Positions 1-64,000 of a stretch of 64,000 nucleotides of DNA are shown one piece after another. A model generated the notes under the pieces. That model worked only from the letters and a program-made list of their open reading frames with translations. It was not told where the DNA came from and did not search any database. The DNA is from Guillardia theta CCMP2712 (lineage: Eukaryota > Protista > Cryptophyta). Positions within the stretch are counted from its first letter, which is position 1, and every line of letters starts with the position of its first letter. The position numbers and the translations under genes were made by a program. The stretch covers positions 6,852-70,851 of the forward strand of contig NW_005434615.1 in NCBI RefSeq assembly GCF_000315625.1. Direction: 5' to 3'.

Positions 1-1379
1 ATCCCCGTGATTATCGTCATGATTGTCATTCTTGATCCGATGTTCTCGATTCCTGATTCGAGCTTGACCATCCTTGGTCTGATGTTCTCGATTCCTGATT
101 CGAGCTTGACCATCCTTGATCCGATGTTCTCGATTCCTGATTCGAGCTTGACCATCCTTGATCCGATGTTATGTACGTTTTGCTCCATACCCTGGCGCAC
201 ATCGTCTATCAGTGTTCTCACAGCAAGGGCAGACCTGCTGCCCGATTACCTTGATAGACCCCCTCAGATCCAAAATCTCGCTGTACACATTACGATTCTG
301 AAAATAGCAGAGAAAAAACGGGATCCGTTGGTCGATCAGCTTCTTGGATATCTCACGGTCCTTTGCTGCTTCGACAAAAAATTTCCTAACTTTTTCCGCA
401 GTTTCTTCAAATTTCTGCCTGTTTCCATTTACAATCAGGCCGAAAGCAGCAATGGTTGCGCCGCGTCCAATGAAGTCGTCTTTGAGGCCTTCTTGTGAAT
501 ACAATCGTGAAAGCTGATGGATCTTGGTGAGTGCTTGGTTGGAGGGCTTGGTGATCTCGAAGCAGATATACTCTCCTCGTTTGACAAGAACGTTGTTGAA
601 GCACTCATTGTTGCTACTAGCTACTGACTTCACATGATCGGGAGATGCAATGTGGCCCTGGAAGACGTCCCGCAGGTAGACGTCCTGNNNNNNNNNNNNN
701 NNNNNNNNNNNNNNNNNNNNNNNNNNNNNNNNNNNNNNNNNNNNNNNNNNNNNNNNNNNNNNNNNNNNNNNNNNNNNNNNNNNNNNNNNNNNNNNNNNNN
801 NNNNNNNNNNNNNNNNNNNNNNNNNNNNNNNNNNNNNNNNNNNNNNNNNNNNNNNNNNNNNNNNNNNNNNNNNNNNNNNNNNNNNNNNNNNNNNNNNNNN
901 NNNNNNNNNNNNNNNNNNNNNNNNNNNNNNNNNNNNNNNNNNNNNNNNNNNNNNNNNNNNNNNNNNNNNNNNNNNNNNNNNNNNNNNNNNNNNNNNNNNN
1001 NNNNNNNNNNNNNNNNNNNNNNNNNNNNNNNNNNNNNNNNNNNNNNNNNNNNNNNNNNNNNNNNNNNNNNNNNNNNNNNNNNNNNNNNNNNNNNNNNNNN
1101 NNNNNNNNNNNNNNNNNNNNNNNNNNNNNNNNNNNNNNNNNNNNNNNNNNNNNNNNNNNNNNNNNNNNNNNNNNNNNNNNNNNNNNNNNNNNNNNNNNNN
1201 NNNNNNNNNNNNNNNNNNNCAAAGAGGACGCAAGGCACCCTCCAGCTTGACTGTGCCGCTTCATCGTGAAGAAGCAGTTCCCTGAGCTCACAAGGAGGAA
1301 GAGGAGGAGAGTCTGCAGGAAATGTTAGATGCCCCTTCCTGACATCAGCAACAAGAACCTTGAAAGCGCTTTCGGACAT
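1..1379 (-). CDS. Hypothetical protein, copy A of an inverted duplication (predicted signal/transit peptide, C-terminal coiled coil); interrupted by a gap, 3' end runs off the window
   Basis: ATG at 1379. Removing intron 1313-1358 (GT...ctaac...cag) gives MSESAFK|TLLLFLLVSSGNC-FFTMKRHSQAGGCLASSL. A long open frame lies at 169-687, and the sequence is near-identical to copy B on the + strand. Confidence 0.6.
31..170. repeat. 42-bp tandem repeat, 3 full copies plus a partial copy
   Basis: Unit cttgatccgatgttctcgattcctgattcgagcttgaccatc starts at 31, 73, 115 and 157 (partial). On the minus strand it encodes the double heptad MVKLESGIENIGSR. Confidence 0.95.
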
Positions 1380-4139
1380 GCTGAGGGAAGAGAGGCCAGG
1401 GCCGCAAGCGGGAGGCAGAAAGGCGGGAAACCTTTGGTTCAGGGAAACCTTTGTTGAACCACAAACCTGGTACCCACCCCTACTTTGACTGATAAACATG
1501 GGTAGTTCGACTTCGGAAGAATTGAATTCCGGATTTGCAGGGATCTTCGATTTTGGTACTATCAGAGAAAATTATTTGTACCTGATTTTCAATTAGATCT
1601 TGAATTAGTAGGAAGGACTTCATTCTATAATTTGTACAGGCAGGTTGCAATTGGTAAGGACTATTGTACAATCTTGGTACAACTAAATTGAAACACAGTA
1701 CAGAAGTTTGTTGGAGGTCCACAGATTAAAATGACTTTTTCCAATCCTACTAGAAAAGTCTGCCTGCGTTTTTTTTTTTTTAGTCGAGAGAGAGGGGGAG
1801 CAGGAGGGAAGGAAAAGAGGCTGTGGGGTGATTGGCGAATAAGACAAACGGTCTGTCTCAGCTTGTCAGATTGCTTGGCTCTAGCAGACCTCAGCATGTC
1901 CGAAAGCGCTTTCAAGGTTCTTGTTGCTGATGTCAGGAAGGGGCATCTAANNNNNNNNNNNNNNNNNNNNNNNNNNNNNNNNNNNNNNNNNNNNNNNNNN
2001 NNNNNNNNNNNNNNNNNNNNNNNNNNNNNNNNNNNNNNNNNNNNNNNNNNCTCAGGGAACTGCTTCTTCACGATGAAGCGGCACAGTCAAGCTGGAGGGT
2101 GCCTTGNNNNNNNNNNNNNNNNNNNNNNNNNNNNNNNNNNNNNNNNNNNNNNNNNNNNNNNNNNNNNNNNNNNNNNNNNNNNNNNNNNNNNNNNNNNNNN
2201 NNNNNNTCTTTGAGGATGCAGTTCAGCGACTGGGACCCGCAGAAGATGTCGACAGAGCTGCACGAGCAGCGGGATAGCAGCCTTGCAAGCATTGGGCAGG
2301 TGAGAGCGAGCTGGAGAGGAGGCGAATGAAGGGTCTATGCAGAGGATCGAGGATGTGACGCTTGAGGGCTTGAAGACTGACAACCTCCTCGCCTGCGACG
2401 CCTGCGGCGGGACAGATCTCAAGGATGAAGGGCAAGGCGATATAACAAGACTTAACTCAGCGCGAGAGTGTGAAACAGAGAATGATTATGAGCAGCTTTT
2501 TTTTGTCGCTCATGCCAGGGAACATGCCTGTTGTGAGAAGAGAAAGCATCATCTTGACTGTTGAGAGTGCTGACAAGCTGGACAAAAGCGGGATTTGCTC
2601 ACCTGGACATCTCAGCAATGTCAATCGTATTGCCGGAAAACTGCAGCTGGAGCAGGCAAAGTCTTCCGGTCCAAAGAAATATGGCCGCCGCGGCAAGGAG
2701 AAGGCANNNNNNNNNNNNNNNNNNNNNNNNNNNNNNNNNNNNNNNNNNNNNNNNNNNNNNNNNNNNNNNNNNNNNNNNNNNNNNNNNNNNNNNNNNNNNN
2801 NNNNNNNNNNNNNNNNNNNNNNNNNNNNNNNNNNNNNNNNNNNNNNNNNNNNNNNNNNNNNNNNNNNNNNNNNNNNNNNNNNNNNNNNNNNNNNNNNNNN
2901 NNNNNNNNNNNNNNNNNNNNNNNNNNNNNNNNNNNNNNNNNNNNNNNNNNNNNNNNNNNNNNNNNNNNNNNNNNNNNNNNNNNNNNNNNNNNNNNNNNNN
3001 NNNNNNNNNNNNNNNNNNNNNNNNNNNNNNNNNNNNNNNNNNNNNNNNNNNNNNNNNNNNNNNNNNNNNNNNNNNNNNNNNNNNNNNNNNNNNNNNNNNN
3101 NNNNNNNNNNNNNNNNNNNNNNNNNNNNNNNNNNNNNNNNNNNNNNNNNNNNNNNNATCCCGTTTTTTCTCTGCTATTTTCGGTATCGTAATGTGCATAG
3201 CGAGATTTTGGATCTGAGGGGGTCTATCAAGGTAATCGGGCAGCAGGTCTGCCCTTGCTGTGAGAACACTGATAGACGATGTGCGCCAGGGTATGGAGCA
3301 AAACGTACATAACATCGGATCAAGGATGGTCAAGCTCGAATCAGGAATCGAGAACATCGAATCAAGAATGACAATCATGACGATAATCACGGGTATTATG
3401 GTTTCGCTCCCTTCACTATTGGCCTTTATAAGACGGATGCCGCTGTAATTCATCGAGTTTCCCGGGCTCTCCCAGCTTGTGGCCTAGTTCACTGCCAACC
3501 TGCCTTGCATCATCGGCAGCTTCTTCTTAGACCTCTTTCTTCCCTATTAGTCAGCGATCAGTCTCTCCTTGGTGTTTTTTTCTCTTGAAAGTTAGTAAAT
3601 ATGTAGACATTGAAGTGGTTGATGTTCTGAGGTCAGAAGGAAGGATCTCTGTTGTCTAAGCTGTCAACCTTAGCCCGTCTCCCACAGCCCCAGCCACGTG
3701 CTGGAATCCGTTGCTTTCTTCTCAAATTCAGCGATGGGCTGAAGCTTTGCCTTGTCGAGAAAGAGTCTCCTACTCAAGAATCATGATTCAAAACAAGGCA
3801 TCACGAATGTACTCTTCCTGAACGTTTGTTCCTCCTGGTCCAGCTCTCCCCTTGCAATGCCGTTTGTCATACCGACGAGTGCAACTGTAGCCCAGGAAAA
3901 AGGAATGATGTACCAGACAGCATGGAGGGCCTTGCTCCCTCTTTTTTCATCTCTCCCTCCCTTCCTCCCTCCTTCCCTCCCTCGCTCCCTCTCTCCCTCG
4001 CTCCTTTCATCTCTCTTCTCCCTTGCTCCCGCCCCTCCCNNNNNNNNNNNNNNNNNNNNNNNNNNNNNNNNNNNNNNNNNNNNNNNNNNNNNNNNNNNNN
4101 NNNNNNNNNNNNNNNNNNNNNNNNNNNNNNNNNNNNNNN
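688..4139. other. Assembly gaps (N runs) at 688-1219, 1951-2050, 2107-2206, 2707-3156 and 4040-4139
   Basis: Runs of n in the sequence. ORFs that span them are artefactual. Confidence 1.
1896..3448 (+). CDS. Hypothetical protein, copy B of the inverted duplication; multi-exon, with C-terminal coiled coil and hydrophobic tail
   Basis: 1889-2106 is the reverse complement of about 1231-1386, and 3157-3393 mirrors 1-325. The last exon reads IDDVRQGMEQNVHNIGSRMVKLESGIENIESRMTIMTIITGIMVSLPSLLAFIRRMPL*. Confidence 0.6.
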
Positions 4140-4240
4140 TCCCTTCGCTCCCTCGAGCGCTTCCACGCTCCCTCTTCTCGTGCTCTTCTCGCTCCCTCCC
4201 TCGCTCCCTCCCTCCCTTCGTCCCTCGCTCCGTCCCTCCT
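3950..4240. repeat. Pyrimidine-rich low-complexity (CCCT/CGCT)n tract around a gap
   Basis: ctccctccctcgctccctc-type repeats on both sides of the 4040-4139 gap. Confidence 0.85.
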
Positions 4241-5920
4241 CGGACATAACGTGCAAGCGCCTCCGTCCGGCCCTGTGTATCCGGCGTTGCACTTGCAGTC
4301 GGACAGGGCAAGCGACCCAGCAGCACTCGACGACCTCCTCGGACACGCCTGGCAGCCTGACTCTGTCGGGGACCCGTAGTATCCTGCACTGCACTCGCAG
4401 TCGATTACGTTTGTAGACCCCGCCGGCGATGTGATGCTGCTGCTGTCCGCCAAGCTGCATGCAGTGCAAGCCGCCGACCCCGTCGATCCCTTGTAAGTCC
4501 CTGCTGCGCAAGGGACACAAGGACCGCCGTCCGGCCCTGTGTATCCGGCGTTGCACTTGCAGTCGCTTGCAAGCACGCTGCCTGTCCCGCCATAGTCGGA
4601 GTGCTCGGGACACGCCGCACAGGCTGCGGAGCCTGCGGTGGACTTGTAGGTGCCTCTCGGGCATAACGTGCAAGCGCCTCCGTCCGGCCCTGTGTATCCG
4701 GCGTTGCACTTGCATTCGGATGCAGCACTGGAACCAGTTGTGTAGGTCGTTGCATTTGCAGGGCATGAGAAACAGCTCTGAGGTCCTATTGCTTGTTTGT
4801 ACTTTCCTATTGCGCAGGGTTGACATTCTAGTATGGCATAGAGATAGTAGGTTTGGTACGGGCACGAGAAAGCATAATTTGGAGTTGTTACTTTCAGGGT
4901 TGCATTTGACCCCAGGGACTTAGTAACTGTGATCGTAATCTGTTTGAAGTTTGAAAAGTCACAGGAGGCACCGTCGTTCTGAAGGTAAAGCCCTGCATAT
5001 ACATCGTCGATGAATATTGTGATATAGTGATAACTAGTTGCGAAGTCTGTTTGCATCACGTCGATGTAGAGAGTCATCGGATTGCTGGTCATGTTCACCT
5101 CAAACATGCACGAGGGTCCAATGCTCATCTGCGACTTGCATGCTACTACATTCGAATGACCCGAAGCGCAACCGCAATCAAGCAAACTTGTAGACCCCGC
5201 CGGCGACGTGATGCTGCTGCTGTCCGCCAAGCTGCATGCAGTGCAAGCCGCCGACCCCGTCGATCCCTTGTAAGTCCCTGCTGCGCAAGGGACACAAGGA
5301 CCTCCGTCCGGCCCTGTGTATCCGGCGTTGCACTTGCAGTCGCTTGCAAGCACGCTGCCTGTCCCGCCATAGTCGGAGTGCTCGGGACACGCCGCACAGG
5401 CTGCGGAGCCTGCGGTGGACTTGTAGGTGCCTCTCGGGCATAACGTGCAAGCGCCTCCGTCCGGCCCTGTGTATCCGGCGTTGCACTTGCAGTCGGACAG
5501 GCCAAGCGACCCAGCAGCACTCGACGACCTCCTCGGACAGCTTGAACAAAATAATCCTGTCCCGTAGTATCCGGCGTTGCATCTGCATTCGTTGGCAGAG
5601 ATAGAGCTATTGTTTGCAGTCGATGCTTCAACAGCACAAGACAAGCAAGCACCATCTCCAATGGTGCTCTTATACTTGCCGACGGGGCAAGCCCAACAAG
5701 AATCTGCAGGCAAGATTGCATAAAGATAATAATCTTGGTATGCCAGCGAGAAATATATCCCAGAAGTAGTCAGACTTAAATCTGCCACAGCAGCATTTGA
5801 TGCTATCGTGAGTGTCACAGTCCTGTATCCCACAGTACCACAGGTCGATGGGTCATCTAAATACACTCCTGACATGCTCTGGCTGCCAACACGCACAGAA
5901 ATACCCAGGCCCACAATGCG
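4240..5920 (-). CDS. Cys-rich repeat surface protein fragment (Ephrin-receptor-like/GCC2-GCC3, TNFR-like repeats)
   Basis: About 9 repeats of CxCNAGYTGPDGGxCxxCPxGTYKxxxGSAACxAC in ORF 4007..6034. Both ends look truncated. Confidence 0.85.
4411..5492. repeat. ~300-bp near-identical internal duplication (4411-4713 vs 5188-5491)
   Basis: Both copies begin ttgtagaccccgccggcga and match almost base for base. Confidence 0.9.
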
Positions 5921-5954
5921 TTGCTTGTGATCTTTGTTCGATTCATGACAGAGC

Positions 5955-7021
5955 ATGGTCCACGGAAGCGGCATTCGAACGATAGACTTTGGCTGCTTCA
6001 CAGAAGTTCGCCAGATTGGTTCAGGTTCCTTCAAGCTGGTCTACAAGGCTTCATGGAAGCACACTAAGGGTAACAATACTGCCGTGGCCATTCTGCGAAT
6101 CCCAGACAGCGCGTCATCGGGAAAGAAAGAAGATTTCGAACAGGAGTTGAAGATTTTGATTCACCTTGGCAATCATCCAAACCTTCTCCGTCTTTACGGC
6201 ATTACCTTGGAACCAGCTTCTAAGGACTACTGCCTGGTCACGGCCTTTGCTCCCGAGGGATCTTTGGACAATGTGTTGATGAATCTTGCCGAGAAGAATC
6301 AAGAGATGAGTCTCTTGGCCCAGCTGTGCGCTGCATCTCAAATTTGTGACGGGATGCTGCAGCTGTCGTTGAACGGAGTTGTGCACAGAGATCTTGCTGC
6401 GAGAAACGTTTGCGTGTTCAGTTTTGACAAACAGACCACCTACGCCTTAGTCTCAAGATAGCAGACTACGGGCTTGCTATGATTGCCATCAGAGGATACG
6501 GACAGAGCCGTGGAGAAACTATCAACACCACCAACTCCACTGCCAGACCCATTCGTTGGATGGCGCCTGAAAGTATTAGGAGACGACAGTACTCGGAAAA
6601 GAGCGACGTGTGGGCCTTCGGTGTGACTATGTGGGAGATCTGGAGCTACGGAGAGCTTCCGTTTTCGACAGAGGTTGATGATGCTTCTGTGGGTTCGCAG
6701 GTGCTGCAAGGAAAACGACTGCCGCAGCCCCCAGCATGCCCACCTGTTGTTTACAAGATCATGAAAGATTGCTGGATTGAAAACAAGACTGAGAGGCTCG
6801 GGTTTCATGATTTGCAGAGCTCACTTCTGGGGCAGTATGTCAGAGCTGTGGGTGAGCAGGGTTTGAAGCCCGAATGCATCATCTGCCTGGAGGGAACGGC
6901 AGAATGGGCGTTGATCCCATGCGGTCACCAATGCTTGTGTACATCGTGCAAAGACAAACTCCAGGGAAGGCCCTGTCCCATTTGTCGCTCCAACCCCACG
7001 AGCATTCAGAGGATTTTTTGA
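5955..7021 (+). CDS. Tyrosine-kinase-type protein kinase with C-terminal C3HC4 RING finger; one frameshift near 6430-6452
   Basis: Kinase motifs IGSGSFKLVY, HPNLLRLYG, HRDLAARN, (frame change) KIADYGLA, PIRWMAPES and SDVWAFGVTMWEI. RING motif CIIC...PCGHQCLCTSC...CPICR. Confidence 0.9.
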
Positions 7022-8426
7022 CAGGAAGAGGTTTGCTGTTTGGTGACTCCCGATGTTGTGGACTGATAGTTGATAGTACATATACTTTCATGGTGAATCT
7101 TGCATCACGGATGAGATTGCGATATCAAATATCAGTGAAAGTAGACATGCCAATGCTCATCGCCATGTAATTCTGTACACTCATGTGCTTGTGGCTTTGT
7201 TACTGAGCACCCACACTCCACGATGCTGGGCACTGAGCCTGGCATCGTGCACATGATGGTCATACATGTAGCTTTACAAGCAACCAAATCGAAGAGGCAA
7301 ATAAAGATGAAGAAAGCATGAGACATCAGCTGCCTCTCTGCCAGCGAATGTATCAGCCGCATGAAAGCTGAATCATGATTGAGATCGCCAGATTCGTCTG
7401 TCGCACTGCAGTTGATTTTAGAAAACAACTCTCATGAGCTGCACTATTCGTTCTCTCAGAGTCTTCTCTCATGCGTTCCAATAGCCGTGAAGTTTTCTCT
7501 GGTTCTTTCAAGTATTGATAGTTGAAGGCTAGACTTGAATGCCTGGCGTTGTGCATGCACTTCTCTGAGCTGTGGAAGCAGAGCCATTGCAACAAGCCCA
7601 TCACAGCCAAGATGTCAAAACTGTCGGTGAAAGAAGTTCAAAAACTAATGAGGACGGAGAGTGTAACTTGCGGTTCGGAATGAATCTACAGCCAGACTCG
7701 AGTGTAACTTGTACAGAATCATAATTGTGACAATTGTATGACATGTATGAATGAAATATATTTTATTGATGTTACTATGTCTAGAACAACAACATGCATG
7801 TGAAAGGTTGTAGTGTAATCCCAACAAAAGCATCATGATCTAATGTCAAAATAAGGTAGCGATGCAAATGATGATGAAAACCTCAAGACGTTTACATTCG
7901 GACTAGCATCTTGCATGGCGCCACAGATGATTCAAATCATTAAGTGCAGATCGTGAAAATCTCGAGGTGCTTGCACCGTAAAGCGGCTTGACAACTATCA
8001 GCCTTCAATCCCATGAGAAGCGATTATCGAGGTGTGAAGTATGGTGAGAACCAACCCTCAAACGTTTGGCCAGTGCGGCAGTGTGAGGGTCAAGCCTCCT
8101 CTATTCTCCTTATTGTCCTCGTACTGATTTTAACTTAACTTTGAGTAAACTGAGTCAAGGGGATCGAAAAGAAAAAAGAAAAAAAGGGGTCAATGTGGGT
8201 GTTTTTATGCCTTCATGGTGGTGAAATCAAACAGTTGAGCTTGAGATGACGAAGACGCCTGATCTTTGCGCCTGTCGTTGGCTTGTTCTCATACTTCACA
8301 TCCTTCCCGGTACAATTTCTGTGCCATGCACTTACGTCGGCTCGTCAAGACTTCACGACAGGCACTCACTCATGCTTTTTACCCTAACAATTCATGTTGA
8401 AGCTGTGCCAGAGTGATTAAAGACGT

Positions 8427-9975
8427 ATGCCCCCCTCCCACTTCCAATGGAGTGTACTACTTCAAGATCGACTTGGATCCAGGCGGAGGTTCAGGATCAG
8501 CTTGTTCACGAGCTTTGAAATAACGTTTCAACAAGATGTCGCAGTTGTGAAACAATCAGGCGTCATCTCGCCAGCTGATGCGGCGTGCGATGAAAGTGAA
8601 AATTGCGATGCAGCTAGCGGGCCTGGTGATTTTTGATGTTTTCATGCGGAAGGAATCAATTCTTTTTATGTTGAAAAAAGGTTACAACATTTTCATGAGC
8701 GAAGGTTGTCTCCCAACACCAGCGGCAAAGGTGATCGATCACAACATCCTGTTCCATGCTTGACATAAGGATATGATGCGAAGGGATCGACTGTCAACAA
8801 CATTGCGCCAAATGAAGATATGAAAACATATAAGGTGCTTTGTTGATTTCATCAACATGTTTCTCTGATCGTCGTCTGCATCTCCAGTCTTTAGACCTGA
8901 AAGCAAACGAATTCAAGCGATATTACATTGCAGTGAGCAAAAAACCAACAGTCGCGGCTGGAGACGCAGCATGCTCAATGGCTTTGAAGATCGGAGAAAT
9001 CTGTGAAAGGATAGTTCTGTACTTGTTCTCTGCCAACACATTTCACAGACACGGGAAGCCGACAATCCTGTGTTATTTATGAGTATTTCCCAAACGTCAC
9101 TTCACAGATTCCATTTTGCATCCCTCCTGCCCCATTGGTCCCTGAAGGCCAAGTAGTGCTGCATGACATCATAGGGTACCCATGGTGACTTGAAACAGGG
9201 ACTGTGGATAGTGTTTGTTCCTATTGCTGCAGGGCTCTTGGCAGGATATTTGATCTGGAAGGTAAGTTTTAGTGATCTTTGCAACCTACAGGTGGTTCTA
9301 ATGGCAGAGTGAGTAGCTTATCAAGTGGAGAGATCTCAGACGAAGAGCTCAACTTGTTTGTGAGAACAGTGAGCTTGAATTTCGTCTATCTTTGGAGAAG
9401 GCAAGCACACACTTTCGTCGAATTCAAAACTTGTACATAGCTTATGGACTGTTTGCAGAAGGTGGCAATCAAGAGTCAAAATATCCGAGAGGCTCCTATT
9501 GACTCTCAGGGGGCAAGCGTGGACCATCAGGTATTTGCAACGTCAGGCAAATAGTTGGATTTTAAATCTTCATTTGCAAGGCTCGATCCTTTCATGCAAT
9601 ACGCAACGTTGAGGGAGTGACACATTGAGCACGAGCGCAGAAAGAAGATACCAAGTTGAATTCTCGACCCGAGAAGACGCCATTCCAGCTGCTCATGTAG
9701 ATGGGAAATCATCCTTCAGTTCGTCCATGTCACTTCCGCAAGACAGCACACATTCGATCCACGTTGAAATTTAGATTATGTAATGTAGTACAACGAATAC
9801 ATTATAGGTGATAAGGAAAGGTCAAGTGCTGAGCTGAGATCTATCCTCACAAGGCTGATTCTTGCGATGTACGATCTGATTTTGAACATGTTTTCCTTGG
9901 TGCAGGACGTTGAACACATTCCGCCACAAAACAAACTACTAGGCACTTATCTGACATCATCCGTTCAATGAAAAT
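8427..9975 (+). CDS. Probable multi-exon hypothetical membrane protein (ends uncertain)
   Basis: Exon ~9108-9261, flanked by cag/gtaag, reads IPFCIPPAPLVPEGQVVLHDIIGYHGDLKQGLWIVFVPIAAGLLAGYLIWK (one TM helix). Other short exon-like segments are nearby. Confidence 0.3.
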
Positions 9976-10013
9976 GCTGGGATAAGAAAGCGGCAAACAA
10001 ACCCCCAATATCT

Positions 10014-11406
10014 TTATCTATTGAAGCGTGCACGAGGGACTCCTGATTCGGGGACCTTGCCTTCAAGAAGCATTCTTCGATATGCCTCCTGTATGTGCCT
10101 GAGTTTGTTATCAGAGATTTTCAATGCCAGACTTAATTCAGACATGGAACTTACCTCGGCTGCAACGGTTCCGCGCCATCTTGGCATTCGCCCCACTCTT
10201 GACGAACAACACGCGCTGTATCTATAATTTCTCCGACAAAGATCTTGGCAATTCCTGCCATGGTGAAAAGTACAGGCTTTCTGATGTTTCCAGCTGGAAT
10301 TTCTGAAATCTGCGAAGCAAATCATATAACACAATCGAAATAATCAACCACTTACCTGGGAAATCATCGACTTGATCACATTATCATTGAATTTTGACTG
10401 CCTGTGACACGTCATCGAGTGAAGGGAAGTTGTTAGAACTTGCCTCATGGCAGTGTATCGCTTCCAATCTTCTTCGGAAGCAGTCTTCAAGAGCATCGAT
10501 TCTCTGGCCTTCTGAGCTTCTTTGAACTTTTCATCCTGCTCATAAGACTGTTAACTGATACAGCATGATTTCGCGGAGAACCACACACCAATGCTGTCTC
10601 AGCATCTTCGGGATCTACCATTCTTTAGAATAGATCAAGATGATGACAAAGCCATTTCTCACCTTCGTCATCTGATAGCTCTCCATCGACGTCTTTCTTC
10701 TCGCTAGCCTCAAGGTCCTTCTTGTCCAAATCAAGGTCATCCTGTCAAACGGACATGCAAACGTTAAGGAATGAGGCAGGAGTCATGACGATGATTTGAT
10801 CACACCTTATCTTTATCAACTCCGCTGTCCTTTTTGCTCGGTGACTTACTGGATGTTTCTGCGCCATCCTTCGACATCGAAAAAACAAAACAATCTCACT
10901 TCACAAACTGTGTGGTTCCGCATTGAATACCTGCTTCTTTTCACCGGAGGGCTTCTTCTTCTTCGATTTCTTCTTCGGAGGCTGAGGTTTACCTCTGAAA
11001 TGTGAAGTTTAAGTCCTTTAAGACCGCTCTATGTTGCTCTGTGCTCACCCTTCTCCAGAGACTGATTCATTCTCTTTCACACTTTCCGATACATCGTCTC
11101 GTTTACTTTTCTTGCTTTTCTCGGGAGAAGGTTGCGGTTTGTTTGAATGCGATGAAACAGCTATACTTCTAATGTCAGAAGAATGGCTGGAGCCTGTTCC
11201 TTGAAACGATTGCAAGTTCGAGGAGAAGGTTGGCAGTGACTGTTTCACCCTGAAAAATTTCCCGATATCAGTTTCTCTCAAAACGTCATACTGGCATTGA
11301 TCAAGAACCTCATCAATGTCAAGCACATATCTATCACTGCCTTCCTCTCGTCTACTTCCATCGCTTACATGTCTTCGTCGACATCCACATCTTCCTCATC
11401 CGCCAT
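10014..11406 (-). CDS. Multi-exon hypothetical Lys/Asp/Glu-rich protein
   Basis: ATG at 11406 (MADEEDVDVDED) followed by gtaag, then an exon reading LDIDEVLDQCQYDVLRETDIGKFFR. There is only a weak resemblance to a TFIIS N-terminal helix motif. Confidence 0.35.
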
Positions 11407-11583
11407 GGTTTGGGAATGCTGGAGTACCCTACCCCCGCACTACTACCTATCAAGCGATACCAACTTTGAGTAAAAGCACTGTTCTCTGGTGACCGTGTGA
11501 AGGGTACTTTGACGAACATTACGAAGGGGAATGGAGGGGTGGGCGAGCGATTACATAAAAGGTGGGATCCCGGTCCTTGCTCT

Positions 11584-13024
11584 ATGGTGCTATCACAGTC
11601 TGCGATTGCTGGAGTGGCGGGAATGGTGGGAGGCATGAGCCAAGTGAGTTCAAGTCATGCTCAAACCCCTCAGCTTCATCCTGCTCACATTCTCCTTGGT
11701 GACTTTGACTTTTGATGGGATGAAAGGTACTTGCAGAACAACCCTTCGACACGCTAAAAACAAGAGCTCAAGTCAAACGAGGCTCACCCCCAAGCATTTT
11801 TGAGCTGTTGCACAGTAACCCTGACCCTGCTCCTGGTAAATGGTCAGAATCAAAAAGTTGTCGGTCTGTTCTCCGTTCGTCGAATGGACGCCTTCATCAT
11901 CTGCCTATTAAGTAAGAACGATAACAGTCTTACAAATTTTCGATCCAACTCTTTCTGCAGTTTGCATGGAGTGTTATCTCTCTTACAGGGGTTGAGCCCT
12001 CGACTCATAAGCTATGGTGCTCAATGAGATTTCTATCACGTTGAATTTAACCCTTGTCTCTTACAAGGATTTGTAAAATTTTCACTTTTCTCGTGGTGAA
12101 AATCAATCTTGTGCTGAACGATAATCCTCACAGCTGCCTTTAGGTATGAGACATTCCTTCAAAAAACAAATAATAATGCAACCCTTTCTGGGGCTTTAGC
12201 TGGAGCGGGAAATACCGTGCAGTATCCTCACACTGTGGGAAGAACCTGATTTTCTGTTCAGGTTGTCAGTTGTCCGCAAGATGTCTTGAAATCTCGACTT
12301 CAAGTGCAACACAGAAATCAGAAGGTTCTGGGCCACATTTATCGTGAAATTCAACACCTTAGATCCTCAATTGGGATTTTTCGGGGCTTGTATTTGGGTT
12401 GGAGCACCCTACTTCTACGTGATACGCTTGGATATGCATTTTTGTATACGACTTTCCAATATGGCAAGCAGCGAAAGGTTCCGGACTCATATTCTTGTTT
12501 TCATACCAGCCGTTTGTTTCATGATACAAGATGTGCATCTGACAGATACCTGCATATGCAATTGGAGGTGCGGCTGGTCTGGCTTTCTATCTTCCGACGT
12601 TACCTATAGACAGAGTGAAAACTGTGATAATGACTCAAGTACGGGAATTCGTTTTAATTGATTGCTTTGCATTCACCGATCTTGACTTATTTAGGGCAGG
12701 AGCTGAAGTCTCCCGAACTTCTGATTCGACCTCTTGATTGTTTGAAGGATTTGGTCCAGAAGGAGGGGATTGCGGGATTGTAAATTCTTCAATTTGATCA
12801 TGGCTAAGTGCATCAAGAGTAACATGGCTTCCTTGACCAGATATCGAGGTGCCCTACCAACGATGTGTAAGACGTTCGTTGGACAGACCGTAATAGCACA
12901 GCCTAGGTGAATGATATCGTTGACCGTTTTCTGACAGGTTGCTTTGACTGCTTACGACGCCATTTTCCAAAATTTGACACGATGGAGAGATTCAAAGGCA
13001 ACATCAATACATTCTTACAACTGA
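11584..13024 (+). CDS. Mitochondrial carrier family (SLC25) protein, carnitine/ornithine-carrier-like
   Basis: Three Px[DE]xx[KR] signatures across exons (QPFDTLKTRAQ, CPQDVLKSRLQ, LPIDRVKTVIM), plus GLYLGWSTLLLRDTLGYA and EGIAGLYRGALP. Confidence 0.9.
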
Positions 13025-13178
13025 TTCTTTGAGTCAAGACTCGAGAGATTCTGCACGCCCAGTCACGGACTGGAGCACTGCAGCACCCGGGCCTTACCCG
13101 CCGGTACGGATCCGAGCCCCGCCTCGCTGACAGTGAGTCAGGTGTGGCAGTCAGGCCCGCCTCAGGCACTTGGCAGTT

Positions 13179-15076
13179 ATGCGAAGATCATCAAGTGTAA
13201 CGGTGGCGGCCCCCATGCTGAAGATGCGGCGGGTGGTTCTAATTTGTTGTGGCTTCGTGCTGCTGCCATGCTCCCTGCGGGCTGCCTGCTTGCAAGCCTC
13301 TCACTTGTCAGCACCCGATTGCTCATATACTGCTAGAAGATTGATTCCAGGATGTGCTACCGTTGCAGAAGCGGCCTTTGCTGCGCTTCACTTGCCCTCG
13401 AACAAGCGAGATCATTCCTTGGCCATATCGTCCTTTGCCTGCAAGTTTGGATCAGAACGACCGGCGACAAAGAAGTCATCTTCGTTTTCAAATCGAACGC
13501 CAAGTAAAGGATTGTCCACGCAGAATAAAAAGGTTCTTTTACCTGCGAAACAAAGGGGCGGTCTGAGCAGGAAGGAATGGGACCTTGCGGTAAAGATAGC
13601 AGGTCCAAAAACGAGCCCGGGGCAGCTGGCAAAAATGATGGACATGGCCAAAAATGGAAAATTCAATGAGCTGGAAGTTATTTGGGAGCGAGAAGGAGCA
13701 AGCAAGAATGAGGTCAAGCGCAGAACAAAGATTACAAAGGAAATTTTCGCCGGGAGCAATCAAAGCGGGCCTCAGAATGTAGTTGCTGCAACCCAGAGCG
13801 AGCTGCGTTGCGTTCATTTCGGAGCTTGTCCCGGCTGCATTGTAGAAGCAAATCTCCATGATACTCCCACGATCAACGAAGCCAAAATGTTTCTTGGCGC
13901 CCTCACGAAGCAAGCTGGAAGGGAATTTGAAGTGAATATGGGACAGATACATCGTTGGAGGACATTGGCAAAGCTTGCGGTGAGTCCTACTAACAATGAA
14001 ATGGGGTTCGAGATAGGGCTCTACAAGTCGGGGACTCACGATGTCTTAGCCATTCCGAGATGCCGGGTACACCACCCGAGCATCAATGAAGCTGTCTCAA
14101 TCCTTCAAGAAGAGATGCTTGCAGTTGGTATACAAGCATATGACGAGAAGAGCAGTGAAGGACACCTTCGATATGTGCAAATGATGGTAGAAAGACACTC
14201 TAACAAGGTTCAGATGACGATGGTGTGGAATGCGGAGAATTTTCGTGATGCCTCACCGCAAGCCCAGTTGCTCGTGAAGAGGTTGAAGCTTTACGACATC
14301 TTTCACAGCATCTGGATCAACTATCGTACTGGAACAGGGAACGTTATTTTTAACCGTGATGAGAAGAAGTGGCAACTTCTTATAGGGCCAAAATATGTTG
14401 CAGAAAGGATTGAGGCTGGCCTCAACTTGAGTTTTCCTATTGCGCCCAGCATGTTTCGGCAGGGGAATTTGGAGCAGTTCACTGCGATCATTCAAAAAGT
14501 AGAAACTTTTATTGAGCCTGGCTCAAAGGTTTGCGAACTTTATGCAGGAGCAGGAATGGTGGGCTTAAGTGCAGCTCTTCAAAATTGTGAATGGCTAAGG
14601 TGCTCCGACGAGAATCCAGCAAATCTTGACGCTTTCCTTGCAACAAAGCAATCTTTGCCAATAGATTTGAAGAGAAAGGCCTATTACACAACTTCTTCGG
14701 CAGAAGAAGCAATAGAGGATGGCCAAGTGGACGGGGCTGATGTTCTGATTGTTGATCCTCCACGAAAAGGACTTGAATTGTTGGCTCATTGGATTCAATC
14801 AAAAAGTCCTACGGAGTTGAAAAAGGTGAGCTCCAGTCTCGGATTAGAAATTCAATTGACGAAGTTTTACAGGTGATTTACATCAGCTGTGGATTCAAAG
14901 CTCTCAAGGAAGATTTGAAGGTGATGTTGTCTGGCAACAAGTAAGTGCTTTGAAACCTAAGGAATATTCTAACGATCTGACTTGGCATCAGATGGAAATT
15001 GACGCATGCCGAAGGACATGTACTGTTTCCTGGCTCGGATCACATAGAATGTCTTGTCGTGCTCGAAAAGCTTTAA
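13179..15076 (+). CDS. TrmA/RlmD-family RNA (uracil-5)-methyltransferase with N-terminal targeting extension
   Basis: Motifs CVHFGACPGC (Fe-S), FRQGN, ELYAGAG and VDPPRKGL. Spliced exons add VIYISCG and LFPGSDHIECLVVLEKL*. Confidence 0.9.
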
Positions 15077-15139
15077 AAACGATTCTTTGGCTAAATTGTA
15101 CGTAGTGTGAGGGATGGCGAAAACGTTATGATAAAATGA

Positions 15140-16900
15140 AAACATGGGAAAGAATACATGGAGGAAGAAACATCGAGGAAGAAACATCGAGGAGAAAATG
15201 CACAGAATGTTTGAAGCTGTTGCTCGGTATTCTAGAGATTTCACTCGCCATTGAAACTAGTTTACACTGAGAGCTACACGAGTATGAGAGCGAAACTTGC
15301 TGCCTTCGTGAACGCTTTGAGGCGGACTCGGTGATATCGATGGCAACATGGCAGGCGTTTGCTGAAGCGTCTGGGGGAGAGGAGGTGGCAGCTGAAAGGG
15401 CATGGCATGATTGGTGTGCAGGAATGGCGAGGAAGCGACAGTTTAGCTGCTGGTGATGAGACGATGCTTAGATTGTCACTGACTTTGTGTATGAAGCTTC
15501 TCTCACTTCATGGGATGGCTGGCCTACCATGATGATATTAACTTTTACAAGTTCACAGTCAACTTAATCAGGCAAAGGTGAGCTGGATGACGTGCTCGAG
15601 GAACTTTCTATGGCATTCATCCTAACGTTTCCTAGATGGTCAAATTTGTTATCAAGAACATGCTTGAGTCTCTGGCAGGATCATTACAGAAGCCGGATGA
15701 ATCAGAAACTAAATGTCAGAATTCTTTGTCATTGCAGGCATTAGTTTCATTCTGAATGTTTCAGATACTTGTCCTCAATCGTCGTAGAGATGTGATCCTT
15801 CTGCTAGAGGTGCGCACGTATTGGTCGCTGATTCATGAGTGATGAGTATCGCAGAGCATCGTTGGTTGGGGGAACGTCAAGGCAGATCGTATCAGTCGGG
15901 AGAAGGTGGTCAAGATGTGGCGTAACAAGATGAACTTCGCTCTGCTTCGGGGGATTCTTCATGTTTGGGAATCTGAGATAGTGCACGTCACTCGTCAAAG
16001 ACATGCTGCAATGATAATCTGTCGACGCAAAGCAGCCAATTTAATCAGCAGTGTTTACCGTCGATGGTTGAATTGGAGCTTCACCTCACGAATCGACAGG
16101 TTTGCTTGAGCTCTATGTTTCTTCTTCTTCTCTTGAGCACAAAGTCTCGCAGGCACCTCAAAATTCAAATCAGGAAGAAGCTGGTGCGGCGCACGGATGA
16201 CATGTGGGAAATCGATTCTCTTTCTCCCCTCCTGACGTTCTTTCCCTTGTCATTTTGCAGAGAAATTTCGTTACGTGAGGAACTTCCAGCCAGGTAGTTT
16301 CATCAGCTCTCATGTGTCAATGCTGACCTCCAACGGCAGATGCAGAAGCCAAAAAGGTGTTGCCATCAAGGGAGAATTGTCTTGACAATTAGCTTGTGAT
16401 TGTGTAGACTTCTTGATTCGAATTTTGAATCGCGTGTTCACGAAGCTATCGAGAAACATCTTGAGACGTTGGTCTATGGCTTTGACGATCAGAAAGAAAA
16501 AACAGTTTGCCAACGCACGAGCTGCAAAAAGGAGCCGAGTGAGGACTTGCGCTGTAGTGATCGACGCATGGAGCTCGTTCGTAGACAGGAGTTTTCTGCT
16601 TCATCAAATGCGACGAAAGATCGGCAATCGGCACAATCACTTTGTCATGAAGGTGTGTGTTCTTGCATCAAGCTTTCATTCGAAGAATCAAGGGATGCGG
16701 GTTTGACATGAACATCCAGAATGTCGTTCTCCTATGGAAAGATTGTACTCGAAAAATGCGGAGGCTTCGGGGCAGACTGCGAAGGTCAGATATTCTTGCC
16801 TCTCCAACTAAACACGAGATAAGTTTGGAATTAGATTGCAAAGGCGCATGATCACCCGCGGAAGGAAGAATACTTTTCTCTTATGGCGTGTGAGTTGTGG
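15140..16900 (+). CDS. Multi-exon basic protein with Trp-periodic, Sfi1-like repeats (ends uncertain)
   Basis: Exons such as ILHVWESEIV...ISSVYRRWLNWSF and NILRRWSMAL...AVVIDAWSSFV show W roughly every 30-33 aa in a basic helical context. Confidence 0.45.
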
Positions 16901-17202
16901 ACCTTGCCGTTAGATCACGATGAAAATTGTTGCAGATGTTAAGTGAGGAGACTAGGGAAGAACGCATAATGTTCAGTCGTGTTGTCAGAAGGTGATCTAA
17001 GAATCTTTCAAATCTTTTTTCTGATTTTGATTGGGTCAGCGGACGTCTCGATTTCTTGGGAGGGTGATACCTGGATCTCAAGCAGTACAAGAAAGCTGCT
17101 TCTCGTGTATTTTGAGCTTCTTTTATTCTTTTTGTATTCTTTTTGTATTCTTCTTTTGTTATTCTTTTTTATTCACAAACAAGGAACCATCTAAGAAAAT
17201 CT

Positions 17203-20200
17203 CTACACACTGGCTAACGGGAATCCGTTCCTATCCTTCATCACGCCGTCTGCTCTGTTGTTACTCGATCCATTCTCAATGAGGGGCACGTCGTTGGCTG
17301 GCTCCTCTTGGTCCGTCTTTAGCCTCTCGACGAAGAGAACTCTCCTCATCAGCTGTTTCAGCCTCTCCGGCATCGTCTCCGAGAAGTTGCGACGCACGGC
17401 CTCGTTCTGCCTCGACCTCTGCTGCACAGACAAACGATCGGCTGCGTATACCAGCCCTCCGCTCATGACTGGCTCAGGACGAGAGTTGGAGACGTTCCAA
17501 CGCGATGCAGCGCGAAGAAGCTCCTCTTTCTTGGCAGCTACAAACCTCTCGGCGTCAGGGTTCGTCGCTGCTGCCTTCTTGCTCATCTCATCCAACCGCT
17601 TAGTAAGTTCGTCCCTGGCAGCCGCCGACTGAGACTCGAGCTTTGACTTGTGCAGCACAGTCGTGACCTCGTTCAAGTCTCTCTCCGCGAGGATGCTGTC
17701 CGGATCGAACTCGATGTACTTGTCCGCCTTCTTCTTCGATCTTCCTGCGTGCGCGTCGTCCTCAGTCGTGTTGCCTCCCCTGCTGATCTCTTCTTGGGTC
17801 GGGAGCGGCAGAGTATTGAGCACTATGTCCTGCACCACCTTCTGACCCTCTAGGATCTTGCCCTGCTGGATGCTGACCAAGCGGTAGAGGTAGACGGCGA
17901 CGAGAAAGCCGACGACTATCACCGGCACTCCTGCCATCATCACCCACTTGAAAACAACGTCGAGCGGAGTTTTGGCGACGATAATCTTCTCATTGCACAA
18001 GCCAGAGTAAGAGTTCTTGTAGCCCTGGTCGCAGACACAAGTTGTGCCTGACTTGGCACAGAATCCATGGGAGTTGCAGTGGATTCCGATGCTGTTAGGA
18101 TCTCTCGTGCAGTACCTCTGACACATCTCGCCGTACCACGGGCAAGCTGCCGCAGAAACGTTCTGATCTGCACAGCATCGACACGCGAGGCCTTCACATC
18201 TCCCATGCCCGGAGCAGTTTCTATCCAGTATGATTCCATCTTGCACGCTATTCGGGTTCCTGTCACAACCCGAGCAGGTGCTGTTATCCCCCAGACACAC
18301 GTCACAGAAGTCGTAACGCCCACCACCGTTAGGGATTCCCGTGCAGTCTAGCTCAGCCTCTGCGATTGCAAAGGTGCCAACGGTCTTAGAATAGCACTCC
18401 AGGTAGTGAAAGCAAGTCTTGTTCACTCCTGTGCTCATGCAGAACTTATGAATTGAGCTCAACCCAGAGGATTGCCTGATGCCCACGTACGTCCACTGCT
18501 GCAAGGTGAGGTCCCACCTGATGCAGGACGGAACGATGCCTGGTTTGCCGGGTTTGTTTTCTGCCTTGCTCTGAGCATCACGAACAAGTTGTTCAGTGAC
18601 GGGGATCCTCAGCGTGAGCTCGCTGGACGCGAAGTCTCCAGAGAAGGTTGTTTGAACAGAAGGCGACGATCCAGAAGAAAGCGAGAAGATGTAGGAGTTT
18701 GGAGAGAGCAGCACCTGGTCACTCAAACCCTGAAAGAAGTTCCCAGATGAAACAGATGCATAGGCCTGGAAGTATTGGTTGCCCAATGACGTGAGCTCGT
18801 AGGGAAGTGACGAAGGCAGTTGAAGAATCAACGGGCTGCTCGACCCTTGAGAGGAGGTTTCAGTCGGGCACTGAGAGTCGAGGCAGCAAAGAGCTCCTCC
18901 ATTCTTAGAGCAGCATTGCCGGATGTCTCTTGCCTGCATACAGCTGTCATCTCCGGCGAGAGTACTTGACTCAAGACTTAAGGAATAATCATTGAAATCC
19001 TGTCGTGCGATCACTACTGCGAGCAATTGCAAAACGTCATTTTGAAGCACCACTTTCTCCCCCACAGCTGCACTAGAAAGCTTTAGCACTACCATGCTGT
19101 TGATCAAATTCAAGAGAGAAAGACGCTGACTATAATCATTAGCATTGATAGCTCTCCTTGTAATGACCTGCACGTTGCCTTTAAGGCTAAATTTGTAAAT
19201 CTGACCTTGCGCAGCGGAAACCAGAGTTGCCATATCTGCTGGGATGGTCGTGACTTCAAAGGTTGAGAAATATTGAGAGTTTGACAATGATTGAGAAATG
19301 ACAGTCTGAGCCAATCTATTCAACAGAGAAATGATGTCGGAGACAATCGCCGAGTCTAACTTGGAGTAGTCCTGCAGAAGCGAAAGCACAATGCTGACAT
19401 ATCGTAATGCCGTCTCTGCACTCGTCTGAGTGGATGTCAGCGTTGAGCTCAGCAGGGATACTATGGTCTTTCTTTCTGTAAGCGTATTGACAACCGACGG
19501 AGAATTGAGGCTTTCTGCAAGCACAGCCAACAATGTCAAGTCCAAATCCACTCCATTCAAAGCATTTGTCAAGCTTGAATTGAGAGACATCGAGAAGCTG
19601 GAGGGATCGTCGGTCTTGACTATGACTTCATCCCCTGATACCGTAGCCATCTCGCCATCTCGATTGTAGATCTTGACAAAGGGGATGTAGGTCCCTTCAG
19701 GCAAGACTGTGCGGATAGAGTTCTTCCAACTCTTCTGCGACAACAAGATAGTGCAGGGAGAGAAAGTGCAGTCTCGACGCTGCAACCCGATAGAATACAA
19801 CAACGGGCTTGTGATGTTCGCCACATCCACAAAGTATGAGGCTACGATGACAAACGTGGTGGACAGAGGTCGTCCTGTGCCAGGAGTGACCATGACATGA
19901 CCGTGCGTTGGAGCTTGAATGAACGAAAATGCAACGGATGCAACCCCAGTGTTGCCAAGAACATCTGTCACAGATACTTCAAACGTGTAATCTCCTCTCG
20001 CTTGATCAAAAACGTGGGAACGGATTCCCAGGTAGTATTGGCACATCGTTGTGCAGGCCATGATCTTGGCTTGGTAGCTGCTTTCTGTACAAGACTGGTA
20101 AAGGCTCTCAAGCGACCCGTTGACAGGGCACGCGCTTGTCAAGATGTTGGAAGAGAAGCACCAGTCCTCTCTCCTCATACAGTTGACGACTCTCTCCCCG

Positions 20201-23200
20201 ACCAGTCGCCATCGCACTGACGCCACGTTGGCCTCTGCTGTCACCTGCGCCAGCAAGACTAGTGGATCACTTGCACGGACCACGTGCTTGCTCAGCGTGG
20301 AGTTTCTTTCAGTCTGCATGTAATTGTATGAAATCGCATCCATGGACCTAAAGGACAAGGAGACCTGGGGAGCATACATACTCGGTACCATATTGATCAC
20401 GAGACGAGCTCCACTGTATCCGAGGTTGCGATCGACACCGCAATCTTGTAGAGTAGCTTTTCCTATGCTGACTTGCACCAAGCAAGCGTAATCAAGAGCC
20501 CAAACCTGAACTTCAAACACAAGGCTGACCGCGCGAACAGGGAATCTGCTGCGACGAAGATTTCCAATGCTCTTGACGGGAGTGAACCACTCGATTGGAC
20601 ACGTCTGCATATCGACTTCCACCCAATCCATGCGATACTGGCAAAGCCACTGAACTGAGACGCCGGAATATGACAGAGTATTACTTGCAGGAAGGTTGAC
20701 ATTCCTCGAGCTAGAAGCATTCAAAATGACGTCAGGAATGAGAATTCCAGTTATCTTCTCGTCCCAGAGCGATATCGTTCGATCTCCACCAGCTATGCCA
20801 GCAAACGCTTTTGCAAAACCAACTCGCACTGTCGCTAAATCTGCAGTTTGTGACTGGCCCATGGTTGCCTTCAACTCAATGGTGTATGTATTCCCAGGAG
20901 TCAGACTGTATGGGGGAAGGCTGAAGGATTTGCCTGAGGATTGAAAGACCATATTGGCACCTGAGAAAATGATCCAACTCAAGGTTCCGCCATAAAAGCT
21001 GGACGGCAAGCAGGTTGGATCAGAAACAGTCAGCATACTGTCCATTGATAGCGATTCAAATGCAAAGATGCTGTCGTACTTCTGAAGAATCTTCACACTG
21101 AAAGCGAGAGATGAGTTCTTCAAGATTGTAACTGTCTTCGAAGCAGATTGTCCAAGCCAGTTCTTAAGCTGCAGATTGATTACATAGGTACCTTCTGGAT
21201 AAAACCATGACAAGTTCGAAGGAATTTCGACATAGAGTCCACTCATTTCTTGCAGAAACTGGGACATATTCCCTCGAATGACCGAAGGAGCTTGCACGAC
21301 AGTCCATTGAATGGATCTGAACAACCTCCCAGCGGACCCGAGCGAAGCACTAGCATCCAGAATGAAAGGATCGCAAGGTCCCACAACCTGGTGGAAAAGT
21401 CAGAAATCAGAGGGCAGTAAAATTATCGTTTACCATCTTCTCTTGGAGATCGACAATTGGTTTCACTTGGTCATTGTTGAGAGTGTATAAGTGCGACTGC
21501 GAAATCAACGAGTTTGAAGACATGCTCGATACTGGGATGAAGTAAGTAGTGTTGTCAAACCCCTGGAATATTGTCCAACGAAGTACATTGTAGAGCTCGA
21601 CTTGAGTTTGTAGTTGAAAATGTTGCGTGGTCAATGACGGTGAATCACAATGCGTACCCGGTTTTCCGCAGAAACTCCGTTGTTGCGTCCAAATGAAGAG
21701 GTCCGAATTCGCCAAAGTGCTTCTTTCCTTCCTCGAGTTGGCGACCATCAAGTAGTGCGAGACAACGTCATTGCTCGATGGGTTCGACATGGCGGTTGTT
21801 GAGAAGGTAGTAAGGCCAGCAGCGCCTTCGGTGAAGATGTTCTGTACTTTCTTGTATTGCTTGAGCTTTGTATCAATCTGAGAGTCAAAAACGTGTCAAA
21901 TGGATCATAGTAACATTGAACATACCTCGAATATGAAGGACTCTTGGATATATCCTCGAGACATACATCCGCTGTTGTAGTTTGCTACGGCGACAAAAGC
22001 CTTGTTTTCAATTTCAAAGCCTGAGATATCTTTGGCTCCAAACGAAGGTAACTGTATGATTGGATTGGATTGGTGGAGGGCAACAGTCACTGGTAATACA
22101 ATCAAGCTGGTCCCAGGCATGTGAGCGGGGCAATCAAGCGATTGGAGGCAGGACAAGCCTTGCCGAGCACCAGCAGAGCAGAAGCAGTCACTTTGATTGT
22201 TGCAGGGCTGAGGAATGGGATTGTCCGCTTGCTGGTAAACGCAATTGCCAGCATCTGTCGCTTTGGTTCCATTTTGACCTCTCAGTACAGTAATTTGTCC
22301 CGGGATCCTGCAAGGCCCAAAGAAGCCAAACGGTCCTGGGTCTTTACAGCAGCTCCCTGGAACCTGTGAAGGCACGTAATCTTCGCAAGTACCAAACTTA
22401 GTGCCAGAAAAGTGATGGTATTCATCGATGCCATGACATGGATTTTTAGCACATTCCTCCGAAGCTATTGTGCAATTGCAGACTGGTCGCATACAGCGAA
22501 AGCCAGTAAAGACTTTCAAGTAAGCGGCCTTAGGCAGAAATCTGAAGCTCTCGGTCTCACTATTGAGCGATGAAAACCCACAGACGTTGGTAGCATTGGA
22601 ATCCTGGGCTCCCCGACAAGGTGAGGCTTTGACAAGAACATTATCGGATTCTCGCTGTACAAAAACTTCGATGTTGCCAATAGAGTGACCACTGACGATG
22701 TCAAGAAGACCATCGCCGTTGAAGTCTATGACAACAGGCGAACTGGCAGAGCCAAGGGTGCTCAGGTTGGAGGAGCCTATGTTTGGAGGGATTTCATCGT
22801 CCAGACCAGCATAAGTGATTGGAGAGCTGAGATTTCTAGCGGTTAGAATCAAAATCTTTCCTTGTTCGGTTCCAACCAAAATCTCTGATTTGTTGTTTTT
22901 GTTGAGATCAACAAAACTTGGAGCTAAGCTCTGCAGGAAGGAGTTAGTGTAAACCATCACTTTTTGTTCGAATTTGAATAGTGGTTGTTTAGAGGTTCCT
23001 TGGTTCAGGCATAGAGACAGCACCCCATCTTTCTCTCCCAGGAGCAGATCCGGTAGACCGTCAGAGTTTACATCAAAGAATGTTGGCTTCGCATTTCCGG
23101 AAACGTTGACGGATTGAAACGGTTCGGTAAAGGCGCGACTGAATGTTGCGTCTGATAGTTTGGTACAAATGGGGGGATTTGATGAGGAAGCATTGCTGTA

Positions 23201-26200
23201 AAAAGTTTGCAACTTCCCATCCTCCAATCCAACAACCAGATCTAGATTTCCGTCTCCATTCAAATCCACAAAACTTGGAGCAACTCTGCCACGTGGGAAA
23301 GTTAGCGATAGTAATGATCCGGGAATCTGATTGTTGGCAGTTTCTTCTGCCCAAGCACCCGCCCCTTTGTTTATGAACAGTCTTAATCTGCCTTGTGAAG
23401 TCCCGACCACAACGTCACGCGCGCCATCGCAATTGAGATCGACCGTGACCAGATTGATCCGTCTGACATATGAATGGCCGTCTATTTCGCCCAGGAGAGC
23501 TCCGAATTTATCTATCCTGTAAGAGTTCTCGCCAAGTGCGAACCAGGCCTTACGATAGTCTCTCGGAGTAACAAACGGATCCCCTTCCAACTCGAGGTTG
23601 ACGACGCCGTCTTTTGTCGTCTTGTTGTCCATGAGATCGAAAGCCTCGCTTGCAAACTTGGTGTCGAATTGTTGGAGCTGACCATCAGCAAGAGAGGACT
23701 GCGAATCAACAACCATCATGATCTCATCATCAAGCTGCACGTATGCGCCTGGGATTAGGTATTCAGCAGTGGATGAATCCAACTCTTGAAAAGAAATGTT
23801 TGCAACGGTGTTTATCATGCACCATCGGGTTGGGAGACATTCGTTTTGACTCTGATTGCACGGATATGGCACAAAACTGCTGATTACTGCAGCAGCACTC
23901 AAACGAATAACATCAGCCTTTGCTCTCAGCGTTCTTGGATCTTGATTGCAGACAGTTGCTTGACATCGTTGAGACTTATCGCGGTAATTACTTATTAAGA
24001 GAATCCATTGATTGTTTAGAATCAAGGACTCCATGTTGCTTGCATCTCCACTGCTTGTAATCGCCAACACTTCGATATACCTGCCAGGCAGTACCCTGTA
24101 CTGATCGCCGACAAGCACGATTGTCTGAGGGGTCCATTGCAGCATCCTGCATTTCCCCGAGTCTTCAAGTACCAAGAAATAGTCCTTGGGCCCGAATGAC
24201 ATAGCCTTCACTTGAATAGCACCAGAAGAAGGGATCTCCTGGTGGAGAGTAAAGGTTTTAGAGTCCGAGCTCCAGTCGTAAATGAGAGTGCTTTGGCTGT
24301 AAGAAGTTCCGTTGTAGTATTGAGCCACTGCTAAAAGAGCAGAAGTCACACTTGGGTCCGACTCGATGTTAATGATTTGAAGGTCGACCGGCCCGGCAAC
24401 TGCGAGACTTTGTTGCATAAATAGTGCCGTACCGCTGATGCCATTCACGTTCCACTGCAAGAGTTCGTACACGTCGACAGAACCTGAAAGGCTGAGGCAC
24501 TTCTTGTTATCTCGATAGTCCATCTGACAGTAACTTGCTACTATGACCCAATCACGACCGACAGCAGAGAACGCTTCGATATCTTTGACAAAAATCCCAT
24601 TGATGTTCATGTAGCATGTCCTTGTATACTCGATTGGCTGTCCCTTCAGACTCATCGTTGGGCAGGTCAGAAAGCTCTTCTGAAAGTATTCAGACTGAGT
24701 GACATCAAAAGTCTGATTGCAAGCGTCACTCTGACACTCGTACGAACTTTTCCACGGCAAGGAAGTGAGCGATTCCGTTCCGTTGTTGATTTCAATAGAA
24801 TAGGTGATATCCATCGATGGAGCAGTTGAAGAAGGGACAAAAAGATCGCCGGGATGAAGTAGGGAGCTTGGTTGGAGCAGCAAAGATACTGTTCTTGGAT
24901 TGATCCATGAGCACGTGAAATTAGGCGCTACATAATCAGTGTTGTTCGAGACTTGGAGGAGTAGCAGATCGTGAAAACTTCTGCATGAATCGACGTAATT
25001 CATGTATCCTTGGTTTGTATCCTGCAAACTAAGTGAGTTACGAATTAATCTGATTGCAATTACCTTATCAAATGTGAACTCAATACTGAGATAGTCCTTG
25101 CCAAATGATACCCCTAGAAGAGAAGGTGGGGAAGGCTTGACAACAAATGGAAAAGAAAGCTGTGTGACGTCATTTCCGTCCGAATATTTTCCAATGTAAG
25201 TAAAGAAAAGCTGATACCCTGCTCCTGGGCAGCTCACTCTCAGTGACGGAAAGGTGGCTTTACCGTTAACAAGGTTTGATGTCAAGTTGCCAGAGATTTC
25301 TGAACCAATGTTGTCTATGCCAGGGCTCAACGTGACATTCGCGTATCCAAGATTCGTCCGATTGGGATTGAAATATTTGTCAGACATTTCAAAGAAACTC
25401 GCTCGGTTGGTGCAGTTGAAGCTGTTGTCGATCGGATTGCTGCCTTCCATGCAACTGGATGAGAGGAAAGAAGATACTTCGCTGGATAGCGGGAGGGTGA
25501 TGTCTTGTTGCACAACAAACGATGATATAACCGGTGACAGCACGTGCAGGTGCTGAACGTCTCCTGACACAACCTTGAACGGTTGGCTCAATCCAGGTGA
25601 TTCAGGCACCACATAAGAGAATGATGGATTGTGATAAACGGGATAGCTGTACTTCCAGCAAAACGTTGGGCAGCTAGACTTAGTATCGTAGATGTTCACA
25701 TCTAAAAGAACGTTTGTGCCTGGCAATAGGGCTTTCACCACCGATGCAGTGTCGTTCTGGCACAATGCTTTGCATATGCTGGCATTGGGATGGACGTTTC
25801 CGCTGGTGTCTTCCCATCTCAAGCTCTGAGAGGCTTGATACCTTCCCCACGTGGTGTCTTGAATAAAACTGATTGGAGGATTTCTCGCAGTTCGCAAGTC
25901 CCACTGGATATCGCGGAGCTGAGACTGAGAAATTTGCTGAGACGCATCTTGGAGACCTGAGGGGCTGATACACCTGTAGCGATATCCCTTCCTCGGTTTT
26001 CTGCAAATGATCTTGCTGAAGATAACGCGGCCTTGCCTGGTGTAATTCATGGGAAGGCCCATTGGCAAAGATCGGGAGGAGCATGCCTCGCAAATATCGT
26101 AGTTTTCGTTGCGATTCGGAGGCAGTAACTTCACTAAGCAGGCACAATTGGTTCCATCCGCAAGACAAATCTTACGATCAGGGCAATCAAATGCTCCTCT

Positions 26201-29200
26201 TAGTTGTGCATTTCCAACAGTGATGCTTTCATTGACAAATTCGTAATATTGCTTCCAGTAAGTCAGATTGTGTGACACGAAATATCTTTCCCCTGTCAAG
26301 CAGCCACGACAAAATCTTCGTTCCTGTATACAAGAATGAATGGAAAGGCACAAGGAAAGAGAGCACTCACTTGTGTCGAGGGGCACCATTCTATAGAAAC
26401 GGTTCGGTCTCGAGTGACTATGTTTTCATTCTGTAGAACCTGCGAGGGACAACCTGCTGTTGGTTGCCCGATTGGCGAACAACCGTCGATGTCGTCCGAA
26501 GATATGTCTGAATATTTGGGATTTTGAGTGAACTTGAGGTCGATGAAGTTTCCAGGCGCATTTTCTGCGGTTCCCACATATGGCGGCCATACCTTGTACT
26601 TTCTGGTTGCAGCTAGAAAGCATTTATGTGATCATTCACTTTCAATCATTAGAGCAACTCTTACCTTCCAAGTCAAACTCATCGATGTCACTGTGAGCAC
26701 AAAAGGAGTCAACTACCTTCAATTTGAGATATTGAAAGCACCTGTCTCGGATCACAAGTCCCACACGGCGGTCTTCATCTGGTACAAGATTGCCATAGAA
26801 ATCTGTGATCATGCAGCTGGGGTAAGGAACAATCTCCTCTCCAGCTCTGACGTTGTTGTACTGCCAGGATTCCTGTATTGTTTGGAAATCGTTAACAAGA
26901 TAATATCCTGTGCTTGATCTGATTGAGATGATTAATTCATCCATTCGGGATGTATCCACTACAAGCTTTCTCCCTTCAACTGTTCGAGAATGGGTTACAA
27001 GACAAGACATTCACATTCCAATCAAGTACCATTTTGCTTCAATCGGAATTCTGCTGATGAATCTGGTTGCAGACTCAAGTCTATCGATGGATAAGCAAGA
27101 CGTGTTCGAAAGTGATGTTGCCCCGTTCTCTTTATCTGCACATCTGCAAAGTTGTGCTGACCTCTGACCGATATGTTGTTTATAGTACCACAAAGAAAAG
27201 TACAACCTTGTTTACAATTGTACGAGCAGGCTTGACCCCAAGGACTGGGATCCTGGTAGGAGGTAGGTCGGATTGCATTACTGTAATCACAGCGAAACGG
27301 ACATCTAGGACCTGGACAAATATCGCCATCTGTATCGGGACAACTGTTGCAAGGTAATACTTGTGAAGAATTCATGCAATCGGACGAAAATTTGTGGATT
27401 TCAAGATGTTCAAGAAAGATGTATGCTGTTCCCCTCAACTGGACATTCTCGAAGGCATCGAGGAATGCTACATTCATATCAGGAACAAGCCCTGCTCGGA
27501 GCGTTGAACCATTCGCTGGATTCAGAAAGATGGCTTTCGACGGCACCCCGGCATATATTGAGAACTTCTTTGATTCTACCCAGATGCCATGAGTACTGAA
27601 ATTCAAGCTCATGTTCGTTCCAGCTTCCAAGACCTGGAGGTCTGTGAATGTCGCCCTGCCGTAGACGATCGGAACTTTTGTCTGCCCTGTCAAGGAGGAG
27701 AGACGAGGAAGGTCTCGCGCGACTTTCGAGTTCGCCAATCTGCATGCCCGGCCTAAGAACCCCGGATCACAGGTAAGGAGGGGGTGACAAGAGTCTTGAG
27801 ATACGATCTGATACTCCATGTTTGCTGTCAGTGCATCCCAGTTGAGGTTTATGATTCCAGCGCCATAACCAACATTACACATGCACCTGCTGGTAGCCTG
27901 AAAGAATTCCTCTCTGCTCAAGACATTGTCAGGAATGACAATTCCTTCGTCACTCAATTGTCCTCCCAGATCAAAACGCTGAAATATTGAGAGAACAGTC
28001 GCCATGTCCACTTGCACCGAAAACTCGTTTTGTAACAGCAGGTTGAATTCGTTCACGTCAATCGTGTTGACGCCATCGACAAAGTCATTTGGATTGAACT
28101 GAAATACATTGGTGATAGCCATGGAATATTTCAACCAAATCCCTTGGATCTTGTCGGACGGCAAAGATAGAGTCTTTGTAGCAGGAGGACAACGCGGATA
28201 TCTACTTCCTATCAATGAAACAGAAACGAAGCCGGAGCTGTACGCTGCAACATTGGTTTCCGAATCCAACAGCAGGATCTGAACACTTCTTGAAGGTGCA
28301 TTACTTCCAATCATTGTATCCTGAGGATGTTGAGTGATGTTGATTTGTGCTATAGGGCTGTAAACGTTAAAGCGAGGCGACTGCACCGTCATGAAGACTT
28401 GATCAGAGCCAGCAACTAAAAGCTCGAATACCAAGGAAATTCCTTGTGAAACTCGTGATATGGCAAGGTCAGTAAAATGAGCTGTTCCATTCATAAATGT
28501 TACGGTACGATTTCCTGACAACCAGCCACTCACGTTAAAATTGTTTGAAATCAATGAGGCTTGAATATGATGACCGTTGAATTGATAAATCAATTCATCC
28601 ATTGCGTTGAAGATTGAAATCTTTGGTTGTTGCACGAGAGGATCTCCGACTGCGGCATCTTCGAAGCCGACGCACTCCTTTCTCTCCTCGATCCATTTAC
28701 ATCCGGCTTGGCACGTGGATGAATCAGAGAAATTAGAGCACAGCGTCCATGCATATGGAGAGAATCCAAGGTATGCTCCTGTGGGTAAAACTTGGAAGGG
28801 ATCCGAGAAAAGCGGCTTTTGCATCATGTGCTTCAGAGCTTCTGGAATACTGAAGATTCCTGTGAACTTCGATGAGTTTACGAGATCTCCGATATCATAC
28901 CGAAGTCTGTACAGTCCAGGGTTCGCGCTGACTAGGATCCCTGGGAAAATTGCTTTGCCGTGCATTGTCAAGGACTGCGACATACCGAGCACTTTTTCAC
29001 ATTGTTTCTGAGTCTGTGTAGGAGATTGGAATGTGCTCTCCGAAACCACTGAGAGGAGGACAAGATAATCTACGTCGAAAATCTCATTTTCAAAGTAATC
29101 CAGGAGGATCACGGCAGGAACGATCGGCATGGTTTCACCTTGGAGGCATGTAGCGGGTTGCACTAACGCCTTCAATGCAAAAGCATATGGCGAGGAGACG

Positions 29201-32200
29201 ACAGTGAAGTAATTGCTGTATCCAGTGAGAGCTGCGACATCGAATCTAAGTCTGACATTTGCGATAGAAGCAATCACATATATGTCTGGGAAATCAACCA
29301 GTGGCGAGGCAATAGAAAGATTGGAAACCCCCTTGAGCAAAAACTTCGACGTATTGAAAGTGTTGATTTGAAAGGATGAACCTTCAATCGTTCTTGCTGA
29401 TGATACATCAAGGCCAGCCGTCACAAATGAAGATATGCCGGATGAAACTTGGTTCTTGAAACGATCTACAATCACAATCCTCGGTGTTCGAAACTCTTTG
29501 AATGCCACGCCTGCTGTCACTCGAGGCAAGACAGACGGCTGCACCACGCTGATGATTTCCGAGGGTACGCCGGCAATGATTTGAAATTTTTGCGATTCTA
29601 TGATCCATCGAACATTTGAGTTTAAGACTGCAAACATGAAAGTATATCCTGACTTAGCAAGATCAATAGCAATGCAATCAAACGCTGCAACACCTTCACT
29701 TGAAGTTATCGTGATCGACCCCACGCTCACGTCCTGACTTCCTGATCGAATCAATTGACCGCAAAGCGTTGAAGGTCGTTCTAAGCTTGTGGGTAGTTGA
29801 AATTCACTGAGATAATTCCAACAACTTATCCCAGCGGGAACTGGATTCTGGCCAATGTTTGCTTCAATTGTCAGAGATGTGTTGGTATGTAAATTCCCAT
29901 AACGATCACTGAGGGTCAAGACTGTCGCAGGTCGCATGCCGATTCCAGCAGTACCTGAAACTGGCTGTTGAAAGATGGAAAGACTATATAACCCGGCATC
30001 TTTGACAGATATTGACTGCTTGGAAGCCACGTCAAAACGATTCTTCCCATAAATATCTGTCTCGAATCTTATAGAAAAGATTCCAGAAGTTGTAATCCGG
30101 AGGTTTGTGAAGGTGGCGGTGCCATTCCACATAAAAGTTTCCGTATCTCCTTCTATGGCAACTCCTTGCTTACTTTCACACAATTTGGAATATTTTGAGC
30201 ACTGAGTGACATTCTGGAAGAAGATCCGAGCATAACGACCGGAATACCTGTAAAGGCCCTCGCTCACTAGCGACACTCGCACGTTGGGAAGAATAGCTCC
30301 AGCTGTGGCTGAGGACGGAATCACCGACGCGATTGAAAACACTGTCTGTCCTGCTTTCGGCAGGTAGACTTGGGTCACCACCCCTGTGTTTGCAAAGTCA
30401 GCGGGGCAAGAGAAAGTCTGCCCTATTTCATTCGACACGACGAAGGTGAAGGAGGTTGAAACATAGTCAACTACTGCCAGTCCATCTCGTGATACCGTGA
30501 TGCTACTGAAGTTAGCATACCCTTGCTGCGACCTTACTTGAGTTGTTCCGAGAAGTATTCCTTGGTCGCTCGGGATGGTCGCAGTCACTTTCAACTTTGA
30601 CCGAACTGCTACGCGAGAACTTTGATCATACACGGCTATGATGGGAAACGGATTGAGGATATCAAAAACAACGAATTTGGTTGGCCAAACAACAACTTTA
30701 CAAGAAATCGCTGGGCTGGATATCTCGAACGAAGAGGAAAAAACAACTGCATATGATATATTCGAAACAGATTCTCCTCTCCACACTGATTCCAACGAGA
30801 TATTTGACGCGTTCATCTCACCAATGGCAGCAAACCTCAACGCATATGTTCCAGGAGGGCCTGAAACCCCCAGCGAAAGAGAAGTGAGGCCAGTTGACAA
30901 GTTCTTAGTGGTCTCTCCAAACATATAGGATCCTGGGGCTGATTGATTTATTGATGCATAAAGCCAGACAGGCTCCAGGATCAAATTGCCGAATTTATCG
31001 AGCACGACGACATTGATGTTGAACTTCTCATTGATTATAGCATCCGGTGGCACGTATCCCGACTTGGTAAACATGTCAAAGGAAATGGTATCGGGCGAAA
31101 GCAACTTTATGTCCGAAACAGGTCCTGCAACGATCTTGATAGGAGCTGTGACAGTGTTCAACAAGCAAGAATCAGCAACACACAATCGAAGGCTCAGATT
31201 TCCAGAAAGATGGTAAGACAAGCCAGATAGAACACCAACCCCACGAGATGTGACAATGCTGTTCACTCCTAATATCCTCCCGAAAAACGTGAGTGCTGCA
31301 CCATCCAAGTCCTCCTGGGGTACACAAATATCGTAAGCAAGGTAACATGAAAACTTCTTTGAGCATGTGGTGCCGTACATCGACTGACACGTTGACGTCT
31401 GCTGATAGTAAGTATACCCCACACATCGCTGTGTTTGGTAACAAGTAGCCTCACAGATCGCCTTGCTTCCTGCAGCATCAGAATTGCTACAAAAGATGTT
31501 GTCAGCATTGGAGCATACTTGACCTTGACATCGGTAGCCGCTTGCCTGCTGAACAGGGCTCGATTGAATCTGAGTACGAAGACTCACTGTTGAAAGGACC
31601 AAATTATCGTAGAGGTCCCGCAGCTCAATCACGATGGTTCCCAACGGCTCTCCCGCCACTGAGGCGAAAGGTTGAGAGACAATTGCAAGTCGATCCACCT
31701 TGTTTGCAGACTTGATCACAAATGGTTTCGAGAAAGCCTTGATAGACAAGTCCGAGACAGCATACAACGCAAACCTGTACGTTGAAAAGTTCTGAAGAGT
31801 CTCAAACCCAATGCTGTCAACACACCACGGTGCCAGTTCCGAACGATGGCAATTAGAGTATGCTCCATTTTTCCTGAGCTGTTCCCCGCTTGCACGAAAG
31901 ATGGATAGTCCGGAATATGTCACAACTCCACTCTGAGGTACGCTTGTCCAGTTTGTGTTACAGAACCCAACGCCACACACCGCACTTTCACATGGAAGTG
32001 AAGTTTGGCTTGGGTTGGGCGACATGGATTGACACAGATGCGCAAAAGGAGAGACACATGCTTGTCCGTTAATCACATTGTTTCGACAAACACCGATCTC
32101 GAACTCCTCGTCTTCGAATGAAGAGCATTCACCCGTCATGTTGCAATATCTGCTTTGAAGTTTCAGGGCTATTTCATCCTGGCTCAGCTTCAGTTTGTTT

Positions 32201-34520
32201 CCAAACTTGTCCTGAAGCTCTGCAGTGACTGAAATAGCACTTCCTGCCGAAACCTGAGAGCTGAAAACATCCGGTTGCGATCCTGCAAAGGAAATGTTGC
32301 TCAACGGAAGAGTCATCGCAAACTCATTGGACAACACGGTGATACAATTTGACAGCTGAGGAAGGAGCTGGGACATATCTGATCCTCTGACTCTAGGCTC
32401 CGAACATTTGCAGGGCTGTGAAGTGTTTGAGTTGCAAGCATCGCATCCTGATCTAGCCTCCAAAAAGAGATGTTGAGCAGAAATCTGGGCGTTTGTGCCC
32501 ATTCCTTGAACCTGGATCTGACCATCAACAAGTGGCAAGGCGATGGAACAAACTTCAAAAGAACTTGAACTTGACGAGGTGGCAGTCAAATTATGAAGAT
32601 CACAAGTTGGTTGTGGTAGACTAGCAACGTTACCTACGAGCTTGACATTCATTCCAACATTGTTAAACAAGATGAGCTTGCTCAATGAAAGACTCACTGA
32701 GACTTCTTTGCAAGTTGTGTTGAGGATCGGATTGTCAAACTCATCTGTTACTGCAATCAGAGGTTGAATCGGTAGGGGCAATCCAACGAGAGAAAGGGAT
32801 TGAAGTTGCTGCTTGAAGTAAATCTTCTTTCTCACATTATGCACAACCATAACATCGATTTCTGTGAAGATCTCCTGTGTTGAGCTTGCATTTCCAAGAT
32901 CTATTACTCCCAGAAGCTCTAATCGTAGCTTGTAAAGTCCACTTTTGGTCAAAGACATGTTTCCCATTGATCCCAGTCCTCCCACTGTTCGATACAACGT
33001 CTCACCTCGTAGGAAACGAGAGTTCACTGGCATTCCTGATTCTGTGAAGGATACGTTTACAAAGAAATCTTGATTGCCAACCAGATTTCCGAAGGCATCC
33101 TGCAAAATAGCAACGCAGCGATGGTTTTGATTGAAAATTTTGCTTTCATTCAGAAATATTCGATATGTGGTTCCCGGTGCTGGCATTATGCTGGCCAATG
33201 AGCTCGGAGAGTCCAGCGGGCGAGTCCAGGACACCTTCGCTGTGTGGTTCTCAACATCAAACGAGGAGATGATGCCGGACAAGCCACATCCCAACGACCA
33301 CGAGCACCTCTGGCTTGTAGTGGGAGGTACCTGATACCCCTCCCTCCATAACTGTATCGTTGATCCAACATAGAAATTAACGTCTCGCGATCGCACGCCG
33401 GTACGAGGGTCCCCCTCGATGTCTATCTCTGTATAGATTCCTTCTCTTCCCCCGAACGTCTCCTTGCAGACTGAGCTGCACTGCGTGAGGTCTAGCGAAG
33501 ACTTGAAGCTGTAGTTACCATCTGATCCCAACTTGCAATCACAACTGAAAATCACTCGCTTGACTCTGTCGATTTCCTCCCATGCTGAACCGCTTGCACC
33601 ACAGATAGAATCTCCTGCAGCCACAAGGATGTATGCTGGCTGTATTGCCACCTTGTTAACTCTACAATTTGCAACATCGAACGAGTTGCTGAGCAATGTC
33701 GTCTCGTTGTTCGAAAGCTTGAAACCAAGTTTGTATCCGCTGCCAGCTTGAGTGAGCATGATAGCAGATACGTTGCTGCTTCCAAAGGCTATCAACGTCG
33801 ATGTTGTGTTGAATTCAAAGTTGGCGCCCTTATCGAACGTGATGCTGCCGTACTCAAAAGCAACAACCTCGTCAGTGATGAGAGAGGTCTTAATGGATAA
33901 GGCCTCTTGTAGCTCCTGAATGGAGTTACCAAATTGATCGACGATCTGCAAGACGGGTTGTCGAGATAAAGCTTCTCCCGCCGTTCCGTTCCCAGGCTGA
34001 ACGATCAACTCGATCCGGGAAGGATTGTTTGCCTTAACATAGAACCCAAATGGACAATCGGCATACACAATCTTTCCTTGGTACCCACAAGTCCCGTCGT
34101 CAAAGCATTGATAACTGCGAGCTAAGATACGGAGAAAGAACTTTCTGTTCGAAAGAGTCCGGTCGCTGCTTGCTATCACATTGGTTGACGCTATTGACAG
34201 AGTTGCAAACTCTGCCGTACCATCTGCCTCCAGAAAGGGGGTCGAACCATTAAAGATAGTGTAACCGTTGTATGGGAAACAGCCCGTCTGCTTCACGAAG
34301 ACATTGTCGGTACAGATAATATTGGATAGGCCATACAAGGAAGGTTTCATGTAGATTTCAGCAAAAGCCTTATTCCCATTGGTAACTGCAACTTCATTCT
34401 GAGTATCATACACTGCGAGCACTTTTAGCTGGGGACTGAGGGGGGTCCCTGCAACAAGAATCGAGCCTTCTTCTGGACAACTTCTCAGGTCAATCTCGAT
34501 CCTGCCAATCACGAAATCAG

Positions 34521-34553
<33 letters not shown>

Positions 34554-37500
34554 GCAGCAGCAGCAGCAGCAGCAACAGAGCAAACAATCACCTTTGATAG
34601 TCAGACGAGAGCACGCGGAACTTGACACTGAAAATTCGCGGCTGGGTGCCAGAAACCACATATGGAGTAGAACAAGCAAGATCCGAGAATCTGGTGACCA
34701 TCAAGTAAATGTCTGCCACTGGCCTGTTCAACTGCAGCTCGGGAAAGGCCAACGTGCCAGGATTGGACTGGTTGATTGGTTTGCAGCAGCCTCCGTTGGC
34801 TGCGAGGCAAGTCGAAGGAAGCTGAGGGAAGTTGATTGGAGTGCACTGACAGTTTAAAGGATTCGGATTTTGACATTCTAAGCATTGTGAAATTTGAACC
34901 AGAATAGAGCCTTTGGTTTCAAGCACTCCCGACGAGTCTCGCAATCTCAAGATGGGGCCGCAGCCAAGGGACGAAGAGTCTCTTGGACTTATGCCGTAGG
35001 CACATTGAGACGGCAATTTGTCAAATGGCCTAGAAGCCACAACCGATGACGGTGGTTGGACAAGGAAAACAAACTCGTTGTAAGGCCCCGGAGCAACGAA
35101 GAAGTAGGAGCTCGTGACTTGCCTTGTTACGTTCCAGACTGCTTCGAAGATGATTCTTGCACCAGGAGAAGCAAGCACAGAGTTCTGAACCAGCAGATTG
35201 GCGAAGCTTACCACTCCATTGACTGATAAAAGCGTTGTGTTGCCAGCAAGCGTTGTATAGTTCACAGCGGGGTCCAAAGTCGCTACAACTGTGACAGCAC
35301 AAGGAGCCAGTCGCCCTTGAGAGTCAACGAACCTGAGGGAGACAGCTATAGGAAGGTTCGCGAATGACGGGTTCGCGGGCTGCTGAACGATAGTGATAGC
35401 GTCGAAAGATCTCACAGCAAAGGAGTTTGACGAAACCTGCAAGTCAGTCCCGTTCAAGGTGAAGACCAGCTTATAATCTTCTGACACCGAGCCCAACACG
35501 CTTAGGTCTGTGAACTTGACAGTTGCGTCGGATTGAGGGGTGACTGTTGACGTTCCTGTTAAAACACTTCCTGCAAAACCAGAGAGCGAAGCTGAGATTT
35601 CATACATGACTGATCCGTTAGAGGAGTAGTGAGTCAGTAAGTTTCCAAACTGATCGTACATGTTCAAAACGGGCTGGATGTCCATCGGGTATCCAGACAC
35701 CATGTTGCCTGGTTGAAGCACAATAACCAACGAGCTCGTTGCGGCAGGTTCAACAGTGAAAGACGTCGAAACCATCACGTCCTCCAAGCCATAGATGTAT
35801 CCTGTGGATCCTTTCACGTAAAACTTCAGCTGATATGTCCCTGCCTTGTCTATCCTCAGGTCGCTAAACTTGGCAACCCCTCCAGATCCAGCAGCAATCA
35901 CAACGCCTGGGTCAGCGCCCGCCGTTCCCTGAAGCACCACATTGGAGACCGAAAGAGTCGCTGAAAGCTGTCCGGCCCAGGTACCTGCCACCAAAGCATC
36001 ACTCGAGACGAGGTTGTCAAACAGCAAATCGCAATGACCTTTGACGTTGAAGTCAAAATCAACCACGTGGATCTCGGGCTGCTGGCTCAAGACCTGACCT
36101 GCTACCGACGTGCCGGGCTGTGTCGCGATAACAAGATGAATCACGTCTACAGCTTCAACGTTGAAGACGTTTGAGTATGCTATCAGATCATTGGTGTATG
36201 GCACAGGAGCTGAAACAAGAAATTTCAACTTCTGGTATGCCATCGGCCTTGTAACTTTAAGATCTGTAAATGTCGCTAGACCGTTGGAAGCCGATTGAAT
36301 TGTTGCTCCAACAATGTCGGTCAAGGAGTCAGGAAATAGAGAAACAGAAACGTTGGCAACAGACAGCAAAAGCTGCAGCCCATTCGCCCCCAGAATCGAG
36401 ACGGTGATAGGGCCCAGCGGTTGACCACTTAGAACTCTTGGCAAGGTGCTTATCGAAGGCGTCATGTTGCGATAAGTTCCAATCATTTCGTTCACTTTCA
36501 ATGCAGTTTTCTGGAGGACAAGAAAGTTTGAACTGAAACCTTGCACAATCCCGTTGCTATTCGCCCGGTCGTAACACGAAGTTTGGACGTCAGCCAAGCT
36601 CCAACCACTTGGACATCCATTCTGCTTCAGGGCTTCGTACCTACAGAACGAAAATTTCAACCTAAAAGTTCCTGCCACATTAACCCTCAGCTCTGTGAAA
36701 GTTAAGATTTGATTTGCTTTGTATTCTTGTCGCCCAAGAAATATCGGGAGATTTCCAGTGCTGATATAATCCAGGCTCACATCCACGTGTATCGGGCAAG
36801 AAAAATTCAATCCATTCAAATCTAGAACAAGAACTGAAGGAGGGTTCAGGATGGTTTCGTACTGCACACTTGTACTGGGATTTGAAACAATCTTGAGTGA
36901 ATCAGCGTATCCACTCACAACATCAAACACATTTGATGCCCCAACCAAGGGGCTCGTGACTGGACCAGTGGAAATTGGAGTAACCAAAACACTGACAAAG
37001 TACTTGCCAAGGGTGCTCGGAACTTTGGTTGCTGCAAGCTTGAAATCCCCAGCAAGTTGGCGTGCATTTGGCAGTGGCTGATTGTAACCATTCGTCTCTC
37101 CCGTCAAGTTGAAAGCGATGTCAAACGTCTGATTGAATGCTCCGATCTTGTTTTTGAATACGTCGACAAAGGAGAGTGTGACTGCGGAAAGGTCTTGAGA
37201 GGCGATCGTGACTGGGATGACCTGATCAAATCTGATCGTTGAGATGTCGCCAACCACCACGGAAAAGGGCTGGGAGAGGACAGCGGGCAGTTGAACTCCA
37301 GCAAGGGAGCTGACCTGGATACGGATACGAGCATTGGAAGCAGGAGCGCGGAAGGGAGACAGGAAATCCGATGAGTTCTGAGGAATATTGACGCGCAAAA
37401 GCCCGTCAATGGCTGTCATGACCGTTGGTATCGAGGAAATCACCAGACCATCATAGGACAAGACAACATTGTAAGTGGCAGAAGCTTGTGCGCCTTGGAT

Positions 37501-40500
37501 CACATTCCCGTACTGATCACTCAGGGCGATAATGCAAGAAAGGTTCCCACCGACAGTCAACACGCCAAGGGTGGGACACTCAGCAGCAGTGACCTTCTGC
37601 AGGTTGAGAGGCCGGACAGAGAATGGCCTTGTTGAGGCTGGGGTAATCTTGCACCACGAACTTGTCAGGCTGGAACAAGACTGATCGAGAAAGGAGGACG
37701 TGAAGTTGCTGCAGTTGGTCGAAGAAGAGGGACAGATTTGCAGTTGATAGTTCACCCCTGCTCCTTTCATGTTCACAGCCACTCGTGCTTTTCCGGAGTT
37801 GAAAGAAAGCTTTTGCGCCTGTACGGCTGTTGAGCCACAAACTTCAGGCAGAGAAAGGCCTGACACGGGCTTGAAATCGTCTGGAGTTGAAGACAAGCAA
37901 CTCGTACTTGGGCTGCTACACACTAAGAAGCTAGCAAGGTCATACTTTCTACAAGACGGATTCGACACAAGCAAAACTGTCACCCCATCGGAGAAATCAA
38001 CGATCGGGTTGTTTTGAGAGTCCAGGATCTGCACATCGACGTAAGCACTTGTTCCTGCATCGAAGTCCACAAGGAACTGATTTGTTTGGAGGTTGATCAG
38101 GGAGAAGTTTTTAGACGCCGGATTTATGACTACGACGCTATGCGGCTGATTCGGAATCACTTGGATATCATCACCTCGAGCAAAAAGAGAAAAGTTGCAC
38201 GTACTGTCTGGAACGATCTGCGCTGTTATAGAGTAAGGATAGCCGACCTTTTGAAGTGTGAGATTGAAGAACGCAAGACCGTTGGTTGTGTTCACTGTCA
38301 CAACCTTCTCGTCAAGCTGGGCAGTAGACGTGACTTGAATCAGCAGCTTTATTGGCTGAAATCTCCTGGACAAACACTCGTTGCTGGCGAGTGAACAATT
38401 CTCGGGGAGAAACATTCGGTTGCCGTACTTGTCTTGCACTTCCAGCTCATACCTGAATGAAATTCCCGCTACCAACGTCCGGCGATTCGACACCTTGACT
38501 GGCTGGCTGATGAAACTAATGGCTGCAATCTCACCGGGGGCAACGGAAAACGATTCACTGAGAATCTCTTCCAGTCCAGATGGCGAGTAACTCAAAACCA
38601 AACCAAACTTATATCTGAAGGCTGATTTGCCGACAAAGATGCTATCAAACGTGGCGATGCCATTGACAGCTCCAACAGAACGAGGCTGGAACAAGCAATC
38701 TGAAGTGCATTCATAAATTCCACTAGTATTGTACTTGTAAAGCTTGACAGTAATCATCGTTCCGTTTTCAAATACATCATTTTTGAACCTATCCTTCACT
38801 TGCACCCGTACAGTCATGGAATCATCAGCAATGACCGAGCAAGCAGGCGGTTGTTGTAGGATGCTCAGAAGCCTTGGACTTGCAGCACTCACATAAAACC
38901 TGCTGCTGTTCAATGTCGCATATTGTACCGCAAACGTCAGGCGTAGATAGCCAGAACGTGTCAGATTGAGCTGAGAGAACAAAGCTATCCCTTGTTGAAC
39001 CTTTTCTGTTGTTCTTCCTTCTAAACCGCAAGAGGGAGCGGCACACAATTCCTCATATCTCGCCTCAACAGTCATGTCCACGTTAGCAACCAACAGACAG
39101 CACGTCTGCGGACACTGCGAGCAGAGTTGAACTTGCAGCGGAGGTGATAGAAAATTTCCTGCAACACTCGTGCCTGGCTGGTTGACAACATAAAGGTGAT
39201 CTATGACTAGCACACTTATATTTGACAAGGTCAATTTCACCACATTTTCGCACATGTAATAGAAGACGACATTCCAACTCGATCCAGCGGCCGAAAATCT
39301 CAGGTTGATGATAGATTGCCCAGTTGTGAAGTTGACAAGCTTAACACTTTTCTGCTGATCGTTCAAATCTACAGCAGTCAAGTTGAAGATCTCTCGATTG
39401 TTCTCGAAGAGCTTGACACAGACCTGTGCCTGAGAGTCTACGACAACATTTCCATACTTGTCCTCGGCCAAGATTGCAACTTGAGATATCGCTCCCTTCA
39501 CGAACGTTGAAGGAGGTGTTTCACGGAATGCAATGTTGAAAAATTGATCGCTCTGAATCCTGAAGGAGGAGGAGTGGGCAGAGAGTTCTAGGTAGCACTT
39601 TCCAGCAGTTACGGTACAATTCTCCATGCAAGACATCTCTTTGCACTCAACCTGAGTCGTGAAAACAAATCGAACATCAGGAACGACACAGCCATCAGCA
39701 CCGCAGCTGCTTCCAGTCTTGTTCATCATCAGGTCGCTGAAGACACTGCTGCCCTGCTTAGCGTAAGGCTCAATGGTGCCGTACAAGGGGATTTGCTGGG
39801 CTGGGAGGCCTGTTATGTGAGCTGCGACACGAATGCGACCGGTGAAGTTGAGAACTTGGTTGCCGTAGTGATCTGTCACAACGGTTGTCAACGGATCTAA
39901 AGTGCGACCGGCGACTGGGCTGATCGTAGAGTTCAAAACATGCAGTCGGGAAGGCTGACCGTAAGTGATCTTGAAGACACTTGAGATGATCGTGAACGAG
40001 CTCTGACTGAACTTCAGACGGTAGGCGCCCGCCGCGTCCACTGCGAGCTGGTTGAAAGTGACAGGACCATTGGAGAAGATGTTGGAGGTTCCCAACAAGT
40101 GAGGAATGACGGGTCTGATCACTGAAGCGCCACTTGCCAACACGGAGACTCGATCAGCAGGCAGCAGAGTCTCGACTGTCGGCTGCCCTTCTAGGGATGT
40201 CAACAGGCTTGCTTCGAAGAGATATCCCAAGGAGATGTTTGTATCACTGCGACGAGAACAGTTGAATGCATTTGTCTGGTTCTGGTAGATCAAGACACAA
40301 CATTGCGTGAGGTCTTGGTCTTGCCTCTCTATCACCGTCACAGGAGCCATGCCGCAAGCTGAACTCATGCACTTCAACTCCAGGGTGAAGGAATCGCAGG
40401 CGGACACAAACCCGAACAAGTTCAGAGCCGTCGGGATCGGTTCGATTCGGTTTCCGTACTTGTCGATCAAGGCAACTCGAGGAGGAGGCTGAAAGAAGAT

Positions 40501-43500
40501 CTCTGAGACAGAATTCTCGGGCTGTTGTGTGACTTCAACACTTGCGGGCTCAGAGTGAAAGACAGAAAAGGGAAGGCTTGAAGTGGTGCCAGTGGCGCAA
40601 AGCTGGCCTTGACATGAACTAAAATTCAGTAAGACACGCTGATCAAACGTCGAGTTCAAAATCAAGAATTTGAACTCTGCATATCCGTTGATTGCACGCT
40701 GGGTTGTACATGGGGGCGAAGAACATACGATGTATCGCAATGACTGCATAGTCAGCTGCACGAGTGAAGTGTTGTCGTCGGGTACCAGAAAATTGTTCCT
40801 GTCAAACAGTCCAGCTACCACTCGGAGATGCGACCCAGCCTGCACAGCATACGGTTGTGAGAGGACGAATATCCTTGAAGATGGCTCAGTCTTCACTTCG
40901 AATGAGGACGACACATTCTTGACGACTTCATCGTAGTAGAAGGTGAGCTTAATCGAGGTAAAGGCTGTGTTGATCTGTAAACTAGTGAAGGTTGCATAGC
41001 CATTCACAGTGACAGCTGACAAGTTTCCAGACAGACAGTTGCATGCCTTGATCCTTCCTTGTACAAACTTGCCATTTTCAATCATGCCAGCACTGAATGG
41101 CAAACACAAGTCACTTGCACAATCATCCGAGCTTGAAATTCGAACTGAAAGATTCACTGCACTGAGGCTATTGCCGGATTTGTCAACAAGAATGATTCTT
41201 GGCTGCAGCCTCAGAGGCTGACCAACTTTTTCAATCGTAGGATTTCTACATGCAAGACAGTTGGTCTGGAGCAAGGCTGGAGCTGCAGTCTCTGGAAGGA
41301 CCTGAAACATGTTGCTGTTGATGACACTGGAGCCACAAGAAAATAGCCAAGGAGCAACCGGATCGACCGCACAGAGGGGATATCCAAAGGAAAAGTAGTA
41401 GCGACCAGCGCGATTGACTTTCAGATCCGTACAACGAGCAACTCCGTTTTCTCCGTTACAGATCATCCTGTATGCACACCCAGGACGCTGAGCCAACCCA
41501 GTGTAGTTGACGTTCTTTATCAGGGTCTTATCTTTGGAGAAGTTAGCGAACATCGCCCCGGAATAACCAAGTTGACTAGGGCACCTCCCGTCACACAGCA
41601 CTCCATTGATTTCACAAGCACCCAGACATGGGGCATTGCTAGAGGTGTCCAAACATTGCGAGGCATCTCCATTATCATAGAACAGCCTCGCCTCAAGCTG
41701 AAAACGAGGCAGGTGCGCCATGTACAGGAAATCTGACGTATACAAGGCAACCATGACAGGTTGAGACTTCACATCCAAGATGTTCCTGAAAAGCAAGTCA
41801 GTGCAACGCAGATTATCACACGTCTTACCTGGAGGCGATGGTATCGCTCGGTTGGGACTGGATCCTAAGAGCTCTTATGGTGTACGTGTTGAATGGCTGT
41901 GATACTGACAAGACTTTTCGCCCATGAACAAATTCAGCAGCGGGGCTACAAATAAAAGCGGAGCCAATCACTTCGCAGGCGCTCAGATTAGTCGCGACGG
42001 CTTCAAGCGCGAGGCCAAAATCATTTTCTCGACTTGGATCCAGAACGATTGACAGGTCTGTGAAGTAAATGAACCCCTGATTTGTATTGAATCTTGGAGA
42101 GTAATCGGTGGTACATCTTGCACAGGAGACATATGTGTACGGATCAATATTTGAACCTTGTAGAAATCCTGAAACTCTTTTGGAATGTACACGAAGTGTC
42201 AGAGTGTATGGCAACAGAACTGTATTGGCAAACTGATCGCTAATCATCACAGCGGGCTGCGGATTCATTGCCTCTTTGTTGGAGTTGTTAACAGGCTGTT
42301 GTACGTATGCTATCATTGATATAGGTCCATGCACCACATTGAATGTGGGGGTGTTTTCAAGGAACAAAGCGGTCTTCAACTCTAGCCAATATGTACCAAC
42401 TTTTGTCACTGTAAGGTCAGTGAATGATGCAAACCCGTTGTTGGTAACAACAACTTTGTTCCCCACAAGAAGGTTTGAAACAGAACCTCCTCCTCTTAAA
42501 GTACAAGTGACAGGCTCATTCTGCAAGTTGACTTGATTGCCGTAGAAATCTACAAATTTGACTGCTGGCTGGTTCGCAAAAGGAAATCCTGCAGTTGCAC
42601 CGCGAGGAGGATTGTTTGCATCCGTCCACGCTTCACTCCTGGGGTAATTGGCAACGACCATCTTGTCCAAGATGTTTTCAACGATCTGAAAACTGGATGT
42701 GGAGATGGGTCCTACAGTTTGATTCCCTTTCGTGGCCAAGAATCTGATTCGAACCCCACTAGCCTTTATCTCAAAGAGTAGATTCGGGAAATAGGCAACA
42801 CCCTGCCAAGTATGAGCCTGAGGTGAATTCGGAGTATTGGTGAAGTCATTTGCATTGAGTTGTAGATCTGAAGTCCATTCCCTGTAATTGATACAGCTGC
42901 TATCCGTGCATTGAAAAATTGCTGGACTCACCCCAGTCTCAGAAAAGACAGCCGTCGTTGATAGTTTGATGTTCCAACCTTCGCTAAGTATGGAATTGCT
43001 GTACGCATCCACCAAGTTGATGGTGGGTATCGAAGTTAGTCCTTTCCCCGCAACAGTGGCCGGTTGTACGTCATGAAGAAGCAACAGACGATCTGCACTT
43101 GCAGCAACAACTGAAAACTGTGTGATGGAGCTCATCATCCCACCAGATGCAAACATCATGTGAAAATTTGCTGCAGCACCGAAGAATTTCAGATCCGTGA
43201 ACGTTGCTTGTCCTTCAACCACTGAAAGAAAGGTAGTCCCTTGAAAAAGGGCACTTGAGCAAACTTGTACGTCAGCACGAAGATTGCAAGGTTGTTCATC
43301 AAAAGTCAGTGAGACTGTTCCTTGGTAAGTCATAGACCTGTTCCACGAATCAGAAAAACGGTAGTACTTTTCAATTGTCACGTTGAAAGGAGGGATGGAT
43401 TCCCCAGCTACTATTGAGCTCAACTTGAAATCAAGCAGATTAATTCGACCATATACCACATTAAAGGAGTTTGAGACTACAAAAAGCTCTTGATTGCTAC

Positions 43501-44017
43501 CGACCGAAAACATCAGTTTGAAATCTTTCCCTGCAGCAGGGATCATTAGATCTGTGAACCTCGCAACTCCATTCACAGTTCGCACGCTTGTGTTTCCAAA
43601 GAGGGTGCTGCATGCAGGGTTGTTGAAGAGAGAGGCTGTTACCCAAGCTGCGACCTCAGTGCATTGTAGCTGAAGGTTGCAATACTCAGACCGGATGTTC
43701 CCGTTCACGTCCAGCAAAGCGATACTTGGTTGTTGACCAGTGACGAACTTGAGCTCCTTCCCAAACGGCCATTCAGATATTGCACCCGAAACATCCTTCA
43801 CAATGCCTAGATTAACGACTCCATTCAAAAGAACGTCGCTTTGCACGTCCTTGAGATAAAACGAATTCCATGGTCCATGGAACGAATGAGTCCAGTTGCT
43901 CCAACGAAAATGTTTCCTGTTTCTATACGGCAAGTTGCCAATTGCGTGATCCGGCTGACATGATATTAAAACAAAACAATAGAAGAAGATGGTTATGAAA
44001 GAAGCTTTTCGAAGCAT
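17203..44017 (-). CDS. Giant single-pass cell-surface protein (~8,800 aa): signal peptide, dozens of Ig-like repeats, EF-hand-like pair, EPTP repeats, FG-GAP repeats, REJ, GPS-like motif, EGF-like domains, TM and cytosolic tail
   Basis: The ORFs of 759, 2402, 2521, 122, 93, 1494, 127 and 1393 aa join through short GT-AG introns. Three introns were checked in frame: 41786-41828, 34502-34591 and 26980-27029. Signal peptide MLRKASFITIFFYCFVLISC; TM WVMMAGVPVIVVGFLVAVYLY. Confidence 0.85.
34521..34577. repeat. Compound (CAA)n(CAG)n microsatellite inside an intron
   Basis: Direct sequence; lies within intron 34502-34591. Confidence 0.95.
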
Positions 44018-44407
44018 TGTTTGAATTGTACAGTCTGACTTCCAAGGTACATAGTTGAACATGGAATGTGACAAAGGCAAGAGGTTTGACATGAACATGA
44101 CCAAGTTTACAAGATATGACGCACACAGTCTTTTCCAAAGTGTCGCCAGAAGTTAATGATGACAAGAGTTGAAACGAGGGTCTACCGTGGTTTACAAGGT
44201 GTACGGCATTGTCAAGCGGAAGGCAGAGCAGAGAGTGACAGCGCCAGAGAAGAAGAGAGAGAAGGGAAAGAAAGAGATCAGAGCAAGGAGGAGGATTCAG
44301 CTGAGGGAAGGTGAGCGAGCATAGGTCTTGACGAGCGAGAAGGCAAGTGGCGGCAAACCCGAACCACGACGACCCTCTCCGGCCATCGCACCTATTCAGA
44401 GGAAAGG

Positions 44408-44541
44408 ATTTGACTAAAGACAAACAAATTTTCACTATAAGACCTGTATTTTCACTACTCGAGGTCGAAAATTGACTATTGATACCTGAATTTTTGACTA
44501 TGGTGACGAATTATTGACTACAAGACTCAAGATATTGACAA
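44408..44541. repeat. Degenerate ~21-bp-period array of TT(G/C)ACTA motifs, 7 copies
   Basis: Cores at 44411, 44432, 44452, 44473, 44495, 44515 and 44536 (last copy is TGACAA). Confidence 0.75.
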
Positions 44542-45149
44542 GAGCACGTCACTTCGCTGCAACCACCCCCACCACCAATAATGGAGTGGAAAGGACCCCC
44601 TCTGCACCCTACACCGAAACCCAATGAAAGCAACAAACTTCGGGAAACCCTCAACACAAGGAACGAGAGGATGGGAGACGAGACGAGAGGGGAGATTGAT
44701 CACTTCTTGCCAACGACATTGCTGTAATGGACAATCTACCGCAGAAGAAATCACCTCCGCAGAGAGTATCAACACAGCACACTAGAAACAATCACTATAC
44801 CTGGAACATACACCTCCGTCGAAACTATCTACCGAAGAAACTGTCTCTCACTTCTGAGAAATTGAAAGACTTCAATGGTGACAGTACCGGTTATCAATTG
44901 GTGCGATACTCTGCAAATTCAACTACGATGAAATTCCAAGGGCCAACATACGGTGTGGCATAGAAAAATCATAGTTGTTGGATCATAAATTATTCAGTCT
45001 AACTGTCTAAACTATTTGTAACATTCACTCAAGTTTTCTGTGATGCTCTTGGACGGAAGTTTTCTTGGCTGGGGCACCCAGCAGCCTGTTCCAAAACCTG
45101 TAAAAGCAGTTAGATTCCATCAGTGAAAATATTGTTGTTAAGCAGAAAC

Positions 45150-46391
45150 TTACTTAGTTCCACCCCATCTGTTTTCAACAACCCCAGGCAATTTGTTATC
45201 ATGCACTTGCTTCTCCGGTTGCAGGAAGCTGAGGAGCGGTGCTTGTGGGTTCTTGATCACCTGGTTTCGAGACACCGTGACGTCAGAAGCCACCCCCTCC
45301 GGTTTTGCTCGCAGAGAAATCTGCTTCTGGGCAACTTGGTGATTCGCCCGCAAGGCTTTCCATGCCATGTTGGCGTCCGACAGTTTGGAGTGACCTTTAT
45401 CTCCAGAGAACATCGAGCTGACGCATGAGTACAAGTCATGGCAATTCTTGTCTTTTACAGGCTGGGGATGCTTCCGCAGCTGTGCTGCAGCCTGCTTTGT
45501 CATCTTTTCCTTCTCTGCTGCAATGATCTCAGGTTTCTCCGACCACCAACTATAGGCATTCACTCCCGGCAGGCGGTGTCTCTTGGGGGCAGCATTCTTC
45601 TTGTTTGGCTGAACAACCTGGTCGCCTAACGCAGTTTCAGCTGCATTGAGGAGCGTTTGATGTTTGATGTGCTTCTCCAAGGGTTCTGTGACCGGTGCCC
45701 TCCCTTCAAGAGCGCGTCTTGCCTGTCTGAATTGTTCGATCTCTCTCTCCAATTTCTCATCGCGCGCGGAGTCATGGGTCACCTCTCTCTTCTCGTTGTA
45801 CCTTTGAAGAGCATTGTGATACTTCTCTTCCTCAGCCTTGAGAACCTTTTCAAGATGATTCTCATCCGAGTCAGAATGAGATGAGTGACGAGAATCCTGC
45901 TGTTTCGGAGCATTCGAATTCGATCTTGACCCATCCTTTTCATGTCGGATATGTCTTATCTCCTCATTGTTGAGCTCTAATTGCCTCCTAATCAATCTCT
46001 CATCACGTTGGAGGGACCGGATTGAAGCTCGCCTTGACTTCAACTGCTCTATTTTCTGGCGCGCAAACTGCTCTCTCTTCAGCCATTCTTTTTCTGCAAC
46101 TTTGATGAGATCAGCCTCTTCCTCGTCATGTTTGCGAATCCCGTCCAAACTCTCAGCCTTTTCAGCAGCATCCTCAGCTGTCCTCTTCCACTTTGCTAGC
46201 TTAGCAAGATCATGGGAATCAACAAGTTCGGAGCGCTCAACCCGGGTATTAACAACAGACAGTAGCACGAGTATGGCAAGAGCTCCTGCCAGTAAGCCCG
46301 TGTATTGAGGTTTTAGCGCCTCCTGTACAAAAATTTTAATTCTGGAGGACGTGCATTTGGATGCTGTGTAAGTCACCCAGGGATCAATCAC
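45150..46391 (-). CDS. Hypothetical protein with N-terminal TM/signal anchor and coiled coil
   Basis: 413-aa ORF with GLLAGALAILVLLSVV followed by charged helical sequence. Both ends may be spliced differently. Confidence 0.7.
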   Translation of the reverse strand: MIDPWVTYTASKCTSSRIKIFVQEALKPQYTGLLAGALAILVLLSVVNTRVERSELVDSHDLAKLAKWKRTAEDAAEKAESLDGIRKHDEEEADLIKVAEKEWLKREQFARQKIEQLKSRRASIRSLQRDERLIRRQLELNNEEIRHIRHEKDGSRSNSNAPKQQDSRHSSHSDSDENHLEKVLKAEEEKYHNALQRYNEKREVTHDSARDEKLEREIEQFRQARRALEGRAPVTEPLEKHIKHQTLLNAAETALGDQVVQPNKKNAAPKRHRLPGVNAYSWWSEKPEIIAAEKEKMTKQAAAQLRKHPQPVKDKNCHDLYSCVSSMFSGDKGHSKLSDANMAWKALRANHQVAQKQISLRAKPEGVASDVTVSRNQVIKNPQAPLLSFLQPEKQVHDNKLPGVVENRWGGTK

Positions 46392-47743
46392 TACCCACAG
46401 AGCTCTTACACAATATCAAGGGAAAGTGTTGAGGGGAATTTGAAGTGAGGTGTGCAGAAGACGAGGAACATAGGAGGACGTCAGCCAACAGCACAGCCGT
46501 ACCGCACCGTTGCAAGGGGAGAAACCGAGAAGAGGAGAGGCAGAAAAGAACGAGAGAGGGTGGGGGTTCGAGACCATGACACTTAGTTTGCGAGTTAAAC
46601 AACATTGTCGTCTAACATGCCCTCCAGCTTTCACTCGCATGACATGTCCACTCCTTACCTTCCAACCCTTCATGGCGCCAGACGAACAGTCAACCCAAAG
46701 CCCACTGCCTAAACCTTTATCTAAACCGCACGTGACCTAAACCAATCGACGGACCGTGACACCGTTTTGGTCCGAGTCTCACTGAGTTCGGAGCCGCGGT
46801 CGGACCCGGGGCACGGTCCGGCCCCCCCGGTTTGTTATGAGGAGCTCCTGTTAGAAGTTGTACTGTGCCAAAGTCACGCAGACACTGAGTCCATCGACCT
46901 CAGTTGCAGTCCGATCTGGCAACAAGACAGTTTTTGCTCAATACCGAGTTTAATCAGTGTACACAAACCGTGCCGTCATCGACTCCTGAGTTGCAACAAG
47001 ACAGTTTCAAGTTTTTGCTCAATACCGAGTTTAATGCACACAAACTGTGACTCCAGAATTGAGGAGCACCGTGATGATCGGACAGTCGCCGCGACCGGAC
47101 TGAGCCTCCGAGATAGACGCCGCCGGAGGCTGTACTATGCTAGGATCACGGTGTGACCGACGGTCGGCCACTGGGCCGGGCAAGCATCCGAGTGCCGGGC
47201 AGATCGGACATGAGCCGGGACAGTGAGGCCGCAGTTTGCAAGACGGCTAGGAAAGCCCCCTGAGTCTCGCTACAGGAGGCAGCCTTTTTTGTTTACTCGG
47301 CGCTATCTGGGTGACCGTGCGTCAGGCTGGCCGTGACCGTCGCCCGCGGCTGGCATACGATCCATCAAAGATAGACTGTATCGCGCGGGGCGGCTAGCCC
47401 TGACTCAGTGACCCGATGTAAACCCCAACCGTCGGCGGAGCCTCCGTCCGTAGCCTGAACGGTACGCGGGACCGGTGCGCCTCACCGTCACTGACGTCAG
47501 TTTACCGTTGCCGCCGCCCCGGCCTACTGTAGTACCGTAGACTGTAGACGGTACGGTACGGTACAAGGCCGCACCGTCCGAGCCGCGGCGAGGCCGGGCC
47601 GGGCCCGGGCCTTCGTGTCCGATCCCCGTCCGATCCGTCACTGACTCCCGGAGACCCGGGCCGCGTCACGAGCTCAGTACAGCACGTGCAGACGCTCCTT
47701 GCTGACCTGATGCCTTGAGCTCTCTCCTCGTTTTCTCTCCTCC

Positions 47744-49679
47744 ATGGCTGATGATAACACGCCTGCTAAGCGTGAAAGGGCCGAAGAGACTGAGGATTCT
47801 GAGCCCTCTAAGCGACAGCGCGATTCTGAATCAGCTGTTCCAAACTCTAAGCAAGAGGAGGAGCGTGCAGACAAGGATGTTTCAGAGCAAGGGCTGAAGA
47901 AGTTGCTCATAACCGGCATCCCTGGAGTGAGACAAGATGCGCTTCAAGGTTCGCTGAACAGATCAGCGATTCCCTTTCATCGGCTGCAGAAGAAGAAGAT
48001 GGAGAAGGATGCGGAAATTTGGTTGCCAGATGATCCTATCATCATTCGGGTAACTTTTGATTTCTGCTCTCTTTCGACCTGATTTTGTTGTTCTCAAGGC
48101 TTGTAAGCTCATTCTGAATGGAACGTGCGTGCATGGCCGGAAGATGCAACTCAACGATGGGGAGCAGAAGGCAGAGGAGGATTCGAGCCGCACGCTATCT
48201 CAGCAGGTGACTGCACTTGCCGATATGTTGTATGAGGATCAAATCTACTTCAAAGAGCATATCTTGCGTGCGTCGCTTCGGCGTGTGACGCAGGACCTGT
48301 CGAAGAACAAGTACAACTTGGAATGGCTCAAGTCTTGCAGCAGAGGCCCGTGTTGCAACCTCGAGAAAGTTTACCACTCGCCGCAGATCCGAGGTTACAG
48401 GAACAAGAATGAATTCACTATCGGTTACGATCGAGATGGAAAAGCTACTGTCGGCTTTCGATATGGACGGTTTGCCGATGGCGACAGTTCGGTAGGAAAT
48501 GCAGATCAGTGCTTGCACATTCCTGCTTGTGCTTTGAAAGTCGCAGAGGTCGTGACAGATTTCTTGCGCAATTATCAAAAATTAGAATGTTGGGGGGCAG
48601 CAAAGCATACCGGAACCTGGCGTATGGTCACCGTCCGAAACAACTCTGAGAACGACGTGATCGCTGTCGTTCAATACTCTTCGTCGAACACCAAGAAGGA
48701 AGAGCTGGATGAAGCGCTCGCATGCCTTGATCAGCACATTCGAAGCAAAGTGGACTCAGGAGACTTGACCTTGACATCTTTCTTCTTGCAGGAGTACAAC
48801 GATGTGAGCAATCGAGCCAACGATGACTGTCCTGTTCGGCTCGTTTGGGGCAAGCCGTTCTTCCACGAAACCTTGATGGACCTGCAATTCAGAATCTCTC
48901 CCAGTGCATTCTTTCAAGTCAACACAAAGGGAGCAGAGCTACTCTATGGTCTCGTAAGGAATTGGGTTGGAGCGACGGGAACAGAGACAGTGCTCGACGT
49001 TTGTTGTGGTACTGGAACGATTGGAATCTGCATAGCTTCAGGTGCTTGTTTGTTTCGATTGCATCGCCGACTTGTTCCTGCAATGTCTGTGATGCATTCA
49101 AATATTTGCTACTCTTGAGTGTTCAATGACGACACCTTTCCACCAAGATCGCTGAGACGTTGCTGCTGTTGATGCATTAATAATCCAGTGCGAATGTGTC
49201 TTCGTTCTGAATCCTTTTTAACAGGTGCGAGAAAAGTGATAGGCATAGAATTGTGTGCTCCAGCCATTGAGGATGCAAAGCTGAATGCGGAGAGGAACAA
49301 GATTTCCAATTGCGAGTTTCTCGTAGGGAGGGCTGAAGATCAGATCGACGCTGCTATCAGCCAGCACGTCAAAGACGGAGACAAGTGCGTCGCTGTTGTC
49401 GATCCACCCAGAGAGGGCTTGCACTGGAAGGTGATCAAGGCGATTCGCAAATCTAAGGAGATCGAACGTGTCGTATACGTGTCATGCAATCATGTCGCAT
49501 GGGTGGAGCAAGCTCGTCAGTTCTGTCACCCTTCGGACGACTCTCGTCACCCTGGTGAACCTTTCGAGCCAATCAAGGCCATCGGCGTCGATCTCTTTCC
49601 CCACACTCCTCATATTGAGCTTGTTGTTCTGCTTGAGCGCGGGAATACTCTGAAAGAAACAAAATCTTCTAAGTTGTAG
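47744..49679 (+). CDS. TRM2: tRNA (uracil-54-C5)-methyltransferase, TRM2/TRMT2A-like
   Basis: Motifs GYRNKNEFTIG, FRISPSAFFQVN, LDVCCGTGTIG, VDPPREGLH, VYVSCN and DLFPHTPHIE. Introns at about 48050-48098 and 49042-49204. Confidence 0.9.
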
Positions 49680-49727
49680 ACTATGTATATTGAAACTATT
49701 GAGAATGTAAATGCCCAACTGCATACG

Positions 49728-50777
49728 TTATCCCGACCTCTCTAGCTTTGGTCGAGTCATCAAGTAATACACAAGGCCGAAGAACGGAACAGACCTGGCA
49801 ATGAAGAGCGCAGAATCGTTTCTGTATCCTCTCCTTCTCATATCATCGGGGACTAGCCAACCCTGGAAGATCCAAAAGACCAGACTGTCGACTGCGAAGG
49901 AATGTGCAAGGCGGTCCGAGGAGGAGACGAACTGCCATAAAGTTTCCAGCCGGGTCGCGGCATCCCCATACTCTGCTCCTCTGGCATATGCCCCCCATAA
50001 AACTGACACTACGAACACAGAGGTAAGCAAGAGAGGCAGCGCCTTGCTCTCTGAGATTCTCAGCTCGGCATCGCTACCCTGCGTATCAACTGCCCCGGAC
50101 TCTTGCAATTTTTGGAAGGACTCTCGCAAGCCCAGGTAGGGAAGATAGAATACGTTGGTCAAGAATGCTGTTCCTATCATGAAGGGCAGCATCGGAACTT
50201 TCTGCTTGTTTCCATCCGATAGGAATCCGAAGAAGAGTGCTCCCCATGCAACCACAATGTTGAAGAAAGCCTCCAACGCTGGGTGGAGATTCGGTGAGAA
50301 GTCAGGGAATATAGCCGGCATGATGAACCAGAAGTTAAAGCTCAAGTTGATTGCTTCCAAGGTGACAGGCCAGCCAATATTGCACATCTCTCCTGTTTGA
50401 CCCCCACATGGAGCATCGCTGAAGAATACATGGAAGATGTAAAGCACCCAGGTTGACCAAACAGCAATCTTTGGGAGGAGCTCGGAGTACCCCATCTTCT
50501 CTTCTACGCTATTATCACGATTATCATCAAGATTCGCCCTTATCCTGGTTCTTCGCAGATGACGTGAGGGTGTAAGTGAGACGCGTGTTGTCCGTGGTGA
50601 GCCAAGCATTTGAGACAATTTTTGAGCAGACAACCCCGGCAGGGATGATGTTCTGACTGAGAGCATAAGGGGAGGTGGCCGGGCTATCATGCTTGATCCT
50701 GCTGCCGTGGCATGAAGAAAGCCCTCTGCGCCGGTACCAGCGCTGCATGCCAGCAGCATGAGAATCCACCACGCCAT
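49728..50777 (-). CDS. Multi-pass membrane protein, probably plastid-targeted (DUF2834-like)
   Basis: Signal peptide ending AEG-F, a Ser/Arg-rich transit-like region and about 6 TM helices, including HPALEAFFNIVVAW...FYLPYLGLR. Confidence 0.75.
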   Translation of the reverse strand: MAWWILMLLACSAGTGAEGFLHATAAGSSMIARPPPLMLSVRTSSLPGLSAQKLSQMLGSPRTTRVSLTPSRHLRRTRIRANLDDNRDNSVEEKMGYSELLPKIAVWSTWVLYIFHVFFSDAPCGGQTGEMCNIGWPVTLEAINLSFNFWFIMPAIFPDFSPNLHPALEAFFNIVVAWGALFFGFLSDGNKQKVPMLPFMIGTAFLTNVFYLPYLGLRESFQKLQESGAVDTQGSDAELRISESKALPLLLTSVFVVSVLWGAYARGAEYGDAATRLETLWQFVSSSDRLAHSFAVDSLVFWIFQGWLVPDDMRRRGYRNDSALFIARSVPFFGLVYYLMTRPKLERSG

Positions 50778-50844
50778 GTTCGTTTACTAGTCTGTGCAAT
50801 CAGTAATCACCCCTCCTTCTCAGCATCCACAGTGTTCGATCCAT

Positions 50845-53800
50845 GGGTAGGGTACTCACAAAGCAAAAATCGGGACAACTAATGTTAAATTCAACACATT
50901 TATCAGCTTTCTTTAAACTCTGAAAGTTTTCTGTGATTTTTATTGTTTTCACGTGTGAAAATCCAAATTGGGCCATTTGCACTCAACAGATCATGTTTAG
51001 CATGTCATCAAGACAGTGATTGATGCGAATATCTCCTCCATCACCATCATGCCAGGTGGCAGCTCATACTCAGCACGGCATCTCACAACCTCAACTCCTG
51101 ATTTCCTCGTAGCGAGACTCATCATTTCCAACATTCCACTTCCACATGAGGGCTTAACACACATGTATCAACTCAACAATGATTTCATTCAGGGACGAAC
51201 TGTACATGCTCTACACTACGTGCTCTGGAGCATGTCTGCATACGTCCTTTGTCCACTCTCCCTATTTCTATTTGCCTCTGCCTGATGGTCTTCAACTGCC
51301 AGCGACTTCTCAATGCTAACCTGCTGGCGATATTCCAGCAAGTGCTTGTAGTATGTGATGTATGAGTATTGCGAGTACCTCTTTCTCTGTGCCATCGTCG
51401 TCCATGCATCTTCTCCGTACGCCCTTTCCACCAGTGTACGGAACCCAATTCTGTAACACTGACAGAAGTTGTGAGACATAATTGCCTCGTTTCCTTGCAG
51501 TACTCCTTGCTCTCGGCATATGTTTTCCACCATGGTCATCACAAGATATGCTTTGTATACATTCTTCCTCGTGTTCTCATCCTTCACGTCTGCGGAGAAA
51601 GGAACCTGACTGAGGTGCTTTAAGGGCCGAATCCTCCTCACTTGTCCTTCCACGATGACATCTTGCCCCAAATTCCACCACATGAACATATTTCGAACTC
51701 TGCAACGCAAAGGAAATGGCCAACCCAACGGGATCATATGTCTGCCAGGCCCGCATCCTTCCCATTCGAAGTCATCCCCTCCAACTTGTATCTCACCGTT
51801 GCCATCATTCCCCTGTCCTTGTGATGAAACCAGAACCGCGTTCCTCTCCGGTGTCCCCTCCCTGCTCACTTCTGCACCTTCCTCCGATTCACTCTCATTC
51901 AATCTTCCATTCGAGCCAGCATCTGACATCACGTTGCTCACCCCATGTGCCATCATAACATGGCCTGCTCCACCCAGTACCATCTGTCGCATAGCTTCAC
52001 CCACGGCGGCCTGCACCTGCTCCCCTATATTGCCCATCTGCTGCACCTGTTGTCCTATATTGGCAAGTTGTTGCATGACGATGCGGAAAGCATCTGTGAA
52101 GTCCATGTTTCCAGATGTAACCTGCCCTCCACTAGGACCTGGTACATCCCTCCTCCATCCAGCAACAAAACCTAAATTCGTTCGCAGTTCCTCCCTGATT
52201 ACAGTTTTGAAATCGTCAAACTTCTGGTCCAGTTCTTTCATCTTCTCATCCATCTTCTTCTCGATTGCCTTCATCTTTACATCCATCTTCTCCTCGATTA
52301 CCTTCATCTCCTCCTTGATGGCATCTCGCACTTCAACCCTCATATCTTTCATGCCTTTCAATATTTCTGTCTTGGTTGGAGTACCACTAGCTGACATGCC
52401 GCAATGGGTACATCTGTGCGAACACACGATGATATGCTCTCGCAATGACATCAGCCTTGCCATACTGCCTTGTCCAAACATTCCGAACATCGGTATGCCC
52501 CATATGTCATCGTTGCTGTGCGGAAACCATTCCTGTAGGGTTGGAAGGTGCCATAAGACACTTGCAAGGAAGAAGCGGATACACTTTTGAAATCCTGCCG
52601 GGAAACTTCTGTAACCTGATATGAACCTCTCCCAGCCGATCTCTTCTATTTGCTTCAATCCTTCCGTTGTGAAGTGGGGGGGAAGTACAGCAAAGTCTGC
52701 GGTTCCGCTGTCGTTGCCAGCAAGAATCCTGCCTGCGAACTGGTCTCCACCCGTTTCACCAAGGATATAACGATCCTGCGTCTCTCCTGCCACAATTTTA
52801 CTTCTTATCCCTGTTCCGCGATTTCATAGCAGACATACCTATCTTCCAGTTGGCTCGGATATACACTGTTGGAGCTCCTGGCAACAGTCCTGTCACTAAC
52901 AATCGGCTGACAAACAGCAGTGCAAGTCGCACCGGGACCATCCATCATACCCAGCAAATGGGTGATTCCTCCCTTCCGCAATGAATGGGTCCCAGCATTG
53001 TCCAAGTTGCCATGCTGGTCCTTTGCAGCTTGAGATGCCATGCGTTGCATGAGCTGTGCATACCTCTGTTTCTGATCCCTCCCCATCAGCAGCTTGTTTC
53101 CCTCCCTGGCAAGGAAGATGCCTCGGGTGGCAAAGGTGTACAAAGCAAGAGTAAGGACTGGACATATTTCTGGATTGTGGGGTGCGGCAAACAAATGCTT
53201 GATCCTGGTGTTTTTCAAGTCAGTCCCAATCCCGGCTTGGTCTGTTTTGGTGCGCAAAAGTACTACTTTCATGTAATCATTCTCCCAATCAAAGTGCTGT
53301 AGATGCAAGATATCAAGGCTCTCACTCCCGCAGATGAGATTCCACATGAGACATGTGCATGTCCATCCAAATATCCACGTGTCTCCGGGTGCTGTGCTAC
53401 CTTGACGAGGTTTCTGGTTCCTAAACGTTCTGCACAGGCAGATATACTCATCCATTCTTATCCCCGTTCTGCCTTCATGAATGCGCATGACTCCTCGAGA
53501 TTTCTTCTCTGTAACTACTTTCGTGTACGACTCCATGCAACGGTCTAACACCTCGTCTATACACATTGCTGCTTCTCCTTCTGGCATGTCCCTGGCTACA
53601 AATTCCATGTGTCTACATTGGTACAGGTACTTCAACGCACTTTTGTAGCCTCGTATCGTAGACACGGCTACTGTCGGTTTGTCCGCTGCATTGGTTACAA
53701 AATTCACGTCTTGAATGCCAGTGAGTCCCACTACCAATTCAACATCATTGCTGGTGGTGCCTGCTTGTTCTTCAACGTCATCATCCATCTCGACATCATC

Positions 53801-54785
53801 ATGTTCATCTTCATATGAAGCATGCGCCTGTGATGGGCCTGCTTCATGCGCCTGTGATGGGCCTGCTTCATCTTCGGCTTCATCATCGACTTCAATGTGA
53901 TCGCCATTGATCTGCATGGTTGGGTGGGTGCCCTTCTTCATACGTTTCGCTTTTGATTGCTTGATCTTCTCCCTGACCCGCTCCTTTTGCGACAAATAAC
54001 CGAAGAATGCTACTAATGCATCGTATGGCAATGGCAAAACAAGGTCGTCCAAGGTTTCATTCAGAGCTGCATGATATCGTGGGTGAGACCTGAAGAAAGC
54101 TATGATAGCATGAATGCGGTATGCGTAGTTCCTCTGCGTACTGAGACTGACCACTTTTGACTGCAATTCTCGAAATGCCTGCATGTTCAAATCAGGTCCC
54201 CCTGAACCGATGACCCTGCGATCCTGGAAGACATGCAATAATTCTTCGTCGGTGCGAGCACTGACCCGCCGTTTATTCGAAGGTCTACTTTGAGTCACGG
54301 TGTTGTTATGGGCTCCTCGGTTGCATTGCCCACAATAGTTCATATCATCTGTGCCTTTCAGAGTACTAGCACAGAGATGATGGAAGGGTTTGTTGCAATA
54401 CTGGCAGACTTTCAACTGAGCCTCAGGTTGCCCTCGCATAACACATGAGGCTTCATACAAGCATGTCTGCCTAGCTGGTGCCGACATTCTTTGCCAGGAT
54501 GCAAATGTTCTCCCTGATATGGGTACTTGCGATTGTGGTGGAATCTGTTTGTCCTCGGCAATGCGACGAGGAATGATGCCCGGCAGTTTTCCCCTGGTTT
54601 GATCGCATAGATACAGCTCGCCTCAGAACTTTTACCTATATGACATCAAAGACAGCAATAGACCTGTAGATCAATCCAAGACTTCATCGGAATTTTGCGA
54701 GACCTGCGACCCGAAATAGAGAAAATGATGTGCTGAGCAAGCTACGAACATGTTCTGCTGAGTCTTCTGTGAGATTGAGGGTAGG
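50845..54785 (-). mobile_element. Crypton-type tyrosine-recombinase DNA transposon (boundaries inferred)
   Basis: Encodes an intron-containing tyrosine recombinase with no RT. Candidate 7-bp terminal direct repeats GGGTAGG at 50845-50851 and 54779-54785. Confidence 0.8.
51216..54487 (-). CDS. Crypton tyrosine recombinase (1,054 aa after splicing): PHD-like finger, YR domain, coiled coil and GCR1-like C-terminal domain
   Basis: Removing introns 52878-52932 and 52787-52838 gives GTHSLRKGGITHLLGMMDGPGAPTVYIRANWKIGETQDRYILGETGGDQFAGRILAG. Other motifs: GYKSALKYLY, KTDQAG, NPEICPVLTLALY. Confidence 0.9.
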
Positions 54786-54824
54786 AGGAGGAGGAGGAGG
54801 AGGAGGAGGAGGAGGAGGAGGAGG
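54783..54824. repeat. (GGA)n microsatellite
   Basis: Direct sequence. Confidence 0.95.
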
Positions 54825-55099
54825 GACAAGATCAAGAAGAGAGGGACCAGATGAGATGGAGGAGTGAGTAGCAGTATCGATGATGAGCAAAACTATCGTG
54901 ACGGGGAGGGCAATGAGGGTAGCCTGAGCGCTAGGACGATAGATGTAACATGGTCGGAATCAACAGGAGAGGGACGAGGCAGAGAGAAGGTCATCAAAAG
55001 AGCACGTCTTGTCAACTTTTAACGATGAATCACTCACTGCTTTGCGTTTACAGGTTCCTTCCTTCAACTGCCCTCCCTGATTGATCGCTTGAGGGCGCG

Positions 55100-56798
55100 A
55101 TGCCCTGGACATCGGAGAGGCCCAGCTCCACAGGAAGCAAGAGCAGGGAAAGCACCACGGTGACTGTGACGAAGAGGGTGGGCCTTGAGTCCCAACCACT
55201 CCTGGCTCAGGATGGTTCTGCTCTGCATTCCAAGGACCACGAGGGATACAACACGATCACCATGATGAAGCCTGAGAGAGACCCGATGAAGTCGGCTCAT
55301 CCCGTCATGATGCTGGAGTCCAGCAAGAATCCGTTGCATTCGATGAGCACAGAAGTTCAGCTTGTCTGTTTCTGCTCAGGGTGGGTAATGTTCTTAGAGG
55401 GGATCAACGGCATGTCGGGGTTGGCCACGAGCTACTTCTTTAAGGAGACTCTCAAGGTGGAGCTGCGGTCCTCTCATCCATAGGCTCCATCACCTCTCTT
55501 CCCTGGACGTGCAAGCCCTTGTACGGATTCATATCGGACGCATACCCGATCTGGGGGTATAGGAGGAAACCTTACCTCCTCATCGCGGGCATCCTGGGGA
55601 GCATCTCCTGGTTCCTCATGTCCAAGTACGTGACCACCGTCTTCCTTAGTGGCATCTGCATGACTCTCGGCTCGGGGGCCATCGCAGTGGCCAACGTGAT
55701 CGCCGAGGCGATGGTGTGTGAGAAGAGTCGAGGGGAGACGCAGGAGTACGCATCCAGGCTTCAGAGCATCATATACACGGGTCAAGCGGTTGGCTCGATC
55801 ATCGCTGCATGGACAGGAGGATATCTCTTGACGTTCATGTCTGATCGCCAGGTGTTCCTCTTGGTTGCAAGCTTCCCGCTGTCGTTGATTGTCATCGCAT
55901 TCATTGTTCCGGAAGAGAGATACCACGGGAACCATGTTAAGGAGCGAAGTGAAATCAACGACAAGCTGCTGCAGCTGTGGAACGCGTTCAAACAGCCGCA
56001 GATATGGAGGCCTTGCGCATTCATCTTCATGCTCAATGCCACACCGGCTACGGGAGCGACCTGGTTCTACTTCTACACTGACGTGCTCAAGTTTTCATCG
56101 GAGTTTCTCGGAACCATCGGCCTGGTCGGGTCATGTTTCACTCTCGCTGGAGTCTTTCTCTTTGACGCAACGATGCGCAAGGCGTCCTTCAGGCCTGTCT
56201 TTCTTTGGTCCACCATTGTCAGCACCATCCTCGGCCTCTCTCAGCTCATCCTCGTCTTCCGATATAACCTCGTCCTGGGCATCCCCGACTCGGTCTTCTG
56301 CTTGGGTGAGAGCGCCATCCTGTCCATCGTCGGGTGGATCTGTACGATGCCGGTGCTCGTTCTGGCCGCAAGGTTGTGCCCCGAGGGGATGGAGGGGACG
56401 ATGTACGCGCTGATCATGAGCATCAACAATCTCGGGGGGATCGTGGGTTCACAACTAGGGGCCGTCTTGACGACCTGGTACGTTTCTTGACCTCCCCCTC
56501 TGTACCTGAAGTCTGATTGCAGGTTGGGAGTGACTGAGCAGAATCTGGGCAACTTCTGGCTTCTGGTGCTGATCTGCAACTTGTCGACTTTTCTTCCTCT
56601 GGTAAGTCACTGCTAGTCGTCCTCCTTCAGCTGATCAGATCCCTACCCACAGCTTTTATCAATTGGATCCCCGAGGACGATCCTCAGGTGCTCGAGGAAA
56701 CCACCGCACAGGTGAACCTTGCTGTCGTGAGGAGATCGAACCCTCACGGTGTCCTCTCACAGGCATCGGAGGTGGACATCAAGAGCGGTCTCGTCTGA
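55100..56798 (+). CDS. BT1-family folate/biopterin transporter (MFS); apparent 1-nt frameshift at ~55463
   Basis: Motifs LPWTCKPLYGFISDAYPIWGYRRKPY, FYFYTDVLKFSSEFLG and LAARLCPEGMEGTMYALIMSINNLG. The start codon is uncertain. Confidence 0.9.
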
Positions 56799-56818
56799 TT
56801 TTGTTTCTCTCGACTTCC

Positions 56819-59277
56819 TTATTGTTTGTCTTTGAGGGCATTCCAGAATTTGTCCTTGAAACAGTTTTTTCTCCTCTCCGGGTTGAGGCTCAATAAATCG
56901 CCCACTGGCTTCCTGATCCTCAGTGACGCTCTCCCCTGTCTTCCTCATTCTCGTCCCCAGCTCTCCAGCGTCTGCATGGTTGAGCGAATCGCTTCCTCGC
57001 GCGAGTGCCAGTGCGAGTCACGAAACTGCCTATGCTCGTGTGCCCGGCTGCGATGAGAAGAATCTGGGACACGGAAGGCGCAGGTGAGGAGGTCCTCCGT
57101 CAGTGGAGCCTGACCGATCTCCATGGAAAGCTCGAGCTCAAGAGCACGCATCTCCTGCTCCTCGTCTCAGTTCCTCATCTTCGCATGCAAAGTCACCTCA
57201 AGGGCGTCGATCCTGTCGCTCAGCCACTCGTCGAACTCCTCGTCCTTATCATCCTCCGGAAACTGACGGGTAATCAGGAAGCGGAAGGGAGTAAAGAATG
57301 GGGCTTACAAGCTCGGCATGTTCTTCAGAGTTGAACGAATCGTCTTCCTCGGATGGCGCCTGACGTGACGATGGGACAGTACCATCATGCAAGCGACTGA
57401 TCCCAGCGAAGGTCATTCTCGATTCTTCCTGAGCTCTTGACAACCGCTCGTACAGGCTGGGCAGTCCTGCCTCCTCCTCCTCCTCCTCCTCCTCCTCCTC
57501 CCCCTCCCCCTCCCCCTCCCCCTCCTCCTCCTCCTCCTCCAACTGCACTGATTTGTGTACCACGTACTCGCCCATGAGCTGTTGTAGCTCCTGGAGCAGC
57601 GATTGATCCCTCTCCATACTCGCGCGCTCGATGCTCTTGATCTCGCGCGGGTCATGCCGGAGCTTGACTTCCTTGTGTTCAGAGATTACATATCGCATCT
57701 TCTGTGCTAGCTTCTGCGCAGTAGATGGCCTGTACTTCCGTCGCGTTTCCTGTTCACTAATTGAGGCTTCTTGTCTAGAGCGGCGCTTCTCAGATTTAGG
57801 TTGATCCTTCCCCTGCGAGGGCGTGAGATCCACACCCAACGTCTCATGCTCACACTTGACCTTCAAGGAGCGTTTCAAGGTGCTGTTCTGAACCCTCAAC
57901 TTGCCTATCTCCGTCCTGAGCTCGTTGATGAGGCTCTCCTTTGCATCCAGCATTACTACTGGTTTGTTCCGAATATTTTTTGCTCTGGAAACGAGAAAGA
58001 TTCACAGACTGCAAGCCCGACACAGGAGCTGACCTGCTAGCGAATTCCAGACTGCGCAGACTCTCTGAGAGATGGGCAGCAGAAGGCGAGCAGCACGCCA
58101 GCATGAGCGTCTTGGAATTCCCCCCCAGCGAGTGCATCAGCAACTTTGTCAACGTGCTGTCTCGATATGGCACCCTGAAGTTGCTGTTTTTGCGCGAGCT
58201 CTTGCTCAAAGCGTGAATCACCTTCCCCAAAGTGAACAGACTCTTGTTGATCTGGCTGCTCTCGACAAGCATCTGATCGTAGGAGATATGATAAAAAGAA
58301 GCTGGCTGACAAGGAGATTTACCTTTCCATTGGCCTTCGTATCTTTGTTTCTCTCGCTGCCAGCAAGGTCGATGAAGGAAACTCGTCCGTGACAGATCTG
58401 TGAAAGGCTGGAGTCCTCCGAGTCATCAACTCTCTTGTAGCATTTCACGTTGATCGTAAAGATACCTGTCAAGACAGTGAGCCCGAAACAGGGAGACCCT
58501 GACAAGAAGCTCACAATGACTTCTGTTTGACCTTTGATTCATCTCGTGGGTGCCGATCATGGTGTTCTTATATCCCTCGCAGAAGTACCGCATGACCTCT
58601 GCTTTCGTTGAACATTGGACTTCGCTTAGGTTCTGCACGTAGAAACCTTGGTGAGGGTTCCACTTGATCGGGAGGTGGTTGTTGGAGGGATTTAAAACGT
58701 CCCTCACTTGCTCATTGTAAACTTCGTAATAACTCACAAACACATCGAAGTTTCCCTCCTGGCGTCTCTTGATGGCGCTGAAGAGGAACTTGACAGAGCG
58801 AGATAGGAGCCCGTCGAGTTCGCTTGACTTCTTGTCAAGTTTGGGAATCACTGATTCATGTCCTATCAGGCTGTAAGTCTTTCCAGATCCCGTCTGTCCA
58901 TATGCGAAGCAGGTTGAAGAGAAGCCATCCAAGGCCGAGGCAAGCAGCGGACGGATACCACAGACGTCAAAGAAGTGACCTTGAGAAGCGTCTTGAGACA
59001 CACACACGTCCAACGTGTAACTCCTCGCCGTCCTCGCAGTTTTCCTCGAGCTCTCTTCATAGATCACTTGGATGGTCCTTGAGTCCCCCATGCATCTCAA
59101 TGCGATCGACGAAGCTCTCTCGATCTCTTCTGCCGTCAGCGATCTGATCCTCCCTACAACCCTGCGCATGATTTCATCCCACAGATAAGCACACAGCATG
59201 CGGAGTTTCAGCTACGATTAGCATCCGCACAACACAAACCTGATGTTCTCCTCTTCCGCATGAGGTCCGACTTGCAT
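56819..59277 (-). CDS. Kinesin motor protein (KIF12-like), multi-exon; ends approximate
   Basis: Motifs FAYGQTGSGKTY, NQRSNRSH, SFIDLAGSER, INKSLFTLGKVI and VPYRDSTLTKLL, then a coiled coil and poly-E tail. Confidence 0.92.
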
Positions 59278-59777
59278 GCTCGATCAACATGCTCCACAAG
59301 TCATCTCAATGATACATCTAAGACTCCCAGACCTGACGAATTGGAGCAAGTCAATGTCACTGTCAATCCAGTGCCCGGCTAACAAACAAGCTGTCGATCG
59401 CATTTTCTTTCGATCTACTCAGTTGTCGTCTTCATGGTTATCGTCTTCGTTCTTTGCCACACCTGTATCTACCTGACTGTGGACTTACTTGTCTTGCTGT
59501 TGCTACCTCCTTCCCTCTCACCTTCTCTCTTCTCCACTTACTTGTCTTGCTGTTGCTACCTCCTTTCCTCTCCCCTTCTCTCTTCTCCACTCCCCCTCTC
59601 ACTGCCATTTCCCGCTCTCTCGCCATTGCTGGTTTGTAACGAGGCGGGCTCGCTAGTATTAGCGAGCGCACATGCGCAGGCGATTCGGACTGGTAAAAGA
59701 TGCACAGCGAGGAGGAGGGGGGAGGGGGGAGGGGGGAAGAGAATGAGGAGGAGTTGGTGGTGTTGGCGGTGGTAGTG

Positions 59778-59915
59778 GAGGAGGAGGAGGAGGAGGAGGA
59801 GGAGGAGGAGGAAGGAGGAGGAGGAGGTGGTGGTGGTGGTGGTGGTGGAGGAGGAGGAGGAGGAGGAGGAGGAGGAGGAGGAGGAGGAGGTGGTGGTGGT
59901 GGTGGCGGTGGTGGG
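59778..59915. repeat. Compound (GGA)n/(GGT)n microsatellite
   Basis: Direct sequence. Confidence 0.95.
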
Positions 59916-59972
59916 TTACAAGGATCGGGGAAGTTGAATGAGGTTAAGCTGGGGCAAAGTTGAGGAAGGGAA

Positions 59973-60083
59973 GAGGATTGAAGAGCAAATGGAGTATTAC
60001 ATAAGGGAGGAGGATTGAAGAGCAAATGGAGTATTACATAAGGGAGGAGGATTGAAGAGCAAATGGAGTATTACATAAGGGAG
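59973..60083. repeat. 37-bp tandem repeat, 3 exact copies
   Basis: gaggattgaagagcaaatggagtattacataagggag at 59973, 60010 and 60047. Confidence 0.95.
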
Positions 60084-60133
60084 GGGGGGGTGGGTTTGTT
60101 GCGCGAGTGATCGCAAGTGACGATTCCTCACAG

Positions 60134-62390
60134 GCATTGTTCTTGAGTTCGGCGTTGTTGAGCTTCAGAAACTCTGTCCATGTCGACAGTGTAGTTGCCA
60201 ATGAAGTGTCCTTGCGTCTTTGCAGTCCGATGCACAAGCTGGCGTTTGTTCAGACATGTAGACTGCGAGGAGGGTCCTTCCCCTCCCTGTCCTCAGCACG
60301 AGGAGGTTTCTTCTTCTGCGTCGAGAATCCTCTCATCTCTGTTGGTTCAAAACGTTTGAAGACGGCCCAGCGCCAGAAGGTAACGGCCAAGGCCGAAACT
60401 GATACAGTCGAGTATGCCAACATCAACAGGTATCAACTTGACCTGCCTCCTTGCCCCTGCGGTTGTTCACTGACCCTCCACAGCCTGCAGACCGACGACT
60501 TCTCCTCCTACACTCCGAGAGGACCTGCTGTGTTCAAGGCAACCTTCTCCATGGAGGACCACGTGCAAGCAGCATGGAAACATTGGGAGAAACTCGGAAA
60601 CCCTAGGTGGATCATGGCGCCGATGGTTGATCAGAGTGAGCTTGCATTTCGGATGATGGTGAGGAGTTCTCCTTTTCCATCTTGTGCCCTTACTGCTTCG
60701 TTCTAAGGGGAGGAAGTACAATTGTGATCTCTGTTACACTCCCATGCTCCATAGTCGGATGTTTGTCAACAATGCCCATTACAGGAAGGACTACCTTCAA
60801 AGCTTTGAGAAAGATAGACCTCTCATCGTTCAGTTCTGTGCCAACAATCCGAACACCTTGCTCCAAGCTGCAAAATATGTCGAAGACTCTTGCGACGCGG
60901 TTGACCTGAATCTTGGTTGTCCGCAGGTATTCTTTCTGCTCTGGTGAAAGTCATGTGACCTATCTCCTAGGAGATCGCACGGAGGGGAAGATATGGATCA
61001 TTTCTGATGGAAGATTGGGACAGGATACATGATCTCGTGCTTACTATGAAACAAAGCTTGAAAGTTCCAATCTGGGCGAAGATACGACTGTTCCCAGAGA
61101 TCTCTCAGACGATCGAGTACGCCAAGATGATAGAAGCAGCAGGGGCATCGGCTATTGCCATTCATGGGAGGACAAGGAAGCAGAAAGGAAACAATCCAGG
61201 TTGAGAAAGTTTGAGCAGACCGATGTTGCTTACCTTGGCATGCAGGGCCAGCCAACTTGGATTCGATTCGAGAAGTTGCGAAACATCTTCGGGTACCGGT
61301 GATAGCCAACGGAAACATCAGAACTTTTGAGGAGGCTCAGGAATGTCTGAGAAAGACAGAATGCCATGCAGTCATGAGCGCGTGCGGGCTGCTTGTCACC
61401 CCCAACTTGTTCTCCGGTACGTGAGGGAACAGGTTGTGCCAGCACAAGGTGACCCGACCCCCACCAGGTGGCTTCATAGAACCGGTGGAGCTTGCAAGGG
61501 AGTACCTCGACTTCGCCGACCGGTTCTGTGCGCACCCCCGACAGGTGCTTGAGACCCCCTGTGCTGGGAGGACGCTGACGAGCAGCTCAGATTCGGTCGC
61601 ACATCTTTCAGATTCTCGTTCCTCAAATCCAACATCGAACCGACCTTCTTGATGACCTCGCTAACACCAAGATCCGACGTGGGGAGACCGCGGCACAGAC
61701 CTTCTGCCCTTTCTTGGAGAGAGTTCGCCATGAAACCGGAACCTTAGAGCAGGCCCGAGCGCAGCGGGCGATCCTAGAATCGACGCCCATTGGCCTTGGC
61801 AGCGACACCGAAGAGCTGTTGCTGCAGGAGCTTCAGGGTAGGCAACTCAACAAGGCTCAGTACCGGGCAGCCTTGAGGAAGCAGCGCCGAGAGATAAAAA
61901 AGCGAAGCGACGTGACAATCTCGGGGCTGCCGGTAAGGGAAGTTCAGTTGCAGCCTGGGGCCCTCGCAGATCCCTTCGCCCACTTCACTTGCTTCTATCA
62001 TCGTGTACCCGAGGAGGATCTTTATGGGGAGCAGACGCTGGAGCGCCTGATAGCAGCCGCGAACCTTGAGGAGGGCAGAAATGCCTTCATTGTGCGCCGC
62101 AGCAACAGCGACAGCAGGAGTGCAGTGAGCCTGACCTTCCGAGAGGGAGTGGAGTTTTATCACCGCAAGGTAGGGAGTGAGTGGTTCCTCGTCTCGATGG
62201 TGACTTGTCTTGTCAGATCAAGCGCGATGCAGACGATGGGGGCGCGGTTTGGAGGATGGAGTCTTTCGATGCGGAGGAAGACTTCTGGCAGGATGCCTCT
62301 TTGGACAATTTATTGCAAAAATTGGAGAAGTTGGGCTACTACGGTCTTCGCAACGATCTGATTCAACTTGAGCTGAATTCGCAGAGATGA
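60134..62390 (+). CDS. DUS1: tRNA-dihydrouridine synthase (DUS1-like) with C-terminal SH2-like domain; 5' end uncertain (first in-frame ATG at 60230)
   Basis: Motifs MAPMVDQSELAFR, DRPLIVQFCAN, VDLNLGCPQ, AIHGRTR and VIANGNI. The frame stays open from intron ~61545-61589 into FYH...AFIVRRSNS...AVSLTF...FYHRKI. Confidence 0.9.
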
Positions 62391-62535
62391 CAGAAGATGG
62401 TAATTGTGGTTTTAACAAGCCAACAGCACTTAGATGATCTCCTTTGAACCCACTCTAAATATGATTCAGCAGCACGGCTTGTGTGAACAAGTTTGAAGAG
62501 GCGTGCAGGTTGTCAAACAGGCACCTCAGATGAAA

Positions 62536-64000
62536 TCAATAATCCGGGTGCCTTTCTATCAGCATTGCAACCCCCTGTCCTCCTGCAGCACAGGCAGCGA
62601 CAACAGCAAGCTGCTTGTCTTCCTGCTTGAGGCGATCCGCTGCCCATGTTGTCAAACGGACTCCAGTAGCAGCAAAGGGATGCCCGACGGAGAGAGATCC
62701 ACCCCGCGTGTTGAGGCGCTCAACAGGAAGCTCTCCAACCCTATCTGTTCCTAGCCACTGCTTGCACCAGGCATCTGAATTCAAAGCAGCCAAATTTGCA
62801 AGGACTTGCCCGGCAAAGGCTTCGTGCAGCTCCCACACATCCACGTCTTCAATCTTCAACCCAGTCTTGCGCAAAAGTTTGGATATCGCGTATGCTGGTC
62901 CTAGGAGCAACTGATCCTTTGGATCCTGAGAGACAAAGACGTAGTCCTTCATCCTCGCACGAGCACTTAGACCCAGTGCTTTGCACTTGTCTTCAGACAT
63001 CACAAGCGCAGCTGAGGCACCATCGGTGAGGAAGGAAGAGTTTGCTGCTGTCACAGTCCCATGAGGCTTGATAAAAGCAGGCTTGAGTTTGCTCAGCTGC
63101 TCATCCGTGGCAGGTCTAATACCGTTGTCCTGTTCAACCCAGTGATCCTTCACCGAACTCTTGACCGGAACGATCTCTTCTTTGAACAGCCCCTTTGCTT
63201 GCGCATCAAAAGCAAGTTGATGAGACCTCTGAGCAAATTTGTCCTGCTGCTCTCTGGAAATGCCAAAGGCAGAAGCAAGGCGATCAGCACTATGCCCCAT
63301 GACCTCTCCTGTGGAAAACTCTGCCACACCCGGAGCTTGCGGCGCGAGGTCAGAAAATTTCAGACCATTCAATAGGCCGAGCATCTGGCCCGTGGACTTC
63401 ATCTTGCTGCTCTTGATCAACCTCTTTCGAACGGGCCTGGAGAAACGAATGGGGACATCAGACATGATCTCAACTCCTCCCGCCAGGAAGGTATCCAGTT
63501 GCCCAGATCGAATCTTGTCGATGCCGGTCGCCATTGCAATATTGGATGAAATGCAGGCTAGAGTGACTGTGTGAGCAGGTGTGCTTAGAGGAATACCAGC
63601 TGCCATGGCCGATTCTCGTGCAACGTTGGAGGTCAAGACCTCTTGGATGACCGTGCCGCAGCACACATACTCGATCTCCTCAGGTGGTATGGCGGTTTTC
63701 CTCAGCAGACCCTTGATCGCCTCACGCTGGATTGCGTCGAATATCATTGATGATCAAGAAGTTGAATATCTCAGACGTCATACCTGCAAGTCGTACGCCA
63801 TGTAGTCTTCGTACTCTGTGCCGGACTGGCAGAAGGGTACACGGACGCCTCGAACGAACACTGCATCCTTGTTGTGCTGCAATCTTCGTCAGGAAAACGA
63901 CGAACAAGCTCATCGCAAATTCATTCATCCATGATCAACAAATCAAACACACACATTTCTAATAGTCGTGATCAGGTGATGGACCACAACATAAGCAGAA
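62536..64000 (-). CDS. HADHB: Thiolase, mitochondrial trifunctional enzyme beta-subunit-like; 5' part spliced and probably beyond the window
   Basis: Motifs TVTLACISSN (catalytic Cys), HEAFAGQ, GHPFAATG and ACAAGGQG. An upstream exon reads VRGVRVPFCQSGTEY. Confidence 0.92.

Follow-up and report, generated by a model that had tools for sequence, protein, structure and literature searches.

A window of 64,000 nucleotides from Guillardia theta CCMP2712 contains two minus-strand ORFs, 52805..54487 (560 aa) and 51216..52793 (525 aa), which raise the question of whether they form a single gene and, if so, whether that gene belongs to the host or to a mobile element. An initial annotation, made from the sequence alone, had read them as an intron-containing Crypton, a transposon with a tyrosine recombinase (YR), in a probable cryptophyte genome. 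The proposed host was correct: the locus is carried by G. theta CCMP2712 scaffold JH993023.1, with 5001 of 5001 bases identical. The Crypton reading is also supported, by two spliced introns, a recombinase fold in the protein family, multiple copies, and the cryptophyte host. The locus is very probably one copy of a ∼3.6- to 3.9-kb Crypton-type DNA transposon of G. theta, the sole gene of which encodes, in three exons, a tyrosine recombinase of 1,054 aa.

The gene model, in which the two ORFs join through two GT-AG introns and a 39-nt exon, was confirmed by joining the exons, which gave a 1,054-aa product with 0 internal stops, and by gap-free alignment of this product with at least 10 uninterrupted homologues. 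The gene and its transcript are laid out as follows.

52933..54487, minus strand: exon 1, aa 1-518 plus 1 nt.
53821..53868, minus strand: perfect 24-bp tandem duplication in the acidic linker, encoding EAGPSQAH twice.
52878..52932, minus strand: intron 1, 55 nt, GT..AG, phase 1; spliced joint present in an X3 RNA contig.
52839..52877, minus strand: exon 2, 39 nt, aa 519-532 in part; encodes APTVYIRANWKI, including W529.
52787..52838, minus strand: intron 2, 52 nt, GT..AG, phase 1; spliced joint present in an X3 RNA contig.
51216..52786, minus strand: coding part of exon 3, aa 532-1054 plus the stop codon (51216-51218).
51168, minus strand: poly(A) addition site, 48 nt past the stop codon, from three raw X23 RNA reads.

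Exon 1 specifies a zinc finger of the PHD-like kind, a SAM-like N-terminal domain, an acidic linker, and the greater part of the catalytic domain, including positions G387 (which replaces the first catalytic arginine, Arg I), K414, H501, and R504. Exon 3 encodes the Tyr538 nucleophile, a GGDQFAGR motif, a helical extension, a coiled coil, and a conserved C-terminal domain. The junction region of the spliced protein reads ...HSLRKGGITHLLGMMDGPG/APTVYIRANWKI/GETQDRYILGETGGDQFAGR..., against which the uninterrupted homologues align without gaps, for example, P0001 (...HSLRKGGISHLLAFLEGPGVPTVYIRANWRIGDTEDRYIVGGAGGDQMCGR). An alternative donor, G/GTATGA at 52950, 18 nt upstream, which would give a protein of 1,048 aa, was rejected, as it removes GMMDGP, a stretch conserved in relatives. 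In the public annotation, the gene is split into two fragment models (225 and 170 aa), and exon 1 is without any model; the expectation that ORF-level annotation would miss the gene was thus borne out.

Transcripts of the family are spliced and polyadenylated. A contig from an RNA-like run (X3) has both joints exactly (52785 to 52838, skipping 52 nt, and 52876 to 52932, skipping 55 nt), the skipped stretches reading CT..AC on the plus strand, and the DNA-like runs X1 and X2 are without spliced joints. Over 300 bases, the spliced contig shows 7 differences from the window and therefore derives from a sister copy. Other X3 contigs, at 52958-53110 and 53728-53999, show zero differences from the window, which suggests that the copy in the window is itself transcribed. 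In the three X23 reads, a T run precedes 51168 on the plus strand.

The catalytic residues K414 (KTDQ), H501/R504 (HSLRKG), W529 (RANW, in the 39-nt exon), and Y538 (DRY, in exon 3) were located where the initial annotation had placed them. Searches of the ORFs and the family profile against Pfam, NCBIfam, and PDB sequences gave no significant match; the Pfam and NCBIfam scans matched no RT, RNase H, DDE, GCR1_C, or DUF3504 domain, consistent with the earlier statement that the first three are missing. Protein-language features of the exon 1 part led to eukaryotic Tyr recombinase, DUF3504, and NDC10_II clusters. Fold modelling used a paralogue, P0017 (58% identical), and not the catalytic domain of the window protein itself. 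In the AF2 model of P0017 residues 1-345 (pLDDT 89.6, pTM 0.89), this close paralogue folds as a tyrosine recombinase, and the best 50 Foldseek matches in the PDB were exclusively recombinase-fold entries: Cre (E=5.5e-4), XerH, Flp, Tre, Ndc10, XerA, and an integrase. An hhalign comparison with Cre was collinear at R173, K201, H289, R292, W315, and Y324 and statistically weak (E=0.073), and that with lambda Int gave no match. The initial annotation had considered that the protein might group with DIRS elements or phage integrases; it lies instead, as judged by family membership, within a family of 8,189 RT-less clusters at 50% identity. None of the Pfam models matched the seven members of this family that were scanned, so the profile and fold described here could aid the annotation of many protist genomes.

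Apart from the residues named above, the following features of the protein were delineated.

54323..54463, minus strand: N-terminal Cys/His zinc finger, PHD-like (C9...C55), from the alignment with P0002 and L001.
53327..53329, minus strand: codon GGG of Gly387, at the first catalytic Arg position (Arg I, Cre R173).
51966..52376, minus strand: predicted long coiled coil, aa ∼669-805; AF2 helices 137-208 and 229-273.
51219..51782, minus strand: C-terminal folded domain, aa ∼867-1054; W-x-W-x-G..H-x-V-P...W-x-L-W..G...I-x-P-x-R-x-L.

The finger, the Pfam PHD match of which is weak (E=0.004, below the cutoff), is common to the G. theta sister family described below and is absent from distant relatives in the alignment. 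The coiled-coil insert was found only in the window protein and the sister family, and a VIA-wide structure search returned coiled-coil matches to the long helix only. The C-terminal domain, which 80 sequences have conserved and which was modelled with a pLDDT of >90, had no match in Foldseek searches of the PDB or in Pfam. A Pfam Mhr1 assignment for this domain was discarded, being weak (E=0.005, below the cutoff) and limited to the window protein.

To this gene corresponds a repeated unit, delimited by read depth.

50907..54548, minus strand: repeated unit, minimum extent, 3,642 bp.

Flank contigs have depths of 71 (X1) and 4.5 (X2), against ∼400-500 (X1) and 35-43 (X2) in the interior of the unit, so that in the DNA runs the unit reaches ∼6 to 9 times flank depth, at 95-99% identity. 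Single-copy contigs stop at 50936/50942 and resume at 54499, with loose ends at 50907 and 54548. The 3' end (in gene sense) lies at ∼50907-50895, and on this side 50907 is the base at which several contigs part into different flanks. The 5' end falls past 54548, at some point up to ∼54770; outside 54548, after an indel, similarity to a sister contig persists in part (TGTCCTTGGCA against TGTCCTCGGCA). Deletion variants of the unit (745 bp and 172 bp) are present in the DNA runs, and JH993058.1 holds broken sister fragments, 95-97% identical and with unrelated neighbours, one of which retains the 39-nt exon, intron 2, and the 3' end of intron 1. The elevated depth, the pieces dispersed over scaffolds, and the deletion variants together indicate a multi-copy mobile element and not the single-copy domesticated gene that the initial annotation had put forward as the alternative. 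Neither an empty site nor an excision circle was seen, so the case for mobility is drawn from copy number and dispersal only.

Cryptons have short (4-8 bp) direct repeats at both ends and produce no target-site duplication. The outer coordinates proposed at first, 50845 and 54785, do not hold as ends, as 50845-50906 is single-copy flank by depth. Two pairs of repeats were rejected as termini, the 7-bp CCTACCC (50845/54779) of the initial annotation and the 8-mer TCACAGAA (50929/54765), both of which occur at chance frequency in the zones compared and conflict with the depth profile. In general, the 7- to 8-mers shared near the ends are at chance level and off the depth-defined ends, which are rough, with few sister copies that include flanks. 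The ends of the sister-family copies L001-L003 are similarly imprecise, with tandem CT-rich repeats at the 3' side and an ill-defined onset at the 5' side. No long terminal direct or inverted repeats, LTRs, or TIRs were found in the unit.

The absence of RT, RNase H, and LTRs separates Cryptons from DIRS, Ngaro, PAT, and VIPER elements. Here, neither RT or RNase H nor long terminal repeats were found; one gene fills the 3.6-kb unit, and the genomic copies keep their introns. By analogy with Cryptons and other tyrosine recombinases, the family would move as DNA, through excision to a circle and site-specific reinsertion via a short crossover sequence. Movement as DNA would explain why the element keeps both introns as it moves and has them in common with a sister family that is only 44% identical in protein.

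The copy in the window carries a change at the catalytic center. The Arg I column holds R in 72 of 72 aligned relatives and is paired by hhalign with Cre R173; in the window copy it is Gly387, a substitution that the initial annotation had overlooked. The set found in autonomous Crypton copies, R-K-H-R-[H/W]-Y, is therefore incomplete, with one of the six residues altered, and the window copy is probably not autonomous. Most likely, it would be unable to cleave DNA itself, and its further movement would depend on sister copies. In L001, a further G. theta copy that is otherwise intact, Trp replaces Arg II; thus, single catalytic hits recur in open copies. Word searches for a near-identical sister exon 1, run with ORF1 and with an open frame lengthened to 605 aa so that 1,054-aa proteins came within reach, yielded 58% at best, a C-terminal query for near-identical sisters retrieved only this locus and one broken copy, and two scans of JGI metagenome contigs for such copies gave no match. 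As no near-identical sister exon 1 was recovered, Gly387 may be private to this copy or common to a whole subfamily. The Arg-to-Gly change shows only that the window copy is probably a passenger. There is a small chance that it means more, and that an expressed, full-length recombinase that has lost only Arg I is kept as a DNA-binding, non-cleaving partner, which could act on recombination by active sister copies, poisoning or regulating it, or represent an early step toward a dead Crypton-derived host gene.

A rival reading, a domesticated Crypton-derived host gene that is full-length, expressed, catalytically disabled, and kept for DNA or chromatin binding, maybe as a dominant-negative regulator of the active family, is unlikely. 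It would fit the loss of Arg I, the PHD-like finger, the RNA contigs identical to the window copy, and a 1,054-aa frame that is intact despite 3-5% divergence from sister copies. However, only one catalytic residue is altered, and the equally open L001 likewise has one catalytic residue substituted, which random decay would be expected to produce. Broken and deleted copies exist, the unit has a depth 6 to 9 times that of the flanks at 95-99% identity, and the dN/dS relative to one partial sister copy takes mixed values (0.16 for 95 codons, 0.69 for 253 codons), the higher one coming from the longest comparable stretch.

Two further explanations were weighed. In one, the copies of a recombinase gene arose not by recombinase-mediated transposition but by ordinary segmental duplication or unequal crossover. 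This reading, which draws on the roughly placed termini, the undefined target sites, and the single sister contig that continues for at least 255 letters past 54548 on the 5' side, is very unlikely given that several contigs enter different flanks at the same base, 50907, on the 3' side and that the JH993058.1 copy has unrelated neighbours. Moreover, the unit consists of one gene with short UTR-like margins and is of the size of published Cryptons, which measure 2.8-5.9 kb. Least probable is that the recombinase is part of a larger integrated element, be it a DIRS-type retroelement or a polinton-like virus or virophage that carries a YREC integrase. Polinton-like viruses of cryptophytes do often encode tyrosine recombinases (PMC12220804), but the high-depth unit spans only ∼3.6 kb and is flanked by single-copy genes of the host, one for a membrane protein (49728-50777) and one for a BT1 transporter (from 55519). 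The unit neither contains nor adjoins an RT, a capsid gene, or any other viral gene, and its spliceosomal introns are common to families; this reading is already close to refuted.

A Crypton-type DNA transposon, the preferred reading, extends the range of Cryptons to cryptophyte algae, a host group for which, as the initial annotation had suspected, no earlier description was found in the literature searched. For the G. theta genome, a verified gene model with RNA-supported splice sites replaces two meaningless fragments in the public annotation. For transposon biology, the element is of the expected kind and of a known Crypton type.

The closest comparison is within G. theta, where the sister Crypton family (P0001/P0017 and L001-L003) has the same three-exon layout with a 39-nt exon, both intron positions being common to the window copy and loci L001 and L002, and the same domain order. 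Both families are multi-copy and have MMETSP transcripts. The window protein is 44% identical to the sister family overall and 58% in the catalytic core, and P0001 and P0017 retain Arg I, whereas the window copy has Gly387. With Cre, Flp, and XerH, the G. theta protein has in common the fold and the collinear catalytic residues, at a sequence identity of only 9-15%; in contrast to those enzymes, its gene is eukaryotic, contains introns, and is about three times longer, and the window copy is without Arg I.

Fungal Cryptons reportedly carry introns. CryptonF elements (fungi, oomycetes) and the G. theta element are both YR-only DNA transposons, and the CryptonF string G-D-Q-[LM]-T-G ... L-x-S-L-P resembles GGDQLTGRVLSGLP of the G. 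theta family. However, the GDQ string lies before the catalytic Tyr in CryptonF and after it in the G. theta family, CryptonF has H-A-P-R where the G. theta element has H-S-x-R-K-G, and the GCR1_C DNA-binding domain of CryptonF was not detected in the G. theta protein, even at E up to 10. The GDQFxGR tail that the initial annotation took as typical of Cryptons is indeed in the protein, but in the published alignment rows compared, GDQ..G precedes the Tyr in CryptonF and appears in none of the CryptonS, A, or I rows (PMC3212892). CryptonA is not indicated either, with no PF12012 (DUF3504) match and with W, not H, preceding the Tyr, the CryptonA criterion being a box II of the G-H-R-S type.

CryptonS elements occur in oomycetes and a diatom (Kojima & Jurka 2011, PMC3212892), and the motifs of the G. 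theta protein appear closest to this group in a motif-by-motif comparison (against Additional file 4 of PMC3212892). The two are distant in sequence, W and Y are spaced by 9 in the G. theta element versus 11 in CryptonS, and the G. theta families differ in the GGDQ..GR motif downstream of the Tyr, the extra PHD-like finger and coiled coil, and the cryptophyte host. CryptonS terminal direct repeats are TATGG (or TTACTG/CTGTAAG); TATGG and TTACTG, or their complements, are absent from both approximate, depth-defined ends, and on the plus strand between 50801 and 54900, TATGG occurs only at 54024, 54307, and 54518, all within the unit. Conversely, both have a single YR gene in a 3- to 4-kb unit present in a few to tens of copies, and both lack GCR1_C and have a conserved C-terminal region, these regions being matched by presence and not by sequence (PMC3212892). 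Most of the structural look-alikes retrieved from the ESM Atlas come from oomycetes, and one named relative is from Lagenidium giganteum. Finally, the order of the CryptonS motifs is matched throughout: W-x4-R-x-S; K-x3-[DE]-Q-G; C-P-[LV]-x-A-[IL]-A; [ST]-H-S-x-R-[RK]-G; R-[GA]-x-W; and Y-[VL]-F (PMC3212892).

The gene of the Crypton-type element is read on the minus strand from two open reading frames (ORFs), which join across two short introns:

ORF 1: 52805..54487, minus strand, 560 aa
ORF 2: 51216..52793, minus strand, 525 aa
Exon 1: 54487..52933, minus strand, junction read from sequence
Intron 1: 52932..52878, minus strand, 55 nt, GT..AG
Exon 2: 52877..52839, minus strand, 39 nt
Intron 2: 52838..52787, minus strand, 52 nt, GT..AG
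Exon 3: 52786..51216, minus strand, junction read from sequence

The spliced product is 1,054 aa long, the length given in the initial annotation, and contains no internal stops. An alternative donor 18 nt upstream, yielding 1,048 aa, was rejected because it loses six residues (GMMDGP) conserved in relatives. Uninterrupted relatives found by word search span both splice junctions gap-free when aligned; the window protein reads HSLRKGGITHLLGMMDGPG/APTVYIRANWKI/GETQDRYILGETGGDQFAGR at the junctions, and P0001, a protein of the Guillardia theta sister Crypton family, reads HSLRKGGISHLLAFLEGPGVPTVYIRANWRIGDTEDRYIVGGAGGDQMCGR in the same region.

To this were added sequencing runs, with reads and contigs placed on window 50300-55300. 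Run X3 was taken as RNA, given its zero depth in intergenic bins and the neighboring-gene transcripts that stop at gene boundaries. Depth in X1 and X2 is even across genes and spacers, identifying these runs as DNA, and both splice joints are absent from them. One X3 contig contains both joints at exactly the predicted bases (52785->52838 and 52876->52932; CT..AC on the plus strand) and, with 7 mismatches to the window in 300 bases, derives from a sister copy. Two independent lines, the gap-free relatives and the X3 joints, thus demonstrate that the splicing is real and bear out the two-intron, GT-AG join through a 39-nt middle exon originally proposed. The window copy itself is probably transcribed as well, since two X3 contigs (52958-53110 and 53728-53999) show no differences to the window where sister copies differ by 3-5%. 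Raw RNA reads of X23 are polyadenylated at 51168, which lies 48 nt past the stop codon. Opposite exon 3, on the plus strand, lies a 311-aa Ser/Pro/Cys-rich ORF (51655-52590), most likely a by-product of sense-strand codon composition.

The element's own locus in the Guillardia theta CCMP2712 assembly GCA_000315625.1 (L004; JH993023.1, 48067-68807) matches the window at every one of the 5,001 bases compared. Public annotation there consists of two fragment models of 225 aa and 170 aa (the latter GUITHDRAFT_153805), and most of exon 1 is blank, so the earlier remark that annotation misses the gene is correct. Among the papers searched, Cryptons and cryptophytes or Guillardia are named together in a single one, whose subject is polinton-like viruses and which mentions Cryptons only as an aside. 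The element is useful mainly for annotation.

Pfam and NCBIfam scans of the element protein gave no significant match, only weak traces (SAM-like N-terminal, aa 106-137; PHD, aa 20-42), and detected no RT, RNase H, or DDE domain, in line with the first reading. A Pfam scan of seven recombinase-family proteins gave significant matches for 0 of 7. A profile built from 11 relatives and searched against 1.84 billion cluster representatives matched 8,189 clusters (50% identity) at E<=0.001, including 1,971 at E<=1e-30. The recombinase family (the P0003-P0182 set) appears to be a very large eukaryotic family still lacking annotation; one named member comes from the oomycete Lagenidium giganteum. Another, the 698-aa P0036 (NCBI MGZ8926641.1), comes from a 2.9 kb contig assigned to a "Nitrososphaeraceae archaeon" MAG, probably a mis-binned eukaryotic sequence.

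Residues 1-345 of P0017, a G. theta paralogue that clusters with P0001 at identity of at least 90%, were modeled with AlphaFold2 (pLDDT 89.6, pTM 0.89; 72-sequence alignment as input); over this region P0001 and the window protein share 58% identity. Searched against the PDB with Foldseek, this model has only tyrosine recombinases (YRs) or their known derivatives among its best 50 matches: Cre (E=5.5e-4), XerH, Flp, Tre, Ndc10, XerA, and an MRSA integrase. The family profile matches Cre weakly in statistical terms (E=0.073), yet all six catalytic positions are collinear in the profile-to-Cre alignment: Cre R173 corresponds to family R73, K201 to the K-x-K hairpin, H289 and R292 to H-S-x-R, W315 to R-A-G-W, and Y324 to D-R-Y. 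The K, HxxR, W, and Y noted initially are present in the window protein as K414, H501, R504, W529, and Y538, with W encoded by the 39-nt exon and Y by exon 3, as described. Taken alone, the exon-1 part has language-model features that lead to clusters of eukaryotic Tyr recombinases, DUF3504, and NDC10_II. DUF3504 is derived from Crypton YRs, and Cbf2/Ndc10-type yeast genes are aligned with Cryptons in Additional file 3 of the same study (Kojima & Jurka, PMC3212892).

The initial annotation overlooked that the first catalytic arginine (Arg I) is missing. This column is R in 72 of 72 aligned relatives and Gly387 in the window protein, where the codon GGG (53329..53327, minus strand) is a single base change from AGG or CGG. 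Arg I is needed for cleavage in Cre, Flp, and lambda Int, so the window copy is predicted to bind DNA without cutting it. A search for exon-1 sequence of near-identical sister copies yielded none. It is plausible that Gly387 is a hit private to the window copy. A sister-family copy with an open 1,041-aa spliced frame (L001:5408-8639, JH993012.1) is also hit at catalytic sites, with HSLW (Arg II to Trp) and DQY (from DRY), while P0001 and P0017, the latter an MMETSP transcript ORF, retain HSLR and DRY. Single catalytic-site changes seem to recur in otherwise open copies.

Outside the catalytic domain, the N-terminus has a PHD-type Cys/His pattern that it shares with the G. theta sister family only, and in exon 1 a 24-bp sequence within the acidic linker is perfectly duplicated in tandem (53821-53868; EAGPSQAH twice). 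The AlphaFold2 model of the exon-3 product (pLDDT 80) has four parts: helices that extend the catalytic domain, a long coiled coil, a disordered stretch, and a well-modeled C-terminal domain (aa ~867-1054) conserved family-wide. Foldseek with the model of the whole exon-3 product found no match for the C-terminal domain in the PDB, and a VIA-wide structure search returned coiled-coil matches to the long helix only. Shape matches in the ESM Atlas are mostly oomycete hypothetical proteins, with one cluster partly NDC10_II. A weak Pfam Mhr1 match (PF12829; 51219-51800; E=0.005), below cutoff, occurs in this protein only (0 of 4 relatives).

Is the locus a mobile element or a host gene? The initial annotation had held open a single-copy, domesticated gene. 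One copy lies within the window; flank depth is 71 (X1) and 4.5 (X2), and interior depth is ~400-500 (X1) and 35-43 (X2), from contigs 95-99% identical to the window, which implies roughly 6-9 copies rather than a single one. X1 DNA contigs that skip 172 bp (52381-52554) or 745 bp (52707-53453, the gap being filled by 9 nt, TTCTGCCTT) derive from the element family by internal deletion. A broken copy on JH993058.1 (L005) consists of two oppositely oriented pieces separated by 5.3 kb (L005:3796-4187 and L005:9483-10916), 95-97% identical to the element, rearranged in order, and surrounded by unrelated genes; one piece retains the 39-nt exon, intron 2, and the 3' end of intron 1. This copy has ~160 bp extra after the stop codon, relative to window 51101/51107. 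The sister family (P0001/P0017; L001-L003, three scaffolds), at 44% protein identity to the element protein, has its introns at the same two positions, around a 39-nt exon that is almost identical, so the introns are of old standing and move along with the element, as DNA-mediated movement would predict. Neither direct nor inverted long terminal repeats were found at the element, and it does not appear to cluster with RT-bearing elements, the other alternative raised. Comparison with the one partial sister copy gives a mixed dN/dS signal from few sites (0.16 over 95 conserved codons; 0.69 over 253 coiled-coil/linker codons). Copies, deletion variants, dispersed pieces, and old introns all point the same way, to a mobile element.

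Single-copy contigs end at 50936/50942 on the element's 3' side (in gene sense), and several sister contigs split into differing sequence exactly at 50907, with ~12 bases beyond still alike (ATA-W-TGTG), placing the 3' end at ~50907-50895. On the 5' side, high-identity sister coverage ends at 54548 and a sister contig goes on, partly similar, after an indel; the true end therefore lies further upstream, short of the (CCT)n tract (54770-54837). This ~68-bp microsatellite, between the 5' side and a BT1 transporter gene, was left out of read placement as a repeat. Short crossover repeats are a defining Crypton feature. The 7-bp terminal repeat originally proposed (50845 / 54779) is at chance frequency and contradicts the depth profile, and was rejected as a terminus, as was an 8-mer at 50929 / 54765 on the same grounds. 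No TATGG-type termini occur at the ends as approximately placed. The 3' region of the sister family (L001:8700-8900, L002:8595-8900, L003:8600-8900) holds a long CT-rich tandem array of ~14-bp, CCATCTCTCCTCTA-like units that varies in length between copies.

CryptonF, S, A, and I are groups set up by Kojima & Jurka (PMC3212892), in whose account CryptonS elements, from oomycetes and a diatom, span 2.8-5.9 kb, occur in 3-30 copies, lack GCR1_C, and have a conserved C-terminal region and mostly TATGG termini. Among the YR-domain rows of that study, CryptonS is the best match by motif order, sharing W-x4-R-x-S, K-x3-[DE]-Q-G, C-P-L-x-A-I-A, S-H-S-F-R-R-G-G-A, R-G-A-W, and Y-V-F with the element family. 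The GDQFxGR tail, initially taken as typical of Cryptons, resembles the CryptonF string GDQ-L-T-G...L-x-S-L-P, but that string precedes the Tyr whereas the element family has it after, and the published CryptonS, A, and I rows compared have none. The element is thus classed as a Crypton in the original, structural sense, nearest to CryptonS by motifs.
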